The position numbers were made by a program, and so were the translations under genes. Shown here piece after piece: positions 1 to 45,109 of a stretch of DNA of 45,109 bases; within the stretch, counting starts at the first letter, position 1, and the number at the start of each line of letters is the position of its first letter. The notes beneath the pieces were generated by a model that was not told the DNA's origin, did no database searches, and saw only the letters and a program-made list of their open reading frames with translations. This DNA comes from Candidatus Yonathbacteria bacterium RIFCSPHIGHO2_02_FULL_44_14 (GTDB taxonomy: Bacteria > Patescibacteriota > Minisyncoccia > Phycocordibacterales > UBA1550), in NCBI GenBank assembly GCA_001823535.1, contig MHUT01000009.1, positions 1-45,109 on the forward strand. Direction: 5' to 3'.

Positions 1-126
1 CTTGTATTTCATACACTTGATATATTACCAAGTGTTGCACTTACTTGTTGAACCTACTACCCAACTTTTCCCCTTTTAATTCTTTATCATGTCGAGTCTA
101 GGCAGAAAAGTTAGGCAGGTGAATAT

Positions 127-810
127 TCAGGCCTTATTCTGCTTACTTTTTCTCCATTCCTCTATTTTTTTGTGGTCGCCACCAAGGAGGACTTTGGGGA
201 CGCGGTATTTTTTGCCTTTCCATTCTAGGACTTCGGGGCGGGTGTACATCTCGGGCGATGCCGTAGCGCCAGTCTTCAAGTAGCGTTCTTCCTCAAGCGA
301 CTCATGTCGTCCAAGCACGCCTTCAATCTGTCTTGCGCATGCGTCTACGACGACCATTGCTGGCACTTCCCCACCCGTGAGTACAAACGGTCCCACGGAA
401 ACCTCCTCTGCCTTAAAAATTTTCTTTACGCGCGCATCAATGCCTTCATAGCGGCCGGAGATGAGCACAATGTCGGTGTATTTGGTTACAAGTGCTTTTG
501 CATACACATTGGTAAACTGCTTGCCTCCTGGCGCGAACAAAATTACTTTGGTCTTTGTAGCTTTCTTCTTTGCGATGCTTTTTGCAATCTTTTCAAGAGT
601 GCGGAGAAGTGGCTCAGCGGTCATTACCATTCCTGGACCTCCTGCATATGGGCGGTCATCTACTTTGCCCCACTTGTTGCCAGAAAGTTCGCGTGGGTCA
701 TAATATGCAACAGAAATATGCTTTGCTTCCTGAGCACGACCAAGAATCGATGCATCTATATAGGGGCGCACGGCTTCGGGGAAGATGGTAACGATGTGAA
801 AACGAATCAT
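127..810 (-). CDS. trmD: tRNA (guanine-37-N1)-methyltransferase TrmD
   Basis: MIRFHIVTIFPE start, VDDRPYAGGPGMVM, SGRYEGIDARV and FVLTGGEVPAMV motifs. Start moved to the ATG at 810. Confidence 0.97.
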   Translation of the reverse strand: MIRFHIVTIFPEAVRPYIDASILGRAQEAKHISVAYYDPRELSGNKWGKVDDRPYAGGPGMVMTAEPLLRTLEKIAKSIAKKKATKTKVILFAPGGKQFTNVYAKALVTKYTDIVLISGRYEGIDARVKKIFKAEEVSVGPFVLTGGEVPAMVVVDACARQIEGVLGRHESLEEERYLKTGATASPEMYTRPEVLEWKGKKYRVPKVLLGGDHKKIEEWRKSKQNKA

Positions 811-914
811 GGGGGTAATTAATAGTTGAATATCAAAATAATTAATAGTAGATGCGTTAACCAAGAGTACCTGCACCTCTATTGAATATTAATTATTTAC
901 TATTTATTGGGCGA

Positions 915-1229
915 CTAGTTCTTCAAATCCTCTATCACCTCATCAACAGTCTTCGAGATGCTTAGGCTCTTTCCACCTGCTGGTTCGCTGATCTTCAAAT
1001 TTACGCGCGCATTGTTTTTCATTCCCACTACGCGGAGAAGTGTGCGGATCGCTTTTGCAGTGTTTCCATCGCGCCCAATAATCTTGCCCATATCGCCAGG
1101 GTTTACATCAAGGGTGATGAGTACTCCCATCTCGTCCACCACGCGAGTTACTTTTACATCACTGGGATGTTCTACGAGTGCTTTTACTACGTATTCAAGA
1201 AATGTTACATCTGGTTCCTGTGTTGTCAT
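915..1229 (-). CDS. khpA: KH-domain RNA-binding protein KhpA/YlqC
   Basis: DMGKIIGRDGNTAKAIRTLL (GxxG KH loop), about 100 aa, directly upstream of trmD. Confidence 0.9.
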   Translation of the reverse strand: MTTQEPDVTFLEYVVKALVEHPSDVKVTRVVDEMGVLITLDVNPGDMGKIIGRDGNTAKAIRTLLRVVGMKNNARVNLKISEPAGGKSLSISKTVDEVIEDLKN

Positions 1230-1324
1230 ATGATCGTATTATCTGTCGTTAGCTACTAACATTTCAGCGCATAAGCTGATTTAAGATATGGTACTACAAA
1301 ATTGAGGCTTGAGCAAGAAATATT

Positions 1325-3100
1325 CTACTCGAGAATTCCCTTCACCCTTCTAATCCCAGATGACGACGCCTCCTCTTTTACAATTTTAAAAGTTCCAATA
1401 CTACCTGTCTCTTGTACATGTGGACCACCGCAAAGCTCTGCGGAGTATTGAGTGCCATCTTCCGCAACAATAGAATACACATTCACAATATCTGGATACT
1501 TCTCCCAAAAACTTCCTTCAACGCCTTTTGCTTTTGCTTCTTCTTTTTTCATTTGCTCTATTTTCACAGTGCATCCTTTTGAAATCGCTTCATTCACATA
1601 CGCTTCCACCTTATCGAGAACATCACGCTCAACTTTCTGAGGATACGTAAAATCAAAACGAGTTCTTTCCTCGGTAATATTTGAACCAGCCTGATGTACG
1701 CCGTCGCCCAAGTATTTGCGAAGCCCTGCGAGCATGAGGTGCGTCGCTGTGTGAAGTGCGGTGGTCTTTTCCCCGCCGTCGGCAAGCCCACCTTTGAACT
1801 TCTGCTCTGCTCCCGCGCGAGAAAGCGCTTGATGTTTTTTGAATTCAATATCAAAGGCCACGCGGTCTACCGAGACACCTTGCTCTCCTGCAAGCTCCTC
1901 CGTCATCTCAACAGGGAAACCATATGTTGAAAAGAGTTTAAATGCATCTTCTCCGGAAATTGCCTTACTACCAAAAAGATGGGTGAGTTCTTTGATTCCA
2001 CGTTCAAGTGTCTTCCTAAATTTGTCCTCCTCTTCCCAAATTTCCTTCACAATAACGTCTGTTTGTAGAGCAACATTATCGTACACTCCTTTGTATTTCT
2101 CAGCTACAATAGGCACGAGGTCTGAAAGCATGTTGTGCCCAATACCAAGCACATCCGCATACCGCACCGCACGGCGAAGAAGCCGGCGCAAAATATACCC
2201 TTGATCAGTATTTGAAGGATGCACGCCGTCTGCAATCATCATCACCGCGGTGCGCACGTGATCTGCAACAATACGAGCACTGCGAATGTTATTAATCTCT
2301 CCACCAGAAAGGTCCGCAATCTTTTGCATAATTGGAGCAAACAAATCCGTATCAAATACATTATCCTTCCCCTGTATCGCCATTACGACACGCTCAAGAC
2401 CAGAGCCCGTGTCCACATTTTTCGTAACAAGCTTGCCAATTACCTTGCCATCTTTTTTCTCATACTCCATAAATACATCATTCCATATTTCAACAACATC
2501 CTGGCGATCATCGGCCGCCATGTATTCATCTTTTGTCATATCACCCAACCCGCGTTCAGTGATATCATAAAACATTTCAGTATCAGGTCCACAAGGGCCA
2601 TTGTCGCCGGGACTCCACCAGTTGGATTTCGCCGACATGAAATAAACGCGGTTCTCCGGAATAAACTTTTTCCAGACCTCAAATGCTTCGTTATCACGCG
2701 GAGCATCGTCATTCCCCTCAAACACCGTTACATACAAACGAGCAGGATCAAGGCCGAGCCCTTCTTCTTTTGAAGTTAGAAATTCAAAGCTCCATTTGAT
2801 TGCGTCTTCTTTGAAATAGTCACCGAGGGACCAGTTACCGAGCATTTCAAAAAATGTGTCGTGGGTTTTGTCGCCCACTTCTTCGATATCCTGTGTGCGT
2901 ACACATTTCTGACTGTTCGCGAGACGCTTTCCGCTTGGATGCGGCGTACCCATAAGATACGGTGCGAGTGGCTGCATTCCCGCTGTATTAAAAAGCACCG
3001 AGGGATCATTCTCGGGTACAAGCGGAGAAGACGGGATTATTACGTGCCCGCGTCTTTCAAAAAAAGCGAGGAAACGTTGTCTGATTTCTCGAGAGTCCAT
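1325..3100 (-). CDS. alaS: Alanine-tRNA ligase, short form ending after the editing domain
   Basis: DPSVLFNTAGMQP, TFFEMLGNWS, VDTGSGLER; editing motifs HTATH and ELCGGPHV; ends GIRRVKGILE. Confidence 0.97.
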   Translation of the reverse strand: MDSREIRQRFLAFFERRGHVIIPSSPLVPENDPSVLFNTAGMQPLAPYLMGTPHPSGKRLANSQKCVRTQDIEEVGDKTHDTFFEMLGNWSLGDYFKEDAIKWSFEFLTSKEEGLGLDPARLYVTVFEGNDDAPRDNEAFEVWKKFIPENRVYFMSAKSNWWSPGDNGPCGPDTEMFYDITERGLGDMTKDEYMAADDRQDVVEIWNDVFMEYEKKDGKVIGKLVTKNVDTGSGLERVVMAIQGKDNVFDTDLFAPIMQKIADLSGGEINNIRSARIVADHVRTAVMMIADGVHPSNTDQGYILRRLLRRAVRYADVLGIGHNMLSDLVPIVAEKYKGVYDNVALQTDVIVKEIWEEEDKFRKTLERGIKELTHLFGSKAISGEDAFKLFSTYGFPVEMTEELAGEQGVSVDRVAFDIEFKKHQALSRAGAEQKFKGGLADGGEKTTALHTATHLMLAGLRKYLGDGVHQAGSNITEERTRFDFTYPQKVERDVLDKVEAYVNEAISKGCTVKIEQMKKEEAKAKGVEGSFWEKYPDIVNVYSIVAEDGTQYSAELCGGPHVQETGSIGTFKIVKEEASSSGIRRVKGILE

Positions 3101-3139
3101 GCTATATAGATACCATAAAAAGCTTCATCCCACAAAAAA

Positions 3140-3628
3140 TTATTCCTGTTCGTCGTCGGATAAATGTGCGAGTAGCTTTAATTTATTTTCAAAGTACCAA
3201 ATCGCAGTAAATACAAAAAGCGCAAAGATAGTAGTAAAGACTGCCAAAGCATAAAATCCGTACCCAATAGCAATACCAATGCCTGCGGCGACCCATATCC
3301 CAGCCGCGGTGGTGACCCCGCTTACTTTCGCGTCTTTAAAAAAAATGAGGCCGGCACCAATAAAACCAATTCCTTGAATAATCGCAGCGGTAATACGCGC
3401 CGAGGAATCAGTGAACACGCCCAGAACGCTGCCATACCCACCTGATGCGAGAATACCAATGATTACGAAAAGCGCTGATCCCATAGTGACGAGTCCGTAT
3501 GTTCGCATCCCAGCAGGCTTTCCCGCGATTGCACGCTCGATACCAAGGGACATGCCTAGAATAAGCGCAGTAAATAATTTAAGAATTATTTCCAAGTCCT
3601 GGTTAGTTAAAAGTGTTGTGATATCCAT
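3140..3628 (-). CDS. MgtC/SapB family membrane protein
   Basis: LGIER..KPAGMRTYGLV, RITAAIIQGIGFIGAG, GVTTAAGIWVAAGIG. Confidence 0.92.
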   Translation of the reverse strand: MDITTLLTNQDLEIILKLFTALILGMSLGIERAIAGKPAGMRTYGLVTMGSALFVIIGILASGGYGSVLGVFTDSSARITAAIIQGIGFIGAGLIFFKDAKVSGVTTAAGIWVAAGIGIAIGYGFYALAVFTTIFALFVFTAIWYFENKLKLLAHLSDDEQE

Positions 3629-3662
3629 AATTTACATTGTATCAAATGCTTTTTATTTTTAA

Positions 3663-3847
3663 CAGGACTCGTATGTTTGGATGCAATACGAGCACGTAAG
3701 TCAATTTACTAATTGAGCGACAAGGAGCAAAAATGCGAGCTGTACGTCGCGCTTCAATCGACACTGCGCGACTCGATTTTGCAAAATCGACAGTGAACGT
3801 TTTTGCAACGAAGTCAACGAGGTAGTGCGCCAAACACACGGGTCCTG
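3663..3847. repeat. Structured intergenic element, family A copy 1
   Basis: 3677-3721 (45 nt) is identical to 18613-18657. The element is closed by a terminal stem caggactcgtatgtttgg/ccaaacacacgggtcctg. Confidence 0.85.
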
Positions 3848-4702
3848 CTAAAACTCCTGACAAACCATATCTACCTCCTTCACGACATTTTTTATTTGCT
3901 CATCCGAAAAACCAATTGATTTTAGCGGAGTGGGGCTATTCTTGAGGTCACGACACATCACTATACCTTGCTGGAGAAGGTTATTTTTGTCACTCTGGCT
4001 CAAGGTTGAAAGAAAAGTGAGTGGATGCACCCCCGTCTCCAATATAAGATCTTGCAGGTTCCCTTGCTCGGGGTAATCCCAACCAATAATATTGAGCCCC
4101 GAGCAATTTGCGTACTGGATGGCATCAAGTGTAAGTTTTGTGTTTGTAATGAGCCAACCTTCGTGAATTTTTGGCACGCCAACTTCCTTGAGGTCATGTC
4201 CTTTCTCTAGATCAAGAAAACGTGCGTGTACATAAAGAGCGACCTTAACATCTGTCTTAATTCCCTGCTGATTGTGAAATTTACACTCTGCAAAAATATG
4301 ACGATCGCCTTTTTCCATGAGGATGTCAACTTCGTGCGCAACACAGAAACCGGGCAGGATCGCACCCGTCTGTGCGGTAAATCCTTTTCCGCGCAAAACT
4401 TCTGCTACAAATTTCTCAAAAGGAAACCCACTGGGACCAAGTTCCATTACAGCCTTCCTAAGCGAGTAGCGCACCGCAGCAGGGTACTTTTTTTTCTTGA
4501 GGATAGAGTACGCGTGTTTGTAAATCTGGGAGGTTTTCATTCCGTCATGAAGCTCGGGAATAATATGTTCTACAATCTTGTCAGTGGTCTCCTTATCCGC
4601 ACCGGAGCGTGTCAACGAACGGCGAAGCTTCTCCATAGAAAAGCGTTCACGTTCACCGGTAGATTTTATAACCCATGCAACTTCGTCGTGACCTTTTGCC
4701 AT
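3848..4702 (-). CDS. ATP-cone domain plus PD-(D/E)xK (Mrr-like) nuclease domain protein
   Basis: N-terminal VIKSTGERERFSMEKLRRSL (ATP-cone-like); HEVDIL..AECKFH nuclease motif. Confidence 0.8.
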   Translation of the reverse strand: MAKGHDEVAWVIKSTGERERFSMEKLRRSLTRSGADKETTDKIVEHIIPELHDGMKTSQIYKHAYSILKKKKYPAAVRYSLRKAVMELGPSGFPFEKFVAEVLRGKGFTAQTGAILPGFCVAHEVDILMEKGDRHIFAECKFHNQQGIKTDVKVALYVHARFLDLEKGHDLKEVGVPKIHEGWLITNTKLTLDAIQYANCSGLNIIGWDYPEQGNLQDLILETGVHPLTFLSTLSQSDKNNLLQQGIVMCRDLKNSPTPLKSIGFSDEQIKNVVKEVDMVCQEF

Positions 4703-4765
4703 ATTCCTTATATCATCGCATATTTAGGGGGAATGTGGAATATGGAATTTCTACATAGGGTAACC

Positions 4766-5857
4766 CTATGTAGTTTCGATTATTCCTCCGCCAAGGCATT
4801 CATTCCCATCATAGAGTACTACTGACTGCCCTGCATCAAATACTGCGGGTTTTTCAAGCCGAAGCGAGAGAGTATTGGTATTCAAAGCTGTAATTTTGCA
4901 CTTGTGTTGCTCGCCATGGTACCGTACTTGTGCTGTATAAGTTTTTTTGGTATCTGGGGGCACTCCGCCACAAAAACTTGCTTGGGATGCTCGTAGTTCC
5001 TGAGAGGCACATTCTAGGGCTGTTTTCTGCATATGCGCCACCGTGATCGTATTCGCGACAAGGTCCTTCTTAACAACATAAAACGGCGTATCATCTGCAC
5101 TTTTCTTCGTCACGGTAAAACCATGTCGTTCGCCTAGTGTATAAAAATATGCACCGGAGTGAGTACCGATTGCCTCTCCTTTTTCATTCAGCACGCTCCC
5201 CTCTTTCTCTTTTATAAAATGTGCAAGAAAATCTTTCATATCAAGTTTCCCCACAAAACAGAGACCCTGACTGTCATTCTTTTCCGCTACGGGAAGACCA
5301 AACTTTTGTGCAAGTGCGCGGACCTGTGACTTTTTGTAACCACCGATTGGGAAAAACGTTTTACTCAATTGCTCCTGCCCGAGTGTCCACAAAAAATATG
5401 ATTGATCTTTTGTGGCGTCTACCCCCGCAAGCATTTTGAACTTGTTTTCTTTTTTATCATGTACCACCTGCGCATAGTGCCCCGTCGCCACAAAATCAGC
5501 ACCTTCTTTCGTTGAGCGACGAAAAAATGCACCAAACTTTACCTCGCGGTTGCACATCACGTCGGGGTTCGGCGTGCGCCCAGCCTTGTACTCACGAATC
5601 ATGTAGTCCGCAACACCTTCTTTATATTCCCTTTCAAAATCCCAAGTAAGGAGTGTTATTCCAAGCGTCGCTGCCACACGCATCGCATCAAGACGTTCCT
5701 CGCGCCAAGTGCATGGCAAAAAATCCGGTTGCCATACTTTCATAAAAACACCGGTCACTTCATACCCTGCTTTCTGTAGAAGCGCTGCGGAAACCGACGA
5801 GTCCACTCCGCCAGACATTCCCACAAATACCTTTCCTTTCGATTTTTTCGCTACCAT
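4766..5857 (-). CDS. mnmA: tRNA 2-thiouridylase MnmA
   Basis: GMSGGVDSSV PP-loop, TPNPDVMCNREVKFG, KDQSYFL, SQGLCFVG. The ATG at 5857 is preferred as start. Confidence 0.97.
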   Translation of the reverse strand: MVAKKSKGKVFVGMSGGVDSSVSAALLQKAGYEVTGVFMKVWQPDFLPCTWREERLDAMRVAATLGITLLTWDFEREYKEGVADYMIREYKAGRTPNPDVMCNREVKFGAFFRRSTKEGADFVATGHYAQVVHDKKENKFKMLAGVDATKDQSYFLWTLGQEQLSKTFFPIGGYKKSQVRALAQKFGLPVAEKNDSQGLCFVGKLDMKDFLAHFIKEKEGSVLNEKGEAIGTHSGAYFYTLGERHGFTVTKKSADDTPFYVVKKDLVANTITVAHMQKTALECASQELRASQASFCGGVPPDTKKTYTAQVRYHGEQHKCKITALNTNTLSLRLEKPAVFDAGQSVVLYDGNECLGGGIIETT

Positions 5858-5882
5858 ACCCAAAAACTACCATATTGAGATG

Positions 5883-6905
5883 CTATCGCAAATATTTTTC
5901 TTTATTCGCTTTATGCTCCTCAAATGTTTTCGCATAGTGCATTACGGCGTCTTTATCGGAGAGATAATAAAGGTATGCTGACTCAATCGGATGGACAGCT
6001 GCGCGAATAGCCGCAATCCCAGGATTCCCGATGGGTCCAGAAGGCAAGCCTTTGTTACGATAGGTGTTGTATGCTGATTTTATTTGCAAATCCGCTGACG
6101 TGAGATCACTCGATTTTTTACCCAAAAGGTACATAAAGGTTGCATCAACCTGTAATGGCATTCCTTTTGAGATTCGCTTCCACAAAATCCCCGAAACGAT
6201 AGCTTTGTCCTCCTCTGTCGTTGCCTCTTTCTCAAGAATTGATGCCATAATGATGACGTCACGCTCTGTATGTCCCGACATCTCAATTTCACCTCTCCAG
6301 GGCGCTATTCTTTTATTAAAATTTGCAATCATTGTCTTCTCAACCTCTTCTGCTGTCACATTTTCTGAAAAGAAGTATGTATCTGGAAAAAGGAGCCCTT
6401 CCTGCGTATATGCATGCTCGAGGAAAAACGCGGAGTCGAATTTTTGAATGTTTTTTCCCAAGACCGCCGCAATTTCTTTATTAGACATCCCTTCGGGAAT
6501 GGTGACGCGCACCGCAGGAATTCCCGAGATTCCGTGTGCAATGCGCATCGCAATCGCGCATGCCGAGATCGGTTCTTTAAAAAGATACTGACCGGCGAAT
6601 ATGGGTTTTTTCCCGCCAACTATTTTGGCACAGAGTTCAAAAAGACTTTTTGAATGAACCATACTCTCTTTATCAAGAAGAGTGGATACTTCTGCGAGCG
6701 AGGCACCTTTTTTTATGGTGATCATTTTATCTTTCGGAAAACTAAATGGTGGCATTAAAAGATAAGATATTGTCGCACAAAAAAACACGACCGTAAGCAC
6801 AGAAAAAATGACGATTTTTGAACTTCGCTCTTCTATTCCGATTGATGTCAGGGATACTCGAAATCGACCAATTCCAATTTCTTCTTTTTCTTGTGATGGT
6901 TCCAT
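5883..6905 (-). CDS. mltG: Endolytic transglycosylase MltG (YceG-like)
   Basis: N-terminal TM helix, VTIPEG, EGLLFPDTY, MASILEKE, LQVDAT, YNTYRNKGLPSGPIGNPG. Confidence 0.95.
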   Translation of the reverse strand: MEPSQEKEEIGIGRFRVSLTSIGIEERSSKIVIFSVLTVVFFCATISYLLMPPFSFPKDKMITIKKGASLAEVSTLLDKESMVHSKSLFELCAKIVGGKKPIFAGQYLFKEPISACAIAMRIAHGISGIPAVRVTIPEGMSNKEIAAVLGKNIQKFDSAFFLEHAYTQEGLLFPDTYFFSENVTAEEVEKTMIANFNKRIAPWRGEIEMSGHTERDVIIMASILEKEATTEEDKAIVSGILWKRISKGMPLQVDATFMYLLGKKSSDLTSADLQIKSAYNTYRNKGLPSGPIGNPGIAAIRAAVHPIESAYLYYLSDKDAVMHYAKTFEEHKANKEKYLR

Positions 6906-6923
6906 AAGCTATTAATGGTAGTG

Positions 6924-8159
6924 TTAGATTGGCAAATTTACCGGAGCCTCTGATTTTCGTGAAGGAATACGACCAAATGTTGGCGTTTGAGCTACCCCTC
7001 CCGGGAAATGGTATATGGTTGCGAGCTCCTCCGTTGTAAGCACAAACGGCTTCAATTTGCGCGGGGAATGGAACCATGAACGTTGCTTGTACGCCTCAAA
7101 CATTTCCTTACGCTTCTTTGTCCATCGAATGTCATTGAAGTCCTGCCATGGGTAATCTTTGCCAAATGTATTCGCGGTCAATGTGAACCCGTTTAAACTG
7201 CTACTTGTAAACGGGCGCAGGAGTCCGCCAAGCGCTTTAATATTGCTTGGGTGAAACTGCTCTTTTTTTACAAGATACACAGCGCGAATACCGCAATCAA
7301 AACCAAACTTACCCATGCTTCGCTCGATAGCTTTGATTATGTCGCGGTCTCCTTCGGTCATCATCATCATTTTAAAAGATGGTGCACCCTCCGGGGTCTT
7401 TTCGTTGCGCTTGGTAAGTTTATCGATAATAGCCTTTCCTTCGTCTTGCCAATTACCCATAGTGCCATCTGATTTATGATAACGCTTGCTTGCTGCTTGC
7501 ACAATGATCTGCATCCATATCTGCTCGCCCTTGCCGATCGAACCCAAATACTCAATGATGGAAGTCAGTGGATCAATTTTAAATTCTTCCTTCGGATCTT
7601 TATCGAGACCGTAGTCAACATAGGTCTTGATTGGATAAGGATCTGGCTTGCTCAAACCATACTCCGCACCAATGAGTGACCAGTCACCCTCCTTGCCGCG
7701 GTAGTCCACATAGCGAACATAATCTGGAACTTCATAAATTTCAACATCAGGATACTGGCTGTATAGTTGTGCTTCGATGACATTTTTATAAATCCATGGA
7801 GTGCGAATGAAAAATTTGATATGCCCCTCAATGGAAACCATTTCAAGCGAGGACCAATCTTTTACTTTTCCTCTCCATATTTTATCGAACCAAGTGCCAG
7901 TGGCTGCTTGATAAAGAGCATTGAGCACAATCTCCATTGCAAGCGGTGATTTATAAGTTTCTTTAGGAAGTTTTATCTCGAGGAGTATCCAGTTGATTTT
8001 GGCCATATGTCGCCCTTGTACATAGTGCATCCACTGATGCCAAAACATATAGCCGAGGAGTATTGGTCCCCAATAAGGAAACCACGAAAAAACCACAGTA
8101 AGGGTTGATACGGTCTGCTGATAGAGCCCCAAGAAATCCAGGGTCTGAAATAAACTCAT
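6924..8159 (-). CDS. Conserved hypothetical membrane-anchored protein
   Basis: 411-aa ORF with an N-terminal TM segment, EIKLPKE..PLAMEIVL and C-terminal EELATIYHFP. Resembles (from recall) CPR proteins related to N-terminal regions of VirD4/TraG-like ATPases. Confidence 0.6.
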   Translation of the reverse strand: MSLFQTLDFLGLYQQTVSTLTVVFSWFPYWGPILLGYMFWHQWMHYVQGRHMAKINWILLEIKLPKETYKSPLAMEIVLNALYQAATGTWFDKIWRGKVKDWSSLEMVSIEGHIKFFIRTPWIYKNVIEAQLYSQYPDVEIYEVPDYVRYVDYRGKEGDWSLIGAEYGLSKPDPYPIKTYVDYGLDKDPKEEFKIDPLTSIIEYLGSIGKGEQIWMQIIVQAASKRYHKSDGTMGNWQDEGKAIIDKLTKRNEKTPEGAPSFKMMMMTEGDRDIIKAIERSMGKFGFDCGIRAVYLVKKEQFHPSNIKALGGLLRPFTSSSLNGFTLTANTFGKDYPWQDFNDIRWTKKRKEMFEAYKQRSWFHSPRKLKPFVLTTEELATIYHFPGGVAQTPTFGRIPSRKSEAPVNLPI

Positions 8160-8177
8160 ACTTCATATCATACAGCA

Positions 8178-8237
8178 AAAAACATGAACGCAAAAGGGCG
8201 GGACTATTTAGTCCCGCCCTTTTGCGTTCATGTTTTT
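8178..8237. terminator. Long perfect hairpin/intrinsic terminator (28-bp stem)
   Basis: aaaaacatgaacgcaaaagggcgggact-attt-agtcccgcccttttgcgttcatgttttt, overlapping the stop of the upstream gene. Confidence 0.8.
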
Positions 8238-9264
8238 ATGCCAACGCGTATTTTCCTTCCTTTGTCCTTTTGAACATTTTTGTATCCTGAAGATTCACAA
8301 ATACCGTATTCTCTTTTACGTACCTTTCCTTGAGCACGCGGTCAATAATATCTTTTTTTGTAAGAGCTCCCTCCTTCTTGAGGACCTTTGCGATGACATC
8401 TTTTACAACTCCTTTTTCATAGCCCCATGACGAGAGAGCATAGAGTCCGCGACCAACGAGCACGAAGCGTTCATCCTTGATAAGTTCATTGTGGCAAGTC
8501 GCAATGTGAGCTTTTTTGCCAAAGATCTGTGTAATCGATTTTGCCACCTCAGTAAAGTGCATCGGCGAGCCATGTTTGCGGATAATAAGATATGCATAGT
8601 CGCGCATACCGCGTGCGTTTACGTTGTGTGACTCCGCGACGCCCCATTCACCAAGTGGATTTTTTGCGATAGTTTTTGAGAGCGCAAGCCAACGCTTGGT
8701 GATCTCTTCATTTTTGTATTCCTCAGAAACATCCTTGAGGTGATTTAAGAAAGAGGCAACGATCTCGCTCTCGGGGATCAAGTCCTCATGAGAAAGTGTT
8801 TTGTAAAGTTCGCGAATCGCATCGTGAACTTTCATTGAGACTTTGTCGTCTACTATCCAGCGGTGACGGAAGTGTTCGTCTTCCTTTTCACGTTTAAACT
8901 GGTCACCGAGCACAAGGAGAAAAAAGAGGTGATTCTGCGTGCTTTCGTCCTTGGAAACGTGCATCAAAAAATCTTCTTCGCATACGACGCCACCCATCGA
9001 AACAACGAGTTTATTTAGCTCTTCGAATACTGCTCCTTCTTTTTTAAATGCGTCAGCTTTTTTGATAGCTCCCAACGCAAAATTCTCAATCTGGCGCACA
9101 CGCTCGCGTGTGATGCCGTAAGTCTTGCCGATACCCTCGAGTGTCATTCGGTCGACGCTTTCACCCAAACCATAGCGCTTGGTCATAACATCGAGTGCGC
9201 GTGGAGAAAGTGGAGAAAGGAGGCGCTTTACGACCTGTTTTGGTTTAAATGTGATGGCGGGCAT
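8236..9264 (-). CDS. Sigma70 region-4-like HTH plus HARE-HTH (RNAP delta-like) DNA-binding protein
   Basis: RYGL..MTLEGIGKTYGITRERVRQIE (sigma r4); GSPMHFTEVA..HNELIKDERFVLVGRGLYAL (HARE-HTH-like). Confidence 0.75.
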   Translation of the reverse strand: MPAITFKPKQVVKRLLSPLSPRALDVMTKRYGLGESVDRMTLEGIGKTYGITRERVRQIENFALGAIKKADAFKKEGAVFEELNKLVVSMGGVVCEEDFLMHVSKDESTQNHLFFLLVLGDQFKREKEDEHFRHRWIVDDKVSMKVHDAIRELYKTLSHEDLIPESEIVASFLNHLKDVSEEYKNEEITKRWLALSKTIAKNPLGEWGVAESHNVNARGMRDYAYLIIRKHGSPMHFTEVAKSITQIFGKKAHIATCHNELIKDERFVLVGRGLYALSSWGYEKGVVKDVIAKVLKKEGALTKKDIIDRVLKERYVKENTVFVNLQDTKMFKRTKEGKYALA

Positions 9265-9391
9265 ATATAATAACTATTAAAACACGGTATTAATTGACTA
9301 TTTTTTCCACGAAGTAAATACTTTTTAGCATTAAACGGATGGGAAGTCAAGGTTTTTCTTCTAAACCAGAATATACCCTTATATTGCAAGG

Positions 9392-12181
9392 TTATTCTTT
9401 TATCACGATATTTATCAGCTTGTTTGGAACCACGATAATCTTCGAAAAAACCATCCCTTCCATCCATTTTTGCACTCCAGGGCGGGCTAGCGCCATCTCT
9501 TTTACCACATCTTCCTCTGTATCTCGAGATACAATAATCGTGTCGCGCAACTTTCCATTCACCTGCACAGCGACCGTCACTTCACCTTCAACACATTTGG
9601 CTGGGTCGGCTATTGGCCACGGTTCAAGGTGAATAGAATTTTTGTTACCAAGATCGCGCCACAGCTCTTCGGTAATATGTGGCGCAAATGGTGCGAGGAG
9701 CACGAGAAGGACTTCGAAATCATTCTTGGAAACAGTTTCTATTTTTTCCAATTCATTCAAAAGAATCATCAGCGATGAAATAGCAGTATTAAAATTAAAT
9801 TCTTCAATATCCTCACCTACTTTTTTGATGGTCTTGTGAAGTGCCACTTCTGCCCTCAACCCATCTTCTGTTTTTGAAACCTTTTCTTTTAGCCGCCACA
9901 CACGCTCAAGAAACCTGCGTGGACCAACGATGCTTTTTGTGCTCCATGCGACCGATTGTCCAAATGGACCCATGAACATTTCATACAAACGCATGGTGTC
10001 TGCGCCATACATAGAAACAATATCATCCGGGTTCACCACATTCCCCCAACGTTTGCTCATTTTGCGTCCATCTTCTGCAATAATAAGTCCGACATTTTGA
10101 AGTCGATTAAATGGTTCGTCGTAGTTTACAACACCTATGTCGTATAAAAATTTATGATAAAAACGCGCATAGATAAGATGGCGTGTTGAATGCTCGGCAC
10201 CCCCAACGTACATGTCCACCGGTGACCAATACTTTTCTTTTTCTTTATCAACAAGCATATTTGTATTGTGCGGATCAATAAACCGCAAATAGTACCACGA
10301 AGACCCTGCCCACTGTGGCATCGTGTTCGTCTCACGCTTGCCTACGTCACCACAATTTGGACACGGAACATTCACCCAGTCAGGAATACCCGCGAGTGGC
10401 GACTCTCCTGTTCCTGTTGGCTCGTAGGATTCCACCTCTGGCAAAACCACAGGCAAATCTTCTTCAGGGACAGGAACAACACCACACTTCTCACAGTGAA
10501 TAAGTGGAATCGGCTCACCCCAATAACGCTGGCGAGAGAACACCCAATCCTTAAGGCGATACTTGGTGACCCATCGTCCTTTTACGAAGTCAGTGATTTT
10601 CTTTTTTGCGTCTTCGTTTGGCGTGCCGTCAAACTGACCAGAATTTATTAGTCTGCCGTCATCAAGATACACTGATTGTTTTTTTACATCAGTCAGTTCA
10701 ATTAAGGCCTCTTTAACGAAATCAGTAACTTTTTCATGATTTAAGGCATCTTCAACTTTCATCTCAACAATACTCTCACCCTCCATAAGAGTTAGGGTGC
10801 TGGTATCAACACCTCCTACATGAAATAAAATATTACGTGTTCCGTCATCTTTATAACCAAAAGCTCCTATGTATTGTGCATCATCGTCTTTAATTTTAAG
10901 CAACAATTCTTCAAAAAGTTCTCTCTTCAGACAAGTCAGTTCATCTTCCCCATCTTCTGGACGTCCGCCAAAGGAGGAAATCATCCCTGGTCTCGAAGGA
11001 GCATTAGCATCTCTTTTTTGAAAAATAAATGTACCAGTGTTTGTTTCTAAAATTGCACCCACCCCCCGTATTTTTTTTATATCGTGAGCAACCACCCTTT
11101 TAATTGACAGCTCGAACTTCTTCGCAAATTCAAAATCCCTCTCATCGTGCGCAGGAACAGCCATTACTGCGCCAGTGCCATAGTGTCCAAGCACATAGTC
11201 CGCGACAAAAAGAGGAAGGTTCTCGTTATTTGCGGGGTTTATAACACTCACCCCTTCAATCTTCACTCCAGTTTTATCGCGACCTTCTGCAGTGCGCTCA
11301 ATTTCAGTGCGCGCTTTTGTTTCGGTGCGATACTTTTCAACTTCGCCCCAATTTGCAATCGACTCCTTCAACTCATCAATGAGTTTATGCTCCGGCGCAA
11401 GCACACAATATGTCGCACCAAAAAGCGTATCGAGGCGCGTCGTGAATACCGTGATTTTTTTCTCGCTTCCCTCGATAGCAAAATCAATTTCAGCGCCCTC
11501 GCTTCGACCAATCCAGTTTTTCTGTGCTTCTTTGATAGATACAGGCCAATCGAGTTTATCAATATCAGCAAGCATGCGATCCGCATAGTCGGTGATACGA
11601 AGTACCCACTGACGCATTGGTTTTTTCTCAATTGGGGTATCACAGCGTTCGCATTTACCATCTTCAAGATCTTCGTTCGCAAGGCCTGTCTGGCAAGTTG
11701 GGCACCAGTTAATCGGCTCATATGATTCGTACGCGAGCCCCTTTTTAAACATCTTCAAAAAAATCCATTGTGTCCATTTATAAAAAGTAGGATCCGTGGT
11801 GTTTATCTCGCGACTCCAGTCATAATCAAACCCAATCATCGAAAGTTGTTCCTTGTACCGTTTGGTATTTTTTTCTACAGCGACTCGGGGGTGTACTTTG
11901 TTTTTTATTGCATACTGTTCTGCGGGCAGACCGAAAGCATCCCATCCCATTGGATGAAGCACGTTGAATCCCTGCATGCGTTTCATACGAGAATAAATAT
12001 CAGTTGCGATATATCCCTTTGGATGCCCAACATGGAGCCCGTCCCCTGATGGATACGGGAACATATCGAGTACATATTTTTTTGGCTTCACAGAATTCTC
12101 GCCTGCGCTATAGACACCAGACGCGCTCCACACATCTTGCCATTTTTTTTCGATTACTTTGTGGTCGTACTTTTCAGACAT
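9392..12181 (-). CDS. leuS: Leucine-tRNA ligase with inserted NUDIX domain
   Basis: MFPYPSGDGLHVGH (HIGH), KMSKR (KMSKS), CP1 editing motifs (TTRLDT, GTGAVMAVPAHDERD). ATG at 12181. Confidence 0.97.
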   Translation of the reverse strand: MSEKYDHKVIEKKWQDVWSASGVYSAGENSVKPKKYVLDMFPYPSGDGLHVGHPKGYIATDIYSRMKRMQGFNVLHPMGWDAFGLPAEQYAIKNKVHPRVAVEKNTKRYKEQLSMIGFDYDWSREINTTDPTFYKWTQWIFLKMFKKGLAYESYEPINWCPTCQTGLANEDLEDGKCERCDTPIEKKPMRQWVLRITDYADRMLADIDKLDWPVSIKEAQKNWIGRSEGAEIDFAIEGSEKKITVFTTRLDTLFGATYCVLAPEHKLIDELKESIANWGEVEKYRTETKARTEIERTAEGRDKTGVKIEGVSVINPANNENLPLFVADYVLGHYGTGAVMAVPAHDERDFEFAKKFELSIKRVVAHDIKKIRGVGAILETNTGTFIFQKRDANAPSRPGMISSFGGRPEDGEDELTCLKRELFEELLLKIKDDDAQYIGAFGYKDDGTRNILFHVGGVDTSTLTLMEGESIVEMKVEDALNHEKVTDFVKEALIELTDVKKQSVYLDDGRLINSGQFDGTPNEDAKKKITDFVKGRWVTKYRLKDWVFSRQRYWGEPIPLIHCEKCGVVPVPEEDLPVVLPEVESYEPTGTGESPLAGIPDWVNVPCPNCGDVGKRETNTMPQWAGSSWYYLRFIDPHNTNMLVDKEKEKYWSPVDMYVGGAEHSTRHLIYARFYHKFLYDIGVVNYDEPFNRLQNVGLIIAEDGRKMSKRWGNVVNPDDIVSMYGADTMRLYEMFMGPFGQSVAWSTKSIVGPRRFLERVWRLKEKVSKTEDGLRAEVALHKTIKKVGEDIEEFNFNTAISSLMILLNELEKIETVSKNDFEVLLVLLAPFAPHITEELWRDLGNKNSIHLEPWPIADPAKCVEGEVTVAVQVNGKLRDTIIVSRDTEEDVVKEMALARPGVQKWMEGMVFSKIIVVPNKLINIVIKE

Positions 12182-12191
12182 TAAACATAGT

Positions 12192-12235
12192 ATAACAAAA
12201 CCCTCGTCTTTGCTCAAAGACGAGGGTTTTGTTAT
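12192..12235. terminator. Intrinsic terminator hairpin
   Basis: ataacaaaaccctcgtcttt..aaagacgagggttttgttat, downstream of the 12241-13227 gene. Confidence 0.75.
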
Positions 12236-12240
12236 TTCTT

Positions 12241-13227
12241 TTATTTACTGAGCACAGGAAAAGCTTTCACCGTGCTATCGAACGGCGGATAGAGCGCAGG
12301 GTCAATAGTGCGAGTGAAGCATTGCGACCCCATTGAATGCGTCCAATTTTCTTGTCCTGTCATTTTAACAGCCGACGCTGGAACAGGTTGGGTTTCTGCA
12401 CTCCTTGTAGCACTGTCAGTCCCTGTGCTTGCCAAACTGAAAACTGCACATATTTTGTATGACAGAGTGCTTATTGCCTCGTATGAATACTCAGCACCAC
12501 TCTCTGGGTCAACTGGCAAAATATTTCCTGTCGCCTTATTTTCGACATCGCGAAGCACCGCTGGAAGAACCCTTTTTAGCTGCCAGTAATTAATAATCTG
12601 GTAATTTATATTCTGCAGATCTGAAACTCGTTGATCATCATAATGCTTTGCCCGTTGAGTTGATGGAGACCCCATCACAATAAACCCAACCACGAGGGAA
12701 ATCATGACGATTGCTATAGCAGCCAATCCCGCATTGCGCGATGTATTACCCGCTTCCACTGGTGGATGGCGCAAATCATACACATAGAAAGAAAAGAGGC
12801 CGCCCACAATAACAAATACAGCTATGACCTTGAGAACAAAACCTGTCGTGAAATCTGTCCCGCCCAAGAAACGATTAAGGAGCACAACGAGGTCAATGAT
12901 AAGGATAAGCGCGCCCACAAAAAGATTGAAGTAAGTGAGCCATTTGCGCACGCCGAGCTCGCGCTTTTCGGGAGTGCTTCGCTCCATGCCATAAACATAC
13001 CGCGAAACCAGAATAAACACGGGGAAAATTACTATGAGTGTAGCTATTGCCGTGCGCACTCCGGTTGAATACGGGTCTATGTAAGCAAGCGGTCCAGGGA
13101 ATGCCTGGTCAATCACTGAAAACAAAAGACCAATCAGGCTTACGGCGCTTACATACAACGAAACAGTCACCCCTAAATAAAGAAAGAAGTCCTTCGGTGT
13201 TGTCTTTGGTTTTTGTAATGTTTCCAT
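12241..13227 (-). CDS. Multi-pass membrane protein (DUF5671-like) with pilin-like C-terminal domain
   Basis: PKDFFLYLG start, 5 TM segments, VRKWLTY, D.QRVSDLQNI..LP, DPESGAEYSY..YKICAVF. Start moved to the ATG at 13227. Confidence 0.65.
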   Translation of the reverse strand: METLQKPKTTPKDFFLYLGVTVSLYVSAVSLIGLLFSVIDQAFPGPLAYIDPYSTGVRTAIATLIVIFPVFILVSRYVYGMERSTPEKRELGVRKWLTYFNLFVGALILIIDLVVLLNRFLGGTDFTTGFVLKVIAVFVIVGGLFSFYVYDLRHPPVEAGNTSRNAGLAAIAIVMISLVVGFIVMGSPSTQRAKHYDDQRVSDLQNINYQIINYWQLKRVLPAVLRDVENKATGNILPVDPESGAEYSYEAISTLSYKICAVFSLASTGTDSATRSAETQPVPASAVKMTGQENWTHSMGSQCFTRTIDPALYPPFDSTVKAFPVLSK

Positions 13228-13313
13228 ACAAATAATTGTACGCCTCAAGGAAACTCTTTGCAACCCTCCAGAAGGCTCCACAAAAAGACCATGCTGTGTT
13301 AAAGTAGAGCGTA

Positions 13314-13742
13314 ATGGAACAGCCAAAAAAGAAGATTTTACTTGTGGATGACAATGAGATTATTCGCCTGATGTTTGCAAACATTTTTTGGCTTCATGGG
13401 CTTGATGACAAGTATGAACTCACTACAGTAAGCAGTATGAGTGAGGCATCCGTATTCATTGCAAACCCAGCCACAAGGCCAAATATTATTTTTACCGGAC
13501 TCGTTATGCCATTCGAAAAAAATGGGAAAATAGAAACGAGCGCTGAGGCTGGGTTCTCGCTTCTCAAACGCATTAAAACTGATCCTGAAACACAATCAAT
13601 TCGCGTCGTTGTTTTCTCGGGCTACGACGAAGATGAATATCGAACGCAAGCACTCGCGCTTGGCGCAGAGGCATACCTCACAAAGGGCGAAAATATGCCA
13701 CAAGACCTGCTTCAACTAATTCGTTCCTTCGATAGCCAATAA
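13314..13742 (+). CDS. Stand-alone receiver (CheY-like) domain, atypical
   Basis: KKILLVDD, VVVFSG, AEAYLTKG. The phosphoacceptor position reads FTGLVMP. Confidence 0.85.
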   Translation: MEQPKKKILLVDDNEIIRLMFANIFWLHGLDDKYELTTVSSMSEASVFIANPATRPNIIFTGLVMPFEKNGKIETSAEAGFSLLKRIKTDPETQSIRVVVFSGYDEDEYRTQALALGAEAYLTKGENMPQDLLQLIRSFDSQ

Positions 13743-13746
13743 TATA

Positions 13747-15048
13747 ATGAGCACGCCACTCATAAAACTTGAAGATGTAAACTTTTACTACAACCGTGGA
13801 AAACCATCGGAGGCGCACGCTTTGAAAAATATCAACTTAGAGATTGAAAGAGGCGGTTATGTGGCATTTTTTGGACCATCGGGCTGCGGAAAAACCACAC
13901 TTACCTATTTAATCGGTGGCATCGAAACCGAAAATGCCGACGAGGGACATATTTTTGTCAACGGGCGCGATCTTCGTGGTCTTTCTAAAAAAGAATTGGC
14001 TGTATACCGCCAAATAGGTGTTGGTATCATTTTTCAGCAATTCAATCTTCTTCCATCGCTCACCGTTCTCGACAATGTGGCGCTCCCCATGGCGTTCCTT
14101 GGTGTTAATGTTGATCGCCGCAGAAAAGAAGCGATGAAACTTCTCGATAGATTCTCAATGACAAAGTATGCCGAGCGATTTCCATCTGAGCTCTCGGGAG
14201 GACAGCAGCAACGTGTAAGTATCGCTCGCGCTCTCGCCAACAACCCGCCGATAATAATCGCAGACGAGCCTCTCGGCAACCTCGACTCTGAAAACGCAAA
14301 CAAAGCGCTTGAATTTTTAAAAGAGCTGAACGAAAAAGACGGACGCACAATCATTATGGTCACGCACGAATCATGGAGCCTTCGTGACGCAAAAACAATT
14401 TTCTACCTCAAAGATGGGGAAATGATTAAAAAAGAACAACCCGAAAAAAAGAAAGTTGCGCAGAAAACACTTTCAGACCACCTTTATCGCAACCTGTTCC
14501 CTGAAGTGACCCCGGAACGCCTGATGGCACACTCTCTTTCTTATATGCTTATGCGCGGGTTCTCGGGTGAGGAGATCAAGCGATTTGAAATGTTTCTATC
14601 GAAGCGACTCGAATGCATTATAGACACACCAACATTTATCGATTTTCTTGATAGCCCATTCAAAGACGGTGGTGTTGGTCTTTGGAAGCAACGGGCGCAG
14701 AAGATAGCTCTCATCGCAGAAGATATTGTAGAAAAACGGAAAAAAATCGAGGATATTTACAAAGATCTTGAAAAAGATCCTGAGACCCCGCTCTATGAAG
14801 AGGTTGCAAAGATGCGCGCATGGCTTCTCGAAGATTACAAAGGTCTCCTTTCAGATATTCAGATTGTCCGCTTTGATGAAGCGGTTGAGGATCGTTTCCG
14901 AAACATTATTAGTCCGGAAAACTTCCGGCAGGTGCTCGAGCTGTCACGCACAGACTTTGGGGTTGGTCTTGCGCCAGGAACAGTCCGCAGTGTTTCTGAA
15001 CGCCTTGAAACCATCCTCACAGGCAAAAGCTACCAAGTTTTTAATTAG
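13747..15048 (+). CDS. MacB/LolD-type ABC ATPase with about 200-aa C-terminal extension
   Basis: [28 protein letters not shown]. Confidence 0.92.
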
Positions 15049-15068
15049 AACTCATCTCAACATAACTT

Positions 15069-16340
15069 ATGGAAAAAAATATTGAAGACGAAAAATACGA
15101 GATGCCAAAGGTGCCGCAAAAGCTCGAGATAAAAACCGATCACAGCTTGTCGGCATGGGACCTCCTTAAACTTTCGCTTCGTGTTTTTCGCACAAAACCC
15201 ACACGTACCATTTTGACCATTCTCGGCATGTCTGTGGGTATCGGTACTGTAGTATTCCTTGTATCGCTTGGTTATGGTCTTCAGTATATTTTGATCGGAA
15301 ACCTCATCACGAGCGAGGACTCCCTGATGACTCTCGAAGCAGCTTATCCAAGCGAGAGCGGAAAAGGTATTGATTTGGAAAAGGTAGCAGAGATAAAAAC
15401 GAGAGAGGAAGTTGACGCAGTGAGCCCTGTCACCGAATTCTCCGGCGAACTATCGATAGCAGAAGGAGCGCCTGGTATTATTCCCGTAACACGCGTGGTG
15501 CGCGCCTCTTATTTTAAATTTGCAGGCGTGTATCCAGACCTTGGTGAAGTATTCGACGAGGATAATCCTGGCGTTGTTCTTTCGGCACAAGCATTGAAGC
15601 TTCTCGGCCTTACTGTGGATGAAACGATCATTGGGAAAGAAGTGACGGGAAAAGTATACTACCCAAAACCCGACGGAAGCACCGAGGAAGTCCTTATTTC
15701 AAAACTTCAAATTCGCGGAATTATTACCGATGAAAATGAATCTCCGCTTGCCTATGTCCCCTATTCTTCCGTAACCAAGGAGCCAACTGTTCTCAAAAGT
15801 CTCCTTATTAAAGCGCGCAATGTCGACCTTGTAGAACCGCTTCGCGACAAGCTTGAAAAAGAAGGCTTTTTAATTAGCGCTAAAGTAGACCTCGTGAACC
15901 AAGCGCGAAAGATTACCAATGCGATCACAACAGTGCTCATGGTGTTTGGAACAGCGGCGCTTATCGTATCTGCGATAGGAATGTTCAATACAATGATCGT
16001 CGGTTTCCTTGAGCGCATCTACGAAGTTGGTGTGATGAAATCGCTCGGCGCAACAGACAGCGATGTGCAAAACTTATTCCTAATGGAATCCTTTATTATC
16101 GGATTTTTGGGAGGCGTGTCTGGGGTTGCCATCGGCATGGGTGGAGGGGCGCTCATTAACTTTGTTATGAGCACACTTTCTCAAAACATGGGGAGCAAGG
16201 CTCTTACGCTTTTCATAACACCCGCATGGTTTGCAATCGCGACACTCGTTCTCTCCTCGTGTATCGGACTAATCTCAGGCTACTGGCCTTCCCGCAACGC
16301 TTCAAAACTTTCCCCACGAGAGGCGTTTGTGAGGAAGTAG
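15069..16340 (+). CDS. MacB/FtsX-family ABC permease
   Basis: RTILTILGMSVGIG, large extracytoplasmic loop, LERIYEVGVMKSLGA, LFLMES, YWPSRNASKLSP. Confidence 0.92.
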   Translation: MEKNIEDEKYEMPKVPQKLEIKTDHSLSAWDLLKLSLRVFRTKPTRTILTILGMSVGIGTVVFLVSLGYGLQYILIGNLITSEDSLMTLEAAYPSESGKGIDLEKVAEIKTREEVDAVSPVTEFSGELSIAEGAPGIIPVTRVVRASYFKFAGVYPDLGEVFDEDNPGVVLSAQALKLLGLTVDETIIGKEVTGKVYYPKPDGSTEEVLISKLQIRGIITDENESPLAYVPYSSVTKEPTVLKSLLIKARNVDLVEPLRDKLEKEGFLISAKVDLVNQARKITNAITTVLMVFGTAALIVSAIGMFNTMIVGFLERIYEVGVMKSLGATDSDVQNLFLMESFIIGFLGGVSGVAIGMGGGALINFVMSTLSQNMGSKALTLFITPAWFAIATLVLSSCIGLISGYWPSRNASKLSPREAFVRK

Positions 16341-16343
16341 AAT

Positions 16344-16450
16344 CCGCTCGCTAAATTCTTTTTAGGGTACGACTTTTTTTAAGCTTCAAAAAAGTCTGAA
16401 GTTTTCGCGTCGTCACGCTCAAAACCCCCTAAAAAGCAATTTAGCTCGCT
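16344..16450. other. Branched (three-way junction) intergenic structure
   Basis: Outer gctaaattctttttaggg/ccctaaaaagcaatttagc encloses gactttttt/aaaaaagtc and gttttcgcgt/acgctcaaaac. Confidence 0.6.
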
Positions 16451-16456
16451 CTAAGG

Positions 16457-16500
16457 AAAAACAAAAAGACCATTTTATATAAAATGGTCTTTTTGTTTTT
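16457..16500. terminator. Bidirectional intrinsic terminator
   Basis: aaaaacaaaagaccatttt-atat-aaaatggtctttttgttttt between convergent genes. Confidence 0.8.
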
Positions 16501-16768
16501 AAATCCTTTTACCCGCAAGCGCATATACTACAGACCTGTGCACAATAAGCACCACAAACACTTCTTTTTTCTTTAACTGAAACACCACACGATAATCCCC
16601 AACCCTTAGACTCCGGAGCCCTGATAGCGAAAACTGGAGTGGCTTGCCAAAAAATTCTGGCTCGGTAGTTAGTTTTTCTTGAATTGCTTTTTTAATTGCT
16701 ATTTTATGAGAAGTCGAAATACCAGAAATATCATCAACTACTTTTTTATGATAGGTGATTTCAAACAT
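16499..16768 (-). CDS. Type II toxin, RelE/StbE family
   Basis: 89 aa, GKPL..LSGLRSLRVGDYRVVF, VHRSVVY. Confidence 0.9.
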   Translation of the reverse strand: MFEITYHKKVVDDISGISTSHKIAIKKAIQEKLTTEPEFFGKPLQFSLSGLRSLRVGDYRVVFQLKKKEVFVVLIVHRSVVYALAGKRI

Positions 16769-16771
16769 ATA

Positions 16772-16996
16772 TTACTTTCCCCACACATCAGCATGAGTCA
16801 GCTTCTTCCCTTTTTCTTTCAACCTATTCTCGCCCAATAAACTAAAGGCTTTATCCTCTTCCATCATAAGTGAGATATTGAGTAGCTCGCTTATCTTTGT
16901 CGCCTCAGGCACGCGGTCACGCTTCGCAATCTGCGTTATGAGTTTCTCCACATCAGGAGCGAGAGTAATATTCAACCTTCGTTTTGTGGTAGCCAT
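16772..16996 (-). CDS. Antitoxin, ribbon-helix-helix-like
   Basis: 74 aa, KRRLNITL N-terminal strand, C-terminal LTHADVWG, 3 nt upstream of the RelE-type toxin. Confidence 0.8.
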   Translation of the reverse strand: MATTKRRLNITLAPDVEKLITQIAKRDRVPEATKISELLNISLMMEEDKAFSLLGENRLKEKGKKLTHADVWGK

Positions 16997-17002
16997 AAAA
17001 CA

Positions 17003-17071
17003 AGTGTATCAAAAGTGTGCCGTTTGTCAACAGACTAAAAAATTGACTTCAAAACAAACATGCGGTAGTAT
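17003..17071. promoter_or_regulatory. Back-to-back sigma70 promoters
   Basis: Minus strand: TTGACA-16-TACACT, 6 nt before the antitoxin ATG. Plus strand: TTGACT(17043)-17-TAGTAT(17066). Confidence 0.7.
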
Positions 17072-17103
17072 GTTTTCAGTATATTCTTTCGTGGAGGCTA
17101 GAG

Positions 17104-17292
17104 ATGAGTAATAAAACAGGTGGTTACAATACTAGGCGATACTACAATTACCAGTTTATATGCCCAACAATGGACGTCAGTGGGGAGATAAAATATTTCC
17201 CTGATCCAATCGAGACTGTCACCTGTCCAATGTGCCACAAGCCAAAAGGTCTGGGGCATGGACTGTGTGATTACAAAATTATTGAATTATGA
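17104..17292 (+). CDS. Small Cys-rich hypothetical protein (62 aa)
   Basis: GGAGG SD, own promoter and terminator, four Cys including CPMC. Confidence 0.65.
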   Translation: MSNKTGGYNTRRYYNYQFICPTMDVSGEIKYFPDPIETVTCPMCHKPKGLGHGLCDYKIIEL

Positions 17293-17294
17293 AG

Positions 17295-17330
17295 AAGCGT
17301 GAACATTTGCAAATGTTCACGCTTTTCCTT
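17295..17330 (+). terminator. Intrinsic terminator (30-nt perfect palindrome)
   Basis: aagcgtgaacatttgcaaatgttcacgctt followed by ttcctt. Confidence 0.75.
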
Positions 17331-17355
17331 AAACCCTAAACTTTATTCCGTGTCT

Positions 17356-17460
17356 AAATTATGCCAGATACGAGGCGTGACGAGGTTTTGTGAGGAGGTG
17401 TACGAATAGTACTCTGACGAGCAAAACCGAAGTCATAACGACGTAGATGATATGATTTTA
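17356..17460. repeat. Structured intergenic element, diverged family A member
   Basis: Shares atacgag..gac(g/a)agg and gaagtc..acga.gtag with the 3663 and 18599 elements; tgac..ggttttg/caaaacc..gtca stems. Confidence 0.6.
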
Positions 17461-18555
17461 AACGCGGAATTCGATGACGTCACCGTCCTTGACAACATAT
17501 TCCTTCCCTTCTATTCTCAAAAGCCCCTTCTCTTTCGCGTTTGCAAACGAACCCGCATCGAGCAAATCTTTCCAAAAAATAACTTCTGCGCGAATGAATT
17601 TGTCTTTGAAATCCGTATGAATTGCCATTCCAGCAACCGGTGCGGTGCTTCCCTTTTTGATAGTCCATGCGCGCGTCTCTTTTTCACCCGTTGTAAAATA
17701 AGTCTCGAGACCGAGCATCTCGTAGCCTTTTGTGATTAGGTCGTTGATGCCATCGTTTTTGGAACCGAGCTCTGCACGAAACATTTCTTTTTCCTCTCCT
17801 TCAAATGCGGCAAGCTCCTGCTCTACCCCTGCATCCACCACCACGTAGTGTACGCCGAGTGACTTCAAATATTCCAGAAGCGCAGTGTAGCGCGGGTCAT
17901 TTATTTCATCGAGATTTTTACCACCCGCTTTTTTATTCAAAACATACAAAACCGGCTTCAGTGTAAGGAGGTGCATTGCGCGGACAACAAGAACTTCATC
18001 ATCCTTGAGAATTACGGTGCGTGCGAGCTTCCCCTGTGACAAAGCCTCAGAAACCTTTTGGAGGATTTCTTTTTCTTTTACAGCTTCCTTATCGCCACGC
18101 TTCACGTCTTTTTCGATATTCGCAAGGCGCTTTGTCACGGTCTGCTCATCAGCAAGAATGAGCTCAAGATTAATCGTCTCAATATCTGAAACAGGATCTA
18201 CTTTGCCATGCACGTGAATCACATTATCATCTTCAAAGATACGAACCACCTCTGCAATAGCATCGGTCTCACGGATGTGCGAAAGAAATTGATTGCCAAG
18301 TCCTTCACCTTCAGATGCGCCTTTTACAAGCCCCGCTATATCCACAAACTCCACTGCTGCGGGAATAGTTTTTTGAGTTTTAGAAAACTCTGCGAGCTTA
18401 TGGAGGCGTTCATCGGGTACCGCAACCACACCCACTGATGGATCTATTGTACAAAACGGGTAATTCTCTGCGGGAACAGATTTTTTCGTAAGTGCGTTAA
18501 AAAGTGTGGACTTGCCCACATTGGGTAGCCCTACGATTCCGATTGCGAGTGCCAT
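17458..18555 (-). CDS. ychF: Redox-regulated ATPase YchF
   Basis: GIVGLPNVGKSTLFN, NYPFCTIDP, DIAGLV..GEGLGNQFL, C-terminal TGS domain. Confidence 0.97.
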   Translation of the reverse strand: MALAIGIVGLPNVGKSTLFNALTKKSVPAENYPFCTIDPSVGVVAVPDERLHKLAEFSKTQKTIPAAVEFVDIAGLVKGASEGEGLGNQFLSHIRETDAIAEVVRIFEDDNVIHVHGKVDPVSDIETINLELILADEQTVTKRLANIEKDVKRGDKEAVKEKEILQKVSEALSQGKLARTVILKDDEVLVVRAMHLLTLKPVLYVLNKKAGGKNLDEINDPRYTALLEYLKSLGVHYVVVDAGVEQELAAFEGEEKEMFRAELGSKNDGINDLITKGYEMLGLETYFTTGEKETRAWTIKKGSTAPVAGMAIHTDFKDKFIRAEVIFWKDLLDAGSFANAKEKGLLRIEGKEYVVKDGDVIEFRV

Positions 18556-18598
18556 AAGGTTGTGTTAATGGTTAAATAATAAAATACAAAAATAGTTT

Positions 18599-18746
18599 TA
18601 GAACTTTTGTGGTTGGATGCAATACGAGCACGTAAGTCAATTTACTAATTGAGCGACGAGGAACAAAAATATGAACCGTTCTTAGCGTACTGTGAGTGTT
18701 TTTGCGACAAGGTCAACGAAGCAGTGTGCCAACTATATAAGTTCTA
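18599..18746. repeat. Structured intergenic element, family A copy 2
   Basis: 45 nt identical to 3677-3721; terminal stem tagaacttttgtggttgg/ccaactatataagttcta. Confidence 0.85.
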
Positions 18747-18968
18747 TTTCAAAACTTTCTGAAGTTCTGACTGATGCGCGCGCATGACCTCCATGGAAGC
18801 CGCTTGCTCCGAACGACCGCTTTTCACTTTTGCCTTAATCTCGTCGCCTATCTTTTTGAAAAGCTCTGGATTCTTTTCTACAAGGGTAATAATGCGGTCA
18901 ATCTCGGCTTCTGGAACGCCTTTCAGCTGGCGCTTAATGACTTGTTTGAGTAAAAATTCTTTTAACAT
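18744..18968 (-). CDS. Small helical hypothetical protein
   Basis: MLKEFLL..VEKNPELFKKI, 74 aa. TAGACT lies 7 nt before the ATG at 18968. Confidence 0.7.
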   Translation of the reverse strand: MLKEFLLKQVIKRQLKGVPEAEIDRIITLVEKNPELFKKIGDEIKAKVKSGRSEQAASMEVMRAHQSELQKVLK

Positions 18969-19021
18969 AAGCGCTAGTCTAACAGAAAACAACTAAAAAG
19001 ACAAAAAGTTAACGACGGTTT

Positions 19022-20014
19022 TTAATGTGCGCCCGCAGCATTTATGCAGCTATTGAACGCCTGTACCCCAGCATTATAATTTGCAACAAGTATGCGATTA
19101 TTCCCCACAAGGGCATTGTACTCTGGCACCATCACATTATACTCGCTTACGTACATGTTGTAGTCATATTCGCTTACCGGCGTCGCGTCAATCAGCGCCT
19201 TTTTTACATCGAGTTCTGTGCGCAGGTTTGCAATCTTTATGTTGTTCGCATCAATCTGAGACTTGAGTACGTAGTCAATCGCAGGGCACGCAGACAGTGG
19301 CATCCCAAAACTTTGTACCGCTATCCACGTCTCATTCCCCTCATATATTCCCTTGCCTACCGCAGCACCAATCTCCTGATAGTGGACGTTCAGAATATTT
19401 GCACGATGCCCCGGGCTATTCATCCACGCAGTTACCACGCCTTGGTCTGAACCAAAATCCCCGAGGGCAAGATTTTCTCCGACGATTACATACGCATACC
19501 CAACGGCTTTAGCGAGATCTGCAGGCCCCACCCCTATGGGTGACACATGCTCAAAATATTGCTTGGCGAACATATCATCAACCTTCATTTGCGCATCGCG
19601 ATTGAGAACAGTATTTTCTGCAAGCGCGGGAAGTCCGCCATTCTGCGCGCGCTCAATATTGGTGTGCTCGATGACACCCAGAATAGAGAGTGCTGAAGTT
19701 GTTGGTGCTTGAACCAACACACGGAGAGGTCCCGGCGCGACAACATTTTTTTCTACGACAGGTGTCTTTAGAATCAGACTGCCATTAGTTTTCGTTGGCG
19801 AAGCGACAGGCGCTTTTGCGACAACTTTCTTTTGCGACACTTGCGCTGTCGTAGTGGATTTTGTTGTTTCTTTTTTAACAACGACAGCAGGCACTTCTTG
19901 CACTTTGGTCACCTCGCGGGGTCCCACTGTTTGTCCGAAATAATTATACGAAAAAACGCCTGCTCCGATGAGCATCAAAATCCCCGCAAGAATTTTTAAT
20001 AGTTGCCCAAACAT
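19022..20014 (-). CDS. CAP/SCP domain protein with N-terminal anchor and C-terminal coiled coil
   Basis: TNIERAQNGG, YFEHVSP, VGENLA, WMNSPGHRANIL. Confidence 0.9.
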   Translation of the reverse strand: MFGQLLKILAGILMLIGAGVFSYNYFGQTVGPREVTKVQEVPAVVVKKETTKSTTTAQVSQKKVVAKAPVASPTKTNGSLILKTPVVEKNVVAPGPLRVLVQAPTTSALSILGVIEHTNIERAQNGGLPALAENTVLNRDAQMKVDDMFAKQYFEHVSPIGVGPADLAKAVGYAYVIVGENLALGDFGSDQGVVTAWMNSPGHRANILNVHYQEIGAAVGKGIYEGNETWIAVQSFGMPLSACPAIDYVLKSQIDANNIKIANLRTELDVKKALIDATPVSEYDYNMYVSEYNVMVPEYNALVGNNRILVANYNAGVQAFNSCINAAGAH

Positions 20015-20018
20015 AGTG

Positions 20019-20792
20019 TTATTTTTTTAAAACCTCCAGAAAGAGGAACATTGGTATTTCTTTGCGTGCTTTGTCCTCTGCTTTCTTTCGCGGACCAAGC
20101 TCGCTTTCCCTATGCGAGAGCCACTCTTCAAGACGCGCGACAACAAACCCGCTGTTAGCAAGCGTTTTGAAATAATACTGAAGCGGGCGATGAAACGAGA
20201 TCGTTGTCTTGCTGTCGCGCTTGCTTGGGTTCATCTCAATTTCAACTTTTGACTCGGACATATAGCTGTCGATTCGGCGGTACTGCGTTTTGGTTGCTTC
20301 GTCATAGCCCCACGCACTTGCTTTTGGAATACGGAAAGCGGGATGATTGAGGACAATAAAAAGTTTCCCCCCAGGAACAAGAACGCGCGCGCATTCTTTA
20401 AAAACCTTGTGTGGTGCTTCAATATTCTGAATCGCGAGTATGATTACAATTTTATCGAATGAATTGTCCTCAAAAAGCGAGAGGTCTTCTGCAGAGTGCG
20501 GAAAATATTTTATTTCCTTTGTTGATTCTTTTTTTGCAATAAGGATGAGCTGTTTCCCGAGGTCCACCCCAGTCGTATCCGCACCCTCAGCAAAAAATGC
20601 ACGGGTGAAAAATCCCTGCCCGCACGCGAGATCGAGTACCTTCTCCCCTTTCTTGATTGCCATTGCTCGCAAAATGTTTGGTAAAATCACCCGCGATTGA
20701 TAAGTATCATCACCCGCAAGAAGCGTGTCGTACCAATGCGCCACACCACCCCAGGAAGTTGTTTTTGTCTTTTTAGTTTCCTTGTTTGCCAT
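20019..20792 (-). CDS. Class I SAM-dependent methyltransferase
   Basis: VLDLACGQG, GVDLG, FDKIVII, ARVLVPGGKL. Confidence 0.88.
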   Translation of the reverse strand: MANKETKKTKTTSWGGVAHWYDTLLAGDDTYQSRVILPNILRAMAIKKGEKVLDLACGQGFFTRAFFAEGADTTGVDLGKQLILIAKKESTKEIKYFPHSAEDLSLFEDNSFDKIVIILAIQNIEAPHKVFKECARVLVPGGKLFIVLNHPAFRIPKASAWGYDEATKTQYRRIDSYMSESKVEIEMNPSKRDSKTTISFHRPLQYYFKTLANSGFVVARLEEWLSHRESELGPRKKAEDKARKEIPMFLFLEVLKK

Positions 20793-20834
20793 GTTATTGT
20801 TGATTCTAACATATAATTGTAGTATTGTGACCCT

Positions 20835-21340
20835 ATGAAATGGATTTTATTTACTGGCACATGGCGCCTCACCAACAGTGAAGTTGAGGAGGATGTGCGC
20901 AAGGCCGCACGCGAGGTTATCGCTTGTGGTGACGGCGTACTCACGGGGGGGCAACAGGAGTTGATTATTTTGCAATGGACGAGGTGCTTAAACATAATCC
21001 AACCGCATCGCACTTGCGTGTGATTATTCCTGCTCGCCTTGAGAACTACCTCGAAGACTATTTTACAAACTGGTGCCACGAACCGATCACTCAAAAAGAT
21101 ATCGACAACCTTGCGAACATTTTAAAACACATCAAAAAAGTGAGCCCTGCAAGCTTGCTAGAAATGCCCTATAAAATAATCACTCAGGAGCATTACAACT
21201 TGCGCCATGACCAGGAAGTTATGTACTCAGATGAAGTGCACGCGTTCCAAGTAAATGAGAGCATGGGGACTCAAGACACTATTGATAAATCCTCAATAGC
21301 AGGGCTTCCTACCACGCACCACAAAAAATACAGAATATAA
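20835..21340 (+). pseudogene. SLOG (DprA/YspA-like Rossmann) family gene, frameshifted in a G7 tract
   Basis: ORF 20835-21023 reads ..GVLTGG and the overlapping frame continues ATGVDYFAMDEVL. One extra G in 20945-20951 restores TGGATGVD. Confidence 0.75.
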
Positions 21341-21349
21341 AAAGGTATT

Positions 21350-21580
21350 CTAATGCAACAGATCCTTACTCTGAACAGAAAACTCCTCTTGGCTAGCATT
21401 ATCATGTTTCAAAAACCCTTTTCCGTGACAATTTGCGCACACCTTACCATCGCTAAAAATATTCGCATTGACACGCCCTTTCCCAGAACACTCCACGCAC
21501 ATCCCCTCTAGCCCTCTTGCCTTAAGCTCCAATGTATCCATATTATCTACGTTTCTGCCAAATGATTCAAAGATATTCAT
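21350..21580 (-). CDS. Small DnaJ-type zinc-finger protein
   Basis: CVECSGKG and CANCHGKG. TATAAT lies 7 nt before the ATG at 21580. Confidence 0.7.
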   Translation of the reverse strand: MNIFESFGRNVDNMDTLELKARGLEGMCVECSGKGRVNANIFSDGKVCANCHGKGFLKHDNASQEEFSVQSKDLLH

Positions 21581-21625
21581 AATGTACATTATAACTCACT
21601 AATCTAAATATGCTACAATCGGCGC

Positions 21626-22186
21626 ATGAACAAAGCCAATGAGCTTAAAAGGCTCCACAAAAAGTGGCTTGCGAATTGCACGTGTGAGCTACGCGAAATT
21701 GCCACTCAGGGTGTGCCTGGAGACGGCAATGCAAACGCACAGATCGTATTCATTGGAGAAGCGCCAGGAGCGAGAGAAGATAGAGAGGGGCGACCATTTA
21801 TTGGCTCAGCGGGGAAGTTTCTTGATGAAATGCTTGAGAGTATCAAAATGAGGCGTGAGGATGTTTACATTACGAACATTGTAAAATATCGTCCTCCAAA
21901 CAATCGCGACCCGCTTCAGTCAGAAATCGCCGCCTGCGCAAAGTGGCTTGAAGAAGAAATAAAACTCATTGACCCCGCACTCATTGTTTTTCTCGGGCGC
22001 CATTCAATGAACCACTTTTTTCCTCATGAAAAAATATCCGAGGTTCACGGCACACTACTTAGTACGAAATACTTTGCCAAACCTCGCCGCTTCCTCCCCC
22101 TCTATCACCCCGCCGCCGCACTTTACAACGGCTCTCTCCGTGAAGTCCTAAAAACTGACTTTAAAAAGATACCTCGCTTGCTATAA
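21626..22186 (+). CDS. Uracil-DNA glycosylase, family 4
   Basis: [42 protein letters not shown]. Confidence 0.93.
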
Positions 22187-22215
22187 AATAACCACAAAAA
22201 GTGGCAAAAATGGGG

Positions 22216-22243
22216 TTGACTTTTTCTGAGGTACTGGTATAAT
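22216..22243 (+). promoter_or_regulatory. Sigma70 promoter with extended -10 (cassette 1)
   Basis: TTGACT-16-TATAAT, with TGG immediately before the -10. Confidence 0.75.
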
Positions 22244-22255
22244 ACAACGAGAATC

Positions 22256-22343
22256 GAGGTGCTCTTTGAGAGCCTTGTATATTTTATTAACCTTTCTCCT
22301 TGTAGGGATCTTCCCTTCAAGGAGACCACGACAAGAGAATTTT
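22256..22343 (+). repeat. 88-nt structured leader, copy 1
   Basis: Base-for-base identical to 23111-23198. Confidence 0.95.
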
Positions 22344-22355
22344 AGGAGGATTATA

Positions 22356-22952
22356 GTGAATACTCCACTAATAGATCTTGGAGTGAGTTGCGGTGGACTC
22401 GGCGGTTTTTTCGCTAAAGAGAAAAGACTAACCGGGCCAAACTACAGGCATGGTGAGTTGCTCTTGATTCCACTCCCGCCAGAAGGTACATGGCAGGACG
22501 AAGATCCACGCTTAGTCACTGCCCTGGTGTATTCTCCGGTATCCGCGGAAGAAGTGATGGGGAAGAATTTTTTCGGACGTACCGCGTACGAGAAAGAACT
22601 TAGACTTAACAAGAGCCTCCCAGAAAAACACTATCTTAAATTGGGCTTACCGGGTGTTGTTCCATTTTTCTTGGACACACTCAATTCTCCATGTCCGTTC
22701 GTCAAAGGAAGATTGATCCGCCACACGCATGTGCTTATGATATTGGAAAAACGCGCATGGAAAGGAAAAGTCCCCTGCAAAAGTGATAGGTGGAAACTAG
22801 GGTGGGTTCTCTGTCTCAAAGGACCTTCATATTCTGTAGAGGCAGCAAGATCCCTGGACCTGCCGCCAGAATACAAGAAAATGTATATGTTAGGAAAAGA
22901 AGAAACCCTGAGTGTCGTAATAGAAAGAAAGTACGACGTAAGGGAGAGATGA
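22356..22952 (+). CDS. Hypothetical protein, paralog 1
   Basis: GTG start 6 nt after AGGAGG. Aligns with 23212-23790 (MGxNFxG, DTLxSPCPF, TH, LPxEYK). Confidence 0.75.
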   Translation: MNTPLIDLGVSCGGLGGFFAKEKRLTGPNYRHGELLLIPLPPEGTWQDEDPRLVTALVYSPVSAEEVMGKNFFGRTAYEKELRLNKSLPEKHYLKLGLPGVVPFFLDTLNSPCPFVKGRLIRHTHVLMILEKRAWKGKVPCKSDRWKLGWVLCLKGPSYSVEAARSLDLPPEYKKMYMLGKEETLSVVIERKYDVRER

Positions 22953-22961
22953 AGTAGTATC

Positions 22962-23005
22962 AATGGGGCTTCGTTGCTTTCGCAAACGAGACCCCATTCT
23001 TTTTA
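22962..23005 (+). terminator. Intrinsic terminator of cassette 1
   Basis: aatggggc..gaccccatt hairpin followed by cttttt. Confidence 0.7.
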
Positions 23006-23071
23006 TAAAATCACTACAGAAATTCAAATCTTCTTCTTAATACATTTTGATACATAGTACCATGCGGGGGA

Positions 23072-23099
23072 TTGACATTTTCTCTTGTACTGGTATAAT
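23072..23099 (+). promoter_or_regulatory. Sigma70 promoter with extended -10 (cassette 2)
   Basis: TTGACA-16-TATAAT. Shares gtactggtataat with cassette 1. Confidence 0.8.
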
Positions 23100-23110
23100 T
23101 AAACTTGGAT

Positions 23111-23198
23111 GAGGTGCTCTTTGAGAGCCTTGTATATTTTATTAACCTTTCTCCTTGTAGGGATCTTCCCTTCAAGGAGACCACGACAAGAGAATTTT
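23111..23198 (+). repeat. 88-nt structured leader, copy 2
   Basis: Identical to 22256-22343, offset by 855 nt. Confidence 0.95.
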
Positions 23199-23211
23199 TA
23201 AGGAGAGCACT

Positions 23212-23790
23212 ATGTGTATTCCACAAAAATGCCTTGTTTGGGATAATAGTTGTGGTGGTATCAATGATGAAGAAAATTCGGCTAGGCGATTAGAGTATTG
23301 TGTCACGCCAAGGATCTCAGAAACCGTAGGATGTAATGAGTACGGTGAGTTTGAAGTAACAATCTATAATCAAAGAATATCCGCGCGGAAAATTATGGGC
23401 AGTAATTTTTCCGGACTTTATGAGTTTGAAAAAGAAGCGGGGCTTCCAATGCTGTCAGAAAAAGAGTATGTACGGCGTGGCCTTACGTGCCGTGTTCCAT
23501 GGACAGCAGATACGTTACTGTCTCCGTGTCCATTCCACGAAGGGCTGCGCATTTGCCAAACTCATTTTCTTGGTCTGGTAGAAGTTCGTAAATGGGAAGG
23601 AATACTTCATTCCTCAGAAAGCCCTTATGAGCTACAATGGATTCTCCAGCTAATAAGGACTCCGCTTACCGAGGAAGAAGTTTTGTCGTTAGTCCTACCA
23701 GTAGAATATAAACCTCAACGGATGCTCGACGAGGAACAAAACAAAGTCGTGTTCCTCATCAAAAGGAAACCGGACAGAGAGGAATACTGA
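23212..23790 (+). CDS. Hypothetical protein, paralog 2
   Basis: AAGGAG SD. Clear but distant similarity to 22356-22952. Confidence 0.75.
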   Translation: MCIPQKCLVWDNSCGGINDEENSARRLEYCVTPRISETVGCNEYGEFEVTIYNQRISARKIMGSNFSGLYEFEKEAGLPMLSEKEYVRRGLTCRVPWTADTLLSPCPFHEGLRICQTHFLGLVEVRKWEGILHSSESPYELQWILQLIRTPLTEEEVLSLVLPVEYKPQRMLDEEQNKVVFLIKRKPDREEY

Positions 23791-23807
23791 GTAATTTGAA
23801 TTTGAAT

Positions 23808-23844
23808 AAAGACTCTTTTGCGTAAGCAAGGGAGTCTTTTTTTT
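23808..23844. terminator. Terminator between cassette 2 and the convergent atpC
   Basis: aaagactcttttgc-gtaa-gcaagggagtctttttttt. Confidence 0.75.
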
Positions 23845-24079
23845 ACAAGATTACGGTCGCTTCGTTACCGCCAACCTCAAGAATACCGTCTGTTACCGCA
23901 ATGCGTATTTCTTTTCCCTCACTATCAACTACCTTAAGCTCACCCTTTTTGAGTGGTGTTACGAGCGGTGCATGATGAGGAAGTATGGTGAGATCACCCA
24001 AAGCGCCCGTGCAAGACAAGCTCGCAGCCATGCCTTTGAAAAGCACTTCATCTACCTTTGCTATGGTGAGCTTCATCAT
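23843..24079 (-). CDS. atpC: ATP synthase epsilon, beta-sandwich domain only
   Basis: GDLTILPHHAPLVTPLKKG, DGILEV; last gene of the atp operon. Confidence 0.88.
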   Translation of the reverse strand: MMKLTIAKVDEVLFKGMAASLSCTGALGDLTILPHHAPLVTPLKKGELKVVDSEGKEIRIAVTDGILEVGGNEATVIL

Positions 24080-24120
24080 GATGTTGATTTTAAAGGAGCG
24101 AAGCGACTATTAAAATCACT

Positions 24121-24216
24121 ACCCCGCCCATTCTTATTCTAATAACATTACTATTTTAAAATACTTTATACAATTTTCTTACAATTTGAACAATCGCCAC
24201 AATGAATGGGCGGGGT
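24121..24216. repeat. 13-bp inverted repeat around an AT-rich spacer
   Basis: accccgcccattc (24121-24133) / gaatgggcggggt (24204-24216). Confidence 0.75.
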
Positions 24217-24234
24217 TGGCAAAATACAGTCGTC

Positions 24235-26591
<2,357 letters not shown>

Positions 26592-26607
26592 GGCAGTTTA
26601 AATAATA

Positions 26608-28173
26608 CTAGTGAACAATAAAGAGTTCTGGGTGCGAGGTTACAAAATCCGCAAGCGCAAGTTTCAGGTTCTCTTCGGTGGGCGAGAGAATCGCACGATC
26701 CTTTCGAATCGCCCCAACAATACCCGATGCATGATGGTCGAAGTACTCCATCAACTTCTCCTCAAAGAGGTGCATATCCTCAACTTTCACCTTATCAATC
26801 ACTCCAGAAATACCCGCGTAGATCACAATAACTTCCTTCTCAAACGAAAGCGGTTTGCCATTTGTCTGCTTCAAGAGCTCCGAGAGTCTTCGACCTTTTT
26901 CGATGCGCTCTTTTGTTTCTTTATCGAGGTCGCTTGCAAACTGCATAAACGCTTCAAGCTCGCGAAACTGCGCAAGCTCAAGACGAATCTTGCCAGCAAT
27001 TTTCTTCATCGCTTTTGTTTGTGCATTTGAACCAACGCGAGAAACCGAGAGTCCCACGTTCACTGCAGGTCGCATACCCTTGTTGAAGAGGTCGGTGTCG
27101 AGATATATCTGTCCGTCCGTAATCGAAATCACATTGGTTGGAATATACGCAGACACATCGCCCTGCTGCGTTTCGATGATAGGGAGCGCTGTGAGCGATC
27201 CACCCCCAAGTTTTTCTGATAGTTTCGCAGCGCGTTCAAGAAGGCGTGAGTGGAGATAAAAGATATCTCCCGGATACGCTTCACGTCCTGGCGGGCGGCG
27301 GAGCAAGAGGGACATTTGGCGATATGCCACCGCGTGCTTTGAAAGGTCATCGTAGATAACGAGTGCATCTTTGCCTTTGAGCATAAAAAATTCACCAATC
27401 GTTGCGCCCGTAAATGGTGCCAGATACTGAAGCGCAGCTGCCTCTGATGCGCCAGCAACAACAACGATTGTATACGCCATAGCTCCGCGCTCCTCAAGGT
27501 CGCCCACGATACGCGCAATCTTTGATTCCTTCTGTCCAATGGCAACATAAATACAAATTGGACGAGTTTCTTTTGACTCAGTAATTTGGTTTAAAATAGT
27601 ATCGAGCGCGATTGCAGTCTTGCCGGTACCGCGATCGCCAATAATAAGCTCGCGTTGCCCGCGACCTATTGGAATCATCGAGTCGATTGCTTTGATACCA
27701 GTATGAATAGGAGTATCAACACCTGCGCGATCGATAACACCGAATGCGATACGCTCAATAGGAAGCCGACCTTCCTCCTTAATTGCACCCTTTCCATCAA
27801 TAGGCTCACCGAGAGCATTCACTACGCGCCCAACCATGGCATTTGATACGGGGATTGAGAGTGTCTTGCCGGTGCCTTTTACCACCATCCCTTCACTAAT
27901 GCGGTCCGCTCCGGACAAAATAACAGCCTTCACAAAATCCTCTTCGAGGTTGAGCACGAAACCGACTATAGGTTCTGCATCAAGAGTGTCCTTGAGATGC
28001 TTACCTCCTGCAGCCTCGAAAATAACCATTTCCGCCATCATTGCCCCTTGAAGTCCGTCTATTTCGGCGATACCGTCGCCCGCTTTAACCACCGTTCCCA
28101 CGCGTTCAACCGACGTCTTTGGTTCAAGCGCTTCAATTTCTTTTCTGATTTTTTCTATAAGAATCGTATTCAT
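26608..28173 (-). CDS. atpA: ATP synthase alpha
   Basis: [38 protein letters not shown]. Confidence 0.98.
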
Positions 28174-28193
28174 AATTTTTGATTTTGGTGGTT

Positions 28194-28601
28194 CTAGTTG
28201 GTAATGCTTCGGTAAAGTTCGAGAAGGGATTTTTTATAACTGCCGTCTATCAAGGTATCTTTCGTTCGAATTTGAAATCCCCCAACTATCGATTCATCGG
28301 TAACATCACGACGTATCGCACCCTTCGGTATGGCTCCTTCTTTTTCGTAATGGTCATATATGTGTGCCCACTTGTTTTGACTTTTGGCATCTGCGGTCAC
28401 GAGGATGACCTCTTTTTTGATTTTTTCACGAGCAATGATTTTGTCGAGCTCGCGCGCGACAAACGGAAGAAGTCTGTCATGCCCACGCTCCATGACTACT
28501 CTTCTAAAATTCGTGAACACTTTTTTTGAGTCACTTTCGGTCACTACGTGTTCTCCTTGTAGTGCTCCATAGAGCGCCTCTGCATACCATGATGCTTTCA
28601 T
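28194..28601 (-). CDS. atpH: ATP synthase delta
   Basis: YAEALY start, [17 protein letters not shown]; lies between atpF and atpA. Confidence 0.85.
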
Positions 28602-28603
28602 GA

Positions 28604-29047
28604 TTATGCTTTTCGAAGAATTTTCTCAGCAGAGAGAATAGCCATGCGCGCGACTTCACGCTCAGCCTTTTCCATCATTTCGTCATGCTCGCGATTAACA
28701 CGGCGCTCTGCTTCATTCAAAAGATGTACAGCCTTTCGATGAGCGTCTTTCATTATTGAAATCTCGGCTGTTTCTGCATGCTTTTTTGCAGCACCTATCA
28801 GCTCGTCTCCTTTTGTTGTTGCCTCACGCAAAATGCGTGCTTTTTCCGCCTCTGCTTGACCAAGCTCAGTCTCCGCTTTTTCTGCATTATGAATCGCATT
28901 TTCTATTTTTGCTCGGCGGGTATCCACCATACTAAGAACTGGTTTGTAAAGAAACTTATAAAGTACGGCGAGGAGCAAGCCAAAATTCAGACCTTGAATA
29001 AGAAGGAGCTTCCAATTGATTCCGAAAATCGAAACGATTTGTTCCAT
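28604..29047 (-). CDS. atpF: ATP synthase b
   Basis: GINWKLLLIQGLNF..KFLYKPVL followed by a coiled coil. Confidence 0.93.
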   Translation of the reverse strand: MEQIVSIFGINWKLLLIQGLNFGLLLAVLYKFLYKPVLSMVDTRRAKIENAIHNAEKAETELGQAEAEKARILREATTKGDELIGAAKKHAETAEISIMKDAHRKAVHLLNEAERRVNREHDEMMEKAEREVARMAILSAEKILRKA

Positions 29048-29068
29048 AGATCGATAAGCGAATAATTA

Positions 29069-29308
<240 letters not shown>

Positions 29309-29321
29309 TTAATTATTAATT

Positions 29322-30065
29322 TTAATGCGCTTCGGTAATCGCCATCTTCACAAAGAAAAGCGTGAGGAGTGCAAAGATCGCCGCCTGGATAAACCCGACG
29401 AAGACCTCAAAGAGCATGATGGGAACTGGAAGCACCATTGGCACGAAATGCTGGATGACCAAGATCATCACTTCGCCTGCAAAAATGTTCCCGAAAAGGC
29501 GAAACGAGTATGAAACCAGTCTCGCCACTTCTGAAAAAAGCTCAATTATTCCCACCATAAACCCCAGGACCGAACTAAGATTAACAAATTTTTTGCTATA
29601 TCTCAAGAAGCCCAGGGTTGCCACCCCGACGACCTCGATTACGACAAACGCGATAATCGTGAGTGCGAGCGTCGTATTGAGGTCAGTATTCATAGAACGG
29701 AGAAGTGGAGTGAACTCCCCACCAGGGTGTGACCACCCTATGCTCCCTATCCCAGGGGTGAACTCGATGAGATTAGCCGTAAAAATAAATAGAAAGATAG
29801 TAACTATGAGCGGGAACAGCTTGCGGGCAAGTTTCTCGTCCTCAAGCGTCTCGGTCATGTAGTCGAGGATTCCCACAAAGAGTGTCTCGATGAGAGTCTG
29901 AAGTCGACCCGGAACAAGAGAGAGATTTTTACGCACAAAGTATGCGAGTGTCCACAAAATTGCAAACACAATAAAACTCATCAACATAGTGTTAGTGACA
30001 GGGACCCCTAAAAAAGTTCCAATTTTTTCCGCAGAGAGTGAGATGTGTATGCTTTTTTCCACCAT
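29322..30065 (-). CDS. atpB: ATP synthase a
   Basis: TDLNTTLAL, SFRLFGNIFAGE, FIQAAIFALLT. Confidence 0.96.
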   Translation of the reverse strand: MVEKSIHISLSAEKIGTFLGVPVTNTMLMSFIVFAILWTLAYFVRKNLSLVPGRLQTLIETLFVGILDYMTETLEDEKLARKLFPLIVTIFLFIFTANLIEFTPGIGSIGWSHPGGEFTPLLRSMNTDLNTTLALTIIAFVVIEVVGVATLGFLRYSKKFVNLSSVLGFMVGIIELFSEVARLVSYSFRLFGNIFAGEVMILVIQHFVPMVLPVPIMLFEVFVGFIQAAIFALLTLFFVKMAITEAH

Positions 30066-30103
30066 ATGAAGATTGCGCGCATTCTAGCAGAAATAGAACC
30101 AAA

Positions 30104-30132
30104 TAAAAAGGGTACGATCTCTCGTACCCTTT
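30104..30132 (-). terminator. Terminator hairpin
   Basis: aaagggtacga-tctc-tcgtacccttt with an A-run (U-tract on the minus strand). Confidence 0.65.
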
Positions 30133-30159
30133 ACTAAAACACACTTGCTTTGTTTTTTC

Positions 30160-30360
30160 TCAACGCCGGCAGCCCCCGCGCTGCCGTGATATCTGCATTC
30201 TGACCGAAGCCATAATGCGTTTCATTTTTGCTTCAACTTGATCAATTGAGGTACAAACCTCGTCAAATGTTGCAATTTGTTTCGAAACTTCCTGCGACGA
30301 GGTATCATTGCCATATTCCTCAGTCACCGCAGACTTAATATTACTAGTGTTAGTAAACAT
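30160..30360 (-). CDS. Small orphan protein (66 aa)
   Basis: GGAAGGAG SD before the ATG and a terminator downstream. Confidence 0.55.
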   Translation of the reverse strand: MFTNTSNIKSAVTEEYGNDTSSQEVSKQIATFDEVCTSIDQVEAKMKRIMASVRMQISRQRGGCRR

Positions 30361-30445
30361 AGCAACTCCTTCCCTGTTTGGTCGTTGTCGAGAAACCTTT
30401 TACTTATGCTAATAACCAGCATAGCAGAAAAACGATAAATTAATA

Positions 30446-30479
30446 ATGGAGCAATTTCTGTAAACAGAGATTGCTCCAT
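30446..30479 (-). terminator. Terminator hairpin
   Basis: atggagcaatttctgt-aa-acagagattgctccat. Confidence 0.6.
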
Positions 30480-30491
30480 CGCGACTTTTCG

Positions 30492-30650
30492 CTAATCCGC
30501 CAAATGACGGCGCACGATAAGCCACTCTACCTCTTCCTCATTTTCTTCAAAGCTGTGCGAAGGCGGATTTAATTTCCATGCTACCCAGAGAATAAAGACC
30601 AAAAAACACGAAGTTGCTAAAATGATTGATATTCCAGTGATCAGTTCCAT
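30492..30650 (-). CDS. Small single-TM protein (52 aa), absent from the ORF track
   Basis: MELITGISIILATSCFLVFILWVAWKLNPPSHSFEENEEEVEWLIVRRHLAD, with GGGAG SD and a terminator after the stop. Confidence 0.55.
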   Translation of the reverse strand: MELITGISIILATSCFLVFILWVAWKLNPPSHSFEENEEEVEWLIVRRHLAD

Positions 30651-30741
30651 TTCGCTCTCCCTGCAAAAGAAGTTTAGAAACTAAGATCCAACAAACCTAA
30701 TAGAAGTATATCATATAATGTACTTTTTGTAAAGCTTTTAA

Positions 30742-31215
30742 TCAAATCCCCAATATGCTATATATGGCAATCCCAAAAGCAATGGTAACATTTAATGACT
30801 CTTTTGTGCCAATCATTGGAATTTCTGCAATCACATCGCTTTGCGCGAGAACTTCCTTTTCTATGCCATCCACTTCATTGCCAACGATAAATGCAATTTC
30901 TCCTTTTCCTTCCACATTCACCTTTTTGTAGTCAGTAGAACCCTCGCTCTGTTCGAGCGCAATAACATAATAATTTTCTTTTTTTAACTTTTGGATACAC
31001 TCAAAAGTGCTCTCGACATATTCCCACAGAACGGTATCCTCTGCTCCGAGCGCAACTTTCGCAAAATCTTTTCTCCTCTCCCCTTTTTTGTCGAGCGGTG
31101 TTGGTGTCGTTCCGCAGAGATATATCTTTTCTATGCCAACGGCATTTGCAGTACGAAAAATAGATCCTACGTTATAGACACTGCGAAGATTATCGAGAAT
31201 AGCTATAACTTTCAT
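30742..31215 (-). CDS. SpoU/TrmH family RNA methyltransferase
   Basis: LDNLRSVYNVGSIFRTA, IVGNEVDG, EIPMIGTKESLNV. Confidence 0.93.
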   Translation of the reverse strand: MKVIAILDNLRSVYNVGSIFRTANAVGIEKIYLCGTTPTPLDKKGERRKDFAKVALGAEDTVLWEYVESTFECIQKLKKENYYVIALEQSEGSTDYKKVNVEGKGEIAFIVGNEVDGIEKEVLAQSDVIAEIPMIGTKESLNVTIAFGIAIYSILGI

Positions 31216-32246
31216 TACCCATTACGCTCCCTACGGATTGTCGAATAAATCTCAAGAAATGCGAAAAGCAGACTAAGCGTAAGCGGTCCAAACAAAAAAC
31301 CAAGAGGTCCAAAGAAACTAATACCGCCTAAAATAGACAACAGGGTTAAAAAAGGATGAAGTTTAATTCCACGACCAACAAGCTTTGGCCCTAAAATATT
31401 ATCAACAAGTCCTACTGCAACAATACCCCACACGAGAAGCCCTGATGCAGAGACAGTTTCTCCTATAAAAAAAAGATATAAGATAGAGGGAATAAGGACC
31501 AACGCGGTACCAACTCCGGGAATCAACGCGGCAACCGCTGCCACGCTTCCCCAAAGTATAGGATTTGGTACTCCAAAAATACTAAGTCCGATTGCGGTCA
31601 GCACGCCCTGCACGAGCCCCACTAAAATGCTTCCTCGCACAACAGAATTGATAGCAAGCTCAAGCTTGCGAAAAATTGTCTCATCGTAAATATCTTGCAA
31701 CGGACTTAGTGCGACAGCAGACTTCTTGAGCTCGCTGCCGTCCTTAAATAAATAGTAGAGCGCGATAAGAAGCACAAAAATGCCGACCATTATTTTTGCA
31801 ACATTTGAAAATATGGTACCGAGGTGCTGGATCAAAAAGCTTAACCCTTGCTTCACATACAGACCAAAATCAAGAGTGCCGGTTGGTAAGAAAGGAATCC
31901 CTAAACTTCGGACAACATCCTCAATCCCCCGCGCAAGCTCTATCGTTCCACCATTGTCGACAACCGATGAATAAAGCTGTGTTGACTCTTGAAAAATTTG
32001 TATACCTAAAAATGTTACCGGTACGACAATGACAACAAGAACAAACAACGTGGTAAGAAGCGCAGAGAGCCCTGCCCTTGCTTGCATAACCGCGAGGATT
32101 CTTTTGTGTACTGGCGCAAATACTGTGGCAAAAATTACCGCCAAAATGAGTGCATAGAGAAATGGCTGAAAAATAAAGAAAATAACAACGGACATCCCCG
32201 CAAGGAGAACGAGGAGAAAATAAAGTTCTGATTTTTGGTAACCCAT
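31215..32246 (-). CDS. AI-2E (UPF0118) family transporter
   Basis: Multi-TM; LIPGVGTALV, VDNILGPKL, FGPLGFLFGP. Confidence 0.92.
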   Translation of the reverse strand: MGYQKSELYFLLVLLAGMSVVIFFIFQPFLYALILAVIFATVFAPVHKRILAVMQARAGLSALLTTLFVLVVIVVPVTFLGIQIFQESTQLYSSVVDNGGTIELARGIEDVVRSLGIPFLPTGTLDFGLYVKQGLSFLIQHLGTIFSNVAKIMVGIFVLLIALYYLFKDGSELKKSAVALSPLQDIYDETIFRKLELAINSVVRGSILVGLVQGVLTAIGLSIFGVPNPILWGSVAAVAALIPGVGTALVLIPSILYLFFIGETVSASGLLVWGIVAVGLVDNILGPKLVGRGIKLHPFLTLLSILGGISFFGPLGFLFGPLTLSLLFAFLEIYSTIRRERNG

Positions 32247-32254
32247 ATATTTAA

Positions 32255-33217
32255 TTATACAATTTTGCCAATGATATTGCCATTTATCTTATTCTCCGCA
32301 ACCGAGCGCCAAAAGAAGTACCCGACAACACCGATGGTCACCACAGGTGAAACCCACGACTGAATGTGAGCACCAAACGCTTCGAGGATCATCACGAGTC
32401 CGAGAAAACCAATCGAGTACATAGCACCGTTTTTTAAATAGACATACGAACGAATACGATCCACGTTCATCACCGTAAGCTGACGCACCACGATAGCGCC
32501 GATGCCATTACCAATAAGGATGAGTGGAACTACCGTAGTAAATGCAAATGCGCCAATAACGCCGTCAATACTGAACGCAACATCAAGCACTTCGAGAAAG
32601 AAAACTTTAGCCCAGTCTGACATCGCACTGTGCTCGCCGGATGCTATCAAACGCTCTTCTATCTTTTCTGCATTATCTTTAAAACCCTGTGTGATAAAAA
32701 ATACACAAAAACCAACTGTTGCCGCAAGCGCGAGGTGCATTGGTTTTTCAAGAGATGAATTATTAATTTCATAAATCACCCCGACCAAAAGGAGTGCTGC
32801 TATCGAGTAAAACCACACTGCGCCGTATGTTTGTACATACCATTCATGAGGAAGACCAAATTTTTTGTCTTCCATAAAAAGCCAGTGAGCCCAAAGGAGG
32901 AGGAGAAACATCCCGCCCGCAATCATAATCACCGGGGTTACCGCCTCAACCGCAACAGTAACATTGGAATCAGTTTGCCAAATAGCCTGAAGCGCCCCAA
33001 AGAAACCAATACTAGGATCTGCCAAAAAGACAATTACTGATGGCAAAAGACCACGCACCACAAACACTGCAAAAAGAATACCCCAAGTAAGAAAAAATCG
33101 CTTTGCGCGACGGCTCTTCATTGTTGAAAGTACATCGGCGTTCACGACTGCGTTGTCGATACTTGAGACGATCTCAAAAACAATAAGACCGAGGAGGGTT
33201 AGAAAGATTGCGAACAT
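32255..33217 (-). CDS. DUF475/TerC-like membrane protein
   Basis: FEIVSSIDNAVVNA, LEVLDVAFSIDGVIGAFAFT, YLKNGAMYSIG. Start uncertain (33217 or 33226). Confidence 0.85.
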   Translation of the reverse strand: MFAIFLTLLGLIVFEIVSSIDNAVVNADVLSTMKSRRAKRFFLTWGILFAVFVVRGLLPSVIVFLADPSIGFFGALQAIWQTDSNVTVAVEAVTPVIMIAGGMFLLLLWAHWLFMEDKKFGLPHEWYVQTYGAVWFYSIAALLLVGVIYEINNSSLEKPMHLALAATVGFCVFFITQGFKDNAEKIEERLIASGEHSAMSDWAKVFFLEVLDVAFSIDGVIGAFAFTTVVPLILIGNGIGAIVVRQLTVMNVDRIRSYVYLKNGAMYSIGFLGLVMILEAFGAHIQSWVSPVVTIGVVGYFFWRSVAENKINGNIIGKIV

Positions 33218-33245
33218 GAAAAACATTCTACATGAGAAATAGAAG

Positions 33246-33470
33246 AGGTGCAAAGCGACACTAGGCTCTCGGTCGCGGATTTGGATAGCCTCGCTGAGTA
33301 CGGCTCATCTAAGACTAGCGTGTGGTCACGAATCACTAAATATATTGCTTCGAGTACTCGCAATCTACGTAAGTGCTCGCGACCCCGCCTCGCCATTTCG
33401 TCTGCTGACGAAATATGGCTGTGGCCTCCACAACTAAAAAACGACGCGCAGGCGTCGTTTTTCTTTACGT
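33246..33470. repeat. tRNA-Ala-associated structured element (degenerate)
   Basis: Core ggtcacgaatcactaa..taagtgctcgcgacccc (33324-33386) resembles the Trp/Tyr cores; inverted tccacaa copy; hairpins. Confidence 0.65.
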
Positions 33471-33472
33471 TG

Positions 33473-33546
33473 TGGACCCGGGGAGAATCGAACTCCCTAC
33501 CTCCGGAGTGCAAAACCGGCGCTCTAGCCAAGTGAGCTACGGGCCC
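33473..33546 (-). tRNA. tRNA-Ala(TGC)
   Basis: Cloverleaf GGGCCCG/CGGGTCC with G3:U70, loop TT-TGC-AC, TTCGATT T-loop. CCA is not encoded. Confidence 0.95.
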
Positions 33547-33630
33547 AAATTAAGTCTAAAAGTTAAAAGCGAGAAAAATGCATCTACTTTAAACTTTTTT
33601 ATTTGTGACTTTTAACTCGTCTATAATACC

Positions 33631-34596
33631 TTATTTTTCCCGTAATGCAAGCGTAAGCACATAATCGACAAACCCCGGAAGCGACAAGCCGCTCAGCGTG
33701 AGGGATTTCACCAAGAGCGATGTATCGGTAAGTCCGGGGAGGGTGTTTACCTCAAGCAGGCACGGTCCATCTTCTGTTAGGATAAAATCGTACCGTGCGT
33801 AGTGGCGGGCACCCAAATGAGCGTGGGCGAGGAGCGCGCTTTCTTCGAGCGTCCGACGCTCAGCATCACTCATTCTTGCCGGCCCCACAGGGTGTGTTAA
33901 GTTGTTGTATTTTTGATCATAATCAAAAAGCTTGCCCTCTGGAAGAAGGATTTCAAGCGGTGGTGTTGCATAGGAACCAAATCCCCCAGAGGAATCAATA
34001 ACACCGAGAGTAATCTCGCGCCCGCGCACATACTCCTCAATGATTGCTTTTTCTGAGTGCGCGAGCGCACCCTCTATCGCCGAGATTAATTCGCGTGAAT
34101 TATGTGCAAGCGAAAGCCCTACAGATGAACCTCCAGAAAGCGGCTTCACCACGTACGGTGCATGAATTTCGGCACCAACGCGAGCAACAACGTCACTCAC
34201 CTCTTCCCCCCGCTCAACAACAAGACCGCGAGGTATCTTTATGCCAACAGCAGAAAAATATTTTTTTGCAAGCTCTTTATTCATACCTATCGCGGACGGC
34301 AGCGGTGTAGAGCCGGTGTAGAGTATATTAAATGTCTCCAGAATTCTTTGGACTTTCCCATCTTCACCGAACTTTCCATGAAGCGCATTAAAGACCACAT
34401 CAACGTGTTGAGAAAGTTTTGCAGGCGTCGTTGGAATGCCATCAATATGCCACTCACCATTATTTGTAATGAGGATATCGCGGGCGTCATATTTTTCGCC
34501 AGAAAGAGCTTTGAGAACATTTCCACCAGTACGAAGAGAGATAGCATATTCACTACCAACACCTCCGCGCATTACACCGACTCGAAGTTTTGTCAT
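33631..34596 (-). CDS. ddl: D-alanine-D-alanine ligase
   Basis: GGVGSEYAISL, LHGKFGEDG, VKPLSGGSSVG, LEVNTLPGLT. ATG at 34596. Confidence 0.95.
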   Translation of the reverse strand: MTKLRVGVMRGGVGSEYAISLRTGGNVLKALSGEKYDARDILITNNGEWHIDGIPTTPAKLSQHVDVVFNALHGKFGEDGKVQRILETFNILYTGSTPLPSAIGMNKELAKKYFSAVGIKIPRGLVVERGEEVSDVVARVGAEIHAPYVVKPLSGGSSVGLSLAHNSRELISAIEGALAHSEKAIIEEYVRGREITLGVIDSSGGFGSYATPPLEILLPEGKLFDYDQKYNNLTHPVGPARMSDAERRTLEESALLAHAHLGARHYARYDFILTEDGPCLLEVNTLPGLTDTSLLVKSLTLSGLSLPGFVDYVLTLALREK

Positions 34597-34677
34597 GTTT
34601 TTATTATACATTACATAGGGTAACTTACGAAGGTTTTTGATTGATTTTCGCCCTGTTTCTGCTAGTATGTGTGGATT

Positions 34678-34759
34678 GCCGGGATGGCGGAATTGGTAGA
34701 CGCACACGACTCAAAATCGTGCGGGGCAACCCATGAGAGTTCGATTCTCTCTCTCGGCA
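34678..34759 (+). tRNA. tRNA-Leu(CAA)
   Basis: GCCGGGA/TCTCGGC acceptor, CACGA-CTCAAAA-TCGTG, long variable arm. CCA is not encoded. Confidence 0.95.
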
Positions 34760-34769
34760 CAAAATAATT

Positions 34770-35033
34770 ATGATACTTGGGTATATCACTATCACTCTCT
34801 CTATCCTTGTCACCTGCATTGGAATGACCTCTCAGGTAAAGAAAAACTATTCGAGAAAGAGTACAGAGGGGCTTTCATCCATTTACTTTATTCTTCTCGC
34901 TGTCTCTTACTCTTTTTGGATGTTCTACGGCTTTTCGAAAAATGATTATGTTCTTATTATTCCTGGAATAGCTGGTGCTATGATGTCTTATATCATCGTT
35001 TTTCAAATCCAATACTACAAAGCACGAAGATAG
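34770..35033 (+). CDS. SemiSWEET/PQ-loop family transporter
   Basis: 87 aa, 3 TM, SQVKKNYSRKSTEGLS, FWMFYG. Confidence 0.8.
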   Translation: MILGYITITLSILVTCIGMTSQVKKNYSRKSTEGLSSIYFILLAVSYSFWMFYGFSKNDYVLIIPGIAGAMMSYIIVFQIQYYKARR

Positions 35034-35092
35034 AATCTCCATGTTAAACAAAAAATGCCTTGAATTAACTGCGAGGTATTTTTTTGTTTCTC

Positions 35093-35713
35093 TTAGATTT
35101 TTCCTACCAAATCAAGTCCTGGCTCAAGTGTATCATCGCCTGGCTCCCAACTTGCAGGACATACTTTACCGCCGTGCTCACGAACAAACTTTGCCGCTTG
35201 AAGCTTCCTCACAAGCTCTTTTGCGCTTCGTCCAACACTGTTATCGTTTACTTCCACAATACGGAGTACTCCATCCGGATCAACAACAAACGTACCACGA
35301 AGAGAAAGTCCTTCCTCGGGAATATATGTGCCGAACATATGGCAGAGTTCGTGACGCGTGTCAGCAAGCATTGGGAACGTAATCTTTTTAATAGCGTCCG
35401 AGGTGTCGTGCCATGCCTTGTGCACAAACACAGTATCTGTCGAAACAGACAGAACCTCGCCACCAAGCTTTTGAATCTCAGCATAATTATCTGCCATCTC
35501 TTCGAGCTCTGTTGGACAAACAAATGTAAAGTCTGCTGGATAGAAAAAAAGAATGAGCCACTTACCACGATAATCCGAGAGTTTAATTTTCTTTATTTCT
35601 TCATTATGAAATGCTTCTACTTCTGCGTCAGGAATCTCGTGCCCAATTTCTGCAAACATTGTCACATCGACTTCACATCCACCGCAACATTCGTTCATAT
35701 CTTTGTGTTTCAT
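35093..35713 (-). CDS. ahpC: 2-Cys peroxiredoxin AhpC
   Basis: FYPADFTFVCPTE, GLSLRGTF, VCPASW. Confidence 0.96.
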   Translation of the reverse strand: MKHKDMNECCGGCEVDVTMFAEIGHEIPDAEVEAFHNEEIKKIKLSDYRGKWLILFFYPADFTFVCPTELEEMADNYAEIQKLGGEVLSVSTDTVFVHKAWHDTSDAIKKITFPMLADTRHELCHMFGTYIPEEGLSLRGTFVVDPDGVLRIVEVNDNSVGRSAKELVRKLQAAKFVREHGGKVCPASWEPGDDTLEPGLDLVGKI

Positions 35714-35756
35714 CGTAATAATTTGTTAATTTGTAATATATAGGTAATATACCAAA

Positions 35757-36659
35757 ATGAAGCGAAAAGAAGAACAATCTAATGTCATCGCTGTCGTAGG
35801 TACCACCGCTTCAGGCAAGAGCTCGCTTGCGGTTGAGATTGCGCGTCTTATAGGCGGGGAAATAATTTCTGCAGATTCTCGACAAGTGTACACAGGACTC
35901 AATATTGGCACTGGTAAAATCACCAAACGTGAGATGCGTGGAGTTTCCCATCACCTGCTCGATGTAGCCAACCCAAAGCGCATGATGTCGGTTGTCCAAT
36001 ACGAACGTCTCGCCACACGCGCAATTAGTGATATTTTAAAACGTGGCAAAGTGCCCATTATTTGCGGGGGTACAGGACTTTATTTTGATGCGGTGCTCAC
36101 CAATACATCATTTCCAGAAGTACCGCCGAACACTAAGCTTCGTCATAAACTTGAAAAACTGCCAGCAGAGAAACTTTTTGAAAAACTAAAAATGCTCGAT
36201 CCTGCCCGAGCACAGACTATTGATCCAAAAAATCCTAGACGACTCATTCGTGCAATAGAGATTGTAAAAGCCCTCGGCAGTGTCCCCGCACGTACACCTG
36301 CCGTAGAGCGATACAATACACTTTACATAGGACTCACCTTGGGAAAAGAAGACTTGTCGGAGCGCATTCATACGCGACTACTGGCGCGTATGCGTAGCGG
36401 GATGATTGCCGAAGCAATGAAACTTCATGAACGAGGCCTCTCATGGAAACGAATGGAGGCGCTTGGTCTTGAATATCGCTTCCTCGCGCAATTTTTACAA
36501 GGAAAAATTTCAAAAAAAGAAATGCTTGATTTACTTGAAATTGCAATACGTCAGTATTCAAAACGGCAGATGGTTTGGTTTATGAGGAATGAAAGAATTA
36601 AGTGGTATAGGCCAGCTGAAAGAGGTAAAATTTTGAGTGAGCTAAAAAGATTTCTATAA
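35757..36659 (+). CDS. miaA: tRNA dimethylallyltransferase MiaA
   Basis: GTTASGKS, ISADSRQVY, GGTGLY, NPRRLIRAIE, KRQMVWF. Confidence 0.97.
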   Translation: MKRKEEQSNVIAVVGTTASGKSSLAVEIARLIGGEIISADSRQVYTGLNIGTGKITKREMRGVSHHLLDVANPKRMMSVVQYERLATRAISDILKRGKVPIICGGTGLYFDAVLTNTSFPEVPPNTKLRHKLEKLPAEKLFEKLKMLDPARAQTIDPKNPRRLIRAIEIVKALGSVPARTPAVERYNTLYIGLTLGKEDLSERIHTRLLARMRSGMIAEAMKLHERGLSWKRMEALGLEYRFLAQFLQGKISKKEMLDLLEIAIRQYSKRQMVWFMRNERIKWYRPAERGKILSELKRFL

Positions 36660-36663
36660 ATCC

Positions 36664-38082
36664 TTAATCTTGCGATAATCTGGAAAACCTATAATCATCA
36701 GGCTTTAATTTAATGTCCATCTCAAGTGTAGCCTGATATGATCCTAAACATGGGTCAATATGCTCTTTAATGTCTGATAGTTTTTCAAGCACTGGCTCAA
36801 TATCAAGCCCTTTTTGTCTCAAAAACCGCATCATTCGTAAAGCATGAGCCCATGCATCTCTCTCTTCAGCAATGTACTCTTCTCTTGCTTTCTCTAATTT
36901 GCTATTTTTTATAAGATAGTATTTTTTAACTTTAAGGGACTCTTTGACTTCCTGAGGGACCTCTAGATTACTAATTTGATCAATACTAGCGCTATTAAAC
37001 GCATGTTGTAGATTTATCACACCAGCCTCTTGTGTAGGCTCTGTCACCGAAAGTGACGACTGATTATCTACAATATATAGTTCTGTGCCGATATCTGAAA
37101 GTTTCTCAACTATTTCACTAATTTCCTCAGCTATCTCACTAGAGTGAGGTTTAAGACTTGCGAATTCTAGCGCCTGCATTAAACTGTAAGATTCTGTAAG
37201 AAGTTTTTTATAAGTAAATTTGCCTTTATATGAATCAGAGGAATAGTTATCCTGCCATGAGTGTGCAATCTCGTGAAAAAGACTTAGCATTTTACCTTTC
37301 TCAGTGATATTTCCATACCCAACCATTCTCTTACTTGGAGACTCAAAAAACTTTCCTGTAGACATGGACGCTCCTCCATAGTTTTTTAAATCAAAATCCT
37401 CCACCCCTGGTTCAAAATGAAAGTCACTAGGCAATAAAGCATCCAGATCAAGTGCCATACCACTTCTTGTATCCTGTATAATAAGACTAGCTCTTGTAAA
37501 TCTATATGTATTTGAATTAAATATTTGATTTTCTATGTGCTCATAAAGAATATTCTTGTCTCCATATTGCTTCATGGCGCGAGAAATTTCCTGTTTATTT
37601 ACACCATTATTTTCACTTTCATTTAAACTGGTTTCATACGGTTGCTTCTCTTTCCTAAAAAGACTTTTTTCAAAAAAACTTTCGAGATTCTCTCTTAATA
37701 TTTTTCGTTTTAGGAGCGTCGGAGCAAATTCATTTTTTTCTTTTTGTACTAAGGCATTAGTTGTAAAATCATCACGACCCTGCCCAAGTCTTTCTGGAGG
37801 TTTAATCCCTTGTGGAATAAGTTCTTTAAAAAAATCTCCAGCCTCATTGCTAAAATCCTTGAGAGAGGTGTATCTGCTTGTTATTTCCTTTGATGTTTCT
37901 GCGCGTAGGCCCCCTATAGTAGAAATTCCTATGGAGTTGAGAACTGGCTCCAAACTATCAAGAAGTTTATCTTTTAGTGACAGTGAGCTTAACTCAGAAC
38001 CTCTTTCTGTTGCCTTCTCGACATTACTAAAAGAGGGCTCAGGTGGCTTCGTATAATTGTTCAAATTATTGAAAGATTCCAT
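36664..38082 (-). CDS. Hypothetical zincin-like metallopeptidase, AT-rich
   Basis: LFHEIAH (HExxH) and EERDAW. TG-A-TATAAT lies 6 nt before the ATG at 38082. Confidence 0.65.
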   Translation of the reverse strand: MESFNNLNNYTKPPEPSFSNVEKATERGSELSSLSLKDKLLDSLEPVLNSIGISTIGGLRAETSKEITSRYTSLKDFSNEAGDFFKELIPQGIKPPERLGQGRDDFTTNALVQKEKNEFAPTLLKRKILRENLESFFEKSLFRKEKQPYETSLNESENNGVNKQEISRAMKQYGDKNILYEHIENQIFNSNTYRFTRASLIIQDTRSGMALDLDALLPSDFHFEPGVEDFDLKNYGGASMSTGKFFESPSKRMVGYGNITEKGKMLSLFHEIAHSWQDNYSSDSYKGKFTYKKLLTESYSLMQALEFASLKPHSSEIAEEISEIVEKLSDIGTELYIVDNQSSLSVTEPTQEAGVINLQHAFNSASIDQISNLEVPQEVKESLKVKKYYLIKNSKLEKAREEYIAEERDAWAHALRMMRFLRQKGLDIEPVLEKLSDIKEHIDPCLGSYQATLEMDIKLKPDDYRFSRLSQD

Positions 38083-38125
38083 ACACAAATTATATCATAA
38101 ACTAGGTTCAGTCCCGCTTCCGGCT

Positions 38126-38390
38126 TTCGAGTCCTCGTGGGCCTCGCAATGACAACAATGCCAGATGACTTTCAGTATCTGGCATTGTCATTGCGGGCCC
38201 ACGAGTCCGCGGTCCCGAGTTACTAAGTATTTTACCACGTTTCACTTGTAAAATCCTAAGTACTCGCGACCCCAGCTCGACTGTCGCCTTGCGACATGGC
38301 TCCGCTTTTCGAGTCCTCGACGCAAGCCAAGCAGTTGGCTTGCTTGGGCCCGCAAATGAAAAGCACCGCTTAAGCGGTGCTTTTCATTTG
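38126..38390. repeat. tRNA-Trp 3'-end mirror array
   Basis: Inverted copy 38126-38149, direct copy 38191-38205, interrupted inverted copy 38308-38355, and two long hairpins. Confidence 0.9.
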
Positions 38391-38461
38391 CGGGCCCACG
38401 AGGACTCGAACCTCGGTCTGCGCGTTTGGAGTGCGATATTCTACCACTGAACTATAGGCCC
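38391..38461 (-). tRNA. tRNA-Trp(CCA)
   Basis: GGGCCTA/TGGGCCC acceptor, G73, loop CT-CCA-AA, CGAGG-TTCGAGT-CCTCG. The anticodon stem is imperfect. Confidence 0.9.
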
Positions 38462-38501
38462 TTACGAATTCGAGTATATCAAAATTTACCTAAAAATGGA
38501 A

Positions 38502-39635
38502 TTATTTGTATATGCGTTTCATAAGAGGATTGAGGCGCGTCAAAATCTCATACGCGGAAGTACCTGAGCGCTCGGCAAGTTCACTCGCCAGTATTTCCTC
38601 TTTTCCCGAGAAGCCAATGAGCACCACTTCATCACCTACCTTCACGCGTGGGATTTGTGTGACATCAACGACAATCATGTCCATCGACACTCGACCCAAA
38701 ACTTTTGCGCGAGCACCACGCACAAGGACATCAGCATTGCTTGAGAGTAACCGCGGATACCCATGCCAGTATCCCACAGGGCAAACTGCGATGCGCATGA
38801 CATGTGCCGTCTTGTGCGTAAGGTCATAGCCAATTCCAGATCCTGCGGGAATTTCTTTAATTTCAGAAATAATTGTCTTCCAAGAAAGTGCTGGGCTAAG
38901 CGAAAAGCTTCCATTGAACACACGTTTTATCTCATCAGCAGTCCAAAAACCATAGAGCCCTGCACCAATACGCACCATATCAAAATGCGCATCCCTAAAA
39001 CCAAACACGCCACCCGTCGCGCACGCATGCGCAATCAGAGAAAACCCTGTACTCCGCAGTGCGGTTCTCCACACCACAAACTCAGCAATCTGCGATTCCG
39101 TAAACACTCGATTATTCACGTCCTTTGCTGACGCAAAATGTGTATAGAGCCCTGCGACTTGCACTTTGTTCTCTTTGAGAATCTTTAAAACCTGTGGTAC
39201 TTCTCGCAAAAGAAAACCTTGGCGATGCATCCCTGTGTCTATTTTGAGGTGAATAGGAATTTGCCTTGTGTTTGGTGTTTTTAAAAATGTTTGTAACCCG
39301 TCTATACTTGAAATAGTAAGATGAATTTTTTTGCGAAGCGCTTTTACAAACATTTCAGGAAGCGTGTACCCGAGAACGAGGATGGGCTTTTTCACACCGC
39401 TCTTTCGCAAAGCAAACGCTTCGACGAGCGAGTCAACTGCGAGCATATCAATACCGATTTTTTCGAGTTCAAGAGCAAACTCTGTCAAGTTATGGCCATA
39501 CGCATTAGACTTCACAATCCCCATTATTTGAACATTTTTGGGAACGAGTTTTCGAAAAGCGCGATAGTTCGCATGGATTGCTTTAGTGTCAATTTCAATC
39601 CAGGTGCGTAGCCCCATGTGTTCACTTTTCTTCAT
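38502..39635 (-). CDS. alr: Alanine racemase
   Basis: IVKSNAYGH (PLP Lys), HLKIDTGMHRQG, GYWHGYPR, GRVSMD. Confidence 0.97.
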   Translation of the reverse strand: MKKSEHMGLRTWIEIDTKAIHANYRAFRKLVPKNVQIMGIVKSNAYGHNLTEFALELEKIGIDMLAVDSLVEAFALRKSGVKKPILVLGYTLPEMFVKALRKKIHLTISSIDGLQTFLKTPNTRQIPIHLKIDTGMHRQGFLLREVPQVLKILKENKVQVAGLYTHFASAKDVNNRVFTESQIAEFVVWRTALRSTGFSLIAHACATGGVFGFRDAHFDMVRIGAGLYGFWTADEIKRVFNGSFSLSPALSWKTIISEIKEIPAGSGIGYDLTHKTAHVMRIAVCPVGYWHGYPRLLSSNADVLVRGARAKVLGRVSMDMIVVDVTQIPRVKVGDEVVLIGFSGKEEILASELAERSGTSAYEILTRLNPLMKRIYK

Positions 39636-39654
39636 GTAATGAATAGTATCATAA

Positions 39655-39694
39655 AAGTAAAAACCTCAAGTCATGTGATTTGAGGTTTTTACTT
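39655..39694 (-). terminator. Terminator after rpmG
   Basis: aagtaaaaacctcaa..ttgaggtttttactt. Confidence 0.75.
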
Positions 39695-39704
39695 AGATTT
39701 TTAA

Positions 39705-39863
39705 TTACTTCTTCGCCTCCTTGTGAACTGTGTGCTTACGGCAGGAGTTACAGAATTTATCGAGCTCAATTTTGCGCTCAACAAGCTTCTTGTTCTTGCG
39801 AGTCCAGTAATTTACTCGTTTACAGCTTTTGCAAGCGAGTTTTATAAGTTGGTCTTGTGACAT
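39705..39863 (-). CDS. rpmG: 50S ribosomal protein L33, zinc-binding type (absent from the ORF track)
   Basis: MSQDQLIKLACKSCKRVNYWTRKNKKLVERKIELDKFCNSCRKHTVHKEAKK. Confidence 0.95.
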   Translation of the reverse strand: MSQDQLIKLACKSCKRVNYWTRKNKKLVERKIELDKFCNSCRKHTVHKEAKK

Positions 39864-39905
39864 AGTTTTTTCATCCTACTACAAGCTGTGAAAAAAGGCA
39901 AGAAA

Positions 39906-40219
39906 TTGTGCGCCGGCGAATTAGCAAATTCGAGTCTTGGACTACAGGATTCGAATCCTTACAAAAGCCAACTGCTTGGCTTTTTCCCGACGCTACAAAA
40001 ATCGAAGCCCCATACTCTTTCGAGTATGGGGCTTGATTTCTTGTGCGCCGGGAAAGTCGGCCCCGAGTTACTAAATCGCTTCGCTCCTAAGTACTCGCAG
40101 CCCCGGCTCACTGTCGCCTTGTGACATGTTCCGCCTTTCGAATCCTTACGCAAGCAAAGCAGTTTGCTTGCTCCCGGCGCACAATTAAAAAACTCCTCAT
40201 TTGAGGAGTTTTTTAATTG
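39906..40219. repeat. tRNA-Tyr 3'-end mirror array
   Basis: Direct copies 39906-39916 and 40041-40054; interrupted inverted copies 39950-39998 and 40137-40184; two long hairpins. Confidence 0.9.
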
Positions 40220-40302
40220 TGCGCCGGGAAGGATTCGAACCTTCGAAGCCCGGAGGCGAGAGATTTACAGTCTCTTGTGATTGACCACTCCACCACCGAC
40301 GC
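40220..40302 (-). tRNA. tRNA-Tyr(GTA)
   Basis: GCGTCGG/CCGGCGC acceptor, A73, AGAGA-CTGTAAA-TCTCT, long variable arm. CCA is not encoded. Confidence 0.96.
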
Positions 40303-40306
40303 ATAT

Positions 40307-40362
40307 GTGAGCGAGCGTTTCGTTCCCCAGTCAGCAGACAGGGGAACGAAACGCTCGCTCAC
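40307..40362. repeat. Perfect 22-bp inverted repeat
   Basis: gtgagcgagcgtttcgttcccc / ggggaacgaaacgctcgctcac. Confidence 0.85.
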
Positions 40363-40395
40363 TCTAACATGTTTTTTATCTTGGTTCAAACAACC

Positions 40396-43083
40396 TTAGG
40401 TTACTGCTTTTGCGTTCACTCGTGACTTTGTCGTTACCTGCTTTTTCTCGACACGAATTGCAATTTCTCCTTTTTCAACAGAAACAAGGACACGACCCCC
40501 TTTAAGTACTCCCGAAGAAATCATAAGTGATGCTACTGGTGTCAAAATCTTTGTCTGAATCAAACGCTTGAGCGGGCGCGCTCCGTAGCGCGAATCATAT
40601 CCCTTCTCTGCGAGATACGTTAGCACCTCGGGCATAACATTGAGAGCAATCTCCTTTTCTGCGAGACGCTTTTTCACTATATCAACCTGAAGACCAACAA
40701 TGCTCTTAATAACCTCTGGTGACAAAATATCAAAGATAATTATTTCATCCAGACGGTTCAAGAACTCTGGACGGAAAAAATCCTTAAGCGACTCCATCAC
40801 GCGCTCTTTTGCATCAGAGTAATCTGCCTTGTCGCTTGCATGAGCGCCAAAGCCAATAGCCTGCATTTTGTCGATATGCTCTGAACCAATATTCGAGGTT
40901 AAAATGATAACCGTGTTTTTGAAGTTCACCACTCGACCCTTTGAATCGGTAAGGTGTCCGTTGTCCAGAACCTGTAGAAGAATGTTGAACACCTCTGGAT
41001 GTGCCTTTTCAATCTCATCAAAAAGAAGCACGGAGTACGGGCGATGACGCACAGTCTCGGTGAGATTACCACTCTCTTCGTGTCCAACATATCCAGGCGG
41101 CGAGCCGATAAGTTTTGAAACCGAATGTTTCTCCATATACTCGGACATATCCACACGCACGAGCGCTTTATCATCGTTGAACATAAATTGCGCAAGTGCT
41201 TTCGAAAGCTCTGTCTTCCCCACGCCTGTTGGACCAAGGAAGAGGAACGAACCGATAGGGCGGTTTGGGTCAGCGATGCCAGCGCGAGAACGCTTGATGG
41301 CATCCGCAACTTTTTGAATAGCATCCTTCTGTCCCACCACGCGCTTTTCAAGCTCTTCTTCCACGTGTGCAAGCTTCCCTGCTTCTTCCTCAAGCATCTT
41401 GGTAACGGGGATCCCAGTCCAGCGCGCTACAACCTCCGCAATGTCTTGCTCCACCACTTCCTCTTTCAAAATACGGCGGGATGACTGAAGTTTTTTCAAA
41501 CGTGCAACTTTTCCCGTAAGGTCTTTTTCAAAGCCCGGAATACGCCCGTAGCGAATCTCCGCGGCAAGAGCGAGGTCTGCCTTCATTTCCGCAGTCTCCG
41601 CCTCTAGGCGCGCGGTTTCAAGGCTTTTCTTAATAGCGCGAATATCTTGAACAAGCTCCTTTTCATTTTTCCATTTAATCTCAATTTCCTTGGTCTTTTC
41701 GCGAAGATCACCAATTTCTTTATCAATTTTTTTAGTGCGCGCTTTTGCATTCTTGCCCGCATCCCCTTCTATTGCTGATTCCTTCTTTAACGCCTCTTTT
41801 TCAATTTCAAGACGCATAATGCGACGATGAGCATCCTCAAGTACTGGTGGTTTGTTTTCGAGTGCGATACGAAGAGAAGATGCCGCTTCGTCTATTAGGT
41901 CAACTGCTTTGTCTGGGAGAAAACGGTCTGTAATGTAGCGACTTGAAAGATTCACTGCTGCCATTATTGCGTCATCAGTAATATGCACACCATGGAAAAG
42001 TTCGTACTTCTCCTTGAGTCCGCGTAGGATTGCAATTGCGTCTTCAAGAGATGGCTCGTTTACATGCACTGGTTGGAAACGCCTCGTAAGTGCTGGATCT
42101 TTTTCTATGTGCTTCTGATATTCACGGAGCGTTGTTGCGCCGATAGCGCGAAGTTCCCCGCGCGCAAGCGCGGGCTTCAACATGTTTGATGCATCCATTG
42201 ATCCTTCTGCAGCGCCAGCGCCGACAATAGTGTGAATCTCGTCAATAAAGAGAATAATCTTCCCTTCCGAGCGCTCAATCTCTTTCATAATTTTCTTCAA
42301 GCGGTCCTCAAATTCACCGCGATACTTTGTGCCTGCGATGAGCTGTCCAAGATCAAGAGAAACGAGTTCTTTGCCCTTGAGCGACTCTGGGACATCTCCT
42401 TTTGCCATACGAATAGCGAGCCCCTCAACGACTGCGGTCTTGCCTACTCCGGCTTCTCCGATGAGAATTGGATTATTTTTTGTCCGACGAGATAGGATTT
42501 GGATAATGCGACCCACTTCATTGTCGCGACCGATAACGGGGTCGAGTTTGTCTTGTGCGGCAAGCGAAGTTAGGTTGCGCGTGTATTTATAAACTGACTT
42601 CAGCTTCTTTGACGGCGTACTGTCGGTGATATTTTGCGTACGAAATTCCTCAAGTATGCGCATCACGCTCTCACGATCAATATTTTGGCGCGCCAAAAAT
42701 TCGCGCGCTTGACCTTCCACATCAAAGAGCGACAGGAATAGGTGCTCGCAGGAAATTTGTTCGTCCTTCATCCCCTCCGCAATACGTGGGGCAATCTCTC
42801 CAAGTATTTGTCCGAGCTCTGGAGTAAGGTAGAGCTGATATGCGGAGGCAACATTTTGAGCAGTTGTAGGCTCAATAAGATCAAGAATAGACTCGGCAAA
42901 TGTCACCGAATCCACATCGAGGCGATCAAGGATGGAAATAACGATGCTTTCATCATCAAGAACAAGCGCGGTAAGCAAATGCATGGGGCTCACATGATTC
43001 TGTCCACGTTCTACCGCAAGTTCATGCGCGCGGCGAATAATGTCGCGGGCTTTTGTAGTGAAGTTGTTAAATGGAGGCATCAT
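40396..43083 (-). CDS. clpB: ClpB/ClpC-type AAA+ chaperone
   Basis: Clp N-domain, [29 protein letters not shown], long coiled-coil M-domain, RPEFLNR, GARPL. Confidence 0.9.
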
Positions 43084-43109
43084 ATATATTTGAAATAATT
43101 ACAAAACGT

Positions 43110-43138
43110 ATAATACGACAGCTACGCTATATTGTCAA
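43110..43138 (-). promoter_or_regulatory. Sigma70 promoter of clpB
   Basis: TTGACA-17-TATTAT on the minus strand. Confidence 0.7.
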
Positions 43139-43165
43139 ACTGTGACATAAAAACACCTCTATATT

Positions 43166-44002
43166 CTATATTTTCTTTGTCGGCGCGGGTTTGCTTGCTT
43201 CATCAATTAGTATTTTTGCTTCAGTTGCGGGAACTCCTAATTGAGATCCGGTGGTATCGTCAAGAGACACAAAGCCCACCACATTGCCGTCGAGGGTTAT
43301 AATTGGTGCACCGTTCGAGCTTCCTCCAAGACGCTGCGAAAGCATGATATTATCCAGAATTACTGTTTCTGTTTTCGTATCTTTGTTGGTTACTGTATGT
43401 GTTTCAAGGCTAGTAATAAGCCCAGAAGCGACAGTTTTTGCATCGCGACCGCCGAGAGTAAGTGCGGTCTGCCCAGTCTTCAATGTGCCAGGGTTTCCAA
43501 ATGTCACTGGAATAAAGACTATCGGAGCTGTCGAGGTTGCAACAGGAACAAGACGACCGAGAACAAGCGGGCTCTCTTTTGCGCTCGTAACAACATCTAC
43601 GGTATAACCCAACCCATCAATTGTTGCCGAAAGAAGTCCGTTATCAAAATTCTTTTTATCAGTAATAATAAAACCGTCATTTGAAACAATGGTTGCCACT
43701 CCCACAGAGACCTTGTTTCCTTCTTGTGTGATGAATTTCAAGGCAACAGTGCTCTTTGTGTTTTTTTCAATCGCCGCTACAACTAAATCTTCATCTTTTA
43801 TAATTATTTGCTTGCCTGGCTTTTCAACAAAGGTCGGGGTGATTTTCTCAATTGTGCGTTCAACAACGTTTGTGATTGTCTGATTGACAGGATCCGGAGC
43901 CTGATCCATAAGCGTAACCACAACGATACCTGTCGCCATTGACGCAACAAAGCTGACAAAAAGTGTAAGGAGAACAATTTGTGCTTTTGTGAGATGTTCC
44001 AT
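43166..44002 (-). CDS. Membrane-anchored trypsin-like (S1C/HtrA-like) domain protein, probably inactive
   Basis: MEHLTKAQIVLLTLFVSFV anchor, IVSNDGFIIT, LKTGQTALTLG, GSSNGAPIITLDGNVVG. Confidence 0.7.
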   Translation of the reverse strand: MEHLTKAQIVLLTLFVSFVASMATGIVVVTLMDQAPDPVNQTITNVVERTIEKITPTFVEKPGKQIIIKDEDLVVAAIEKNTKSTVALKFITQEGNKVSVGVATIVSNDGFIITDKKNFDNGLLSATIDGLGYTVDVVTSAKESPLVLGRLVPVATSTAPIVFIPVTFGNPGTLKTGQTALTLGGRDAKTVASGLITSLETHTVTNKDTKTETVILDNIMLSQRLGGSSNGAPIITLDGNVVGFVSLDDTTGSQLGVPATEAKILIDEASKPAPTKKI

Positions 44003-44025
44003 ATGCCTACATCATACAGCAGTCA

Positions 44026-44598
44026 TTACTTACCAGCAAATCGGTCATTCACCACACTCCAATCAATAGCTTTCCAAAATGCAGAAATATAGTCTGCGCG
44101 CTTGATACCGTAATCTAGAGTAAACGCATGTTCAAACACATCCATCACTAAAATAATCGTTGTACCAGCAAGATGACCCCCATCGTGCTCATTTGCCCAG
44201 ACATTAAAGAGGCGCCCACTTTCTGTGTCGCGTGCGAGAATCGCCCAACCAACACCGCGTATTGCACTGGTCGCTCGAAAATCTTTTTCCCAGTTCTCGA
44301 AAGAGCCAAAATCCTCCTCAATCTTTTTAATAAGTGCTGTTTTTTTATCTACCATACTTCCTCCTTTTGTCATGTTCCCAAAATAAAGCTCGTGGAGGCG
44401 CATGCCGTTCCACTCCCAACCAAAGCGACGCTTAATCTCGTTGTACGCAGGAGTCCCCGTCTCAGTTGATTTCAAAAGCTCGCTTAGTTTATTAGCATTT
44501 GAAACATACCCCTCATAAAGCACAAAGTGGTTGCGTTGAAGTACATCCGAAAATCCTTCGGCCCCCAATAGTCGTTCAAAATTTTTTGCTTCGTACAT
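44026..44598 (-). CDS. Fe/Mn superoxide dismutase
   Basis: Metal ligands in NHFVLYEGY, MRLHELYF and VMDVFEHAF. Confidence 0.92.
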   Translation of the reverse strand: MYEAKNFERLLGAEGFSDVLQRNHFVLYEGYVSNANKLSELLKSTETGTPAYNEIKRRFGWEWNGMRLHELYFGNMTKGGSMVDKKTALIKKIEEDFGSFENWEKDFRATSAIRGVGWAILARDTESGRLFNVWANEHDGGHLAGTTIILVMDVFEHAFTLDYGIKRADYISAFWKAIDWSVVNDRFAGK

Positions 44599-44613
44599 TT
44601 TATTATAAAATAA

Positions 44614-45109
44614 TTAATTACTATTTGTTTGCATTGCACGGAGGAGTGGCACGAGGTGGATAACCTCATTTGCCACACGCATAATGTCTTCAGTCTTTGT
44701 TTCCCGACCGAGCGAAAACCGTACAACCTCTTCTCCCTTTCCGCCTGTGGCCATTATAACATGCGACGGACTACTGTCGGAACTCTTGCAAGCACTTTTG
44801 CCAGACACCGCAATGCCTGCCGCATCAAGATAGAGCACGAGCGCCTCGCTCTCAACACCCTTAATAGAGAGACTGAGTATATTTGGCAAACTATGCGCAA
44901 GATTACCATTCACGGCGCACCCTTCTACTTTCTTCAAAATTTTCTCCGCAAGCAGATCACGGAGTTTTTGCACGCGCTTTGATTCCTTTACACTCATCTT
45001 GCGCGCCTCGGTTAATGCGGTAGCAAAACCAACCGCAAGCGCCGGCGACTCTGTACCCGGTCGACGCCCGCCCTCATGCTCACCGCCATACATTTGTGCA
45101 AGTAAATTA
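44614..45109 (-). CDS. iscS: Cysteine desulfurase (IscS/NifS), C-terminal part, truncated by the window edge
   Basis: GGEHEGGRRPGTE, AVSGKSACKS, SPSHVIMA, VRFSLG. The frame stays open to 45109. Confidence 0.88.
   Translation of the reverse strand, partial: NLLAQMYGGEHEGGRRPGTESPALAVGFATALTEARKMSVKESKRVQKLRDLLAEKILKKVEGCAVNGNLAHSLPNILSLSIKGVESEALVLYLDAAGIAVSGKSACKSSDSSPSHVIMATGGKGEEVVRFSLGRETKTEDIMRVANEVIHLVPLLRAMQTNSN

What the first reader, a model, noticed from the sequence alone, without database searches (positions are those of the whole stretch)
3663..3847. Dispersed multi-stem element repeated 15 kb away, with covarying terminal stem
Copies at 3663-3847 and 18599-18746 share 45 identical nt (ttggatgcaatacgagcacgtaagtcaatttactaattgagcgac) and a similar right end. 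Each is closed by an approximately 18-bp stem of different sequence. The apical region differs: copy 1 carries two extra hairpins, including the palindrome tcgattttgcaaaatcga. Both copies touch the stop codon of a minus-strand gene. G-U pairs favour folding of the plus strand, i.e. antisense RNA or ssDNA. It could be a REP/MITE-like element or an unnamed ncRNA.
Basis: partly seen in the sequence, partly recalled or inferred. Interest (0 to 1): 0.75.

Follow-up and report, generated by a model that had tools for sequence, protein, structure and literature searches.

The report
Rod-shaped gene-end element family in Parcubacteria
The two repeats are real and are elaborated members of an unnamed family of strongly folded, strand-specific elements of about 130 bases that sit against stop codons in a group of tiny groundwater bacteria; what they do is unknown.

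Summary
A 45-nt block is identical at 3677-3721 and 18613-18657. Each copy is closed by an 18-20 bp stem of different sequence with 4-5 compensatory pairs. Each abuts the stop codon of a minus-strand gene, and the plus strand folds better.

Neither copy matches Rfam, plasmids or phages, and the window holds no transposase.

Close relatives (Yonathbacteria-like Parcubacteria) have empty sites at both loci. One relative, L119, carries a simpler ortholog of copy 2. L119 is hit both by a model built from the two copies and by a model of a wider rod-shaped family, so it links them.

That family includes a third window member at 17342-17473. It shares the motifs CAGAURCRAGGCG and AACRAAGYAGAUG around a tandem G-A loop. 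On seven sequences 90% of cells pair (64% shuffled) and 35 of 44 pairs show double changes.

Copies 1 and 2 equal the rod plus a 24-nt insertion that makes two extra hairpins. The 45-nt identity is probably gene conversion.

Eight of nine members fold better on the strand antisense to the abutting gene. I think a structured antisense RNA is most likely. A sense-strand terminator or a DNA-level mobile hairpin is not excluded. No expression data exist.

The parts
3663..3847 (+). Copy 1: branched member of the family. It has a closing stem, two inserted hairpins, an inner stem and a two-hairpin apical module.
   Evidence: R1, 174.8 bits. It lies between the ATP-cone gene stop (3848-3850) and the MgtC promoter and start.
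3663..3680 (+). Copy 1 closing stem P1, 5' arm (CAGGACTCGTATGTTTGG)
   Evidence: L108 and L116 keep a homologous stretch at the same site without its partner.
3830..3847 (+). Copy 1 closing stem P1, 3' arm (CCAAACACACGGGTCCTG). It ends one base before the reverse-complement stop codon CTA.
3677..3721 (+). The 45-nt block identical to 18613-18657. It comprises the family 5' motif (GGATGCAATACGAG), a 24-nt insertion, and GCGAC.
3693..3716 (+). 24-nt insertion CACGTAAGTCAATTTACTAATTGA (placement good to about 1 nt), absent from L119, L057 and win3. It creates hairpins P2 (3687-3698) and P3 (3701-3716).
3745..3790 (+). Apical two-hairpin region of copy 1 (the insertion relative to copy 2 is 3753-3789). 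Hairpin 1 is GTCGCGC...GCGCGAC; hairpin 2 is the palindrome TCGATTTTGCAAAATCGA at 3773-3790. A 44-nt part of it (3745-3788) is itself a repeat found in other contigs of the same metagenomes.
3815..3827 (+). Copy 1 family 3' motif CAACGAGGTAGTG
   Evidence: It matches the family pattern AA-C-RAA-GYA-G.
18599..18746 (+). Copy 2: the same branched form without the apical module. It lies between the 74-aa gene stop (18744-18746, inside the stem) and a 43-nt AT-rich spacer before the YchF start.
   Evidence: R1, 185.6 bits. The ortholog without the 24-nt insertion is in L119. The site is empty in L097, L100 and L103.
18613..18657 (+). Second copy of the 45-nt identical block. The 24-nt insertion is at about 18629-18652.
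18714..18726 (+). Copy 2 family 3' motif CAACGAAGCAGTG. The 11-mer CAACGAAGCAG is identical in L057.
17342..17473 (+). Third window member ('win3'), a canonical unbranched rod. Its 5' motif CAGATACGAGGCG is at 17365-17377 and its 3' motif AACGACGTAGATG at 17437-17449. Its 3' arm covers the YchF stop (17458-17460) and the last codons.
   Evidence: R2, 108.4 bits; R3, 111.2 bits. Orthologs are in L097 and L100.
3636..3644 (-). TGATACAAT, an extended -10-like promoter of MgtC on the minus strand, about 8 nt before the ATG. It is not part of the element but bounds it, and it predates it.
   Evidence: The motif is conserved in L108, L111, L115 and L116 at the same place. Its function is inferred.
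18556..18598 (.). 43-nt AT-rich spacer between copy 2 and the YchF start. It is absent from the empty sites and unrelated to the tail of copy 1.

Best explanation
Shown: the two copies are derived paralogs of an unannotated family of rod-shaped structured elements of about 125-135 nt, found in Yonathbacteria-like Parcubacteria.

A canonical member has a long closing stem of variable sequence. Next comes a symmetric tandem G-A loop (CAGAUG opposite CAGAUG). Then comes a 3-bp URC/GYA helix and a conserved purine-rich asymmetric loop (5' RA-G-GC against 3' AA-C-RAA). Two further stems follow.

The base of the rod sits on the stop codon of a gene on the opposite strand.

Copies 1 and 2 are such a rod plus a 24-nt insertion in the 5' strand of the conserved loop. 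The insertion adds two hairpins and turns the rod into a four-way junction. Copy 1 also gained an apical two-hairpin module.

Inferred: the exact 45-nt identity is a recent gene-conversion tract between the two copies, because L119, the ortholog at copy 2's site, lacks the insertion that copy 2 shares with copy 1.

Inferred, with lower confidence: the working form is an RNA read from the purine-rich strand, antisense to the abutting gene. Its conserved G-A-rich loops would serve as a protein-binding platform. Its closing stem is complementary to the stop-codon region of the neighbouring mRNA. That could allow cis-antisense control, or blocking of transcription that would otherwise run into the gene's end.

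Members are gained, lost, rearranged and elaborated quickly between close relatives.
For: Repeat and structure of the two copies.

Link to the family:
- R1, built from the two copies, hits L057 at 22.6 bits.
- R1 hits L119 at 109 bits, E 2.7e-28.
- R2, built from rods only, hits the same L119 element at 50.5 bits, E 4e-10.
- R3, built without L057, finds L057 at 53 bits, E 2e-10.
- The alignment shows the 24-nt insertion inside the contiguous motif ATACGAG|GCG.

Covariation on 7 sequences:
- 90.4% of cells pair, against 63.5% in shuffles and 34-46% with partners slid.
- 35 of 44 pairs show double changes, and 0 of 500 shuffles reach any measure.
- The closing stem of the YchF-3' orthologs pairs with the last YchF codons and follows synonymous codon differences (CGC GTT against AGA GTC).

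Strand:
- 8 of 9 members fold better on the element strand, by 85 kcal/mol in total.
- There are 16 G-U pairs against 7 A-C mismatches.
- Members are G>C although the window's + strand has negative GC skew overall.
- At the three sites between co-directional genes (ATP-cone/MgtC, 74-aa/YchF, L057), the element is antisense to both neighbours.
- L057 has TGATACAAT about 25 nt upstream on the element's own strand.

Turnover: empty or differently filled sites in close relatives at four loci.

Not a known family.
Against: There is no expression evidence at all; no RNA run holds the locus.

No promoter sits at a constant distance upstream on the element strand, and no terminator follows it. The strand runs straight into the neighbouring gene in antisense.

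On the sense strand, roughly 5 or 6 of 9 members by my reading are followed by a U-rich tract. The genome's ordinary gene-end hairpins occupy the same niche. Both points fit a sense-strand terminator.

The strand test is weak. Members are few, and several are orthologs of one another. The pair counts were made on alignments fitted to the element strand.

R2 and R3 do not hit copies 1 and 2 directly. That link rests on L119, L057 and the shared motifs.

Gene conversion is inferred from one ortholog only.
Confidence: 0.45

Rival explanations
1. Sense-strand element. The rod is part of the 3' UTR or intercistronic RNA of the gene whose stop codon it covers. It acts as an elaborate intrinsic terminator or as a 3' stabiliser against exonucleases, much as REP sequences do in E. 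coli mRNAs.
For: Every member starts at or within a stop codon of that gene.

Roughly 5 or 6 of 9, by my reading, are followed on the sense strand by a U-rich tract.

Copy 1 is followed by MgtC's own promoter-like TGATACAAT.

The window is full of long perfect gene-end palindromes, some overlapping tRNA 3' ends. These look like ordinary terminators in the same niche.

The sense strand is guaranteed to be transcribed.
Against: The sense strand folds worse in 8 of 9 members, by up to 19 kcal/mol.

The conserved loops are pyrimidine-rich and unremarkable on that strand.

G-U pairs on the element strand become A-C mismatches on the sense strand, 16 against 7.

At the 74-aa/YchF junction, relatives have abutting genes only 1 nt apart. 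A terminator inserted there would cut an operon.
Confidence: 0.27
2. DNA-level selfish element: a small non-autonomous mobile hairpin (MITE, REP or ERIC-like, or moved as folded single-stranded DNA) that targets gene ends or terminator hairpins. Its structure would be kept because an enzyme encoded elsewhere recognises it.
For: Presence and absence vary among close relatives at four sites.

Modules are nested: the 24-nt insertion, and a 44-nt apical stretch (3745-3788) that is itself repeated in other contigs.

Outer parts of some closing stems look like pre-existing gene-end hairpins.

Strand specificity is also typical of ssDNA transposons and of attC sites.
Against: Termini are not conserved between members.

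There is no real target-site duplication; the flanking TA is the stop codon and its partner.

No transposase, integrase or HUH gene is in the 45-kb window.

Copy number is low, and copies within one genome are diverged except for the 45-mer.

Orthologous copies are retained with compensatory change across species.

If GC skew marks the replication strands, the folding strand is the leading-strand template, not the exposed lagging-strand template. This last point is an inference.
Confidence: 0.2
3. Cis-regulatory leader, such as a riboswitch, controlling the downstream genes MgtC and YchF on the minus strand.
For: Both copies lie 35-45 nt upstream of a start codon. Both are highly structured.
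Against: The minus strand is the poorer folder for copy 2 (z -0.2).

MgtC's promoter-like motif lies downstream of the element, so the element would not be in its transcript.

Other family members lie after YchF, between convergent UDG and atpC, or before a DUF5671 gene. No common downstream gene exists.

Relatives run the same genes without the element.
Confidence: 0.03
4. Neutral palindromes with no function. The apparent compensatory changes would come from template switching or arm-to-arm conversion within inverted repeats.
For: The genome carries many long perfect palindromes. Gene conversion evidently acts on these elements.
Against: Arm-to-arm conversion would erase asymmetric loops. 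Yet the non-palindromic motifs CAGAURCRAGGCG and AACRAAGYAGAUG are kept across species and sites. The strand asymmetry in G-U pairs is also unexplained.
Confidence: 0.05

Closest known systems
REP/BIME elements of enterobacteria and pseudomonads (with RAYT transposases)
   Same: Both are intergenic and concentrated at gene 3' ends and between convergent genes. Both are hairpin-forming and strand-asymmetric, vary in presence between relatives, and can affect upstream mRNA.
   Different: REPs are about 35 nt, occur in hundreds of near-identical copies, carry a conserved 5' GTAG-type tetranucleotide, and go with a RAYT gene. Here the elements are about 130 nt rods, few per genome, with diverged stems. 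No GTAG-type head was apparent by eye (not systematically tested) and no RAYT is in view.
ERIC (IRU) and Correia-type miniature elements (MITE-like)
   Same: Both are imperfect palindromes of 100-200 bp in transcribed intergenic DNA. Both have size variants produced by internal insertions, and both show patchy presence.
   Different: Those families share conserved terminal inverted repeats and, for Correia, TA duplications and a consensus sequence. Here only internal loop motifs are conserved, while termini and stems differ freely.
Integron attC sites
   Same: Both are imperfect palindromes of variable sequence and length placed at or on the stop codon of the preceding gene. In both, the folding strand is the one antisense to that gene, and conserved unpaired bases give strand specificity.
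   Different: There are no R''/R' boxes (RYYYAAC...GTTRRRY) at the outer ends and no integrase. The flanking genes are core housekeeping genes in conserved synteny, not cassettes. Only the hairpin comes and goes, not the gene.
Intrinsic (including bidirectional) terminators
   Same: They share the position right after stop codons, a stable stem, and a U-rich tract on the sense strand in many members.
   Different: Here the length is about 130 nt, there are conserved purine-rich internal loops, and the preferred folding strand is opposite to the terminated gene.
Rod-like protein-binding small RNAs (6S RNA, bacterial Y RNAs)
   Same: All have a long stem closed by the 5' and 3' ends, conserved internal loops within variable helices, and sometimes several paralogs.
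   Different: There is no large central bubble (6S). No Ro-binding helix or tRNA-like module was apparent by eye (Y RNA; not systematically tested). Rfam models give no match.

Membership tests
Any Rfam 15 family | Covariance-model score at or above the family's gathering threshold | tested here: not met
   The only window hits at gathering score are 4 tRNAs. With E up to 10 there is nothing on 3400-4100, and only spurious microRNA-hairpin hits on win3 and the L100 rod.
MITE (miniature inverted-repeat transposable element) | Terminal inverted repeats whose sequence is shared by family members | tested here: not met
   Termini of nine members differ: CAGGAC, TAGAAC, ATTCCG, AACTGC, TAGAAA, AGTTTG and so on. 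Only the internal loops are conserved.
MITE (miniature inverted-repeat transposable element) | Target-site duplication flanking the element | tested here: not met
   The TA on both sides is explained by the stop codon and its pairing partner. The filled against empty comparison shows no other duplication. L057 alone has CATTA on both sides.
MITE (miniature inverted-repeat transposable element) | Empty sites in related genomes | tested here: met
   The 74-aa/YchF junction is empty in L097, L100 and L103. The ATP-cone/MgtC spacer is empty in L106 and L115. The atpC/UDG spacer is empty in L103.
REP/RAYT | Many near-identical short palindromes plus a RAYT (HUH, Y1) gene | tested here: not met
   Only two copies of the core appear in four metagenome runs. 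No transposase-like Pfam hit is found among the window proteins scanned. The rest of the genome was not available.
Integron attC | Outer R''/R' boxes RYYYAAC...GTTRRRY and an intI integrase nearby | tested here: not met
   No such boxes were seen by eye at the ends of copy 1 or copy 2. No integrase is in the window.
Intrinsic terminator | G+C-rich hairpin followed directly by a U run on the transcribed strand | tested here: inconclusive
   The scan tool finds none at either copy. On the sense strand, roughly 5 or 6 of 9 members by my reading are followed by U-rich sequence; on the element strand none is.
Riboswitch / cis-regulatory leader | Lies in the 5' UTR, on the sense strand, of functionally related genes | tested here: not met
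   It folds on the antisense strand. Neighbouring genes are unrelated across members.
Structured RNA (generic) | Compensatory base changes that keep the helices | tested here: met
   35 of 44 pairs show double changes. 90.4% of cells pair, against 63.5% shuffled and 34-46% slid.
Structured RNA (generic) | Evidence that the strand is transcribed | not testable with these tools
   No RNA runs are listed for the locus. Loci from relatives could not be submitted.

The most novel reading that the evidence does not exclude
These rods are a new class of strand-specific nucleic-acid element peculiar to ultra-small CPR bacteria. They would be an antisense rod RNA (or folded single strand) with a conserved tandem G-A and purine-loop platform for an unknown protein. 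They would colonise stop-codon positions, grow by adding hairpins, and exchange sequence by gene conversion. In effect this would be a mobile, modular gene-end regulator with no counterpart among named RNA families or repeat classes.
Probability: 0.3. Interest if true: 0.75.

Novelty: new variant of a known kind. Interest (0 to 1): 0.55.

Why it matters
Candidate-phyla-radiation bacteria have genomes of about 1 Mb with almost no spare DNA, and very few of their non-coding elements have been described.

A 130-nt element kept with compensatory changes, down to tracking synonymous codons of the neighbouring gene, is unlikely to be junk.

If it is an RNA, it adds a new protein-binding or antisense regulatory motif in organisms that cannot be cultured alone.

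If it is a DNA-level mobile hairpin, it shows how spacers grow and shrink in streamlined genomes.

Either way the covariance models built here give a handle for scanning all Paceibacteria genomes.

Tried and rejected
1. A third copy at 24757: only 12 nt, inside a coding region.

2. Exact-word scans of public collections.
- The 22-mer found nothing in the GTDB representative genomes.
- The 20-mer found only the same copy 1 in the metagenome contigs.
- The viral scans gave nothing or one unrelated palindrome.

3. BLAST of copy 1 against plasmids and phages: no match.

4. The spurious 73-aa ORF over copy 1, used as a protein probe for mis-called copies elsewhere: it found only itself.

5. nhmmer and blastn of the two copies against 1.5 Mb of related loci: nothing. 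Only covariance models and motif regexes found relatives.

6. Whole-spacer duplication: the tails between the element and the start codon are unrelated.

7. TA target-site duplication: rejected as a by-product of pairing with the stop codon.

8. K-turn, sarcin-ricin and SRP domain IV readings of the conserved loops: considered by eye only. None fits in register, and the Rfam SRP models are silent.

9. Retron, T-box, 6S and attC readings: no RT gene, no motifs, no Rfam hits.

10. Stop-codon readthrough: the frames after the TAG stay open for 32-50 codons, by my own hand translation. That is not beyond chance, and I did not pursue it.

11. RNA-seq: none available.

12. L117 1-106: a long hairpin scoring 26 bits without the motifs. 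I treated it as generic.

Full report
**Observation**

The 45-mer is present exactly twice, at 3677-3721 and 18613-18657 on the + strand. None is expected by chance. A 12-nt partial match at 24757 is inside coding sequence.

The two copies align over their whole length apart from a 37-nt apical insertion in copy 1. Each is closed by an 18-20 bp stem: 3663-3680 with 3830-3847, and 18599-18616 with 18729-18746. The stems are homologous but diverged, and RNAalifold counts 5 pairs changed on both sides and kept.

Copy 1 folds at -73.4 kcal/mol (z -6.1). Copy 2 folds at -41.3 (z -2.4) on + but only -27.3 (z -0.2) on the minus strand.

The 3' arm of each stem ends at or on the stop codon of a minus-strand gene. 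These genes are an ATP-cone/AF1548-like protein (3848-4702) and a 74-aa protein (18744-18968). The genes downstream on the minus strand are MgtC and YchF.

**Context**

The window comes from a Parcubacteria (Paceibacterota) genome close to 'Candidatus Yonathbacteria', judged by the names attached to homologs. It consists of housekeeping genes: AlaRS, LeuRS, ATP synthase, ClpB and tRNAs.

Pfam finds no transposase, integrase or reverse transcriptase among the 28 window ORFs I scanned. Some ORFs, mainly at about 24-32 kb, were not scanned in the window itself.

Rfam gives only tRNAs and nothing at the element even at E up to 10. There is no similarity to plasmids or phages.

Near-identical contigs from many groundwater and sediment metagenomes carry both copies unchanged. 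In four runs only two contigs carry the core, and assemblies break at it. The core is therefore a two-copy repeat, not a high-copy one.

**Empty sites**

In relatives whose YchF is 89-92% identical (L097, L100, L103, L104), the small gene's stop and the YchF ATG are 1 nt apart (AAAGTAATATGG). The window has about 190 extra bases there, made of the 148-nt element plus 43 unrelated AT-rich bases.

At the other site, the closest relatives by ATP-cone identity (L106 at 92%, L115 at 88%) have spacers of 21-30 nt. These contain only MgtC's TGATACAAT-like promoter motif.

L108 and L116 have something else there. They keep a stretch homologous to copy 1's 5' arm plus ATGCAA, followed by a different long hairpin.

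**A wider family**

A covariance model of the two copies (R1) gave one weak hit in 1.56 Mb of related loci: L057:7711-7842, 22.6 bits.

L057 shares GAUGCAA after the 5' arm. It also shares the exact 11-mer CAACGAAGCAG just before the 3' arm.

Searching for that 11-mer with one mismatch found more:
- elements right after the YchF stop in L097-L102;
- a third element in the window itself at 17342-17473;
- the L116 hairpin.

Five of these align with two conserved blocks, CAGAURCRAGGCG and AACRAAGYAGAUG, set in otherwise free sequence. RNAalifold gives one rod with 27 of 44 pairs showing double changes.

Model R2, built from them, found a further member wedged exactly between the convergent stop codons of UDG and atpC in L100 (55.9 bits).

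Model R3, built without L057, recovers L057 at 53 bits, E 2e-10.

The decisive bridge is L119. This relative (YchF 89% identical) has a 133-nt element at the same 74-aa/YchF junction as copy 2. R1 hits it at 109 bits (E 2.7e-28) and R2 at 50.5 bits (E 4e-10).

**Anatomy**

On seven sequences, 90.4% of cells pair, against 63.5% in shuffles and 34-46% with partners slid. 35 of 44 pairs carry changes on both sides, and no shuffle reaches any measure (six sequences).

The invariant parts are:
- a symmetric loop in which 5'-GA-3' faces 5'-GA-3' (CAGAUG opposite CAGAUG);
- a 3-bp helix that covaries (UGC/GCA with UAC/GUA);
- an asymmetric purine loop (RA-G-GC against AA-C-RAA).

In the YchF-3' orthologs the outer stem pairs with the last YchF codons. 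The non-coding arm follows synonymous codon differences: TTC CGC GTT in the window against TTT AGA GTC in L100. That is hard to explain without selection on pairing.

**What the finding's copies are**

Aligned with L119, L057 and win3, copies 1 and 2 show a 24-nt insertion, CACGTAAGTCAATTTACTAATTGA. It sits inside the otherwise contiguous motif ATACGAG|GCG.

The insertion creates hairpins P2 (UACG-AGCA-CGUA) and P3 (UCAAUU-UACU-AAUUGA), so the rod becomes a four-way junction. The 3' strand of both copies still reads AA-C-GAR-GYA-G, as in the family.

The 45-nt identical block is the insertion plus 16 and 5 flanking bases.

L119, at copy 2's site, lacks the insertion, while copy 1 at another site shares it exactly. 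The rest of the two copies is only about 75% identical. I therefore infer a recent gene-conversion tract. Strong selection on the block is the alternative.

Copy 1 also carries an apical two-hairpin module. A 44-nt stretch of it (3745-3788) recurs with 4-7 mismatches in at least three other contigs per metagenome run. There it sits just before what looks like a gene start. I could not retrieve those contigs.

**Strand**

Eight of nine members fold better on the strand bearing the purine loops, by 85 kcal/mol in total and up to 19 each.

On the model-fitted alignment there are 16 G-U pairs against 7 A-C mismatches.

Members are G>C although the window's + strand is C-rich overall.

That strand is antisense to the gene whose stop codon the rod covers. 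At the three sites between co-directional genes it is antisense to both neighbours.

The case for an independent RNA gene is still weak:
- Only L057 has a good promoter-like motif (TGATACAAT) upstream on that strand.
- The other members have weak or no candidates and no terminator.
- On the sense strand many rods are followed by U-rich sequence.
- The genome's ordinary gene-end hairpins are long perfect palindromes, some overlapping tRNA 3' ends, and occupy the same niche.
- No RNA data exist.

**Verdict**

The finding is real and not ordinary, but it is not a dispersed high-copy repeat either. It is two elaborated, partly homogenised paralogs of a small, fast-turning-over family of structured gene-end rods. 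Rfam 15 does not contain the family, and three literature searches did not turn it up (these were not exhaustive).

Structure and family membership are well supported. The molecule that acts (antisense RNA, sense RNA or single-stranded DNA) and its function are not settled. I rank antisense RNA first, sense-strand terminator or stabiliser second, and mobile DNA hairpin third.

Noticed in passing
window 3745-3788: This 44-nt stretch of the apical two-hairpin module of copy 1 occurs, with 4-7 mismatches, in at least three other contigs per metagenome run, at similar depth. In those contigs it is followed by ACATATGAAAAAAGTTATTGC, which looks like a gene start. It appears to be a separate small repeat nested in copy 1.
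   Followed up: partly
window 8178-8237, 12192-12235, 16457-16500, 38345-38398, 40172-40229, 40307-40362: Long perfect palindromes with 21-29 bp arms and 0-4 nt loops lie in spacers. Two of them (38345-38398 and 40172-40229) use the 3' acceptor end of a tRNA gene as one arm. Gene-end hairpins that reach into the gene seem to be a habit of this genome.
   Followed up: no
window 22212-22343 and 23068-23198: An 88-nt stretch is 100% identical 855 nt apart. It is preceded by an 81% identical promoter-like stretch (TTGAC...TGGTATAAT). Both lie at the starts of two ORFs with no Pfam match (22266-22952, 23212-23790).
   Followed up: no
window 9392-12217 (minus strand): The leucyl-tRNA synthetase carries a NUDIX domain inserted after the editing domain (941 aa). 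The L097 relative has it too (963 aa), while L100, L103 and L119 have enzymes of about 800 aa without it.
   Followed up: no
window 3636-3644 (minus strand); L057 about 7862-7870: TGATACAAT, an extended -10-like motif, lies only about 8 nt before the MgtC ATG. It is conserved at that place in L108, L111, L115 and L116, which suggests leaderless mRNAs. The same motif faces the rod in L057.
   Followed up: partly
window 17104-17292 (+) and 17287-17332: A conserved small CxxC...CPMC zinc-ribbon-like ORF (62 aa) converges on YchF. A similar ORF is visible by eye in L103 (its translation was not computed). It is followed by a hairpin (17287-17332) and then the win3 rod.
   Followed up: no
stop codons at 3848-3850 and 18744-18746; L100 6593-6718; L116 3850-3852: Where a rod abuts a gene, the stop codon is TAG at the ATP-cone/MgtC, 74-aa/YchF and UDG/atpC sites. 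The empty orthologous sites mostly have TAA. The YchF-3' rods sit on TAA. The sample is too small to judge.
   Followed up: partly
L116 3880-3945; L097 5899-5978: L116's rod has a 19-bp perfect inner stem that L108 lacks, a difference of about 74 nt. L097's atpC/UDG spacer has a perfect hairpin starting with AGATGCA and a run of about four tandem TTTAG units.
   Followed up: no
window 16499-16996 (minus strand): A ParE-type toxin gene (89 aa) lies next to a 74-aa ORF with no Pfam match that may be its antitoxin partner. The pair is absent at this place from L097, L100 and L103.
   Followed up: no

Follow-up and report, generated by a model that had tools for sequence, protein, structure and literature searches.

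The window analysed here, a stretch of 45,109 nucleotides (contig MHUT01000009.1, positions 1 to 45,109, forward strand) from the groundwater bacterium Candidatus Yonathbacteria bacterium RIFCSPHIGHO2_02_FULL_44_14, carries between its UDG and atpC genes a pair of genes of unknown family that stand behind the same leader. Both are read on the + strand as self-contained units. The first unit opens directly 3' of the UDG stop codon with promoter 1 (22216-22243), TTGACT-16-TATAAT with an extended -10 TG and 11 of 12 consensus positions. The 12 variable nucleotides that follow (22244-22255) presumably contain the transcription start and lead into leader copy 1 (22256-22343), 88 nt long and almost the entire 5' UTR. 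Folding places a hairpin, P1, at the 5' end of this leader (22256-22276; GAGGUGCUC-UUU-GAGAGCCUU), and it varies by lineage; the conserved hairpin P2, of 14 pairs, lies further on (22295-22325; U-CUCCUUG-U-AGGGA-UCU-UCCCU-U-CAAGGAG-A), and alignments define a conserved single-stranded block, CCACGACAAGAGAAUUUU, in the remainder (22326-22343). SD 1, AGGAGG (22344-22349), stands 6 nt ahead of the GTG start of ORF1 (22356-22952), whose 198-aa product is the faster-evolving paralogue of an unannotated protein family. Terminator 1 (22965-23004; GGGGCUUCGUUGC...GCAAACGAGACCCC then AUUCUUUUU) was read from the sequence, the automatic scan having missed it.

The second unit repeats this plan. Promoter 2 (23072-23099), TTGACA-16-TATAAT, also with an extended -10 TG, has 12 of 12 consensus positions and is separated by 11 nt from leader copy 2 (23111-23198; 88 nt, P1 at 23111-23131, P2 at 23150-23180). 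SD 2, AAGGAG (23200-23205), in a context resembling that of the orthologous gene in the nearest relative, L025, is followed 6 nt further on by the ATG of ORF2 (23212-23790; 192 aa), the orthologue of that relative's single-copy P0009 (47% identity). Terminator 2 (23808-23846; 23808-23839 in the automatic scan) consists of a 14-bp stem and a T-run and adjoins the end of atpC (23843-24079, - strand), which converges on it. The two promoters are the only TTGAC-N17-19-TATAAT sites in the 45 kb, where 0.08 would be expected. The preliminary description had drawn the same anatomy of promoter, identical leader, SD, diverged ORF and separate terminator, twice over, and all of these elements can be located; its start for ORF1, 22357, has to be moved to the GTG at 22356. 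It had also called the ORFs only distantly similar and the 11-12 nt between the -10 and the leader different. The comparison bears this out: the two proteins are 36% identical (BLASTP E 5e-28), the codon-aligned DNA is 48% identical with a longest in-register identical run of 8 nt, the promoter and spacer of the two units are 64% identical, and the 11-12 nt are unrelated.

Against this background the two leaders are identical at 88 of 88 positions, just as the preliminary description had it. They form a direct repeat with a spacing of 855 nt in a check of the whole window, and the 38-nt core of the 88-mer has no match in shuffled versions of it. The same description had named misassembly as the circumstance that would undo its reading. 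Misassembly is excluded, because at least eight independent assemblies are identical and the path and depth of the unitigs agree with them: the 1.66-kb region is the same letter for letter in 8 of 10 independently assembled contigs (ENA and JGI samples), and in Logan unitigs from four runs the 88-mer stands apart as its own 88-nt unitig, about twice as deep as the flanking sequence (~1.3-3.7x), with edges that allow a single path, UDG-leader-ORF1-leader-ORF2. These unitigs contain neither variant letters nor deletion joints at the 88-mer. Contigs L005 and L009 break at the repeat.

The leader also occurs in related uncultivated bacteria, mostly in the same UDG-atpC slot. Nine other distinct leaders (L012/13, L014, L015/16, L017, L018, L019/20, L022, L023 and L025-27) and a truncated one that retains the 3' part only (L024) have been found, and every one of these leaders has a TTGACTTTTT...TATAAT promoter on its 5' side and a gene of the same protein family on its 3' side. 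Two short contigs, L016 and L024, break inside the leader. A covariance model recovers two copies in the window (61.5 bits for copy 1 and 61.7 bits for copy 2) and one at each relative's locus. Scanning 241 million metagenome records with the leader core returns three loci, each upstream of the same protein family; the same scan of viral contigs returns none, and neither does an exact hairpin scan of species-representative genomes. The leader is conserved across genomes and tied exclusively to one gene family. That it might match a known cis-regulatory family, the other circumstance foreseen in the preliminary description, falls away because Rfam has no match for it: none of the 4227 families of Rfam 15 recognises the leader at gathering thresholds (four tRNAs are all that pass window-wide), and under permissive settings its best hits reach 13-19 bits where 49-50 would be required, at E of 2-8.

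How the leader is conserved is best seen from the neighbouring genes. Between the window and L025 protein identity is 96% for AtpD, 82% for AtpC, 76% for UDG and 47% for the family protein, and synonymous third positions, ~53% identical, are near saturation; the leader is 76.7% identical overall and ~90% identical from P2 onward. In alignments of the leaders the core TCTCCTT..AGGGATCTTCCCTT..AAGGAGACC is nearly invariant, and in the second clade of relatives the single-stranded block reads CCCAAyACAGGAGAAAC. The strong selection invoked in the preliminary description is what one sees in a core almost unchanged through nine other leaders whose proteins are just 25-47% identical. What stands behind the leader varies. 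The slot holds two genes in the P0057/L015 genome and one in L025, L018 and L019, and L014, with a B-type gene, and L017, with an A-type gene, share promoter-leaders that are ~96% identical within flanks that are 88% identical. The idea of a variable gene family behind a shared leader is borne out by this slot of one or two genes of differing paralogue types. Array length, which the preliminary description had wanted checked, does vary among relatives (one or two genes) and shows no variation in the four runs.

The proteins themselves are hard to place. Neither ORF1 nor ORF2 nor any of ten homologues matches a Pfam or NCBIfam entry; single-protein, word-indexed searches returned the query alone, and relatives surfaced only through exhaustive profile and profile-seeded searches. 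The alignment of all family members is too divergent for seeding a scan, a protein-pattern scan of species-representative genomes found nothing, and a sequence search of the PDB gave only noise. A structure model of ORF2 has a pLDDT of 74 overall and >85 across most of residues 60-190. Foldseek finds no significant match for this model in PDB or BFVD, nor for a long homologue in PDB; there is no significant match to the C-type-lectin (CLec) fold, and TvpA and FGE surface only at E >2, too weak to count as evidence. The family proteins of the leader-bearing relatives lie at 25-47% identity. The conserved core FPW..L.SPCPF..GK.IKETHF, with an invariant Cys and His (SPCPF...TH), is shared by long homologues (~280-320 aa). 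The window proteins are shorter, lacking the ~70-90 residues that precede the C-terminal strand of the long ones. One long homologue, P0063 (locus L021), has a variable repeat (VR) at its 3' end, with a template repeat (TR) and bAvd and reverse-transcriptase genes adjoining, and the TR/VR mismatches there fall mostly at TR adenines, as they do in a diversity-generating retroelement (DGR). Long homologues of the family are DGR targets. They lack the leader. The window locus itself is not a DGR: a crude test of ORFs >=150 aa found no reverse-transcriptase motif in the window, and the window has no TR/VR-type repeat, including at the 3' ends of ORF1 and ORF2.

Within the leader it is P2 that is kept. 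This conserved hairpin of 12-14 bp, CUCCUU..AGGGA-UCU-UCCCU..AAGGAG, is nearly invariant together with the single-stranded blocks that flank it; its 5' arm is anti-SD-like (CUCCUU) and its 3' arm SD-like (AAGGAG), and in most relatives it is a perfect 12-bp hairpin. Pairing is preserved in 97% of 134 cells (14 pairs in 10 sequences), sliding the partners leaves no more than 75% paired, and RNAalifold retains P2 as its sole helix. The six one-sided changes all yield sense-strand G.U, and the helix has gained one extra base pair through additions to both arms. Double-sided compensatory changes are absent, no covariation measure rises above shuffled controls, and the balance of six wobble-preserving to two disruptive transitions (our own count) has p ~0.15. 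P1 cannot be aligned between the two clades, and its pairing is not kept across relatives; in L025 it reads GAGGUAUU-UCUUU-GAAACCUC, with a C-G to U-A change that retains the helix, as judged by eye in two sequences only. Long-range pairings that would link the U/A-rich and CA-rich blocks and the SD with one another are not maintained from relative to relative and were rejected. In the window as in L025 the second SD-like tract is degenerate (AAGAGA); a non-initiating SD-like sequence, ACAGGAGAA, is present in relatives. A thermometer and a riboswitch were both rejected, because the stable and perfect hairpin does not hold the true SD; for a riboswitch it also counts that a single helix is conserved and that no U-tract follows P2. 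Nor is the leader aptamer-like, since it is a single simple hairpin without an internal-loop pocket.

The identity of the two leaders has to be set against the age of the duplication. L025, the nearest relative, is fully syntenic and has one gene copy, and its P0009 groups with ORF2, leaving ORF1 outside in the tree (ORF1,(ORF2,P0009)). ORF1 is equidistant from the two, 36.5% identical to ORF2 and 37.7% to P0009, and its branch is the longer one. On this topology the gene was duplicated no later than the lineage's split from its nearest relative. Selection alone does not suffice for 88/88, because the duplication predates that split and the nearest relative's leader is just 77% identical. The signature expected of gene conversion is there, 88 of 88 positions with sharp edges compared with 64% upstream, 48% in the ORFs and 76.7% in the L025 leader, and the process proposed in the preliminary description is needed to account for it, provided that the proteins have evolved at roughly comparable rates: ORF2 and P0009 together exclude ORF1, and the leader differs between genomes yet not within this one.

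We judge it on balance probable that the 88-mer is a new, lineage-specific cis-acting element of the 5' UTR, presumably active as RNA, and homogenised by gene conversion. The leader would constitute nearly the whole 5' untranslated region of a lineage-specific gene family, arranged as a variable P1, a U/A-rich block, the almost invariant P2, an unpaired CA-rich and purine-rich block, and the true SD. Placed behind an unusually strong consensus promoter, it would govern how stable the mRNA is and how it is translated: the hairpins may be barriers to decay from the 5' end, and the unpaired SD-like tract may offer the 30S subunit a landing or protecting site, as in 5' stabilisers of the STAB-SD type. 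Conservation at the level of sequence suggests that a common trans-acting factor reads P2 and its flanks. A single promoter-leader-gene-terminator unit would have been duplicated in tandem long ago, the proteins then diverging fast as purifying selection kept the leaders alike; that likeness would have sustained homologous recombination between the copies, and a recent conversion tract would have left them letter-identical. A search for RNA runs containing this sequence found none. Several features sit badly with this explanation: covariation in P2 is weak, P1 cannot be aligned between the clades, P2 sequesters its SD-like arm, and the invariance of the leader, loop included, exceeds what a generic stabiliser hairpin needs.

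The alternative that the core works as DNA draws on just this invariance. A dimeric DNA-binding regulator would use the 27-29-bp palindrome CTCCTTAAGGGA-TCT-TCCCTTAAGGAG as its operator and block or modulate transcription from the strong promoter, as a roadblock at ~+45 to +75, and the sequence would be conserved for reading by protein. The palindrome is perfect in most relatives, the sequence itself is nearly invariant beyond what pairing asks, the strongly conserved flanks fit protein recognition, and the pair count comes without double-sided compensatory changes. We think it unlikely all the same. The differences between the arms retain RNA pairing but break DNA symmetry: the half-sites of L022 differ at 5 of 13 positions, giving four G.U and one A.C mismatch, L019 differs at two positions, both G.U, and L012 at one, also G.U. 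The site, moreover, lies far downstream of the promoter without overlapping it, and no regulator gene adjoins. The leader might instead be coding, supplying a hydrophobic N-terminal extension or signal peptide to ORF1 (from a TTG at 22266) and a 30-aa leader peptide ahead of ORF2 (from an ATG at 23109). A frame is indeed open from 22266 into ORF1, through the hydrophobic stretch ALYILLTFLLVGIF, and the members of the NCBI cluster are 225- and 228-aa versions. The frame of copy 2, however, meets a TAA just before the SD, a canonical SD at the correct spacing precedes the GTG at 22356, and family homology begins downstream of that GTG. A leader or signal peptide is rejected because the reading frame is not conserved in relatives, in which P2 carries 1-2-nt indels and starts and stops are unrelated; we regard it as most improbable.

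A further possibility starts from the variable content of the slot. The leader would be the specific recombination site of a cassette system, comparable to integron attC or to the vis sites of the mycoplasma vsp and vpma loci, and variable genes would enter, leave or replace one another there. A slot with one or two genes of differing paralogue types, the B-type and A-type genes of L014 and L017 behind nearly the same promoter-leader, and the several short contigs that break within the leader (L016, L024) would all fit. No integrase or recombinase, however, is found among the called genes within ~6 kb on each side; each gene has its own promoter in the same orientation, with the repeat ahead of the ORFs and not behind them; the four runs show neither deletion or circle joints nor excess depth of ORF1; and RecA-type recombination between conserved leaders covers copy-number changes and conversion alike. 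A dedicated site is therefore very doubtful. Of the cassette or recombination unit offered in the preliminary description, the leader shared by variable genes survives; a dedicated site-specific machinery finds no support. Least credible of all is the view that the two units were duplicated recently in the ordinary way, or that the assembly is collapsed or chimeric. Exact repeats usually do signal recent duplication, and two contigs break at this one; but eight independent assemblies agree over both copies, the unitig graph and ~twofold depth fit two tandem copies, the ORFs are diverged, the immediate 5' and 3' flanks of the 88-mer are unrelated, and ORF1 is no nearer to ORF2 than to the other genome's orthologue.

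A bolder version of the preferred reading, a cis-acting RNA element kept uniform by conversion, goes further, and we put it forward tentatively, at a good deal less than even confidence. The leader would represent an undescribed class of cis-regulatory RNA in Patescibacteria-like (CPR) bacteria, in which a trans factor reading the SD/anti-SD hairpin co-regulates a hypervariable family related to DGR targets, and it would double as a portable homology handle by which genes in one slot are duplicated, lost or swapped through homologous recombination. This would amount to a recombinase-free cassette system for a fast-evolving protein that possibly takes part in host interaction. Gene regulation is almost uncharted in uncultivated, mostly symbiotic bacteria of this kind, with few regulatory RNAs on record; the element is compact and testable, being ~100 nt with one hairpin behind the region's strongest promoter. 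It is conserved above its protein, in a family that evolves several times faster than the neighbouring genes and whose long relatives undergo the retroelement hypermutation that is a signature of ligand-binding or conflict proteins. There is a practical warning for annotation too: public databases carry over-extended protein models that stem from the frame being open across the leader.

Among known systems the leader resembles the 'Cis-reg; leader' families of Rfam and orphan comparative-genomics motifs, which are likewise structured non-coding segments between promoter and SD, attached to one gene family in related genomes, and likewise more conserved than their genes; it differs in its narrow distribution, its weak covariation and the lack of a match among the 4227 families. 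The 5' stabilisers of Gram-positive bacteria offer a mechanistic parallel. The cry3A mRNA has such an element, STAB-SD (PMC4113751); stabilisers of this type carry in the 5' UTR an SD-like sequence that does not initiate translation, binds the 3' end of 16S rRNA and lengthens mRNA half-life. An SD-dependent block to RNase J1 is described in one account of the hbs mRNA (PMC5737220). The window leader also combines non-initiating SD-like sequences with a long 5' UTR, a strong promoter and hairpins near the 5' end, and a stabiliser-type leader would, by this analogy, account for a module geared to high expression. The analogy is partial, because P2 sequesters the SD-like arm, the best copy (AAGGAG) being locked in the hairpin, and the second, unpaired tract is degenerate; it is a likeness read from sequence.

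At the Mycoplasma vsp, vlp and vpma loci, divergent surface-protein genes each have almost the same non-coding block ahead of them, and strains differ in gene content; these loci switch by site-specific inversion, with a dedicated recombinase whose target site is in the UTR, and as a rule a single promoter is active. The window likewise sets divergent genes behind an identical non-coding block, with gene content that varies among relatives, and differs in that both genes have their own promoters, in the same orientation, and no recombinase is nearby. A phase-variation locus of the vsp/vpma type was rejected on the direct repeats, the lack of a neighbouring recombinase and the lack of joints (four runs, contig-level data), and an integron gene cassette on the position of the repeat upstream of the ORFs, their own consensus promoters and the lack of an integrase from YchF to atpB. 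With DGR variable proteins the kinship lies in the family core of the long homologues; P0063 has VR, TR and RT, and the short forms of the window are without them. An evolutionary parallel is with the tufA/tufB genes and the rRNA operons, which evolve in concert by gene conversion. The window shares with them a sharply bounded identical tract in paralogous units that predate a species split. The concerted evolution of paralogues by gene conversion has been reviewed (PMC6002687). Here the usual pattern would be reversed: only the non-coding leader appears to be homogenised and the coding regions escape, which makes the locus a clean natural example of concerted evolution limited to a leader, with the coding regions diverging freely.

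The twin expression units are built around an exact 88-nt direct repeat (22256-22343 and 23111-23198), found by a window-wide repeat comparison; its 38-nt core does not occur at all in shuffled sequence. A near-perfect σ70-type promoter with an extended -10 element ends 11-12 nt before each copy (TTGACT-16-TATAAT at 22216-22243; TTGACA-16-TATAAT at 23072-23099), and these are the only TTGAC-N17-19-TATAAT sites in 45 kb, against 0.08 expected by chance. Copy 1 is the 5' leader of ORF1 (198 aa; Shine-Dalgarno (SD) AGGAGG, start GTG 22356) and copy 2 that of ORF2 (192 aa; SD AAGGAG, start ATG 23212), and each ORF ends at its own hairpin-plus-T-run terminator. The two proteins are 36% identical and the codon-aligned DNA 48%, the longest in-register identical run being 8 nt. 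Identity between the units is 64% across promoter and spacer and about 60% just 3' of the repeat; the 88/88 block is therefore sharp-edged. The preliminary description, of identical leaders ahead of distantly similar genes with their own promoters, SDs and terminators, thus stands.

An assembly artefact, which the same description had named as a possible refutation, is rejected. The 1.66-kb region is letter-identical in eight of ten independently assembled contigs from different ENA and JGI samples (the remaining two end at the repeat). In the Logan unitigs of four runs the 88-mer is a separate 88-nt unitig whose neighbours are one ending at 22285, one spanning 22314-23140 and one starting at 23169: the graph is that of an exact two-copy repeat, with UDG, leader, ORF1, leader, ORF2 as its sole path. 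The depth of this unitig relative to its flanks (47.7 vs 27-32, 16.1 vs 9-12, 48.8 vs 13-19 and 10.4 vs 4-6) argues against many more leader copies elsewhere in the genome.

Most family genes of relatives occupy the same chromosomal slot. The contigs of the nearest relative, which bear P0009, the ORF2 orthologue (L025-27), are syntenic throughout (YchF, CAP, methyltransferase, two hypothetical genes, UDG, family gene, atpC, atpD), with a single family gene; L014, L017, L018, L019 and L022 likewise have one between UDG and atpC, and the P0057 contig and L015 have a tandem pair at this place (the short L023 contig lacks the upstream flank). Family genes with upstream DNA present are preceded by TTGACTTTTT...TATAAT and then by a 105-115-nt leader with common blocks: a GUUUGAR motif near the 5' end, a U-rich/UAAAAUYAAC block, the hairpin UCUCCUU(A/G/GU/GA)AGGGAUCUUCCCUU(-/C/U)AAGGAGACC (P2, with an anti-SD-like 5' arm and an SD-like 3' arm), and a CAAyACAGGAGAAAC block followed by the SD. 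The exceptions, in which the leader is missing, are two more distant members, P0010 (L011) and P0063 (L021), the latter linked to a diversity-generating retroelement (DGR). The P0010 leader (L011 60-175) differs, with a tandem duplication of about 35 nt (CATAGTTAGGTTTTTsGTGAGG...) in place of P2; L011 also has a PemK-type toxin gene after atpD, at the position of atpG in the window.

Searched with a covariance model of ten leaders, the window gives exactly two copies (61.7 and 61.5 bits; next match 15.7 bits) and the relatives one per locus. When 241 million metagenome records were scanned for the core of the hairpin, three loci emerged, all three upstream of family genes; viral contigs yielded none. 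The preliminary description had also allowed for a known cis-regulatory family; the leader matches none in Rfam. In L012 (730-2307) and L024 (670-1119) the same leader and an A-type family gene are followed by a convergent SulP/STAS transporter gene, not atpC, so the UDG-atpC slot is not the only place of the cassette, or it has moved from there. One same-sample contig (run X3) joins the window hairpin, at 22294, to the upstream flank of an L019-type leader (AGGTTTCCGGGTATTTTTGTTAAAATTAAC); the sample thus also contains relatives of the window organism whose leaders vary.

The window holds other repeated elements. A second 88-nt repeat (3664-3751 and 18600-18687) is 84% identical, with weaker similarity reaching beyond it; the copies sit between genes, each about 35-45 nt ahead of a minus-strand one (a 162-aa ORF, 3140..3628, and YchF, 17458..18555), have no Rfam match, and may be another shared leader or promoter element. 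The atpD-atpC spacer, missing in L025, contains a roughly 42-nt imperfect inverted repeat (24084-24125; the minus strand reads GTGATTTTAATAGTCGCTTCGCTCCTTTAAAATCAAC just before the atpC ATG, which has no obvious SD ahead of it). Its word depth is 134-296x against about 10-30x in the flanks, and matches of 90-95% occur in many other metagenome contigs, where the sequence on both sides is unrelated. It is a short dispersed or widely conserved element, with one copy in the window and no Rfam match. Two tRNA-like stretches (39909-39990 and 40042-40180), uncalled by ARAGORN and Rfam, adjoin tRNA-Tyr (40219-40302, minus strand) and have in common with it GTGCGCCGG.../...CCGGCGCAC acceptor-like ends and a GGATTCGAATCC T-loop-like motif; the second includes GGAGCGAAGCGA, which is also the core of the dispersed element at 24086-24117.

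Protein identity between window and L025 is 96% for AtpD, 82% for AtpC, 76% for UDG and 47% for the family protein, whose evolution is therefore much faster than that of the neighbouring genes. In conserved codons about 53% of synonymous third positions agree (36-55% by gene), whereas the leader reaches 76.7% over its whole length and about 90% from P2 to its 3' end, so that its core evolves much more slowly than silent sites. Judged by this comparison, which reverses the naive expectation, the leader is under strong purifying selection, as had been proposed, and this explains half of the paradox of identical leaders ahead of diverged ORFs. Selection alone cannot account for 88/88, because the 5'-proximal hairpin P1 and the U/A-rich block vary between genomes. 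A distance tree places ORF2 and P0009 as sisters with ORF1 outside (identities: ORF1-ORF2 36.5%, ORF1-P0009 37.7%, ORF2-P0009 47.2%); given roughly comparable rates (the ORF1 branch is longer), the genes were thus duplicated no later than the L025 lineage split off, and that lineage has since lost one copy. Leaders evolving independently from so early a duplication should differ at least as much as those of the window and L025, which disagree at 21 of 90 aligned columns; the window copies disagree at 0 of 88, and the identity breaks off abruptly at either end. Unrelated flanking nucleotides, together with the distances between the ORFs, exclude a very recent duplication. The simplest account is that gene conversion, seeded by the conserved core, recently ran through the leader, and the tree, the counts and the abrupt edges bear out this part of the original proposal. 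A conserved cis-acting leader homogenised by gene conversion is, on balance, the probable reading of the whole.

P2 folds in every leader sequence and is the only helix kept by RNAalifold; in a hand-registered alignment 97% of 134 cells are paired, against at most 75% with slid partners. None of its changes is a double-sided compensatory one; six are one-sided, all six giving sense-strand G.U pairs, and three lineages have gained one base pair through additions to both arms. In L022 the DNA half-sites differ at 5 of 13 positions and 12 of 13 RNA pairs are kept. The balance leans towards P2 acting as RNA rather than DNA, statistically indecisively (6 wobble-preserving vs 2 disruptive P2 transitions by manual count, p about 0.15). 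In P1, a C-G pair has become U-A, or the reverse, between the window and L025, and its counterpart shows an A-U to G-C change between L015 and L018, one sequence pair each.

A coding leader, for which the frame open into ORF1 might speak, is rejected: the frame stops before ORF2 and is broken by indels in relatives. A thermometer, an attenuator or a riboswitch is unlikely because P2 has no true SD, no following U-tract and no ligand pocket. This leaves a module in the 5' UTR, downstream of a very strong promoter, that consists of 5' hairpins, the SD/anti-SD hairpin and an unpaired CA-rich tract that is SD-like in most relatives. On the preferred reading such a leader would stabilise the mRNA and recruit ribosomes in the manner of the STAB-SD type of 5' mRNA stabiliser (PMC4113751); this mechanism is possible but on the doubtful side. 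A trans factor reading the hairpin would probably be superimposed on stabilisation, because the leader sequence itself is so constant.

ORF1 and ORF2 have no match in Pfam, NCBIfam or PDB sequences, and word-indexed searches recover the queries alone; an exhaustive profile search of 1.84 billion proteins recovers a small family. Its single closest member is P0009 (187 aa, E 8e-45); about fifteen proteins are of 180-210 aa, and longer ones (about 270-320 aa) have a common core, approximately IMG.NF.G.EEW...FPW...L.SPCPF..GK.IKETHF. Pro, His, Thr and Trp are invariant in the core and Cys nearly so; the family members are therefore real, conserved proteins. The AlphaFold model of ORF2 is confident across most of residues 60-190 and has no significant match in PDB or BFVD. 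The 225- and 228-aa cluster members at NCBI arise because the leader frame (22266-22355) runs open into ORF1; their hydrophobic N-terminus is spurious, and the SD-supported start at GTG 22356, where the gene calls on the ENA and JGI contigs also place it, gives 198 aa.

The long homologue P0063 (318 aa) adjoins bAvd and reverse-transcriptase genes (L021 5001-7902, on a 768-kb JGI contig). The last 117 nt of its gene (variable repeat, 5834-5950) are 84% identical to an intergenic template repeat (6313-6429), nearly all mismatches falling at adenines of the intergenic copy. Because of these neighbours and mismatches P0063 is the variable protein of a DGR; its fold resembles no PDB structure significantly. 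ORF1 and ORF2 encode short forms, and these are not classed as DGR targets because the window contains no reverse-transcriptase motif in ORFs of 150 aa or more and no template/variable-type repeat.

The notion of a cassette system for a variable gene family fares less uniformly. The UDG and atpC flanks of L014 and L017 agree at about 88%, and their promoter-leader stretches at about 96% if an 8-nt indel is set aside, but the paralogue behind the leader differs in type (B in L014, A in L017; DNA identity 57.6%), which upholds that part of it; elsewhere among the relatives family genes number one or two. These patterns would fit an ancestral tandem pair, then differential loss or exchange by homologous recombination between the leaders and similar terminators. 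Dedicated site-specific machinery, by contrast, left no sign: the repeats lie in direct orientation ahead of the genes, both genes have promoters of their own, and none of the called genes within about 6 kb on either side encodes a recombinase. Nor do the four runs bear out array-length variation, their unitigs showing no rearranged forms of the locus and no variant letters or deletion joints at the repeat. The original observation is confirmed and its interpretation, that machinery aside, largely supported. The element is new, unusually well conserved and narrowly distributed, with a mechanism that we infer; the protein family that it precedes evolves fast and is related to DGR targets, and the bacterial group is poorly understood.

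Compared with known systems, the window locus lacks the defining features of integron cassettes, of vsp-type switching loci and of DGRs, and the leader belongs to no Rfam family. It does have those of a gene-conversion tract: sharp-edged identity inside diverged duplicated units, with a duplication at least as old as the L025 split. The leader works like a family-specific cis-regulatory leader and evolves like a gene-conversion tract.

What the first reader, a model, noticed from the sequence alone, without database searches (positions are those of the whole stretch)
38126..38402. tRNA-Trp is followed by a mirror array of its own 3' end
The order on the plus strand is: inverted T-arm/acceptor copy (38126-38149), hairpin, 15-nt direct copy (38191-38205), conserved core, inverted copy split by a 25-nt hairpin at the T-stem/acceptor junction (38308-38355), terminator hairpin, gene. 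The core (ggtcccgagttactaa..ctaagtactcgcgacccc, actgtcgccttgcgacatg, ccgcttttcga) is shared with the Tyr locus, yet the tRNA-derived parts are locus-specific. A common scaffold is therefore being fitted to different tRNA ends. It could be a tRNA-targeting miniature element, an attB decoy against integrating phages, or a regulatory RNA. I know of no named element with this architecture.
Basis: partly seen in the sequence, partly recalled or inferred. Interest (0 to 1): 0.9.

Follow-up and report, generated by a model that had tools for sequence, protein, structure and literature searches.

The report
Structured insertion modules behind tRNA genes
Behind most tRNA and tmRNA genes of these tiny "candidate phyla radiation" bacteria sits a previously undescribed non-coding module: a conserved folded core flanked by a mirror copy and a direct copy of that particular tRNA's own 3' end. 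It looks like a miniature tRNA-end-specific insertion element whose enzyme is still unknown.

Summary
On the minus strand, tRNA-Trp is followed by a terminator palindrome, an antisense copy of its 3' end split by a small hairpin, a conserved core, a 15-nt direct copy, a second hairpin and a second antisense copy. The same core follows tRNA-Tyr and tRNA-Ala. A covariance model finds about 150 copies in 90 Patescibacteria loci. They lie almost always 40-140 nt downstream of, and co-oriented with, a tRNA (18 isotypes) or tmRNA. All 22 core base pairs covary, and the fold is strand-specific (the tRNA-sense strand). The flanks match the cognate tRNA only. The direct copy always starts at T-loop C56 and ends just past the discriminator. 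A close relative has an empty tRNA-Tyr site and a different module class at tRNA-Ala. Units form arrays, sometimes with ORFs between them. Four independent assemblies reproduce the array. I found no Rfam family, paper, phage or plasmid match, and no recombinase nearby. Best reading (about 0.4): integrase-less micro-islands that insert at tRNA 3' ends through a folded single strand. Main rival: an RNA domain of read-through pre-tRNA.

The parts
38390..38461 (-). tRNA-Trp (CCA anticodon). No CCA is encoded; the gene is followed by CAA.
   Evidence: ARAGORN; Rfam
38388..38410 (-). S1: the tRNA-Trp segment from the T-loop to discriminator+CAA. This is the segment that is copied downstream.
   Evidence: (D13, I17)
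38354..38389 (-). HP1: terminator-like hairpin (A-run, GC stem, U-run). It is the centre of the perfect palindrome 38345-38398.
   Evidence: I2
38345..38353 (-). AS-acc: antisense copy of the acceptor 3' strand plus discriminator
   Evidence: I2
38321..38344 (-). P1a: small hairpin GCAAGCCA-ACUGC-UUGGCUUGC with the conserved ACUGCU loop. It splits the antisense copy.
   Evidence: D1
38308..38320 (-). AS-T: antisense copy of the T-stem 3' strand and T-loop. It ends opposite T55.
   Evidence: I17, D5
38211..38308 (-). Conserved core: P2 (A-R-S-C / G-S-Y) enclosing hairpin P3 (38281-38298), then GGGG, then the long imperfect hairpin P4 (38212-38270).
   Evidence: CM hit of 85 bits; covariation; fold
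38191..38210 (-). S2: direct copy of the tRNA-Trp 3' end. The last 15 nt are identical to 38388-38402.
   Evidence: D13
38151..38190 (-). HP2: hairpin of a second, truncated unit
   Evidence: I11, I18
38126..38149 (-). AS2: second antisense copy of the tRNA-Trp T-arm and acceptor, unsplit
   Evidence: I3, D3, D5
38105..38125 (-). Start of a second core (AGCCGGAAG...) that breaks off. This unit is truncated.
   Evidence: D3
40219..40302 (-). tRNA-Tyr (GTA)
40041..40217 (-). Tyr unit 1. It consists of HP1 40184-40217, AS-acc 40172-40183, P1a 40149-40171, AS-T 40137-40148, core 40059-40137 and S2 40041-40058.
   Evidence: I1, D1-D4, D6, D8, D9; 61.8 bits
39906..40040 (-). Tyr unit 2, degenerate. 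It consists of HP2 39997-40040, AS 39985-39996, a P1a-like hairpin 39963-39984, AS-T 39950-39962, a short body and S3 39906-39920. The whole stretch 39921-40217 is absent at the same site in relative L024.
   Evidence: D2, D4, I5
33472..33546 (-). tRNA-Ala (TGC)
33321..33470 (-). Ala unit, short form. It consists of a terminator hairpin (~33435-33466), a short antisense UGUGGA (33427-33432), the core 33324-33427 and a short direct copy CCACA (33321-33325).
   Evidence: (95.6 bits)

Best explanation
The array is built from units of a family of 150-190-nt non-coding insertion modules. These modules occupy the 3' ends of tRNA and tmRNA genes in Patescibacteria.

Unit anatomy, read on the tRNA strand:
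1. An intrinsic-terminator hairpin.
2. An antisense copy of the tRNA segment T55/C56 to discriminator (+1-4 nt). In the long form it is split by a hairpin with an ACUGCU loop.
3. A conserved three-helix core.
4. A direct copy of the same tRNA segment.

Shown:
- The anatomy above, and the covariation and strand-specific fold of the core.
- The sharp C56 boundary and the locus-specific arms.
- Arrays, and an empty site in a relative.

Inferred:
- The two direct copies are the 'regenerated target / displaced fragment' pair of an insertion at the T-loop-to-3'-end sublocation of the tRNA gene, as for tRNA-gene islands. Here the island is a micro-island without an integrase.
- The antisense copy lets the sense strand of the unit fold back on the tRNA end. 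This places the conserved core exactly at the T55|C56 junction, where a trans-encoded strand-transferase would bind and cut. That enzyme would be of tyrosine-recombinase or HUH type and has not been identified.
- The carried terminator keeps the tRNA gene properly terminated.
- Repeated insertion builds arrays, and recombination between direct copies deletes units.

Not explained: how the arms are re-specified for each tRNA. Their near-perfect Watson-Crick match, with no excess of wobble pairs, points to DNA-level templated copying or gene conversion rather than RNA-level selection.
For: Direct copies:
- They run from T-loop C56 to discriminator +1-4 nt in 25 of 25 inspected long-form units. 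This is the identity block expected for tRNA-gene integration; PMC4383910 describes the regenerated target plus displaced fragment, and PMC1762012 describes a T-loop attB.

Turnover between the window and its relative L024:
- L024 has an empty tRNA-Tyr site where the window has about 300 nt.
- L024 has a different module class at tRNA-Ala.
- The Trp module is shared.

Arrays and cargo:
- Tandem arrays of up to 4 units occur (L011, L017, L019, L030).
- ORFs lie between units in L019 and L014.

Spread:
- The same core sub-types occur behind different tRNAs and in different CPR classes.

Transcription argues against an RNA role:
- Every unit begins with a hairpin plus U-run, so most tRNA transcripts should stop before the core.

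Mismatch spectrum:
- S1:AS is 94% Watson-Crick with G.U about equal to A.C (13 vs 9).
- S2:AS has decayed to 82% (G.U 23, A.C 34).
- Core helices, in contrast, show many G.U pairs and compensatory changes.

Strand:
- The core fold is strand-specific (72 of 76 copies). This is as expected for a single-strand substrate.
Against: - No recombinase, HUH, RT or Cas1-like gene lies in the 45-kb window, and none recurs in 90 loci.
- No circular junctions or unit-number variants were seen in four assemblies of this population.
- All polymorphisms seen could be losses by recombination between direct repeats in old arrays, rather than gains.
- The model does not explain how three separate arm segments come to match a new tRNA while the core stays about 90% identical.
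- Strand-specific covariation with G.U pairs is the classical signature of an RNA.
- Metatranscriptome assemblies contain related copies.
- The near-universal presence behind tRNAs (47 of 63 and 54 of 84) and the conservation across CPR classes would also fit a host function.
Confidence: 0.4

Rival explanations
1. The module is a cis-acting RNA domain of read-through pre-tRNA. When RNA polymerase passes the terminator, the antisense arm invades the tRNA's T and acceptor stems. The result is a 37-bp hairpin continuous with the terminator stem. The downstream sense copy then offers the freed 5' acceptor strand, or the antisense arm, an alternative partner. The conserved core binds a protein or ligand that decides between the states. 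The module would therefore act in tRNA 3' maturation, quality control or turnover.
For: - All 22 core pairs covary, 96% of cells are paired against 73% in shuffles, and slid controls give 24-52%.
- The tRNA-sense strand is the more stable fold in 72 of 76 copies.
- The module is always co-oriented with, and directly behind, a tRNA or tmRNA.
- The MFE of the 274-nt precursor pairs S1 with AS and the tRNA 5' end with S2, with z = -12.
- Related copies occur in metatranscriptome contigs, one of which spans tRNA-Trp through the antisense arm.
- The module is present behind about two thirds to three quarters of the tRNA genes in these loci.
Against: - An intrinsic terminator precedes every core.
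- The arms show no wobble enrichment, and S2 decays.
- Close relatives differ in presence and class at the same tRNA, so no single tRNA needs the module.
- Arrays and ORF-containing arrays are hard to reconcile with a cis RNA role.
- The RNA contigs carry no strand information and may derive from DNA.
Confidence: 0.27
2. The module is a stand-alone tRNA-like RNA. The antisense and sense arms pair to form an acceptor/T-stem minihelix that copies the neighbouring tRNA. In this mimic the small ACUGCU hairpin stands where the D and anticodon arms would be, and the core stands in place of the T-loop. RNase P, RNase Z and the CCA-adding enzyme would excise and finish it, as they do for tmRNA or mascRNA, and it might even be aminoacylated.
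For: - The module alone folds with an AS:S2 closing helix plus P1a, P3 and P4 (-86.4 kcal/mol, z = -8).
- The topology (5' strand interrupted, 3' strand continuous) matches a tRNA.
- The sense copy keeps the discriminator and the same CA(A) trailer as the gene.
- tmRNA genes carry the module too.
Against: - The short form (39 of 84 modules) has only about 5 bp of arm and no acceptor mimic.
- AS:S2 pairing is only 82% Watson-Crick, with A.C at least as frequent as G.U, so this helix is not under visible selection.
- The T-loop is buried in a duplex.
- No promoter is evident between the terminator and the module.
Confidence: 0.1
3. The arms are a passive by-product of replication template switching at two natural palindromes, the terminator hairpin and the T-loop TTCGAA. 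This produces a sense-antisense-sense triplication of the tRNA end. The core is an unrelated element that later settled at the centre of the palindrome, or that spreads between loci by gene conversion.
For: - AS ends and S2 begins at the centre of the palindromic T-loop.
- The palindromes are perfect (I1, I2).
- The arm mismatch spectrum looks DNA-like.
Against: - The same ordered architecture, including the conserved ACUGCU hairpin inside the antisense arm, recurs at dozens of loci and 18 isotypes.
- tRNAs whose T-loop is not TTCGAA (TTCGAGT, TTCAATT) show the same boundary.
- An empty relative site shows that the terminator came in with the insert.
Confidence: 0.08
4. The array is an attB decoy or defence. 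The extra copies of the tRNA 3' end would divert or poison integrases of tRNA-targeting phages.
For: Each unit adds one direct copy and one inverted copy of the usual att identity block.
Against: - Nothing tested bears on this idea.
- A decoy needs no conserved structured core.
- No defence-family hits were found for the neighbouring ORFs.
- No viral contig carries the core.
Confidence: 0.03

Closest known systems
Genomic islands and prophages integrated at the T-loop sublocation of tRNA/tmRNA genes by tyrosine integrases (Islander concept, PMC4383910; Ms6 attB in the tRNA-Ala T-loop, PMC1762012)
   Same: - The target is the 3' part of tRNA and tmRNA genes.
- The insert regenerates the gene's 3' end.
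- A displaced fragment, starting in the T-loop and ending just past the gene, marks the far end.
- Tandem arrays occur, and empty sites exist in relatives.
   Different: - The units are only 150-190 nt and carry no integrase or any other gene.
- They carry an inverted copy of the identity block and a conserved strand-specific structured core.
- One family serves 18 isotypes within and across genomes.
Elements that recombine as a folded single strand: CTX phage attP(+) with XerCD/dif, and integron attC x attI (own knowledge)
   Same: - The order target copy - loop - inverted copy - body - target copy is what a single-strand exchange with a hairpin mimicking the target would leave behind.
- No recombinase needs to be carried on the element.
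- Arrays resemble integron cassettes, sometimes with ORFs.
- The fold is strand-specific, with bulges and mismatches.
   Different: - No dif-like or R''/R' boxes are present, and there is no adjacent IntI.
- The target varies from tRNA to tRNA.
- The enzyme is unknown.
IS200/IS605 'peel and paste' elements and their ORF-less derivatives (PATEs, REP/REPIN with RAYT) (own knowledge)
   Same: - The elements are non-coding and based on imperfect hairpins.
- The substrate is single-stranded and orientation-specific.
- Flank and target recognition uses base pairing with an internal guide placed 5' of the bound hairpin.
- The left-end hairpin doubles as a transcription terminator, as in IS200.
- The enzyme may be single-copy and encoded elsewhere, as for RAYT.
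   Different: - The guide here would be 5-25 nt rather than 4-5 nt.
- The target segment is duplicated.
- No Y1 transposase was found in any locus.
tRNA-like RNA domains: the tmRNA tRNA-like domain, viral TLS, mascRNA (own knowledge; Rfam families tested)
   Same: In the long form the 5' and 3' arms can form an acceptor/T-type helix with discriminator, and an insert replaces part of the cloverleaf.
   Different: - There is no Rfam match.
- The T-loop is not preserved.
- The short form lacks the mimic.
- The helix is not under detectable selection.

Membership tests
tRNA-gene (tDNA) integrated island (tyrosine integrase) | Regenerated target gene plus a displaced 3' fragment as direct repeats at the two ends | tested here: met
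   S1/S2 direct copies run from C56 to discriminator +1-4 nt, with median 94% identity over 17 nt. In the window: 38388-38402 / 38191-38205, and 40217-40230 / 40041-40054 / 39906-39919.
tRNA-gene (tDNA) integrated island (tyrosine integrase) | Integrase gene inside the element | tested here: not met
   The units are 150-190 nt and non-coding. No integrase lies in the window, and none recurs in 90 loci.
tRNA-gene (tDNA) integrated island (tyrosine integrase) | Empty site in related genomes | tested here: met
   In L024, tRNA-Tyr is followed directly by the L33 promoter and gene. The window has about 300 nt inserted there. A loss by repeat recombination is not excluded.
IS200/IS605 / PATE / REP-RAYT | Y1 HUH transposase (TnpA or RAYT) in the genome | not testable with these tools
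   None was found in the held DNA. Whole genomes could not be scanned.
IS200/IS605 / PATE / REP-RAYT | Imperfect subterminal hairpins with bulges, acting strand-specifically | tested here: met
   P4 has a conserved bulged A and a U.U mismatch, and the fold is strand-asymmetric in 72 of 76 copies.
IS200/IS605 / PATE / REP-RAYT | Insertion 3' of a fixed 4-5-nt target without target duplication | tested here: not met
   An 18-25-nt segment (about 5 nt in the short form) is present on both sides.
Integron cassette / attC | R''/L''...L'/R' boxes (RYYYAAC / GTTRRRY) and a nearby IntI/attI | tested here: not met
   No conserved GTTRRRY lies at the unit borders, and no integrase was found.
MITE | Element-specific terminal inverted repeats plus a short target-site duplication | tested here: not met
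   The inverted arms are copies of the local tRNA, not of the element.
Any Rfam 15 RNA family (including tmRNA, tRNA-like elements, ribozymes, omega/bridge-type RNAs if curated) | Covariance-model match at or near the gathering score | tested here: not met
   Only tRNA, tmRNA and rRNA were hit. Sub-threshold hits are miRNA-hairpin noise.
Intrinsic (Rho-independent) terminator (part HP1 only) | GC-rich hairpin followed by a U-run | tested here: met
   This is seen directly in the sequence at the start of nearly every unit. The simple scan flags 40005-40034 and 33437-33462.
tRNA-like RNA (acceptor/T minihelix mimic) | A closing helix of acceptor plus T stem that is conserved by selection | tested here: inconclusive
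   The helix forms in the Trp and Tyr units. Family-wide, AS:S2 is 82% Watson-Crick with A.C at least as frequent as G.U. It is absent from the short form.

The most novel reading that the evidence does not exclude
The module is a programmable, base-pair-guided insertion system. The antisense arm acts as a 5-25-nt guide, in folded single-stranded DNA or in RNA. It reads the 3' end of any tRNA or tmRNA gene and directs a still unknown trans-acting enzyme, bound to the conserved core, to cut and join at T55|C56 and at the gene's end. The arms would be rewritten from the target at each insertion. This would be a new class of guide-dependent mobile element that has colonised most tRNA genes of a whole bacterial radiation.
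Probability: 0.2. Interest if true: 0.92.

Novelty: new variant of a known kind. Interest (0 to 1): 0.8.

Why it matters
If these are mobile units, they are the smallest tRNA-gene-integrating elements known. They would also be the first in which one conserved scaffold is fitted to nearly every tRNA of a genome. That implies a target-reading mechanism based on pairing or templated copying, which could be of practical interest for programmable insertion.

If instead the core is a functional RNA, then most tRNA genes of Patescibacteria carry an unknown 3' accessory domain. That would bear directly on how these reduced organisms mature or control tRNAs.

In either case the finding adds a widespread, well-supported structured element. 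The covariance model is in hand and about 150 copies are aligned. The element is absent from Rfam, and it explains a recurrent source of assembly breaks behind CPR tRNA genes.

Tried and rejected
- **Known RNA families:** Rfam at gathering score and at E-value up to 10, on the window and 23 loci, returned only tRNA, tmRNA, rRNA and miRNA-hairpin noise.
- **Ribozymes and introns:** hammerhead, twister and group II domain V motifs were compared by eye and rejected, because the conserved cores are absent.
- **Retroviral-type primer-binding site:** rejected. The antisense arm complements the genomic trailer (N-CAA), not CCA.
- **Opposite-strand sRNA ending at the bidirectional terminator:** rejected by the strand test.
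- **Kissing interaction between the ACUGCU loop and the P3 loop (YAGCARA):** the consensus sequences are complementary, but inspection of about 17 short-form units by eye showed no covariation. Inconclusive.
- **Linked enzyme:** ORF clustering over 45 and then 90 loci found only housekeeping families such as Ddl, UvrA/C, RluD, SmpB and LeuRS. Pfam on 37 window ORFs gave only housekeeping hits or no hit.
- **Cargo ORFs:** the L019 199-aa ORF and the window's 474-aa ORF have no significant Pfam or PADLOC match.
- **Other collections:** viral contigs gave 0 hits. Phage and plasmid records gave no match.
- **RNA evidence:** only assembled metatranscriptome contigs from other organisms were available, without strand information.
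- **Population variation:** four DNA assemblies of this population show no empty site or circle junction.
- **More empty/filled pairs:** the only related locus pairs were window/L024 and L020/L042, and the latter has unrelated flanks.
- **Literature:** eight completed full-text searches found no description of the element. One of them retrieved the two background papers on tRNA-gene integration that are cited here.

Full report
**Observation.** tRNA-Trp lies on the minus strand at 38390-38461. Downstream of it on that strand the order is as follows:
- a terminator-like hairpin, 38354-38389;
- an antisense copy of the acceptor 3' strand, 38345-38353;
- a 24-nt hairpin, 38321-38344;
- an antisense copy of the T-stem and T-loop, 38308-38320;
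- a core, 38211-38308;
- a direct copy of the tRNA end, 38191-38210, whose last 15 nt are identical to 38388-38402;
- a second hairpin, 38151-38190;
- a second antisense copy, 38126-38149;
- the first few bases of another core, then the next gene.

The repeat finder confirms each piece (I2 is a perfect 27+27 palindrome; also I3, I17, D13, D1, D3, D5). It also confirms the blocks shared with the tRNA-Tyr locus (D6, D8, D9; 88-95% identity). The Tyr locus holds two units, 39906-40217. A shorter version follows tRNA-Ala at 33321-33470. Contigs from four independent sequencing runs reproduce both arrays without a single difference, breaking only at the palindromes. The array is therefore not an assembly artefact.

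**A family, tied to tRNA ends.**
- A degenerate pattern for the long core hairpin found 45 loci in species-representative genomes. All are Patescibacteria: Paceibacteria including Yonath-, Taylor- and Nomurabacteria, plus Saccharibacteria and Gracilibacteria. The pattern found 45 more loci in metagenome contigs and none in viral contigs.
- A covariance model built from 45 copies finds 152 non-overlapping hits in the window plus the 90 loci.
- In the first set, 54 of 84 tRNA or tmRNA genes have a module within 500 nt downstream on the same strand. In the independent metagenome set, 47 of 63 do.
- Conversely, 61 of 78 and 53 of 74 modules have such a gene upstream, and most of the rest lie at contig ends.
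- Eighteen isotypes and tmRNA are involved (L005, L013, L038).
- In the window all three core copies lie behind tRNAs and none lies elsewhere.

**The core is a structured single strand.**
- RNAalifold and the model agree on the fold: helix P2 encloses a variable hairpin P3, followed by GGGG and a long imperfect hairpin P4 with a bulged A and a U.U mismatch.
- On 82 distinct sequences, 96.2% of cells pair, against 72.9% in shuffles. All 22 pairs show double changes. Sliding the partner by 1-3 columns drops pairing to 24-52%. That alignment is model-fitted, but the MAFFT alignment already showed the same covariation.
- The tRNA-sense strand folds better than its complement in 72 of 76 copies, with a mean difference of 6.5 kcal/mol (p 2e-13).
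- The functional strand is therefore the tRNA strand. This test cannot tell RNA from single-stranded DNA.

**The arms are copied from the local tRNA.**
- The antisense and sense flanks match the cognate tRNA end and not other tRNAs.
- There are two forms. The long form (45 of 84) has 18-25-nt arms. The short form (39 of 84) has about 5-nt arms, and there the ACUGCU-loop hairpin is the terminator itself.
- In every long unit inspected, the direct copy starts at T-loop C56, immediately after the core's GUGAC. It ends 1-4 nt past the discriminator. The antisense copy ends opposite T55.
- ACTGCT occurs in 36 of 121 distinct upstream regions, against 1.8% background, and 33 of those 36 are in a hairpin loop.
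- The pairing between the tRNA end and the antisense copy is 94% Watson-Crick, with G.U about equal to A.C (13 vs 9). The pairing between the antisense and downstream sense copies is only 82% Watson-Crick, with A.C 34 and G.U 23.
- Unlike the core, therefore, the arms show no sign of wobble-tolerant selection. They look templated at the DNA level, and the distal copy decays.

**Turnover.** L024 is a close relative with the same tRNA set.
- It shares the Trp module.
- Its tRNA-Tyr is followed directly by the L33 gene's promoter region, where the window has two units ending in a third copy of the tRNA end.
- Its tRNA-Ala carries a long-form unit with a different P4, where the window has a short form.
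- Elsewhere, units are stacked up to four deep (L011, L017). They are mixed with a second body type (L019, L030, L045). They occasionally enclose ORFs: 199 aa in L019, inside a 1.7-kb insert bounded by 32-nt repeats of the tRNA-Ala end, and 717 aa in L014.
- Core sub-types are shared between different tRNAs and different CPR classes.

**What is absent.**
- No Rfam family matches.
- Phage and plasmid records give no match.
- Eight completed full-text searches found no paper describing it.
- No recombinase, transposase or reverse transcriptase lies in the window or recurs near the modules.
- RNA evidence is limited to unstranded metatranscriptome contigs of related copies.

**Interpretation.**
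- The direct copies running from the T-loop to just past the gene are exactly the "regenerated target plus displaced fragment" that marks elements integrated into tRNA genes (PMC4383910; a T-loop attB is described in PMC1762012).
- The order copy - loop - inverted copy - body - copy is what is left when a folded single strand, whose hairpin mimics the target, is joined into it. This is the case for CTX phage at dif and for integron attC (own knowledge).
- The layout target - linker - guide - bound hairpin parallels the left end of IS200/IS605 elements, whose left hairpin also acts as a terminator (own knowledge).
- I therefore rank first a non-autonomous micro-island. It is mobilised in trans, carries its own terminator, and has a core that positions the enzyme at T55|C56.
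- The weak points are the missing enzyme, the unexplained re-specification of the arms, and the fact that every polymorphism seen could be a deletion between repeats.

**Rivals.**
- The main rival is an RNA domain of read-through pre-tRNA. Thermodynamically the antisense arm takes over the tRNA's 3' half, and the tRNA's 5' end then pairs with the distal copy. This rival is weakened by the terminator in front of every core, by the arm mismatch spectrum and by the turnover.
- A stand-alone tRNA-like RNA is weaker still, because the short form lacks the mimic and the closing helix is not conserved.
- Pure template switching cannot explain the recurrent conserved parts.
- The decoy idea is untested.

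**Verdict.** This is a real, widespread and apparently undescribed element. Its anatomy is firmly established and its mechanism is open.

Noticed in passing
window 9392-12217 (-): The leucyl-tRNA synthetase ORF carries a NUDIX domain (PF00293, aa 383-491) directly after the editing domain. This is an unusual fusion or insertion.
   Followed up: no
L019 2090-2180; L045 ~500-590 (-); L004 ~4870-4990 (-); L030 1525-1560: A second body type sits between antisense and sense tRNA copies: GCCC(N)AUUGAGC - hairpin - C(N)AAUGGGGC - ACUG - hairpin (loop UGUAAG) - GAGAUCC. It uses the same arm logic with a different core.
   Followed up: partly
L019 2532-3131; L014 1180-3333: ORFs are sandwiched between module units, like cassettes: a 199-aa protein with no Pfam or PADLOC match, and a 717-aa protein with GEWKGFYxDPKT repeats.
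   Followed up: partly
window 33472-33546, 34678-34760, 38390-38461, 40219-40302: None of the four tRNA genes encodes CCA. Each is followed by CA or CAA after the discriminator, and the downstream direct copies keep this trailer.
   Followed up: partly
window 40307-40362: A 26-nt inverted repeat (96% complementary) lies between the clpB stop and tRNA-Tyr. It is probably the clpB terminator or a processing hairpin upstream of the tRNA.
   Followed up: no
L024 ~5038-5039: The relative's assembly has NN exactly at the centre of the tRNA-Trp terminator palindrome. Palindromes of this family break or blur assemblies; one search shows contigs ending at them.
   Followed up: no
window 38069-38098 (+): A promoter-like site (TTGAAA-18-TATCAT, 10 of 12) points antisense into the Trp array. 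The same AT-rich stretch is the likely -10 of ORF 36664-38088 on the minus strand.
   Followed up: no
window 36664-38088 (-): A 474-aa ORF directly downstream of the Trp array has no Pfam family above threshold (weak ORF6C hit, E 0.05) and no PADLOC hit.
   Followed up: partly
L030 1-1600: In one Saccharibacteria MAG the modules follow the tRNA-Ile that sits after the 16S rRNA gene. No 23S was found within 6.4 kb downstream, so the rRNA genes appear to be unlinked.
   Followed up: no

What the first reader, a model, noticed from the sequence alone, without database searches (positions are those of the whole stretch)
38195..38355. The opposite strand could encode tRNA-acceptor-capped RNAs
On the plus strand GGGCCCA (38195) pairs with TGGGCCC-G-CAA (38345-38355), reproducing the Trp acceptor and G73. 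At the Tyr locus GCGCCGG (40045) pairs with CCGGCGC-A-CAA (40174-40184). Both end at the bidirectional terminator shared with the tRNA. Internal stems covary: GCTC/GAGT versus GTTC/GAAT (tracking each tRNA's T-loop), gcaagcC/Ggcttgc versus gcaagcA/Tgcttgc, and TGTCGC/GCGACA versus TGTCGC/GTGACA (G-U only on the plus strand). The products would be 158- and 137-nt tRNA mimics. No promoter was identified, and flanking ttgc/ttgt would mask the 3' tail unless processed.
Basis: inference. Interest (0 to 1): 0.85.

Follow-up and report, generated by a model that had tools for sequence, protein, structure and literature searches.

The report
tRNA-end insertion modules in Patescibacteria
The stretch next to tRNA-Trp (and its twin next to tRNA-Tyr) is one copy of a large, apparently undescribed family of small non-coding, highly folded insertion modules that sit at the 3' ends of tRNA and tmRNA genes in candidate-phyla-radiation bacteria, each copy carrying arms copied from its own tRNA; the strand under structural selection is the tRNA's, not the opposite one.

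Summary
Both loci have ends that pair and repeat the neighbouring tRNA's acceptor 3' strand, discriminator and CAA, and their bodies are homologous. A third, shorter relative follows tRNA-Ala. A core pattern and a covariance model found 167 copies in about 110 Patescibacteria genomes. 114 of 181 tRNA/tmRNA genes in those loci have one just downstream. Rfam, IMG/VR and the literature gave nothing.

Covariation is strong, but wobble pairs lie on the tRNA-sense strand (104 G-U against 5). The "acceptor cap" is a direct plus an inverted copy of the tRNA 3' end, not a copy of the acceptor stem. Short-type copies have only a 5-bp closing helix.

A close relative has an exactly empty site at tRNA-Tyr. 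In the window, two different units sit there between 13-nt direct repeats, and the tRNA-proximal unit has the perfect arms. Each unit brings its own bidirectional terminator and folds, as a circle, into a near-fully paired branched rod.

Best reading (about 0.5): a non-autonomous, single-strand-folded integration module aimed at tRNA 3' ends, moved in trans by an unknown enzyme. Main rival: a tRNA-sense read-through RNA. No stranded RNA data exist.

The parts
38390..38461 (-). tRNA-Trp(CCA). No encoded CCA; G73 is followed by CAA.
   Evidence: ARAGORN and Rfam RF00005, 61.5 bits.
38345..38398 (.). 27+27-nt perfect palindrome: A' (inverted copy of the tRNA 3' end), the bidirectional terminator hairpin (about 38356-38387), and the tRNA 3' end itself.
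   Evidence: I2 (100% complementary, 0-nt spacer); fold.
38191..38355 (-). Read in tRNA sense: A'a 38355-38345; P4 hairpin 38344-38320 (loop CUGC); complement of T-stem 3' strand and T-loop 38319-38308; P3 and P2 core 38308-38210; distal direct repeat A2 38205-38191.
   Evidence: D13, I17, I22; covariance-model hit 38210-38308(-), 82 bits, E 2e-18.
38113..38193 (-). Remnant of an older unit ('TrpE2': T-loop copy plus t' with a 1-nt indel, 38113-38150) and its hairpin/terminator (38147-38193). In locus L010 this same hairpin lies directly beside tRNA-Trp.
   Evidence: I3, I11, I18, D3; L010/L034 matches at 86-89% identity.
40219..40302 (-). tRNA-Tyr(GTA). A73 is followed by CAATT.
40172..40229 (.). 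28+28-nt perfect palindrome: A', terminator, tRNA-Tyr 3' end.
   Evidence: I1.
40041..40184 (-). Long-type unit 'TyrE': A2 40041-40054; core 40058-40137; T-loop/T-stem complement about 40137-40147; P4 40148-40172; A' 40172-40184.
   Evidence: D4, I16; covariance-model hit, 66.5 bits.
39904..40044 (-). Older, different unit 'TyrE2': direct repeat AATTGTGCGCCGG 39904-39916; body of four small hairpins to 39998; its own terminator 39995-40044. It lacks the P2/P3 core.
   Evidence: (D2, D4, I5, I15).
33321..33462 (-). Short-type unit 'AlaE' downstream of tRNA-Ala (33472-33546): A2 TGTGG 33321-33325; core 33323-33427; A' CCACAA 33428-33433; terminator 33437-33462, whose loop reads CUGC in tRNA sense.
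   Evidence: covariance-model hit, 93 bits.

Best explanation
The feature is one unit of a family of small (about 135-200 bp), ORF-less insertion modules specific for the 3' end of tRNA and tmRNA genes in Patescibacteria.

Anatomy, read in the tRNA's sense:
1. A bidirectional terminator hairpin.
2. A', the reverse complement of tRNA nt 54-73 plus trailer. In the long type it is split at the acceptor/T-stem junction by hairpin P4.
3. A conserved three-way core: P3, then GGGG, then P2 with a GA-GC-NNN-GC-GA tip.
4. A2, a direct copy of the tRNA 3' end. It runs from T-loop nt 56 in the long type and from nt 71/72 in the short type, through the first trailer bases.

Proposed mechanism (inferred, not shown): in single-stranded or excised form, A2-terminator-A' makes one long hairpin whose stem reconstitutes the duplex of the tRNA gene's 3' end. 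A recombinase supplied in trans exchanges strands with the chromosomal tRNA 3' end. The result is tRNA(A)-terminator-A'-core-A2. The tRNA is restored, it gains a terminator, and older units are pushed distally.

Shown:
- The anatomy.
- The family and its distribution.
- Strand-specific covariation.
- A precise filled-versus-empty site.
- Tandem stacking with the youngest-looking unit next to the tRNA.

Inferred:
- Current mobility.
- Whether the folded molecule is single-stranded DNA or RNA.
- The enzyme.
- How the arms come to match each tRNA.
For: 1. Family and target.
- The core pattern hit at least 116 genome loci, nearly all Patescibacteria. The covariance model gave 167 hits.
- 81 of 123 pattern hits, and 114 of 181 tRNA/tmRNA genes, have a unit within 350 nt downstream. 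At least 31 different anticodons and tmRNA are represented.

2. Arms.
- Both arms match the local tRNA 3' end.
- The distal repeat starts at nt 56 in most long-type copies and at nt 71/72 in short-type copies.

3. Insertion.
- The syntenic relative L072 has the rpmG 5' UTR abutting tRNA-Tyr with nothing in between.
- The window has about 311 nt (TyrE2 plus TyrE) at exactly that point, between AATTGTGCGCCGG repeats. L034 also lacks them.

4. Accretion.
- TyrE and TyrE2 have unrelated bodies.
- The tRNA-proximal units have perfect arms (27/27, 28/28). The distal units have mismatches, an indel or a truncation.
- In L010 the window's distal hairpin lies directly beside tRNA-Trp.
- L043 holds a tandem array of 182-nt units. 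L052 has two copies with identical arms flanking a NYN gene and a truncated tRNA fragment.

5. Single-strand structure.
- 98.4% of cells are paired, 11 of 14 pairs show double changes, and 0 of 500 shuffles reach this.
- G-U count is 104 in tRNA sense against 5 in the opposite sense.
- Repeat-to-repeat units fold as circles into branched rods, z -9 to -13, with RNA or DNA parameters.
- The variable hairpins are almost pure Watson-Crick, with wobbles under 1%. The P2 tip favours GNA triloops. Both fit a DNA hairpin as well as an RNA one.

6. Position in its structural sense.
- In its structural sense, each unit examined (the window units and the loci read in detail) lies directly after a terminator-type hairpin. 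This suits a recombination site better than a gene.

7. Island context.
- Copies with no tRNA upstream often lie just downstream of accessory or defence genes: CBASS, SLFN-helicase/S24, AAA_15/21, ThsA, NYN. That is the usual cargo of tRNA-linked islands.
Against: - No recombinase, transposase or HUH gene is enriched near the units. None was identified anywhere, so mobilisation is unproven.
- The empty site in L072/L034 could also arise by precise deletion between the direct repeats.
- Short-type units sit at orthologous positions (ddl-tRNA-Ala in 13 loci, constant 102-103-nt spacing) with compensatory changes between species. That looks like long-term vertical inheritance under host-level selection.
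- The core is extremely conserved across distant lineages, more like a functional RNA than typical selfish DNA.
- A site-specific recombinase with fixed specificity cannot explain more than 30 target tRNAs. How the arms are retargeted is unexplained.
- No excised form or within-population empty-site variant was seen in metagenome contigs, and there was no hit in viral contigs.
Confidence: 0.5

Rival explanations
1. A structured RNA made in tRNA sense, as a 3' external-spacer or dicistronic tRNA-ncRNA, transcribed by read-through of the tRNA terminator. It would have a host function tied to its tRNA, such as trailer processing, insulation of downstream genes, or a protein-binding small RNA. The arms would let A' pair with A2 instead of invading the tRNA.
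For: - Covariation and G-U excess lie on the tRNA-sense strand.
- Loops and internal loops are conserved: CUGC, GA-GC-NNN-GC-GA, GGGG.
- Short-type copies keep orthologous positions across many species.
- A large share of tRNA genes carry one.
- Related units appear in contigs of metatranscriptome runs at depths similar to tRNA, including contigs that span the unit-terminator-unit junction.
Against: - In this sense, each unit examined begins right after a strong intrinsic terminator, and there is no room for a promoter.
- The variable helices contain almost no G-U, which is unusual for RNA.
- Different, unrelated units are stacked at one tRNA, with decay away from it.
- Intact copies occur without any tRNA, downstream of defence genes.
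- The RNA contigs carry no strand information, come from relatives, and could contain DNA.
Confidence: 0.28
2. One reading: the opposite (plus) strand is transcribed from its own promoter into 137-158-nt RNAs. These end at the shared bidirectional terminator, are capped by a mimic of the tRNA acceptor stem, and may be processed, given CCA, or charged.
For: - In plus sense the layout is that of a normal gene, body then terminator.
- The long type has a 12-bp closing helix equal in sequence to the acceptor plus T-stem 3' strand, with the same discriminator and trailer as the tRNA.
- One G-U in TyrE forms only on the plus strand.
- A sigma-70-like site at 38069-38098(+) lies upstream of the Trp array.
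Against: - Wobble asymmetry is 104 to 5 against this strand. The commonest P2 variant (TCACAAGT, about 40% of copies) would be an A-C mismatch, and a conserved A-C would sit in the middle of P2.
- In plus sense the helix topology is the reverse of a tRNA: the 3' strand is the interrupted one.
- The 5' arm copies the complement of the 3' strand, not the tRNA's 5' strand (Tyr C4 versus U4; Ala-type arms would give A3-U70).
- Short-type units have only a 5-bp closure that includes trailer bases.
- The claimed T-loop-tracking stem does not covary.
- There is no tRNA, tRNA-like or Y-RNA hit in Rfam even at E<10.
- No promoter lies directly upstream of TrpE or TyrE.
Confidence: 0.05
3. Inert scars: leftover attL/attR ends of larger integrated elements (prophages or islands carrying their own integrase) that have since been deleted. 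The shared core would be the element-side att arm.
For: - Direct repeats of the tRNA 3' end starting in the T-loop are the classic signature of integrase-mediated insertion.
- tmRNA is also a target.
- Defence and accessory cargo lies next to some copies.
- The accessory ORF 36664-38088 lies beside the Trp array and is absent from L072.
Against: - Most units are complete, cargo-less and of constant architecture in more than 100 genomes.
- No integrase was seen in 116 eight-kb loci, and there was no match in 2.9 million viral contigs.
- Strand-specific compensatory evolution is not expected of decaying scars or of double-stranded protein-binding arms.
Confidence: 0.12

Closest known systems
Integrative elements and genomic islands at tRNA/tmRNA 3' ends (P4-type tyrosine-integrase att sites), and their integrase-less derivatives (cis-mobilisable elements, CIMEs). 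This comparison rests on my own knowledge.
   Same: - The target is the 3' part of tRNA and tmRNA genes.
- The direct repeat runs from the T-loop (nt 56) or from the extreme 3' end into the trailer.
- The tRNA is regenerated.
- Units accrete in tandem.
- Defence cargo is sometimes adjacent.
   Different: - Units are only 135-200 bp, with no integrase in cis.
- One body type serves more than 30 different tRNAs.
- Each unit also carries an inverted copy of the target and a conserved, covarying fold on one strand only.
Folded single-strand recombination sites: integron attC (bottom strand) and the CTX-phage attP(+) hairpin used by XerCD. This comparison rests on my own knowledge.
   Same: - Structure is conserved on one strand only, with conserved mismatch and bulge features.
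- The hairpin stem recreates a duplex like the target site.
- The recombinase would be encoded elsewhere.
- Copies occur at the 3' end of cargo genes.
   Different: - No IntI or Xer link has been shown, and there are no R/L boxes or dif-like sequence.
- The primary-sequence core is strongly conserved, whereas attC sites are not.
- The target is a tRNA gene rather than attI or dif.
MITEs and REP/REPIN-type palindromic repeats (Correia, ERIC, BIME). This comparison rests on my own knowledge.
   Same: - They are small and non-coding, have inverted termini, occur in many copies, overlap terminators, and depend on an enzyme supplied in trans.
   Different: - The termini here are target-derived and differ in every copy.
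- Insertion sites are only tRNA/tmRNA 3' ends.
- Internal helices covary.
tRNA-linked non-coding RNAs and tRNA mimics: the 3' ETS of leuZ, plant tRNA-snoRNA dicistrons (cited in PMC12045711), mascRNA, YrlA, and the tmRNA tRNA-like domain.
   Same: - A structured element lies directly downstream of a tRNA in the same sense.
- The long type has a closing helix with the sequence of the acceptor and T stems.
   Different: - A terminator separates it from the tRNA.
- There is no T-arm or D-arm.
- There is no Rfam similarity.
- The short type has no acceptor-like helix.
- It behaves as an insertion.
Guide-bearing recombination RNAs (the IS110 bridge RNA). This is a lead only and rests on my own knowledge.
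   Same: - It is a non-coding structured module of 150-200 nt whose variable segments match the target, while the scaffold stays constant.
   Different: - No IS110-type recombinase lies adjacent.
- The matching segments are terminal arms of about 23 nt, not short internal-loop guides.
- No evidence of RNA was obtained.

Membership tests
tRNA / tRNA-like RNA (Rfam RF00005, mascRNA, Y RNA, tmRNA tRNA-like domain) | Cloverleaf or at least acceptor plus T-arm detectable by covariance model | tested here: not met
   cmscan at E<=10 on both strands hits only the genuine tRNAs. ARAGORN finds none in the units.
tRNA / tRNA-like RNA | Acceptor helix reproduces the tRNA's own 1-7/66-72 pairs, including identity pairs | tested here: not met
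   The 5' arm is the Watson-Crick complement of the 3' strand (Tyr GCGCCGG versus tRNA GCGTCGG; Trp GGGCCCA versus GGGCCTA). The short type pairs only nt 71-73 plus trailer.
Structured non-coding RNA gene on the opposite (plus) strand | Compensatory and wobble changes consistent with that strand | tested here: not met
   G-U count is 5 in plus sense against 104 in tRNA sense. In pattern-independent copies it is 3 against 23.
Structured non-coding RNA gene (either strand) | Evidence of a discrete transcript | tested here: inconclusive
   Only unstranded contigs from relatives in metatranscriptome runs were found, and no run holds this organism's RNA.
tRNA-targeted integrative element | Direct repeat of the tRNA 3' end flanking the insert, with an intact tRNA at one end | tested here: met
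   D13 (15 nt, Trp), D4/I15 (13-14 nt, Tyr). Family-wide.
tRNA-targeted integrative element | Filled versus empty site in related genomes | tested here: met
   L072 and L034 lack TyrE/TyrE2 at an otherwise collinear junction. Precise deletion cannot be excluded.
tRNA-targeted integrative element | Cognate integrase or recombinase | tested here: not met
   None among recurrent ORF clusters in 116 loci or in the Pfam scans of neighbouring genes. An enzyme acting in trans was not testable.
Integron attC / folded single-strand att site | Structure conserved on one strand only, with conserved unpaired or mismatched bases | tested here: met
   There is a conserved G-T, a bulged A and a U-U in P2.
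Integron attC / folded single-strand att site | Recombination by IntI/Xer on single-stranded DNA; R/L core boxes | not testable with these tools
   No enzyme was identified and no such boxes were recognised by eye.
MITE | Constant terminal inverted repeats and a short fixed-length target duplication | tested here: not met
   The termini differ in every copy and equal the local tRNA end. The repeat is 5 to 25 nt.
Intrinsic (bidirectional) terminator | GC-rich hairpin flanked by an A-tract and a T-tract | tested here: met
   Hairpins at 38356-38387, 40186-40215 and 33437-33462. These are one part of each unit, not the whole.

The most novel reading that the evidence does not exclude
The arms are not passive scars. 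They specify the target. The inverted arm A' (about 23 nt complementary to tRNA nt 54-73 plus trailer, split by the P4 hairpin) would act as a base-pairing guide, either in a folded single-stranded DNA or in an RNA. It would direct a trans-acting Patescibacteria recombinase to the matching tRNA gene end. The same scaffold would then be naturally reprogrammed to more than 30 different targets simply by swapping arms. This would be a nucleic-acid-guided, cargo-capable integration system that also builds defence-gene arrays at tRNA genes.
Probability: 0.15. Interest if true: 0.95.

Novelty: new variant of a known kind. Interest (0 to 1): 0.75.

Why it matters
- If this is right, a large share of tRNA genes in a major, poorly understood bacterial radiation carry an unannotated structured module. 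The module supplies their terminator, duplicates their 3' end, and marks sites where accessory and defence genes accumulate.
- It would be a new way of targeting tRNA genes: one scaffold with many arm sets. It would point to an unknown recombination enzyme, or possibly a guide-based mechanism.
- On a practical level, the modules create tRNA-fragment repeats and long palindromes that affect annotation and assembly of these genomes.
- If it is instead a tRNA-sense RNA, it would be a new and very widespread class of tRNA-linked non-coding RNA.

Tried and rejected
- Rfam. The gathering-threshold scan and the E<=10 scans found only tRNAs and noise-level miRNA hairpin hits.
- Viral contigs.
- RNA evidence. 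No run holds this organism's RNA. Related units are present only in unstranded Logan contigs. A second query with an H41 groundwater locus gave nothing useful.
- Population variants. DNA metagenome contigs confirmed the junctions but showed no empty-site variant. The 'joints' listed there are cross-matches to other family members.
- Mobility enzyme. ORF clustering over 116 loci found only housekeeping neighbours. The ORF beside the Trp array (36664-38088) has 12 rare homologues with no Pfam domain, located beside methylase, PDDEXK and helicase genes. It is accessory cargo, not a family-wide enzyme.
- Considered by eye and dropped:
  - K-turn and loop-E motifs in the P3 internal loop.
  - The Ro-binding helix of Y RNA.
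  - A retroviral-type primer-binding site (the arm complements genomic CAA, not CCA).
  - IS200/IS605 ends (these give no target duplication).
  - Group I and group II introns (size, and no Rfam match).
  - A riboswitch reading in plus sense (wrong strand).
- Literature. Six full-text searches found no description. Two papers were checked and are unrelated: TIGR-Tas (PMC12045711) and tRNA gene fragments (PMC9897764).

Full report
**1. The observation**

The window comes from a Patescibacteria (candidate phyla radiation) genome found in groundwater and soil metagenomes.

- tRNA-Trp (38390-38461) and tRNA-Tyr (40219-40302) lie on the minus strand.
TTGCGGGCCCA (38191-38201) pairs with TGGGCCCGCAA (38345-38355). 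TTGTGCGCCGGGA (40041-40053) pairs with TCCCGGCGCACAA (40172-40184) (I22 and I16).
- Each right arm continues through the terminator into the tRNA as a perfect palindrome of 27+27 nt (Trp) or 28+28 nt (Tyr) (I2, I1).
- The two bodies are homologous, at 83% mean column identity.
- Both strands fold far better than shuffled sequence.

**2. A family, not two loci**

- A diverged relative lies downstream of tRNA-Ala (core at 33323-33427).
- No Rfam family matches any of these on either strand, even at E<=10.
Nearly all are Patescibacteria: Paceibacterota, Yonath-, Lloyd-, Kaiser- and Campbellbacteria, Gracilibacteria, and MAGs labelled Saccharibacteria.
None has a co-oriented tRNA.
- Both arms match the 3' end of the local tRNA.
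- A covariance model of the core (R1) found 167 copies in the window plus 115 loci.
- 114 of 181 tRNA/tmRNA genes in those loci have a unit downstream on the tRNA's own strand; 9 weaker opposite-strand model hits also lie downstream of tRNAs. Three of four tmRNA genes carry a unit.
- Three of the window's four tRNAs carry one.

**3. Anatomy**

There are two architectures. Both are read here in tRNA sense.

| Type | Order of parts after the tRNA |
|---|---|
| Long (Trp, Tyr) | trailer; terminator hairpin; A'a (complement of nt 66-73 plus trailer); P4 hairpin; A'b (complement of T-stem 3' strand and T-loop); P3 with a variable hairpin; GGGG; P2; A2 |
| Short (Ala) | terminator hairpin that itself carries the CUGC loop; 5-6-nt A'; P3; GGGG; P2; 5-nt A2 |

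- The P4 loop is CUGC in 24 of 49 long-type copies, and its closing pairs covary.
- P2 has the sequence UCGCGAGYACUUA...UUAGURACUYGUGA. About half the copies have the tip GA-GC-NNN-GC-GA, and 38 of 65 of those triloops are GNA.
- In the long type, A2 usually starts at T-loop nt 56 and runs into the trailer. In the short type it is made of nt 71-73 plus CA.
- In the three loci examined, P4 sits at the acceptor/T-stem junction.

**4. Which strand**

- RNAalifold and explicit pair counts show strong covariation: 98.4% of cells are paired, 11 of 14 pairs show changes on both sides, and 0 of 500 shuffles reach the observed values.
- Wobbles are almost all on the tRNA-sense reading. Of 2253 cells in P2 and P3, 2115 are Watson-Crick, 104 are G-U in tRNA sense, 5 would be G-U only in the opposite sense, and 29 are other mismatches.
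- My search pattern fixed one strand of P2, so I repeated the count on the 46 copies that lack the exact pattern. The result was 23 against 3.
- In tRNA sense the closing helix has the topology of a tRNA, with a continuous 3' strand. In plus sense it is reversed.
- The structure is therefore selected on the tRNA's own strand. The data cannot say whether that single strand is RNA or DNA. The variable hairpins have under 1% wobbles, the tip is a GNA mini-hairpin, and in this sense each unit examined lies just after a terminator-type hairpin. All three points fit single-stranded DNA at least as well as RNA.

**5. Insertion behaviour**

- The closest relative, L072 (a Yonathbacteria MAG), is collinear with the window: miaA, TrpE, tRNA-Trp, rpmG, tRNA-Tyr, clpB.
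- In L072 the rpmG leader (...AAAAAGGCAAAT) abuts the tRNA-Tyr 3' end directly.
- In the window the same point (...AAAAAGGCAAGA) is followed by AATTGTGCGCCGG, TyrE2, a terminator, TyrE and a second terminator, and then AATTGTGCGCCGG again as the end of tRNA-Tyr. L034 also lacks both units.
- TyrE and TyrE2 have unrelated bodies, so they are independent arrivals at one site.
- At both loci the tRNA-proximal unit has perfect arms. The distal one is mismatched (TyrE2) or truncated with an indel (TrpE2).
- The hairpin that separates TrpE2 from TrpE in the window lies directly beside tRNA-Trp in L010.
- Elsewhere:
  - There is a tandem array of identical 182-nt units in L043.
  - There are two copies with identical arms around a NYN gene and a truncated tRNA fragment in L052.
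  - There are copies with no tRNA immediately upstream, several of which lie downstream of accessory or defence genes: CBASS in L053, SLFN-helicase/S24 in L036, AAA_15/21 in L014, ThsA-Macro in L043.
- Each repeat-to-repeat unit, folded as a circle, forms a branched rod in which A2, the terminator and A' make one long hairpin (z -9 to -13). This explains the perfect palindromes beside the tRNAs.

**6. Interpretation**

The best-supported reading is a non-autonomous, tRNA/tmRNA-3'-end-specific integration module. Its folded single strand reconstitutes the target duplex and carries a conserved three-way core, presumably a recognition platform for an enzyme supplied in trans.

Shown:
- The anatomy, the distribution and the strand-specific covariation.
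- A precise filled-versus-empty site.
- Stacking with the youngest-looking unit next to the tRNA.

Inferred:
- Present-day mobility.
- Whether the folded intermediate is DNA or RNA.
- The enzyme.
- The way arms are matched to each tRNA.

Arguments against:
- No recombinase was found near the units.
- No viral carrier was found.
- No excision variant was seen in contigs.
- The short type shows long-term orthologous conservation, for example ddl-tRNA-Ala in 13 loci.
- The empty sites could be precise deletions.

The main rival is a tRNA-sense read-through RNA with a host function. It explains the conservation. It does not explain the terminator in front of the unit, the unrelated stacked units, or intact copies away from tRNAs.

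**7. Novelty and limits**

- I found no description in Rfam 15, in 2.9 million viral contigs, or in six full-text literature searches.
- The nearest known kinds are tRNA-targeted integrative elements and CIMEs, folded single-strand att sites (attC, CTX attP), and MITE/REPIN repeats.
- This family combines features of all three, and adds target-matched direct and inverted arms on a constant scaffold.
- The decisive data are missing: stranded RNA, excision junctions in raw reads, and a partner enzyme. My confidence in the mechanism is moderate, at about 0.5.

Noticed in passing
window 36664-38088 (-): A 474-aa ORF with no Pfam domain and only 12 detectable homologues. It lies between miaA and the tRNA-Trp unit array and is absent from the collinear relative L072. 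Its homologues sit beside DNA methylase, PDDEXK, LexA/S24 and RecQ-like genes, so it looks like accessory or defence cargo at a tRNA-linked hotspot.
   Followed up: partly
window 38502-39635 (-): Alanine racemase lies between tRNA-Trp and rpmG here. In L072 that interval is about 250 nt of unrelated sequence, so there has been a second rearrangement in the same tRNA neighbourhood.
   Followed up: no
window 40307-40362: A 26-bp near-perfect palindrome between the clpB-like gene (40396-43083) and the 5' side of tRNA-Tyr. It is not conserved in L072 and is presumably the clpB terminator.
   Followed up: no
window 33472-33546, 34678-34760, 38390-38461, 40219-40302: None of the four tRNA genes encodes CCA. 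In all four the discriminator is followed by CAA, and this trailer is part of the arms of every unit.
   Followed up: partly
L033, L035 (and L007, further away): The same module sits next to the 3' end of tmRNA (ssrA), with arms matching tmRNA.
   Followed up: partly
L052 about 3200-3900: A tRNA gene interrupted by an intron of roughly 250 nt, which ARAGORN misses, followed by a unit. A second unit with identical arms lies about 960 nt away, beyond a NYN-domain gene and a truncated tRNA 3' fragment.
   Followed up: partly
L053 3235-5048; L036 648-6574; L014 927-3527; L043 2220-4090: Units with no tRNA immediately upstream lie just downstream of defence-type genes: CBASS cyclase plus Cap15, Schlafen-like helicase with S24 peptidase, AAA_15/AAA_21 ATPase, and Thoeris ThsA-Macro.
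   Followed up: partly
L043 about 3600-4300; L067: A simpler core variant (GGTCACAAATCTGC-CTCGCTGCGCTCGA-AGCAGATTCGCGACCCC) alternates with the standard core in a tandem array of 182-nt units.
   Followed up: no
window 39917-39998 (TyrE2); also L087, the L052 P2 cap, and an X25 RNA contig: A second recurrent module (CGAATTAGCAAATTCG plus GTCTTGGAC) occurs alone in TyrE2 and inside or beside standard units elsewhere. In TyrE2 the P4-like hairpin has its loop flipped (GCAG in tRNA sense).
   Followed up: no
runs X23, X25, X26 laid on window 38000-38520 and L010 6200-7800: Contigs from RNA-type libraries contain several different family members at depths similar to tRNA contigs. They carry no strand information and come from other organisms.
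   Followed up: partly

What the first reader, a model, noticed from the sequence alone, without database searches (positions are those of the whole stretch)
39906..40230. tRNA-Tyr carries two stacked mirror units
The proximal unit (40041-40216) is intact and parallels the Trp unit. The distal unit (39906-40040) is shorter and decayed: it has an 11-nt direct copy, no core, and an inverted copy cccgacgctacaa with its 25-nt hairpin flipped. This polarity, freshest next to the gene, resembles serial addition at the tRNA 3' end. At the Trp locus the distal copy is likewise truncated and mutated.
Basis: partly seen in the sequence, partly recalled or inferred. Interest (0 to 1): 0.85.

Follow-up and report, generated by a model that had tools for sequence, protein, structure and literature searches.

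The report
Mobile RNA elements stacked behind tRNA-Tyr
Behind this tRNA-Tyr gene sit two successive insertions of a small, apparently undescribed mobile element of Parcubacteria that encodes a conserved folded RNA and carries a stretch complementary to the end of the gene it lands in.

Summary
Downstream of tRNA-Tyr lie an intact unit (40041-40218) and a decayed one (39906-40040).

In tRNA sense, each unit has these parts:
- a terminator hairpin;
- an inverted copy of the tRNA 3' end, split by a CUGC-loop hairpin;
- a conserved core;
- a direct copy of the tRNA 3' end.

The core is a real structured RNA. It forms a three-way junction with 93.9% of cells paired, 27 of 28 pairs show compensatory change, and no Rfam family matches.

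I found 190 cores in 122 Parcubacteria-type loci. They sit behind tRNAs of 38 different anticodons, behind tmRNA, and at the 3' ends of rplL and ftsZ. The inverted arm always matches the local gene.

A relative (Yonathbacteria UBA12043) has an empty tRNA-Tyr site, so the block is an insertion. At an rplL site the two gene-end copies differ at 13 of 18 codons, all synonymous, so the element brings a foreign copy.

Array mates are not each other's closest relatives. The gene-proximal unit scores higher in 20 of 24 two-unit arrays.

Serial insertion with the newest unit nearest the gene is therefore supported, though not absolute. No enzyme gene accompanies the units. The mechanism is inferred: guided recognition by a trans-acting enzyme.

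The parts
40220..40302 (-). tRNA-Tyr (GTA). It is the target gene. Its last 23 nt (T loop, T-stem 3' strand, acceptor 3' strand, discriminator) are the sequence mirrored in the units. CAA follows instead of CCA.
   Evidence: ARAGORN; Rfam tRNA 58.3 bits
40187..40214 (-). Proximal unit: terminator-type hairpin AAAAAACUCCUCA-AA-UGAGGAGUUUUUU. It is the centre of the 28+28-nt perfect palindrome.
   Evidence: Sequence; inverted repeat I1
40172..40186 (-). Proximal unit: inverted copy of the tRNA acceptor 3' strand plus CAA (AAUUGUGCGCCGGGA).
   Evidence: 13 nt 100% complementary to 40041-40053 and to 40217-40229 (I1, I16)
40150..40171 (-). Proximal unit: hairpin GCAAGCAAA-CUGC-UUUGCUUGC. It splits the inverted copy at the acceptor/T-stem boundary. 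The CUGC loop is conserved in the family.
   Evidence: D1; CUGC in 53 of 93 hairpins found
40137..40147 (-). Proximal unit: inverted copy of the T loop and T-stem 3' strand (AAGGAUUCGAA).
   Evidence: D2, D8; complementarity statistics
40056..40139 (-). Proximal unit: conserved three-way-junction RNA core, the variant with a short distal hairpin.
   Evidence: Model R1, 61.3 bits, E = 2.7e-13; covariation; fold z = -6.3
40041..40055 (-). Proximal unit: direct copy of the tRNA 3' end (UUUCCCGGCGCACAA). It pairs with the inverted copy to close the unit.
   Evidence: D4; 13-bp closing helix in the minimum-energy fold
39998..40040 (-). Distal unit: its own terminator hairpin, different from the proximal one (stem 40005-40034).
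   Evidence: Terminator scan; I5
39985..39997 (-). Distal unit: decayed inverted copy of the acceptor strand (UGUAGCGUCGGGA; plus strand tcccgacgctaca).
39963..39984 (-). Distal unit: splitting hairpin with an inverted loop (AAAAGCCAA-GCAG-UUGGCUUUU).
   Evidence: I6 and I10
39950..39960 (-). Distal unit: inverted copy of the T loop and T stem, intact (AAGGAUUCGAA).
39918..39949 (-). Distal unit: 32-nt remnant where the core should be. About 75 nt are deleted. The piece ACUCGAAUUUGCUAAUUCG may be the relic of the core's 3' strand.
   Evidence: No model hit; alignment A6
39906..39917 (-). Outermost direct copy GCCGGCGCACAA. It abuts the flank that is homologous to the empty site in UBA12043.
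39705..39863 (-). rpmG (ribosomal protein L33). In the relative it directly follows tRNA-Tyr. Here it is separated from the tRNA by two terminator-bearing units.
   Evidence: Pfam PF00471
38191..38390 (-). Intact unit behind tRNA-Trp (tRNA at 38391-38461). The core lies at 38208-38310. It is orthologous to the unit in UBA12043.
   Evidence: (94.6 bits)
38105..38190 (-). Truncated outer unit at tRNA-Trp: hairpin, mutated inverted copy, anti-T segment and the first ~15 nt of core.
33321..33472 (-). Short-arm variant of the unit behind tRNA-Ala (tRNA at 33473-33546). It has a 43-nt CUGC-loop hairpin, an 8-nt arm GUUGUGGA, the core at 33321-33429, and a 5-nt copy CCACA.
   Evidence: 83.9 bits

Best explanation
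What it is. The two stacked units are two independent, successive insertions of a family of small (about 130-190 nt) elements. They carry no protein gene. They specialise on the 3' ends of conserved, highly expressed genes of Parcubacteria: mostly tRNAs, also tmRNA, rplL and ftsZ.

What each element carries:
- a copy of the 3' part of its target, so the gene stays intact;
- a terminator-type hairpin;
- a segment complementary to that target sequence (the 'mirror'), often split by a CUGC-loop hairpin at the acceptor/T-stem boundary;
- a conserved three-way-junction RNA read in the sense of the target gene.

How arrays form. Insertion leaves a direct repeat of the gene end. The regenerated gene end remains a target, so a later element usually enters next to the gene and pushes the older one outward. 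There the older unit decays. In the distal Tyr unit the core is deleted, the arm is mutated and the hairpin loop is inverted.

What is shown: insertion, a family-wide structured RNA, target-matched arms, a foreign gene-end copy, independent origin of array mates, and a polarity trend.

What is inferred. Target choice is made by base pairing of the complementary segment with the target, either as RNA or as folded single-stranded DNA. An enzyme encoded elsewhere in the genome, and not identified, uses the conserved core as its handle. The crossover lies at one edge of the repeated gene end.
For: Insertion. The empty tRNA-Tyr/rpmG site in Yonathbacteria UBA12043 has a flank homologous to the sequence after the window's outermost copy. 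The same tRNA-Ala carries different element types in the two genomes.

Family size. Model R1 found 190 non-overlapping hits. 91 of 132 pattern hits have a same-strand tRNA ending within 450 nt upstream, and 20 more lie at contig edges. The targets are tRNAs of 38 anticodons plus tmRNA, rplL (L028, L035), ftsZ (L048) and an intron-containing tRNA (L006).

Structured RNA. 93.9% of cells are paired, against 71% in shuffles and 31-45% with slid partners. 27 of 28 pairs show compensatory change. 0 of 500 shuffles reach the observed values. A G.U pair is kept in 124 of 146 sequences, and the reverse strand scores 23 bits against 95.

Target-matched arm. The arm is 94% Watson-Crick to the adjacent gene end. 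At least 9 of 10 positions match in 32 of 76 units against their own tRNA, versus 50 of 5520 against other tRNAs.

Foreign copy. In L035 the two rplL ends encode the same 17 residues but differ at 13 of 18 codons, with no non-synonymous change.

Independent insertions and polarity. Array mates are nearest relatives in only one array. The proximal unit scores higher in 20 of 24 arrays, p = 0.0015.

No gene on board. No protein family recurs beside the units; the top clusters are LepA, UvrA, RbfA, ClpB and Ddl. The 28 ORFs of the window that I scanned against Pfam include no recombinase, transposase or reverse transcriptase.

Real DNA. Independent assemblies are identical across the array.
Against: - No enzyme was found, so mobility is inferred from comparative anatomy and was not observed.
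- No RNA-seq data could be found, so transcription of the units is unproven.
- Mismatches between the arm and the target show no G.U over A.C excess (9 versus 12). There is therefore no direct sign of selection for RNA-level pairing.
- Short-arm variants have only 8-10 nt of complementarity and a 4-5-nt repeat. A single uniform mechanism is not established.
- The crossover could not be placed at either edge of the repeat (8:7:7).
- Polarity has exceptions: 4 of 24 arrays are reversed and 3 longer arrays are mixed.
- Model score is only a proxy for age.
Confidence: 0.72

Rival explanations
1. Satellites of protein-only integrases. The units would be minimal attP-bearing elements, or decayed ends of larger islands, moved by a tyrosine integrase that recognises the tRNA T arm. 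The inverted copy and the RNA would be accessory, for example regulatory.
For: - The direct repeat runs from the T loop to the 3' end of the tRNA or tmRNA, as in classical T-loop integration sites.
- The element restores the gene end.
- Tandem accretion at tRNA genes is typical of integrative islands (my knowledge of the field).
Against: - No integrase lies beside any of about 150 chains of units.
- The repeats enclose only 130-190 nt.
- Targets include rplL, ftsZ and non-tRNA sequences that lack a T arm.
- 38 different tRNA anticodons would demand very loose protein specificity.
- The matched inverted arm and the strongly conserved RNA are left unexplained.
Confidence: 0.12
2. Single-stranded-DNA transposon derivative, like the gene-less IS200/IS605 derivatives (PATEs). 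The hairpins and the complementary segment would act as folded DNA. The segment would pair with the cleavage site as the IS608 guide does. A trans-acting HUH/Y1 transposase would insert the element 3' of the matched sequence. The core would be the right end, possibly doubling as a guide-RNA scaffold.
For: - Insertion lies directly after a sequence that the element can pair with.
- The element's own 3' end repeats that sequence: 4-5 nt (CCACA, GACA) in short-arm units.
- The hairpin loop CTGC is conserved while its stems vary.
- The structure is strand-specific.
- No protein gene is on board.
Against: - No TnpA or TnpB gene was seen.
- No Rfam transposon-associated RNA family matches.
- The long diverged rplL copy carried by the element and the 12-23-nt repeats are unlike IS200/IS605.
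- In this family the pairing segment lies 3' of the hairpin, not 5'.
Confidence: 0.12
3. Host-serving RNA genes in tRNA 3' trailers. These could be tRNA-like or spacer-derived small RNAs, or processing or termination modules. They would stay matched to the neighbouring tRNA by gene conversion and would not be mobile.
For: - The RNA structure is under clear purifying selection.
- The orthologous Trp units of two genomes differ mainly by compensatory changes inside the core.
- The closing helix copies the acceptor/T-stem stack of the neighbouring tRNA.
- Every unit brings a terminator.
Against: - Presence and absence, and different element types, occur at the same tRNA in related genomes.
- Decayed copies are stacked behind intact ones.
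- An xenologous rplL end is carried along.
- Units occur behind protein genes.
- Chimeric units exist (L033).
Confidence: 0.04

Closest known systems
Integrative genetic elements at tRNA/tmRNA 3' ends (tyrosine-integrase islands; T-loop and 3'-end sublocations; tandem islands)
   Same: The target is the 3' part of tRNA and tmRNA genes. The element carries a replacement copy of the gene end. The gene end forms direct repeats. Several elements pile up at one gene.
   Different: These units are only 130-190 nt with no integrase. Each carries an additional inverted copy of the target and a conserved structured RNA. The family uses dozens of different targets, including protein genes.
IS200/IS605 elements and their gene-less derivatives (PATEs), with guide-based cleavage-site recognition and TnpB/IscB guide RNAs
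   Same: Both are small hairpin-rich non-autonomous units. The target is recognised (here presumed) by base pairing with a segment inside the element. Insertion lies next to the paired sequence. A structured RNA sits at one end.
   Different: Pairing here is 8-23 nt instead of 4. The element holds a long copy of the target. No TnpA or TnpB gene and no match to the known RNA families was found.
IS110/IS1111 bridge (seek) RNA recombination
   Same: A mobile element encodes a folded RNA of about 100-180 nt that holds sequence complementary to its insertion site, so the target is in principle programmable.
   Different: No DEDD recombinase gene was found. Complementarity is one long, sometimes split, stretch outside the core rather than two internal loops. 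Donor and target here share the same sequence.
Integron cassette arrays
   Same: Both are ordered arrays in which new units enter at the proximal end. Each unit carries an imperfect palindrome that could fold as single-stranded DNA.
   Different: There is no integrase or attI site and no cassette ORFs. The palindrome is built from the target gene's own end.
Dada DNA transposons of eukaryotes; tRNA homing of type V-K CRISPR-associated transposons
   Same: Both use multicopy or conserved small-RNA genes as safe sites. Dada carries a piece of the target gene. CRISPR-associated transposons carry a guide that matches a tRNA gene.
   Different: Those belong to different domains of life or use different machinery, and they encode their own proteins.

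Membership tests
Any Rfam 15 RNA family (including group I/II introns, transposon-associated RNAs, HEARO, ribozymes, tRNA-like RNAs) | Match to the family covariance model at or near its gathering score | tested here: not met
   Only the four tRNAs pass in the window. With E up to 10 over 37900-40500, only spurious microRNA-hairpin hits of 32 bits or less against cut-offs of 57-130 overlap the units; the core itself is unmatched.
Tyrosine-integrase integrative element | Integrase gene inside the element, next to the attachment site | tested here: not met
   The repeats enclose 130-190 nt without an ORF. The recurring neighbour ORFs are housekeeping genes. The 28 window ORFs scanned against Pfam include no integrase.
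Tyrosine-integrase integrative element | Direct repeats made of the 3' part of the target gene, with the element supplying a functional replacement | tested here: met
   The rplL copies differ only at synonymous sites.
MITE (miniature inverted-repeat transposable element) | Family-wide terminal inverted repeats derived from a parent transposon, with a fixed-length target-site duplication | tested here: not met
   The inverted arms differ from locus to locus and match the local gene. Repeat length varies from 4 to about 70 nt. One repeat is xenologous, not a duplication.
IS200/IS605 / PATE | TnpA (Y1 HUH) or TnpB/IscB gene in the element or the genome | tested here: inconclusive
   None was found in about 800 kb of loci or in the window. 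Whole genomes could not be searched.
IS200/IS605 / PATE | Subterminal hairpins, and an internal segment that pairs with the flanking cleavage site | tested here: inconclusive
   Hairpins and target-complementary segments are present. Their order and length differ from IS608.
IS110 bridge-RNA system | DEDD/serine recombinase gene adjacent to the RNA; RNA with separate target-binding and donor-binding loops | tested here: not met
   There is no adjacent ORF. The consensus structure has two plain hairpin arms and an external complementary stretch.
Group II intron (terminator-targeting class C) | Six-domain ribozyme with domain V | tested here: not met
   The core is about 100 nt, and no Rfam intron family matches.
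The new element family itself (model R1) | Core three-way junction: GNC/GN'C helix with a hairpin, then GGUC-G-CGAR-YAC...GUR-A-YUCG-U-GACC | tested here: met
   Proximal Tyr unit 61.3 bits, Trp 94.6, Ala 83.9. The distal Tyr and distal Trp units give no hit, because their cores are lost.

The most novel reading that the evidence does not exclude
The units are the non-coding, target-defining module of a new nucleic-acid-guided insertion system. An enzyme encoded once elsewhere in these tiny genomes binds the conserved three-way-junction RNA (or its folded DNA). It uses the adjacent 8-23-nt complementary segment to find the matching sequence in a gene's 3' end. It then recombines the element in while swapping in the element's own copy of that gene end. 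Target choice would be programmable simply by changing the arm and the carried copy.
Probability: 0.3. Interest if true: 0.95.

Novelty: new variant of a known kind. Interest (0 to 1): 0.8.

Why it matters
Small elements that insert at tRNA gene ends are known. Three features together are not known to me: no protein gene, a strongly conserved structured RNA, and an arm complementary to whichever gene the element occupies. I found nothing like it in Rfam, in annotated phage and plasmid collections, or in six full-text literature searches.

The family is abundant in Parcubacteria. Three of the four tRNAs in this window carry it, and there are 190 copies in 122 sampled loci. It therefore shapes tRNA loci and their transcription units in these reduced genomes. 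Here it places two terminators between tRNA-Tyr and rpmG.

If target choice is by base pairing, this would be a very compact natural system for directed insertion. It would also be a new case of a mobile element that repairs the gene it interrupts.

At the least, it adds a new RNA family and explains recurrent palindromes and assembly breaks behind tRNA genes in genomes of the candidate phyla radiation.

Tried and rejected
- Rfam at gathering and permissive thresholds gave no family for the core. Rfam on ten further loci found only tRNAs and one group I intron.
- Two patterns scanned over viral contigs gave no hits. BLAST against phage and plasmid records gave no match.
- No RNA-seq runs were listed for the window or for L056.
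- A search for a recurring neighbour protein found only housekeeping clusters. Pfam scans of 28 window ORFs found no mobility enzyme.
- I tested for a pseudoknot between the CUGC loop and the GCAG/GGAG junction. There is no covariation, so I rejected it.
- I looked for a G.U excess in arm-target mismatches as a sign of RNA pairing. None was seen.
- I tried to map the crossover edge from outer units of arrays. The result was indecisive, 8:7:7.
- Simple snap-back copying from the terminator as the origin of the mirror is rejected. The arm is interrupted by a conserved hairpin, and at rplL and in L096 it matches sequence 45-70 nt away from the hairpin.
- Chance or assembly artefact is rejected.
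- Six literature searches, including searches on sequence strings, found no description.
- An ITPase-like ORF between units in L020 was considered as cargo or as the enzyme. It is a housekeeping-type gene and is not recurrent.

Full report
**Observation.** tRNA-Tyr(GTA) lies on the minus strand at 40220-40302. All neighbouring genes are co-oriented: clpB, tRNA-Tyr, rpmG, alr, tRNA-Trp. Read in tRNA sense, the tRNA end ...GGUUCGAAUCCUUCCCGGCGCA-CAA is followed by these parts:
- an A/U-flanked hairpin (40187-40214);
- the exact reverse complement of the acceptor 3' strand (40172-40186);
- a hairpin with a CUGC loop (40150-40171);
- the reverse complement of the T loop and T stem (40137-40147);
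- an 84-nt core (40056-40139);
- a direct copy of the tRNA end (40041-40055).

A second, shorter unit follows (39906-40040). It has a different hairpin, a mutated inverted copy and an inverted hairpin loop. About 75 nt of core are missing, and it ends in a 12-nt direct copy.

The 11-mer TTGTGCGCCGG has four perfect matches in the window, all within this stretch. Contigs from independent metagenome runs reproduce the array without a difference. tRNA-Trp has an intact unit plus a truncated outer one. tRNA-Leu(CAA) has none.

**The core is a structured RNA family.** No Rfam family matches it. A pattern from the two window cores found three genomes: Candidatus Yonathbacteria (two) and Nomurabacteria (one).

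An alignment of 26 cores gave a consensus in which 18 of 28 pairs show compensatory change. The covariance model R1 finds three cores in the window and 190 non-overlapping hits over all loci.

On 146 distinct sequences the numbers are as follows:
- 93.9% of cells are paired, against 71% in shuffles and 31-45% with slid partners;
- 27 of 28 pairs have changes on both sides;
- 0 of 500 shuffles reach the observed values.

A G.U pair is kept in 124 of 146 sequences. The reverse strand of the Trp core scores 23 bits against 95. The folded strand is therefore the tRNA-sense strand.

The shape is a three-way junction with these elements:
- a closing helix made of the complementary arm and the direct copy;
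- a short GNC/GN'C helix carrying a variable hairpin;
- a long helix GGUC-G-CGAR-YAC ... GUR-A-YUCG-U-GACC with a bulged A and a variable tip.

Whole units fold with z-scores of -6.3 (Tyr) and -8.2 (Trp), and the fold includes the closing helix.

**Where the units sit.** Of 132 pattern hits, 91 have a same-strand tRNA ending within 450 nt upstream, mostly 85-135 nt. Another 20 lie at contig edges. The targets are tRNAs of 38 different anticodons plus tmRNA. Further targets are the last codons of rplL (L028, L035), the end of ftsZ (L048), a tRNA with a group I intron (L006) and some unidentified sequences.

The inverted arm always matches the local gene. It is 94% Watson-Crick to the adjacent gene end. 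At least 9 of 10 positions match in 32 of 76 units against their own tRNA, versus 50 of 5520 against other tRNAs.

There are two architectures:
- Long-arm units, as at Tyr and Trp, have a separate terminator, a 20-23-nt arm often split by the CUGC hairpin exactly at the acceptor/T-stem boundary, and a 12-23-nt direct copy.
- Short-arm units, as at the window's tRNA-Ala, have a 43-nt CUGC-loop hairpin directly behind the tRNA, an 8-10-nt arm and a 4-5-nt copy such as CCACA.

**They are insertions and they move.** In Yonathbacteria UBA12043 (L001), which shares the tRNA order Ala-Leu-Trp-Tyr with the window, tRNA-Tyr is followed at once by the rpmG leader. The window's outermost direct copy abuts the homologous flank. 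The 313-nt block (39906-40218) is therefore inserted.

The other two loci also differ between the two genomes:
- At tRNA-Ala the two genomes hold different element types.
- At tRNA-Trp they share one orthologous unit. The tRNA, hairpin and arm are identical over about 165 nt, and the differences are confined to the core and are mostly compensatory. Only the window has the outer remnant.

At the rplL site in L035 the gene end occurs twice. Both copies encode EALKAKLEEAGAKVTLK*. They differ at 13 of 18 codons with no amino-acid change. Both were therefore shaped by selection as real gene ends in different lineages, so one copy travelled with the element. This rules out a simple target-site duplication. 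It fits the logic of integrative elements that restore the gene they interrupt.

No protein family recurs next to the units. The commonest neighbours are LepA, UvrA, RbfA, ClpB and Ddl. Pfam scans of 28 window ORFs found no recombinase, transposase or reverse transcriptase. The units are therefore non-autonomous.

**Stacking and polarity.** Thirty-three chains hold two or more cores. After removing chains interrupted by another tRNA and duplicate sequences, 24 two-unit arrays remain. The unit next to the gene has the higher model score in 20 of them (p = 0.0015). Three longer arrays are mixed.

Array mates are each other's closest relatives in only one array (L024). Otherwise tens of units from other loci are closer. 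In the window the two Tyr units likewise have unrelated terminator and splitting hairpins. Arrays therefore grow by repeated independent insertion, usually at the regenerated functional gene end. Outer copies decay.

The exceptions fit insertion into an outer copy of the gene end, or faster decay of some inner units. Examples are L009, L076, L083 and L111, and L032 and L068, where a decayed unit lies inside an intact one.

**Mechanism.** The shown parts are listed above. The mechanism of insertion is inferred.

The complementary arm is better preserved against the gene end (94%) than the outer direct copy is (82%). At rplL and in L096 it pairs with the 5' edge of the repeated segment, 45-70 nt from the hairpin. 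It is therefore not a by-product of snap-back copying. It marks one edge of the exchanged segment.

The variety of targets argues against protein-only recognition. The most economical reading is recognition by base pairing, using the conserved core as the handle for a trans-acting enzyme.

Three things remain undecided:
- whether the active form is RNA or folded single-stranded DNA;
- whether the enzyme is a recombinase, an HUH transposase or something else;
- at which edge of the repeat the crossover lies.

The relevant tests were uninformative. There is no G.U excess in arm mismatches. The crossover test gave 8:7:7. No RNA data exist. A side effect in the window is that two terminator-type hairpins now separate tRNA-Tyr from rpmG.

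**Comparison with known systems.** The family shares gene-end targeting, gene repair and tandem accretion with tRNA/tmRNA-integrating islands. It lacks the integrase and adds an arm and an RNA. It shares hairpins and presumed pairing-based site choice with IS200/IS605 derivatives, but the geometry and the repeats differ and no TnpA or TnpB was found. It shares the idea of an element-encoded target-complementary RNA with IS110 bridge RNAs, but not their architecture or their adjacent recombinase.

I found no description in Rfam 15, in the phage, plasmid or viral collections, or in six literature searches.

**Verdict.** The thing itself is an apparently undescribed family of RNA-bearing, target-mirroring mini-elements of Parcubacteria, and its insertion mechanism is open.

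Noticed in passing
window 33321-33546 (-): tRNA-Ala(TGC) also carries a unit of the same family, a short-arm variant. It has a 43-nt CUGC-loop hairpin, an 8-nt arm GUUGUGGA, a core scoring 83.9 bits, and a 5-nt copy CCACA. Three of the four tRNAs in the window are occupied; tRNA-Leu(CAA) at 34678-34760 is not.
   Followed up: yes
window 38191-38461 vs L001 4830-5125: The orthologous Trp units of the two genomes are 100% identical across the tRNA, terminator, arm and splitting hairpin (about 165 nt). They differ at about 12 positions inside the core, mostly as compensatory pairs. This mosaic pattern suggests core exchange between units or unusually fast structure-preserving change.
   Followed up: partly
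family-wide; window 40160-40163 and 39972-39975: The tetraloop CUGC of the arm-splitting or terminator hairpin is conserved (53 of 93 hairpins found) while the stems vary freely. In the decayed distal Tyr unit the loop is inverted to GCAG. It shows no covariation with the GCAG/GGAG junction of the core. Its role is unknown.
   Followed up: partly
L033 around the tRNA-Pro(TGG) unit: This is a chimeric unit. Its complementary arm and an adjacent pseudo-3'-half belong to tRNA-Gly(TCC), but the direct copy after the core is the tRNA-Pro end. This suggests recombination between units at the T-loop region.
   Followed up: no
L006 4331-4534 (+): A group I intron (Rfam 58.6 bits) interrupts a tRNA that ARAGORN misses. 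A unit of the family sits behind that tRNA.
   Followed up: no
L020 1222-1836 (+): A 204-aa ITPase/Ham1-like ORF lies between decayed units and an intact unit behind tRNA-Tyr. It is flanked by pseudo-copies of the tRNA end. It may be a gene trapped within an array.
   Followed up: partly
L008, L042, L046: Units sit behind an unidentified sequence ending ...GAUACCGCACCACAAA. Neither ARAGORN nor Rfam recognises it. It may be an unusual or intron-bearing tRNA, or another small RNA.
   Followed up: partly
window 40217-40219, 38388-38390, 33470-33472, 34761-34763 and most loci: These tRNA genes do not encode CCA. The discriminator base is very often followed by CAA or CA, also at unoccupied genes.
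   Followed up: no
window 40307-40362: A 26-bp near-perfect hairpin lies between clpB and tRNA-Tyr (GUGAGCGAGCGUUUCGUUCCCC...). It is probably the clpB terminator. It is unrelated in sequence to the unit hairpins.
   Followed up: no
window 9392-12217 (-): The leucyl-tRNA synthetase ORF carries a NUDIX domain hit (residues 383-491) right after the editing domain. This is an unusual insertion.
   Followed up: no
window 36664-38088 (-) and 6924-8159 (-): Two large ORFs (474 and 411 aa) have no Pfam match. The first starts just after the truncated outer Trp unit.
   Followed up: no
L001 1153-1248 (-): The unit behind tRNA-Ala in UBA12043 has a divergent core (29 bits) with the same layout but different helix sequences (GUUCUUAG...CUUAGAAAC). 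The family is therefore broader than model R1 and the search patterns capture.
   Followed up: partly
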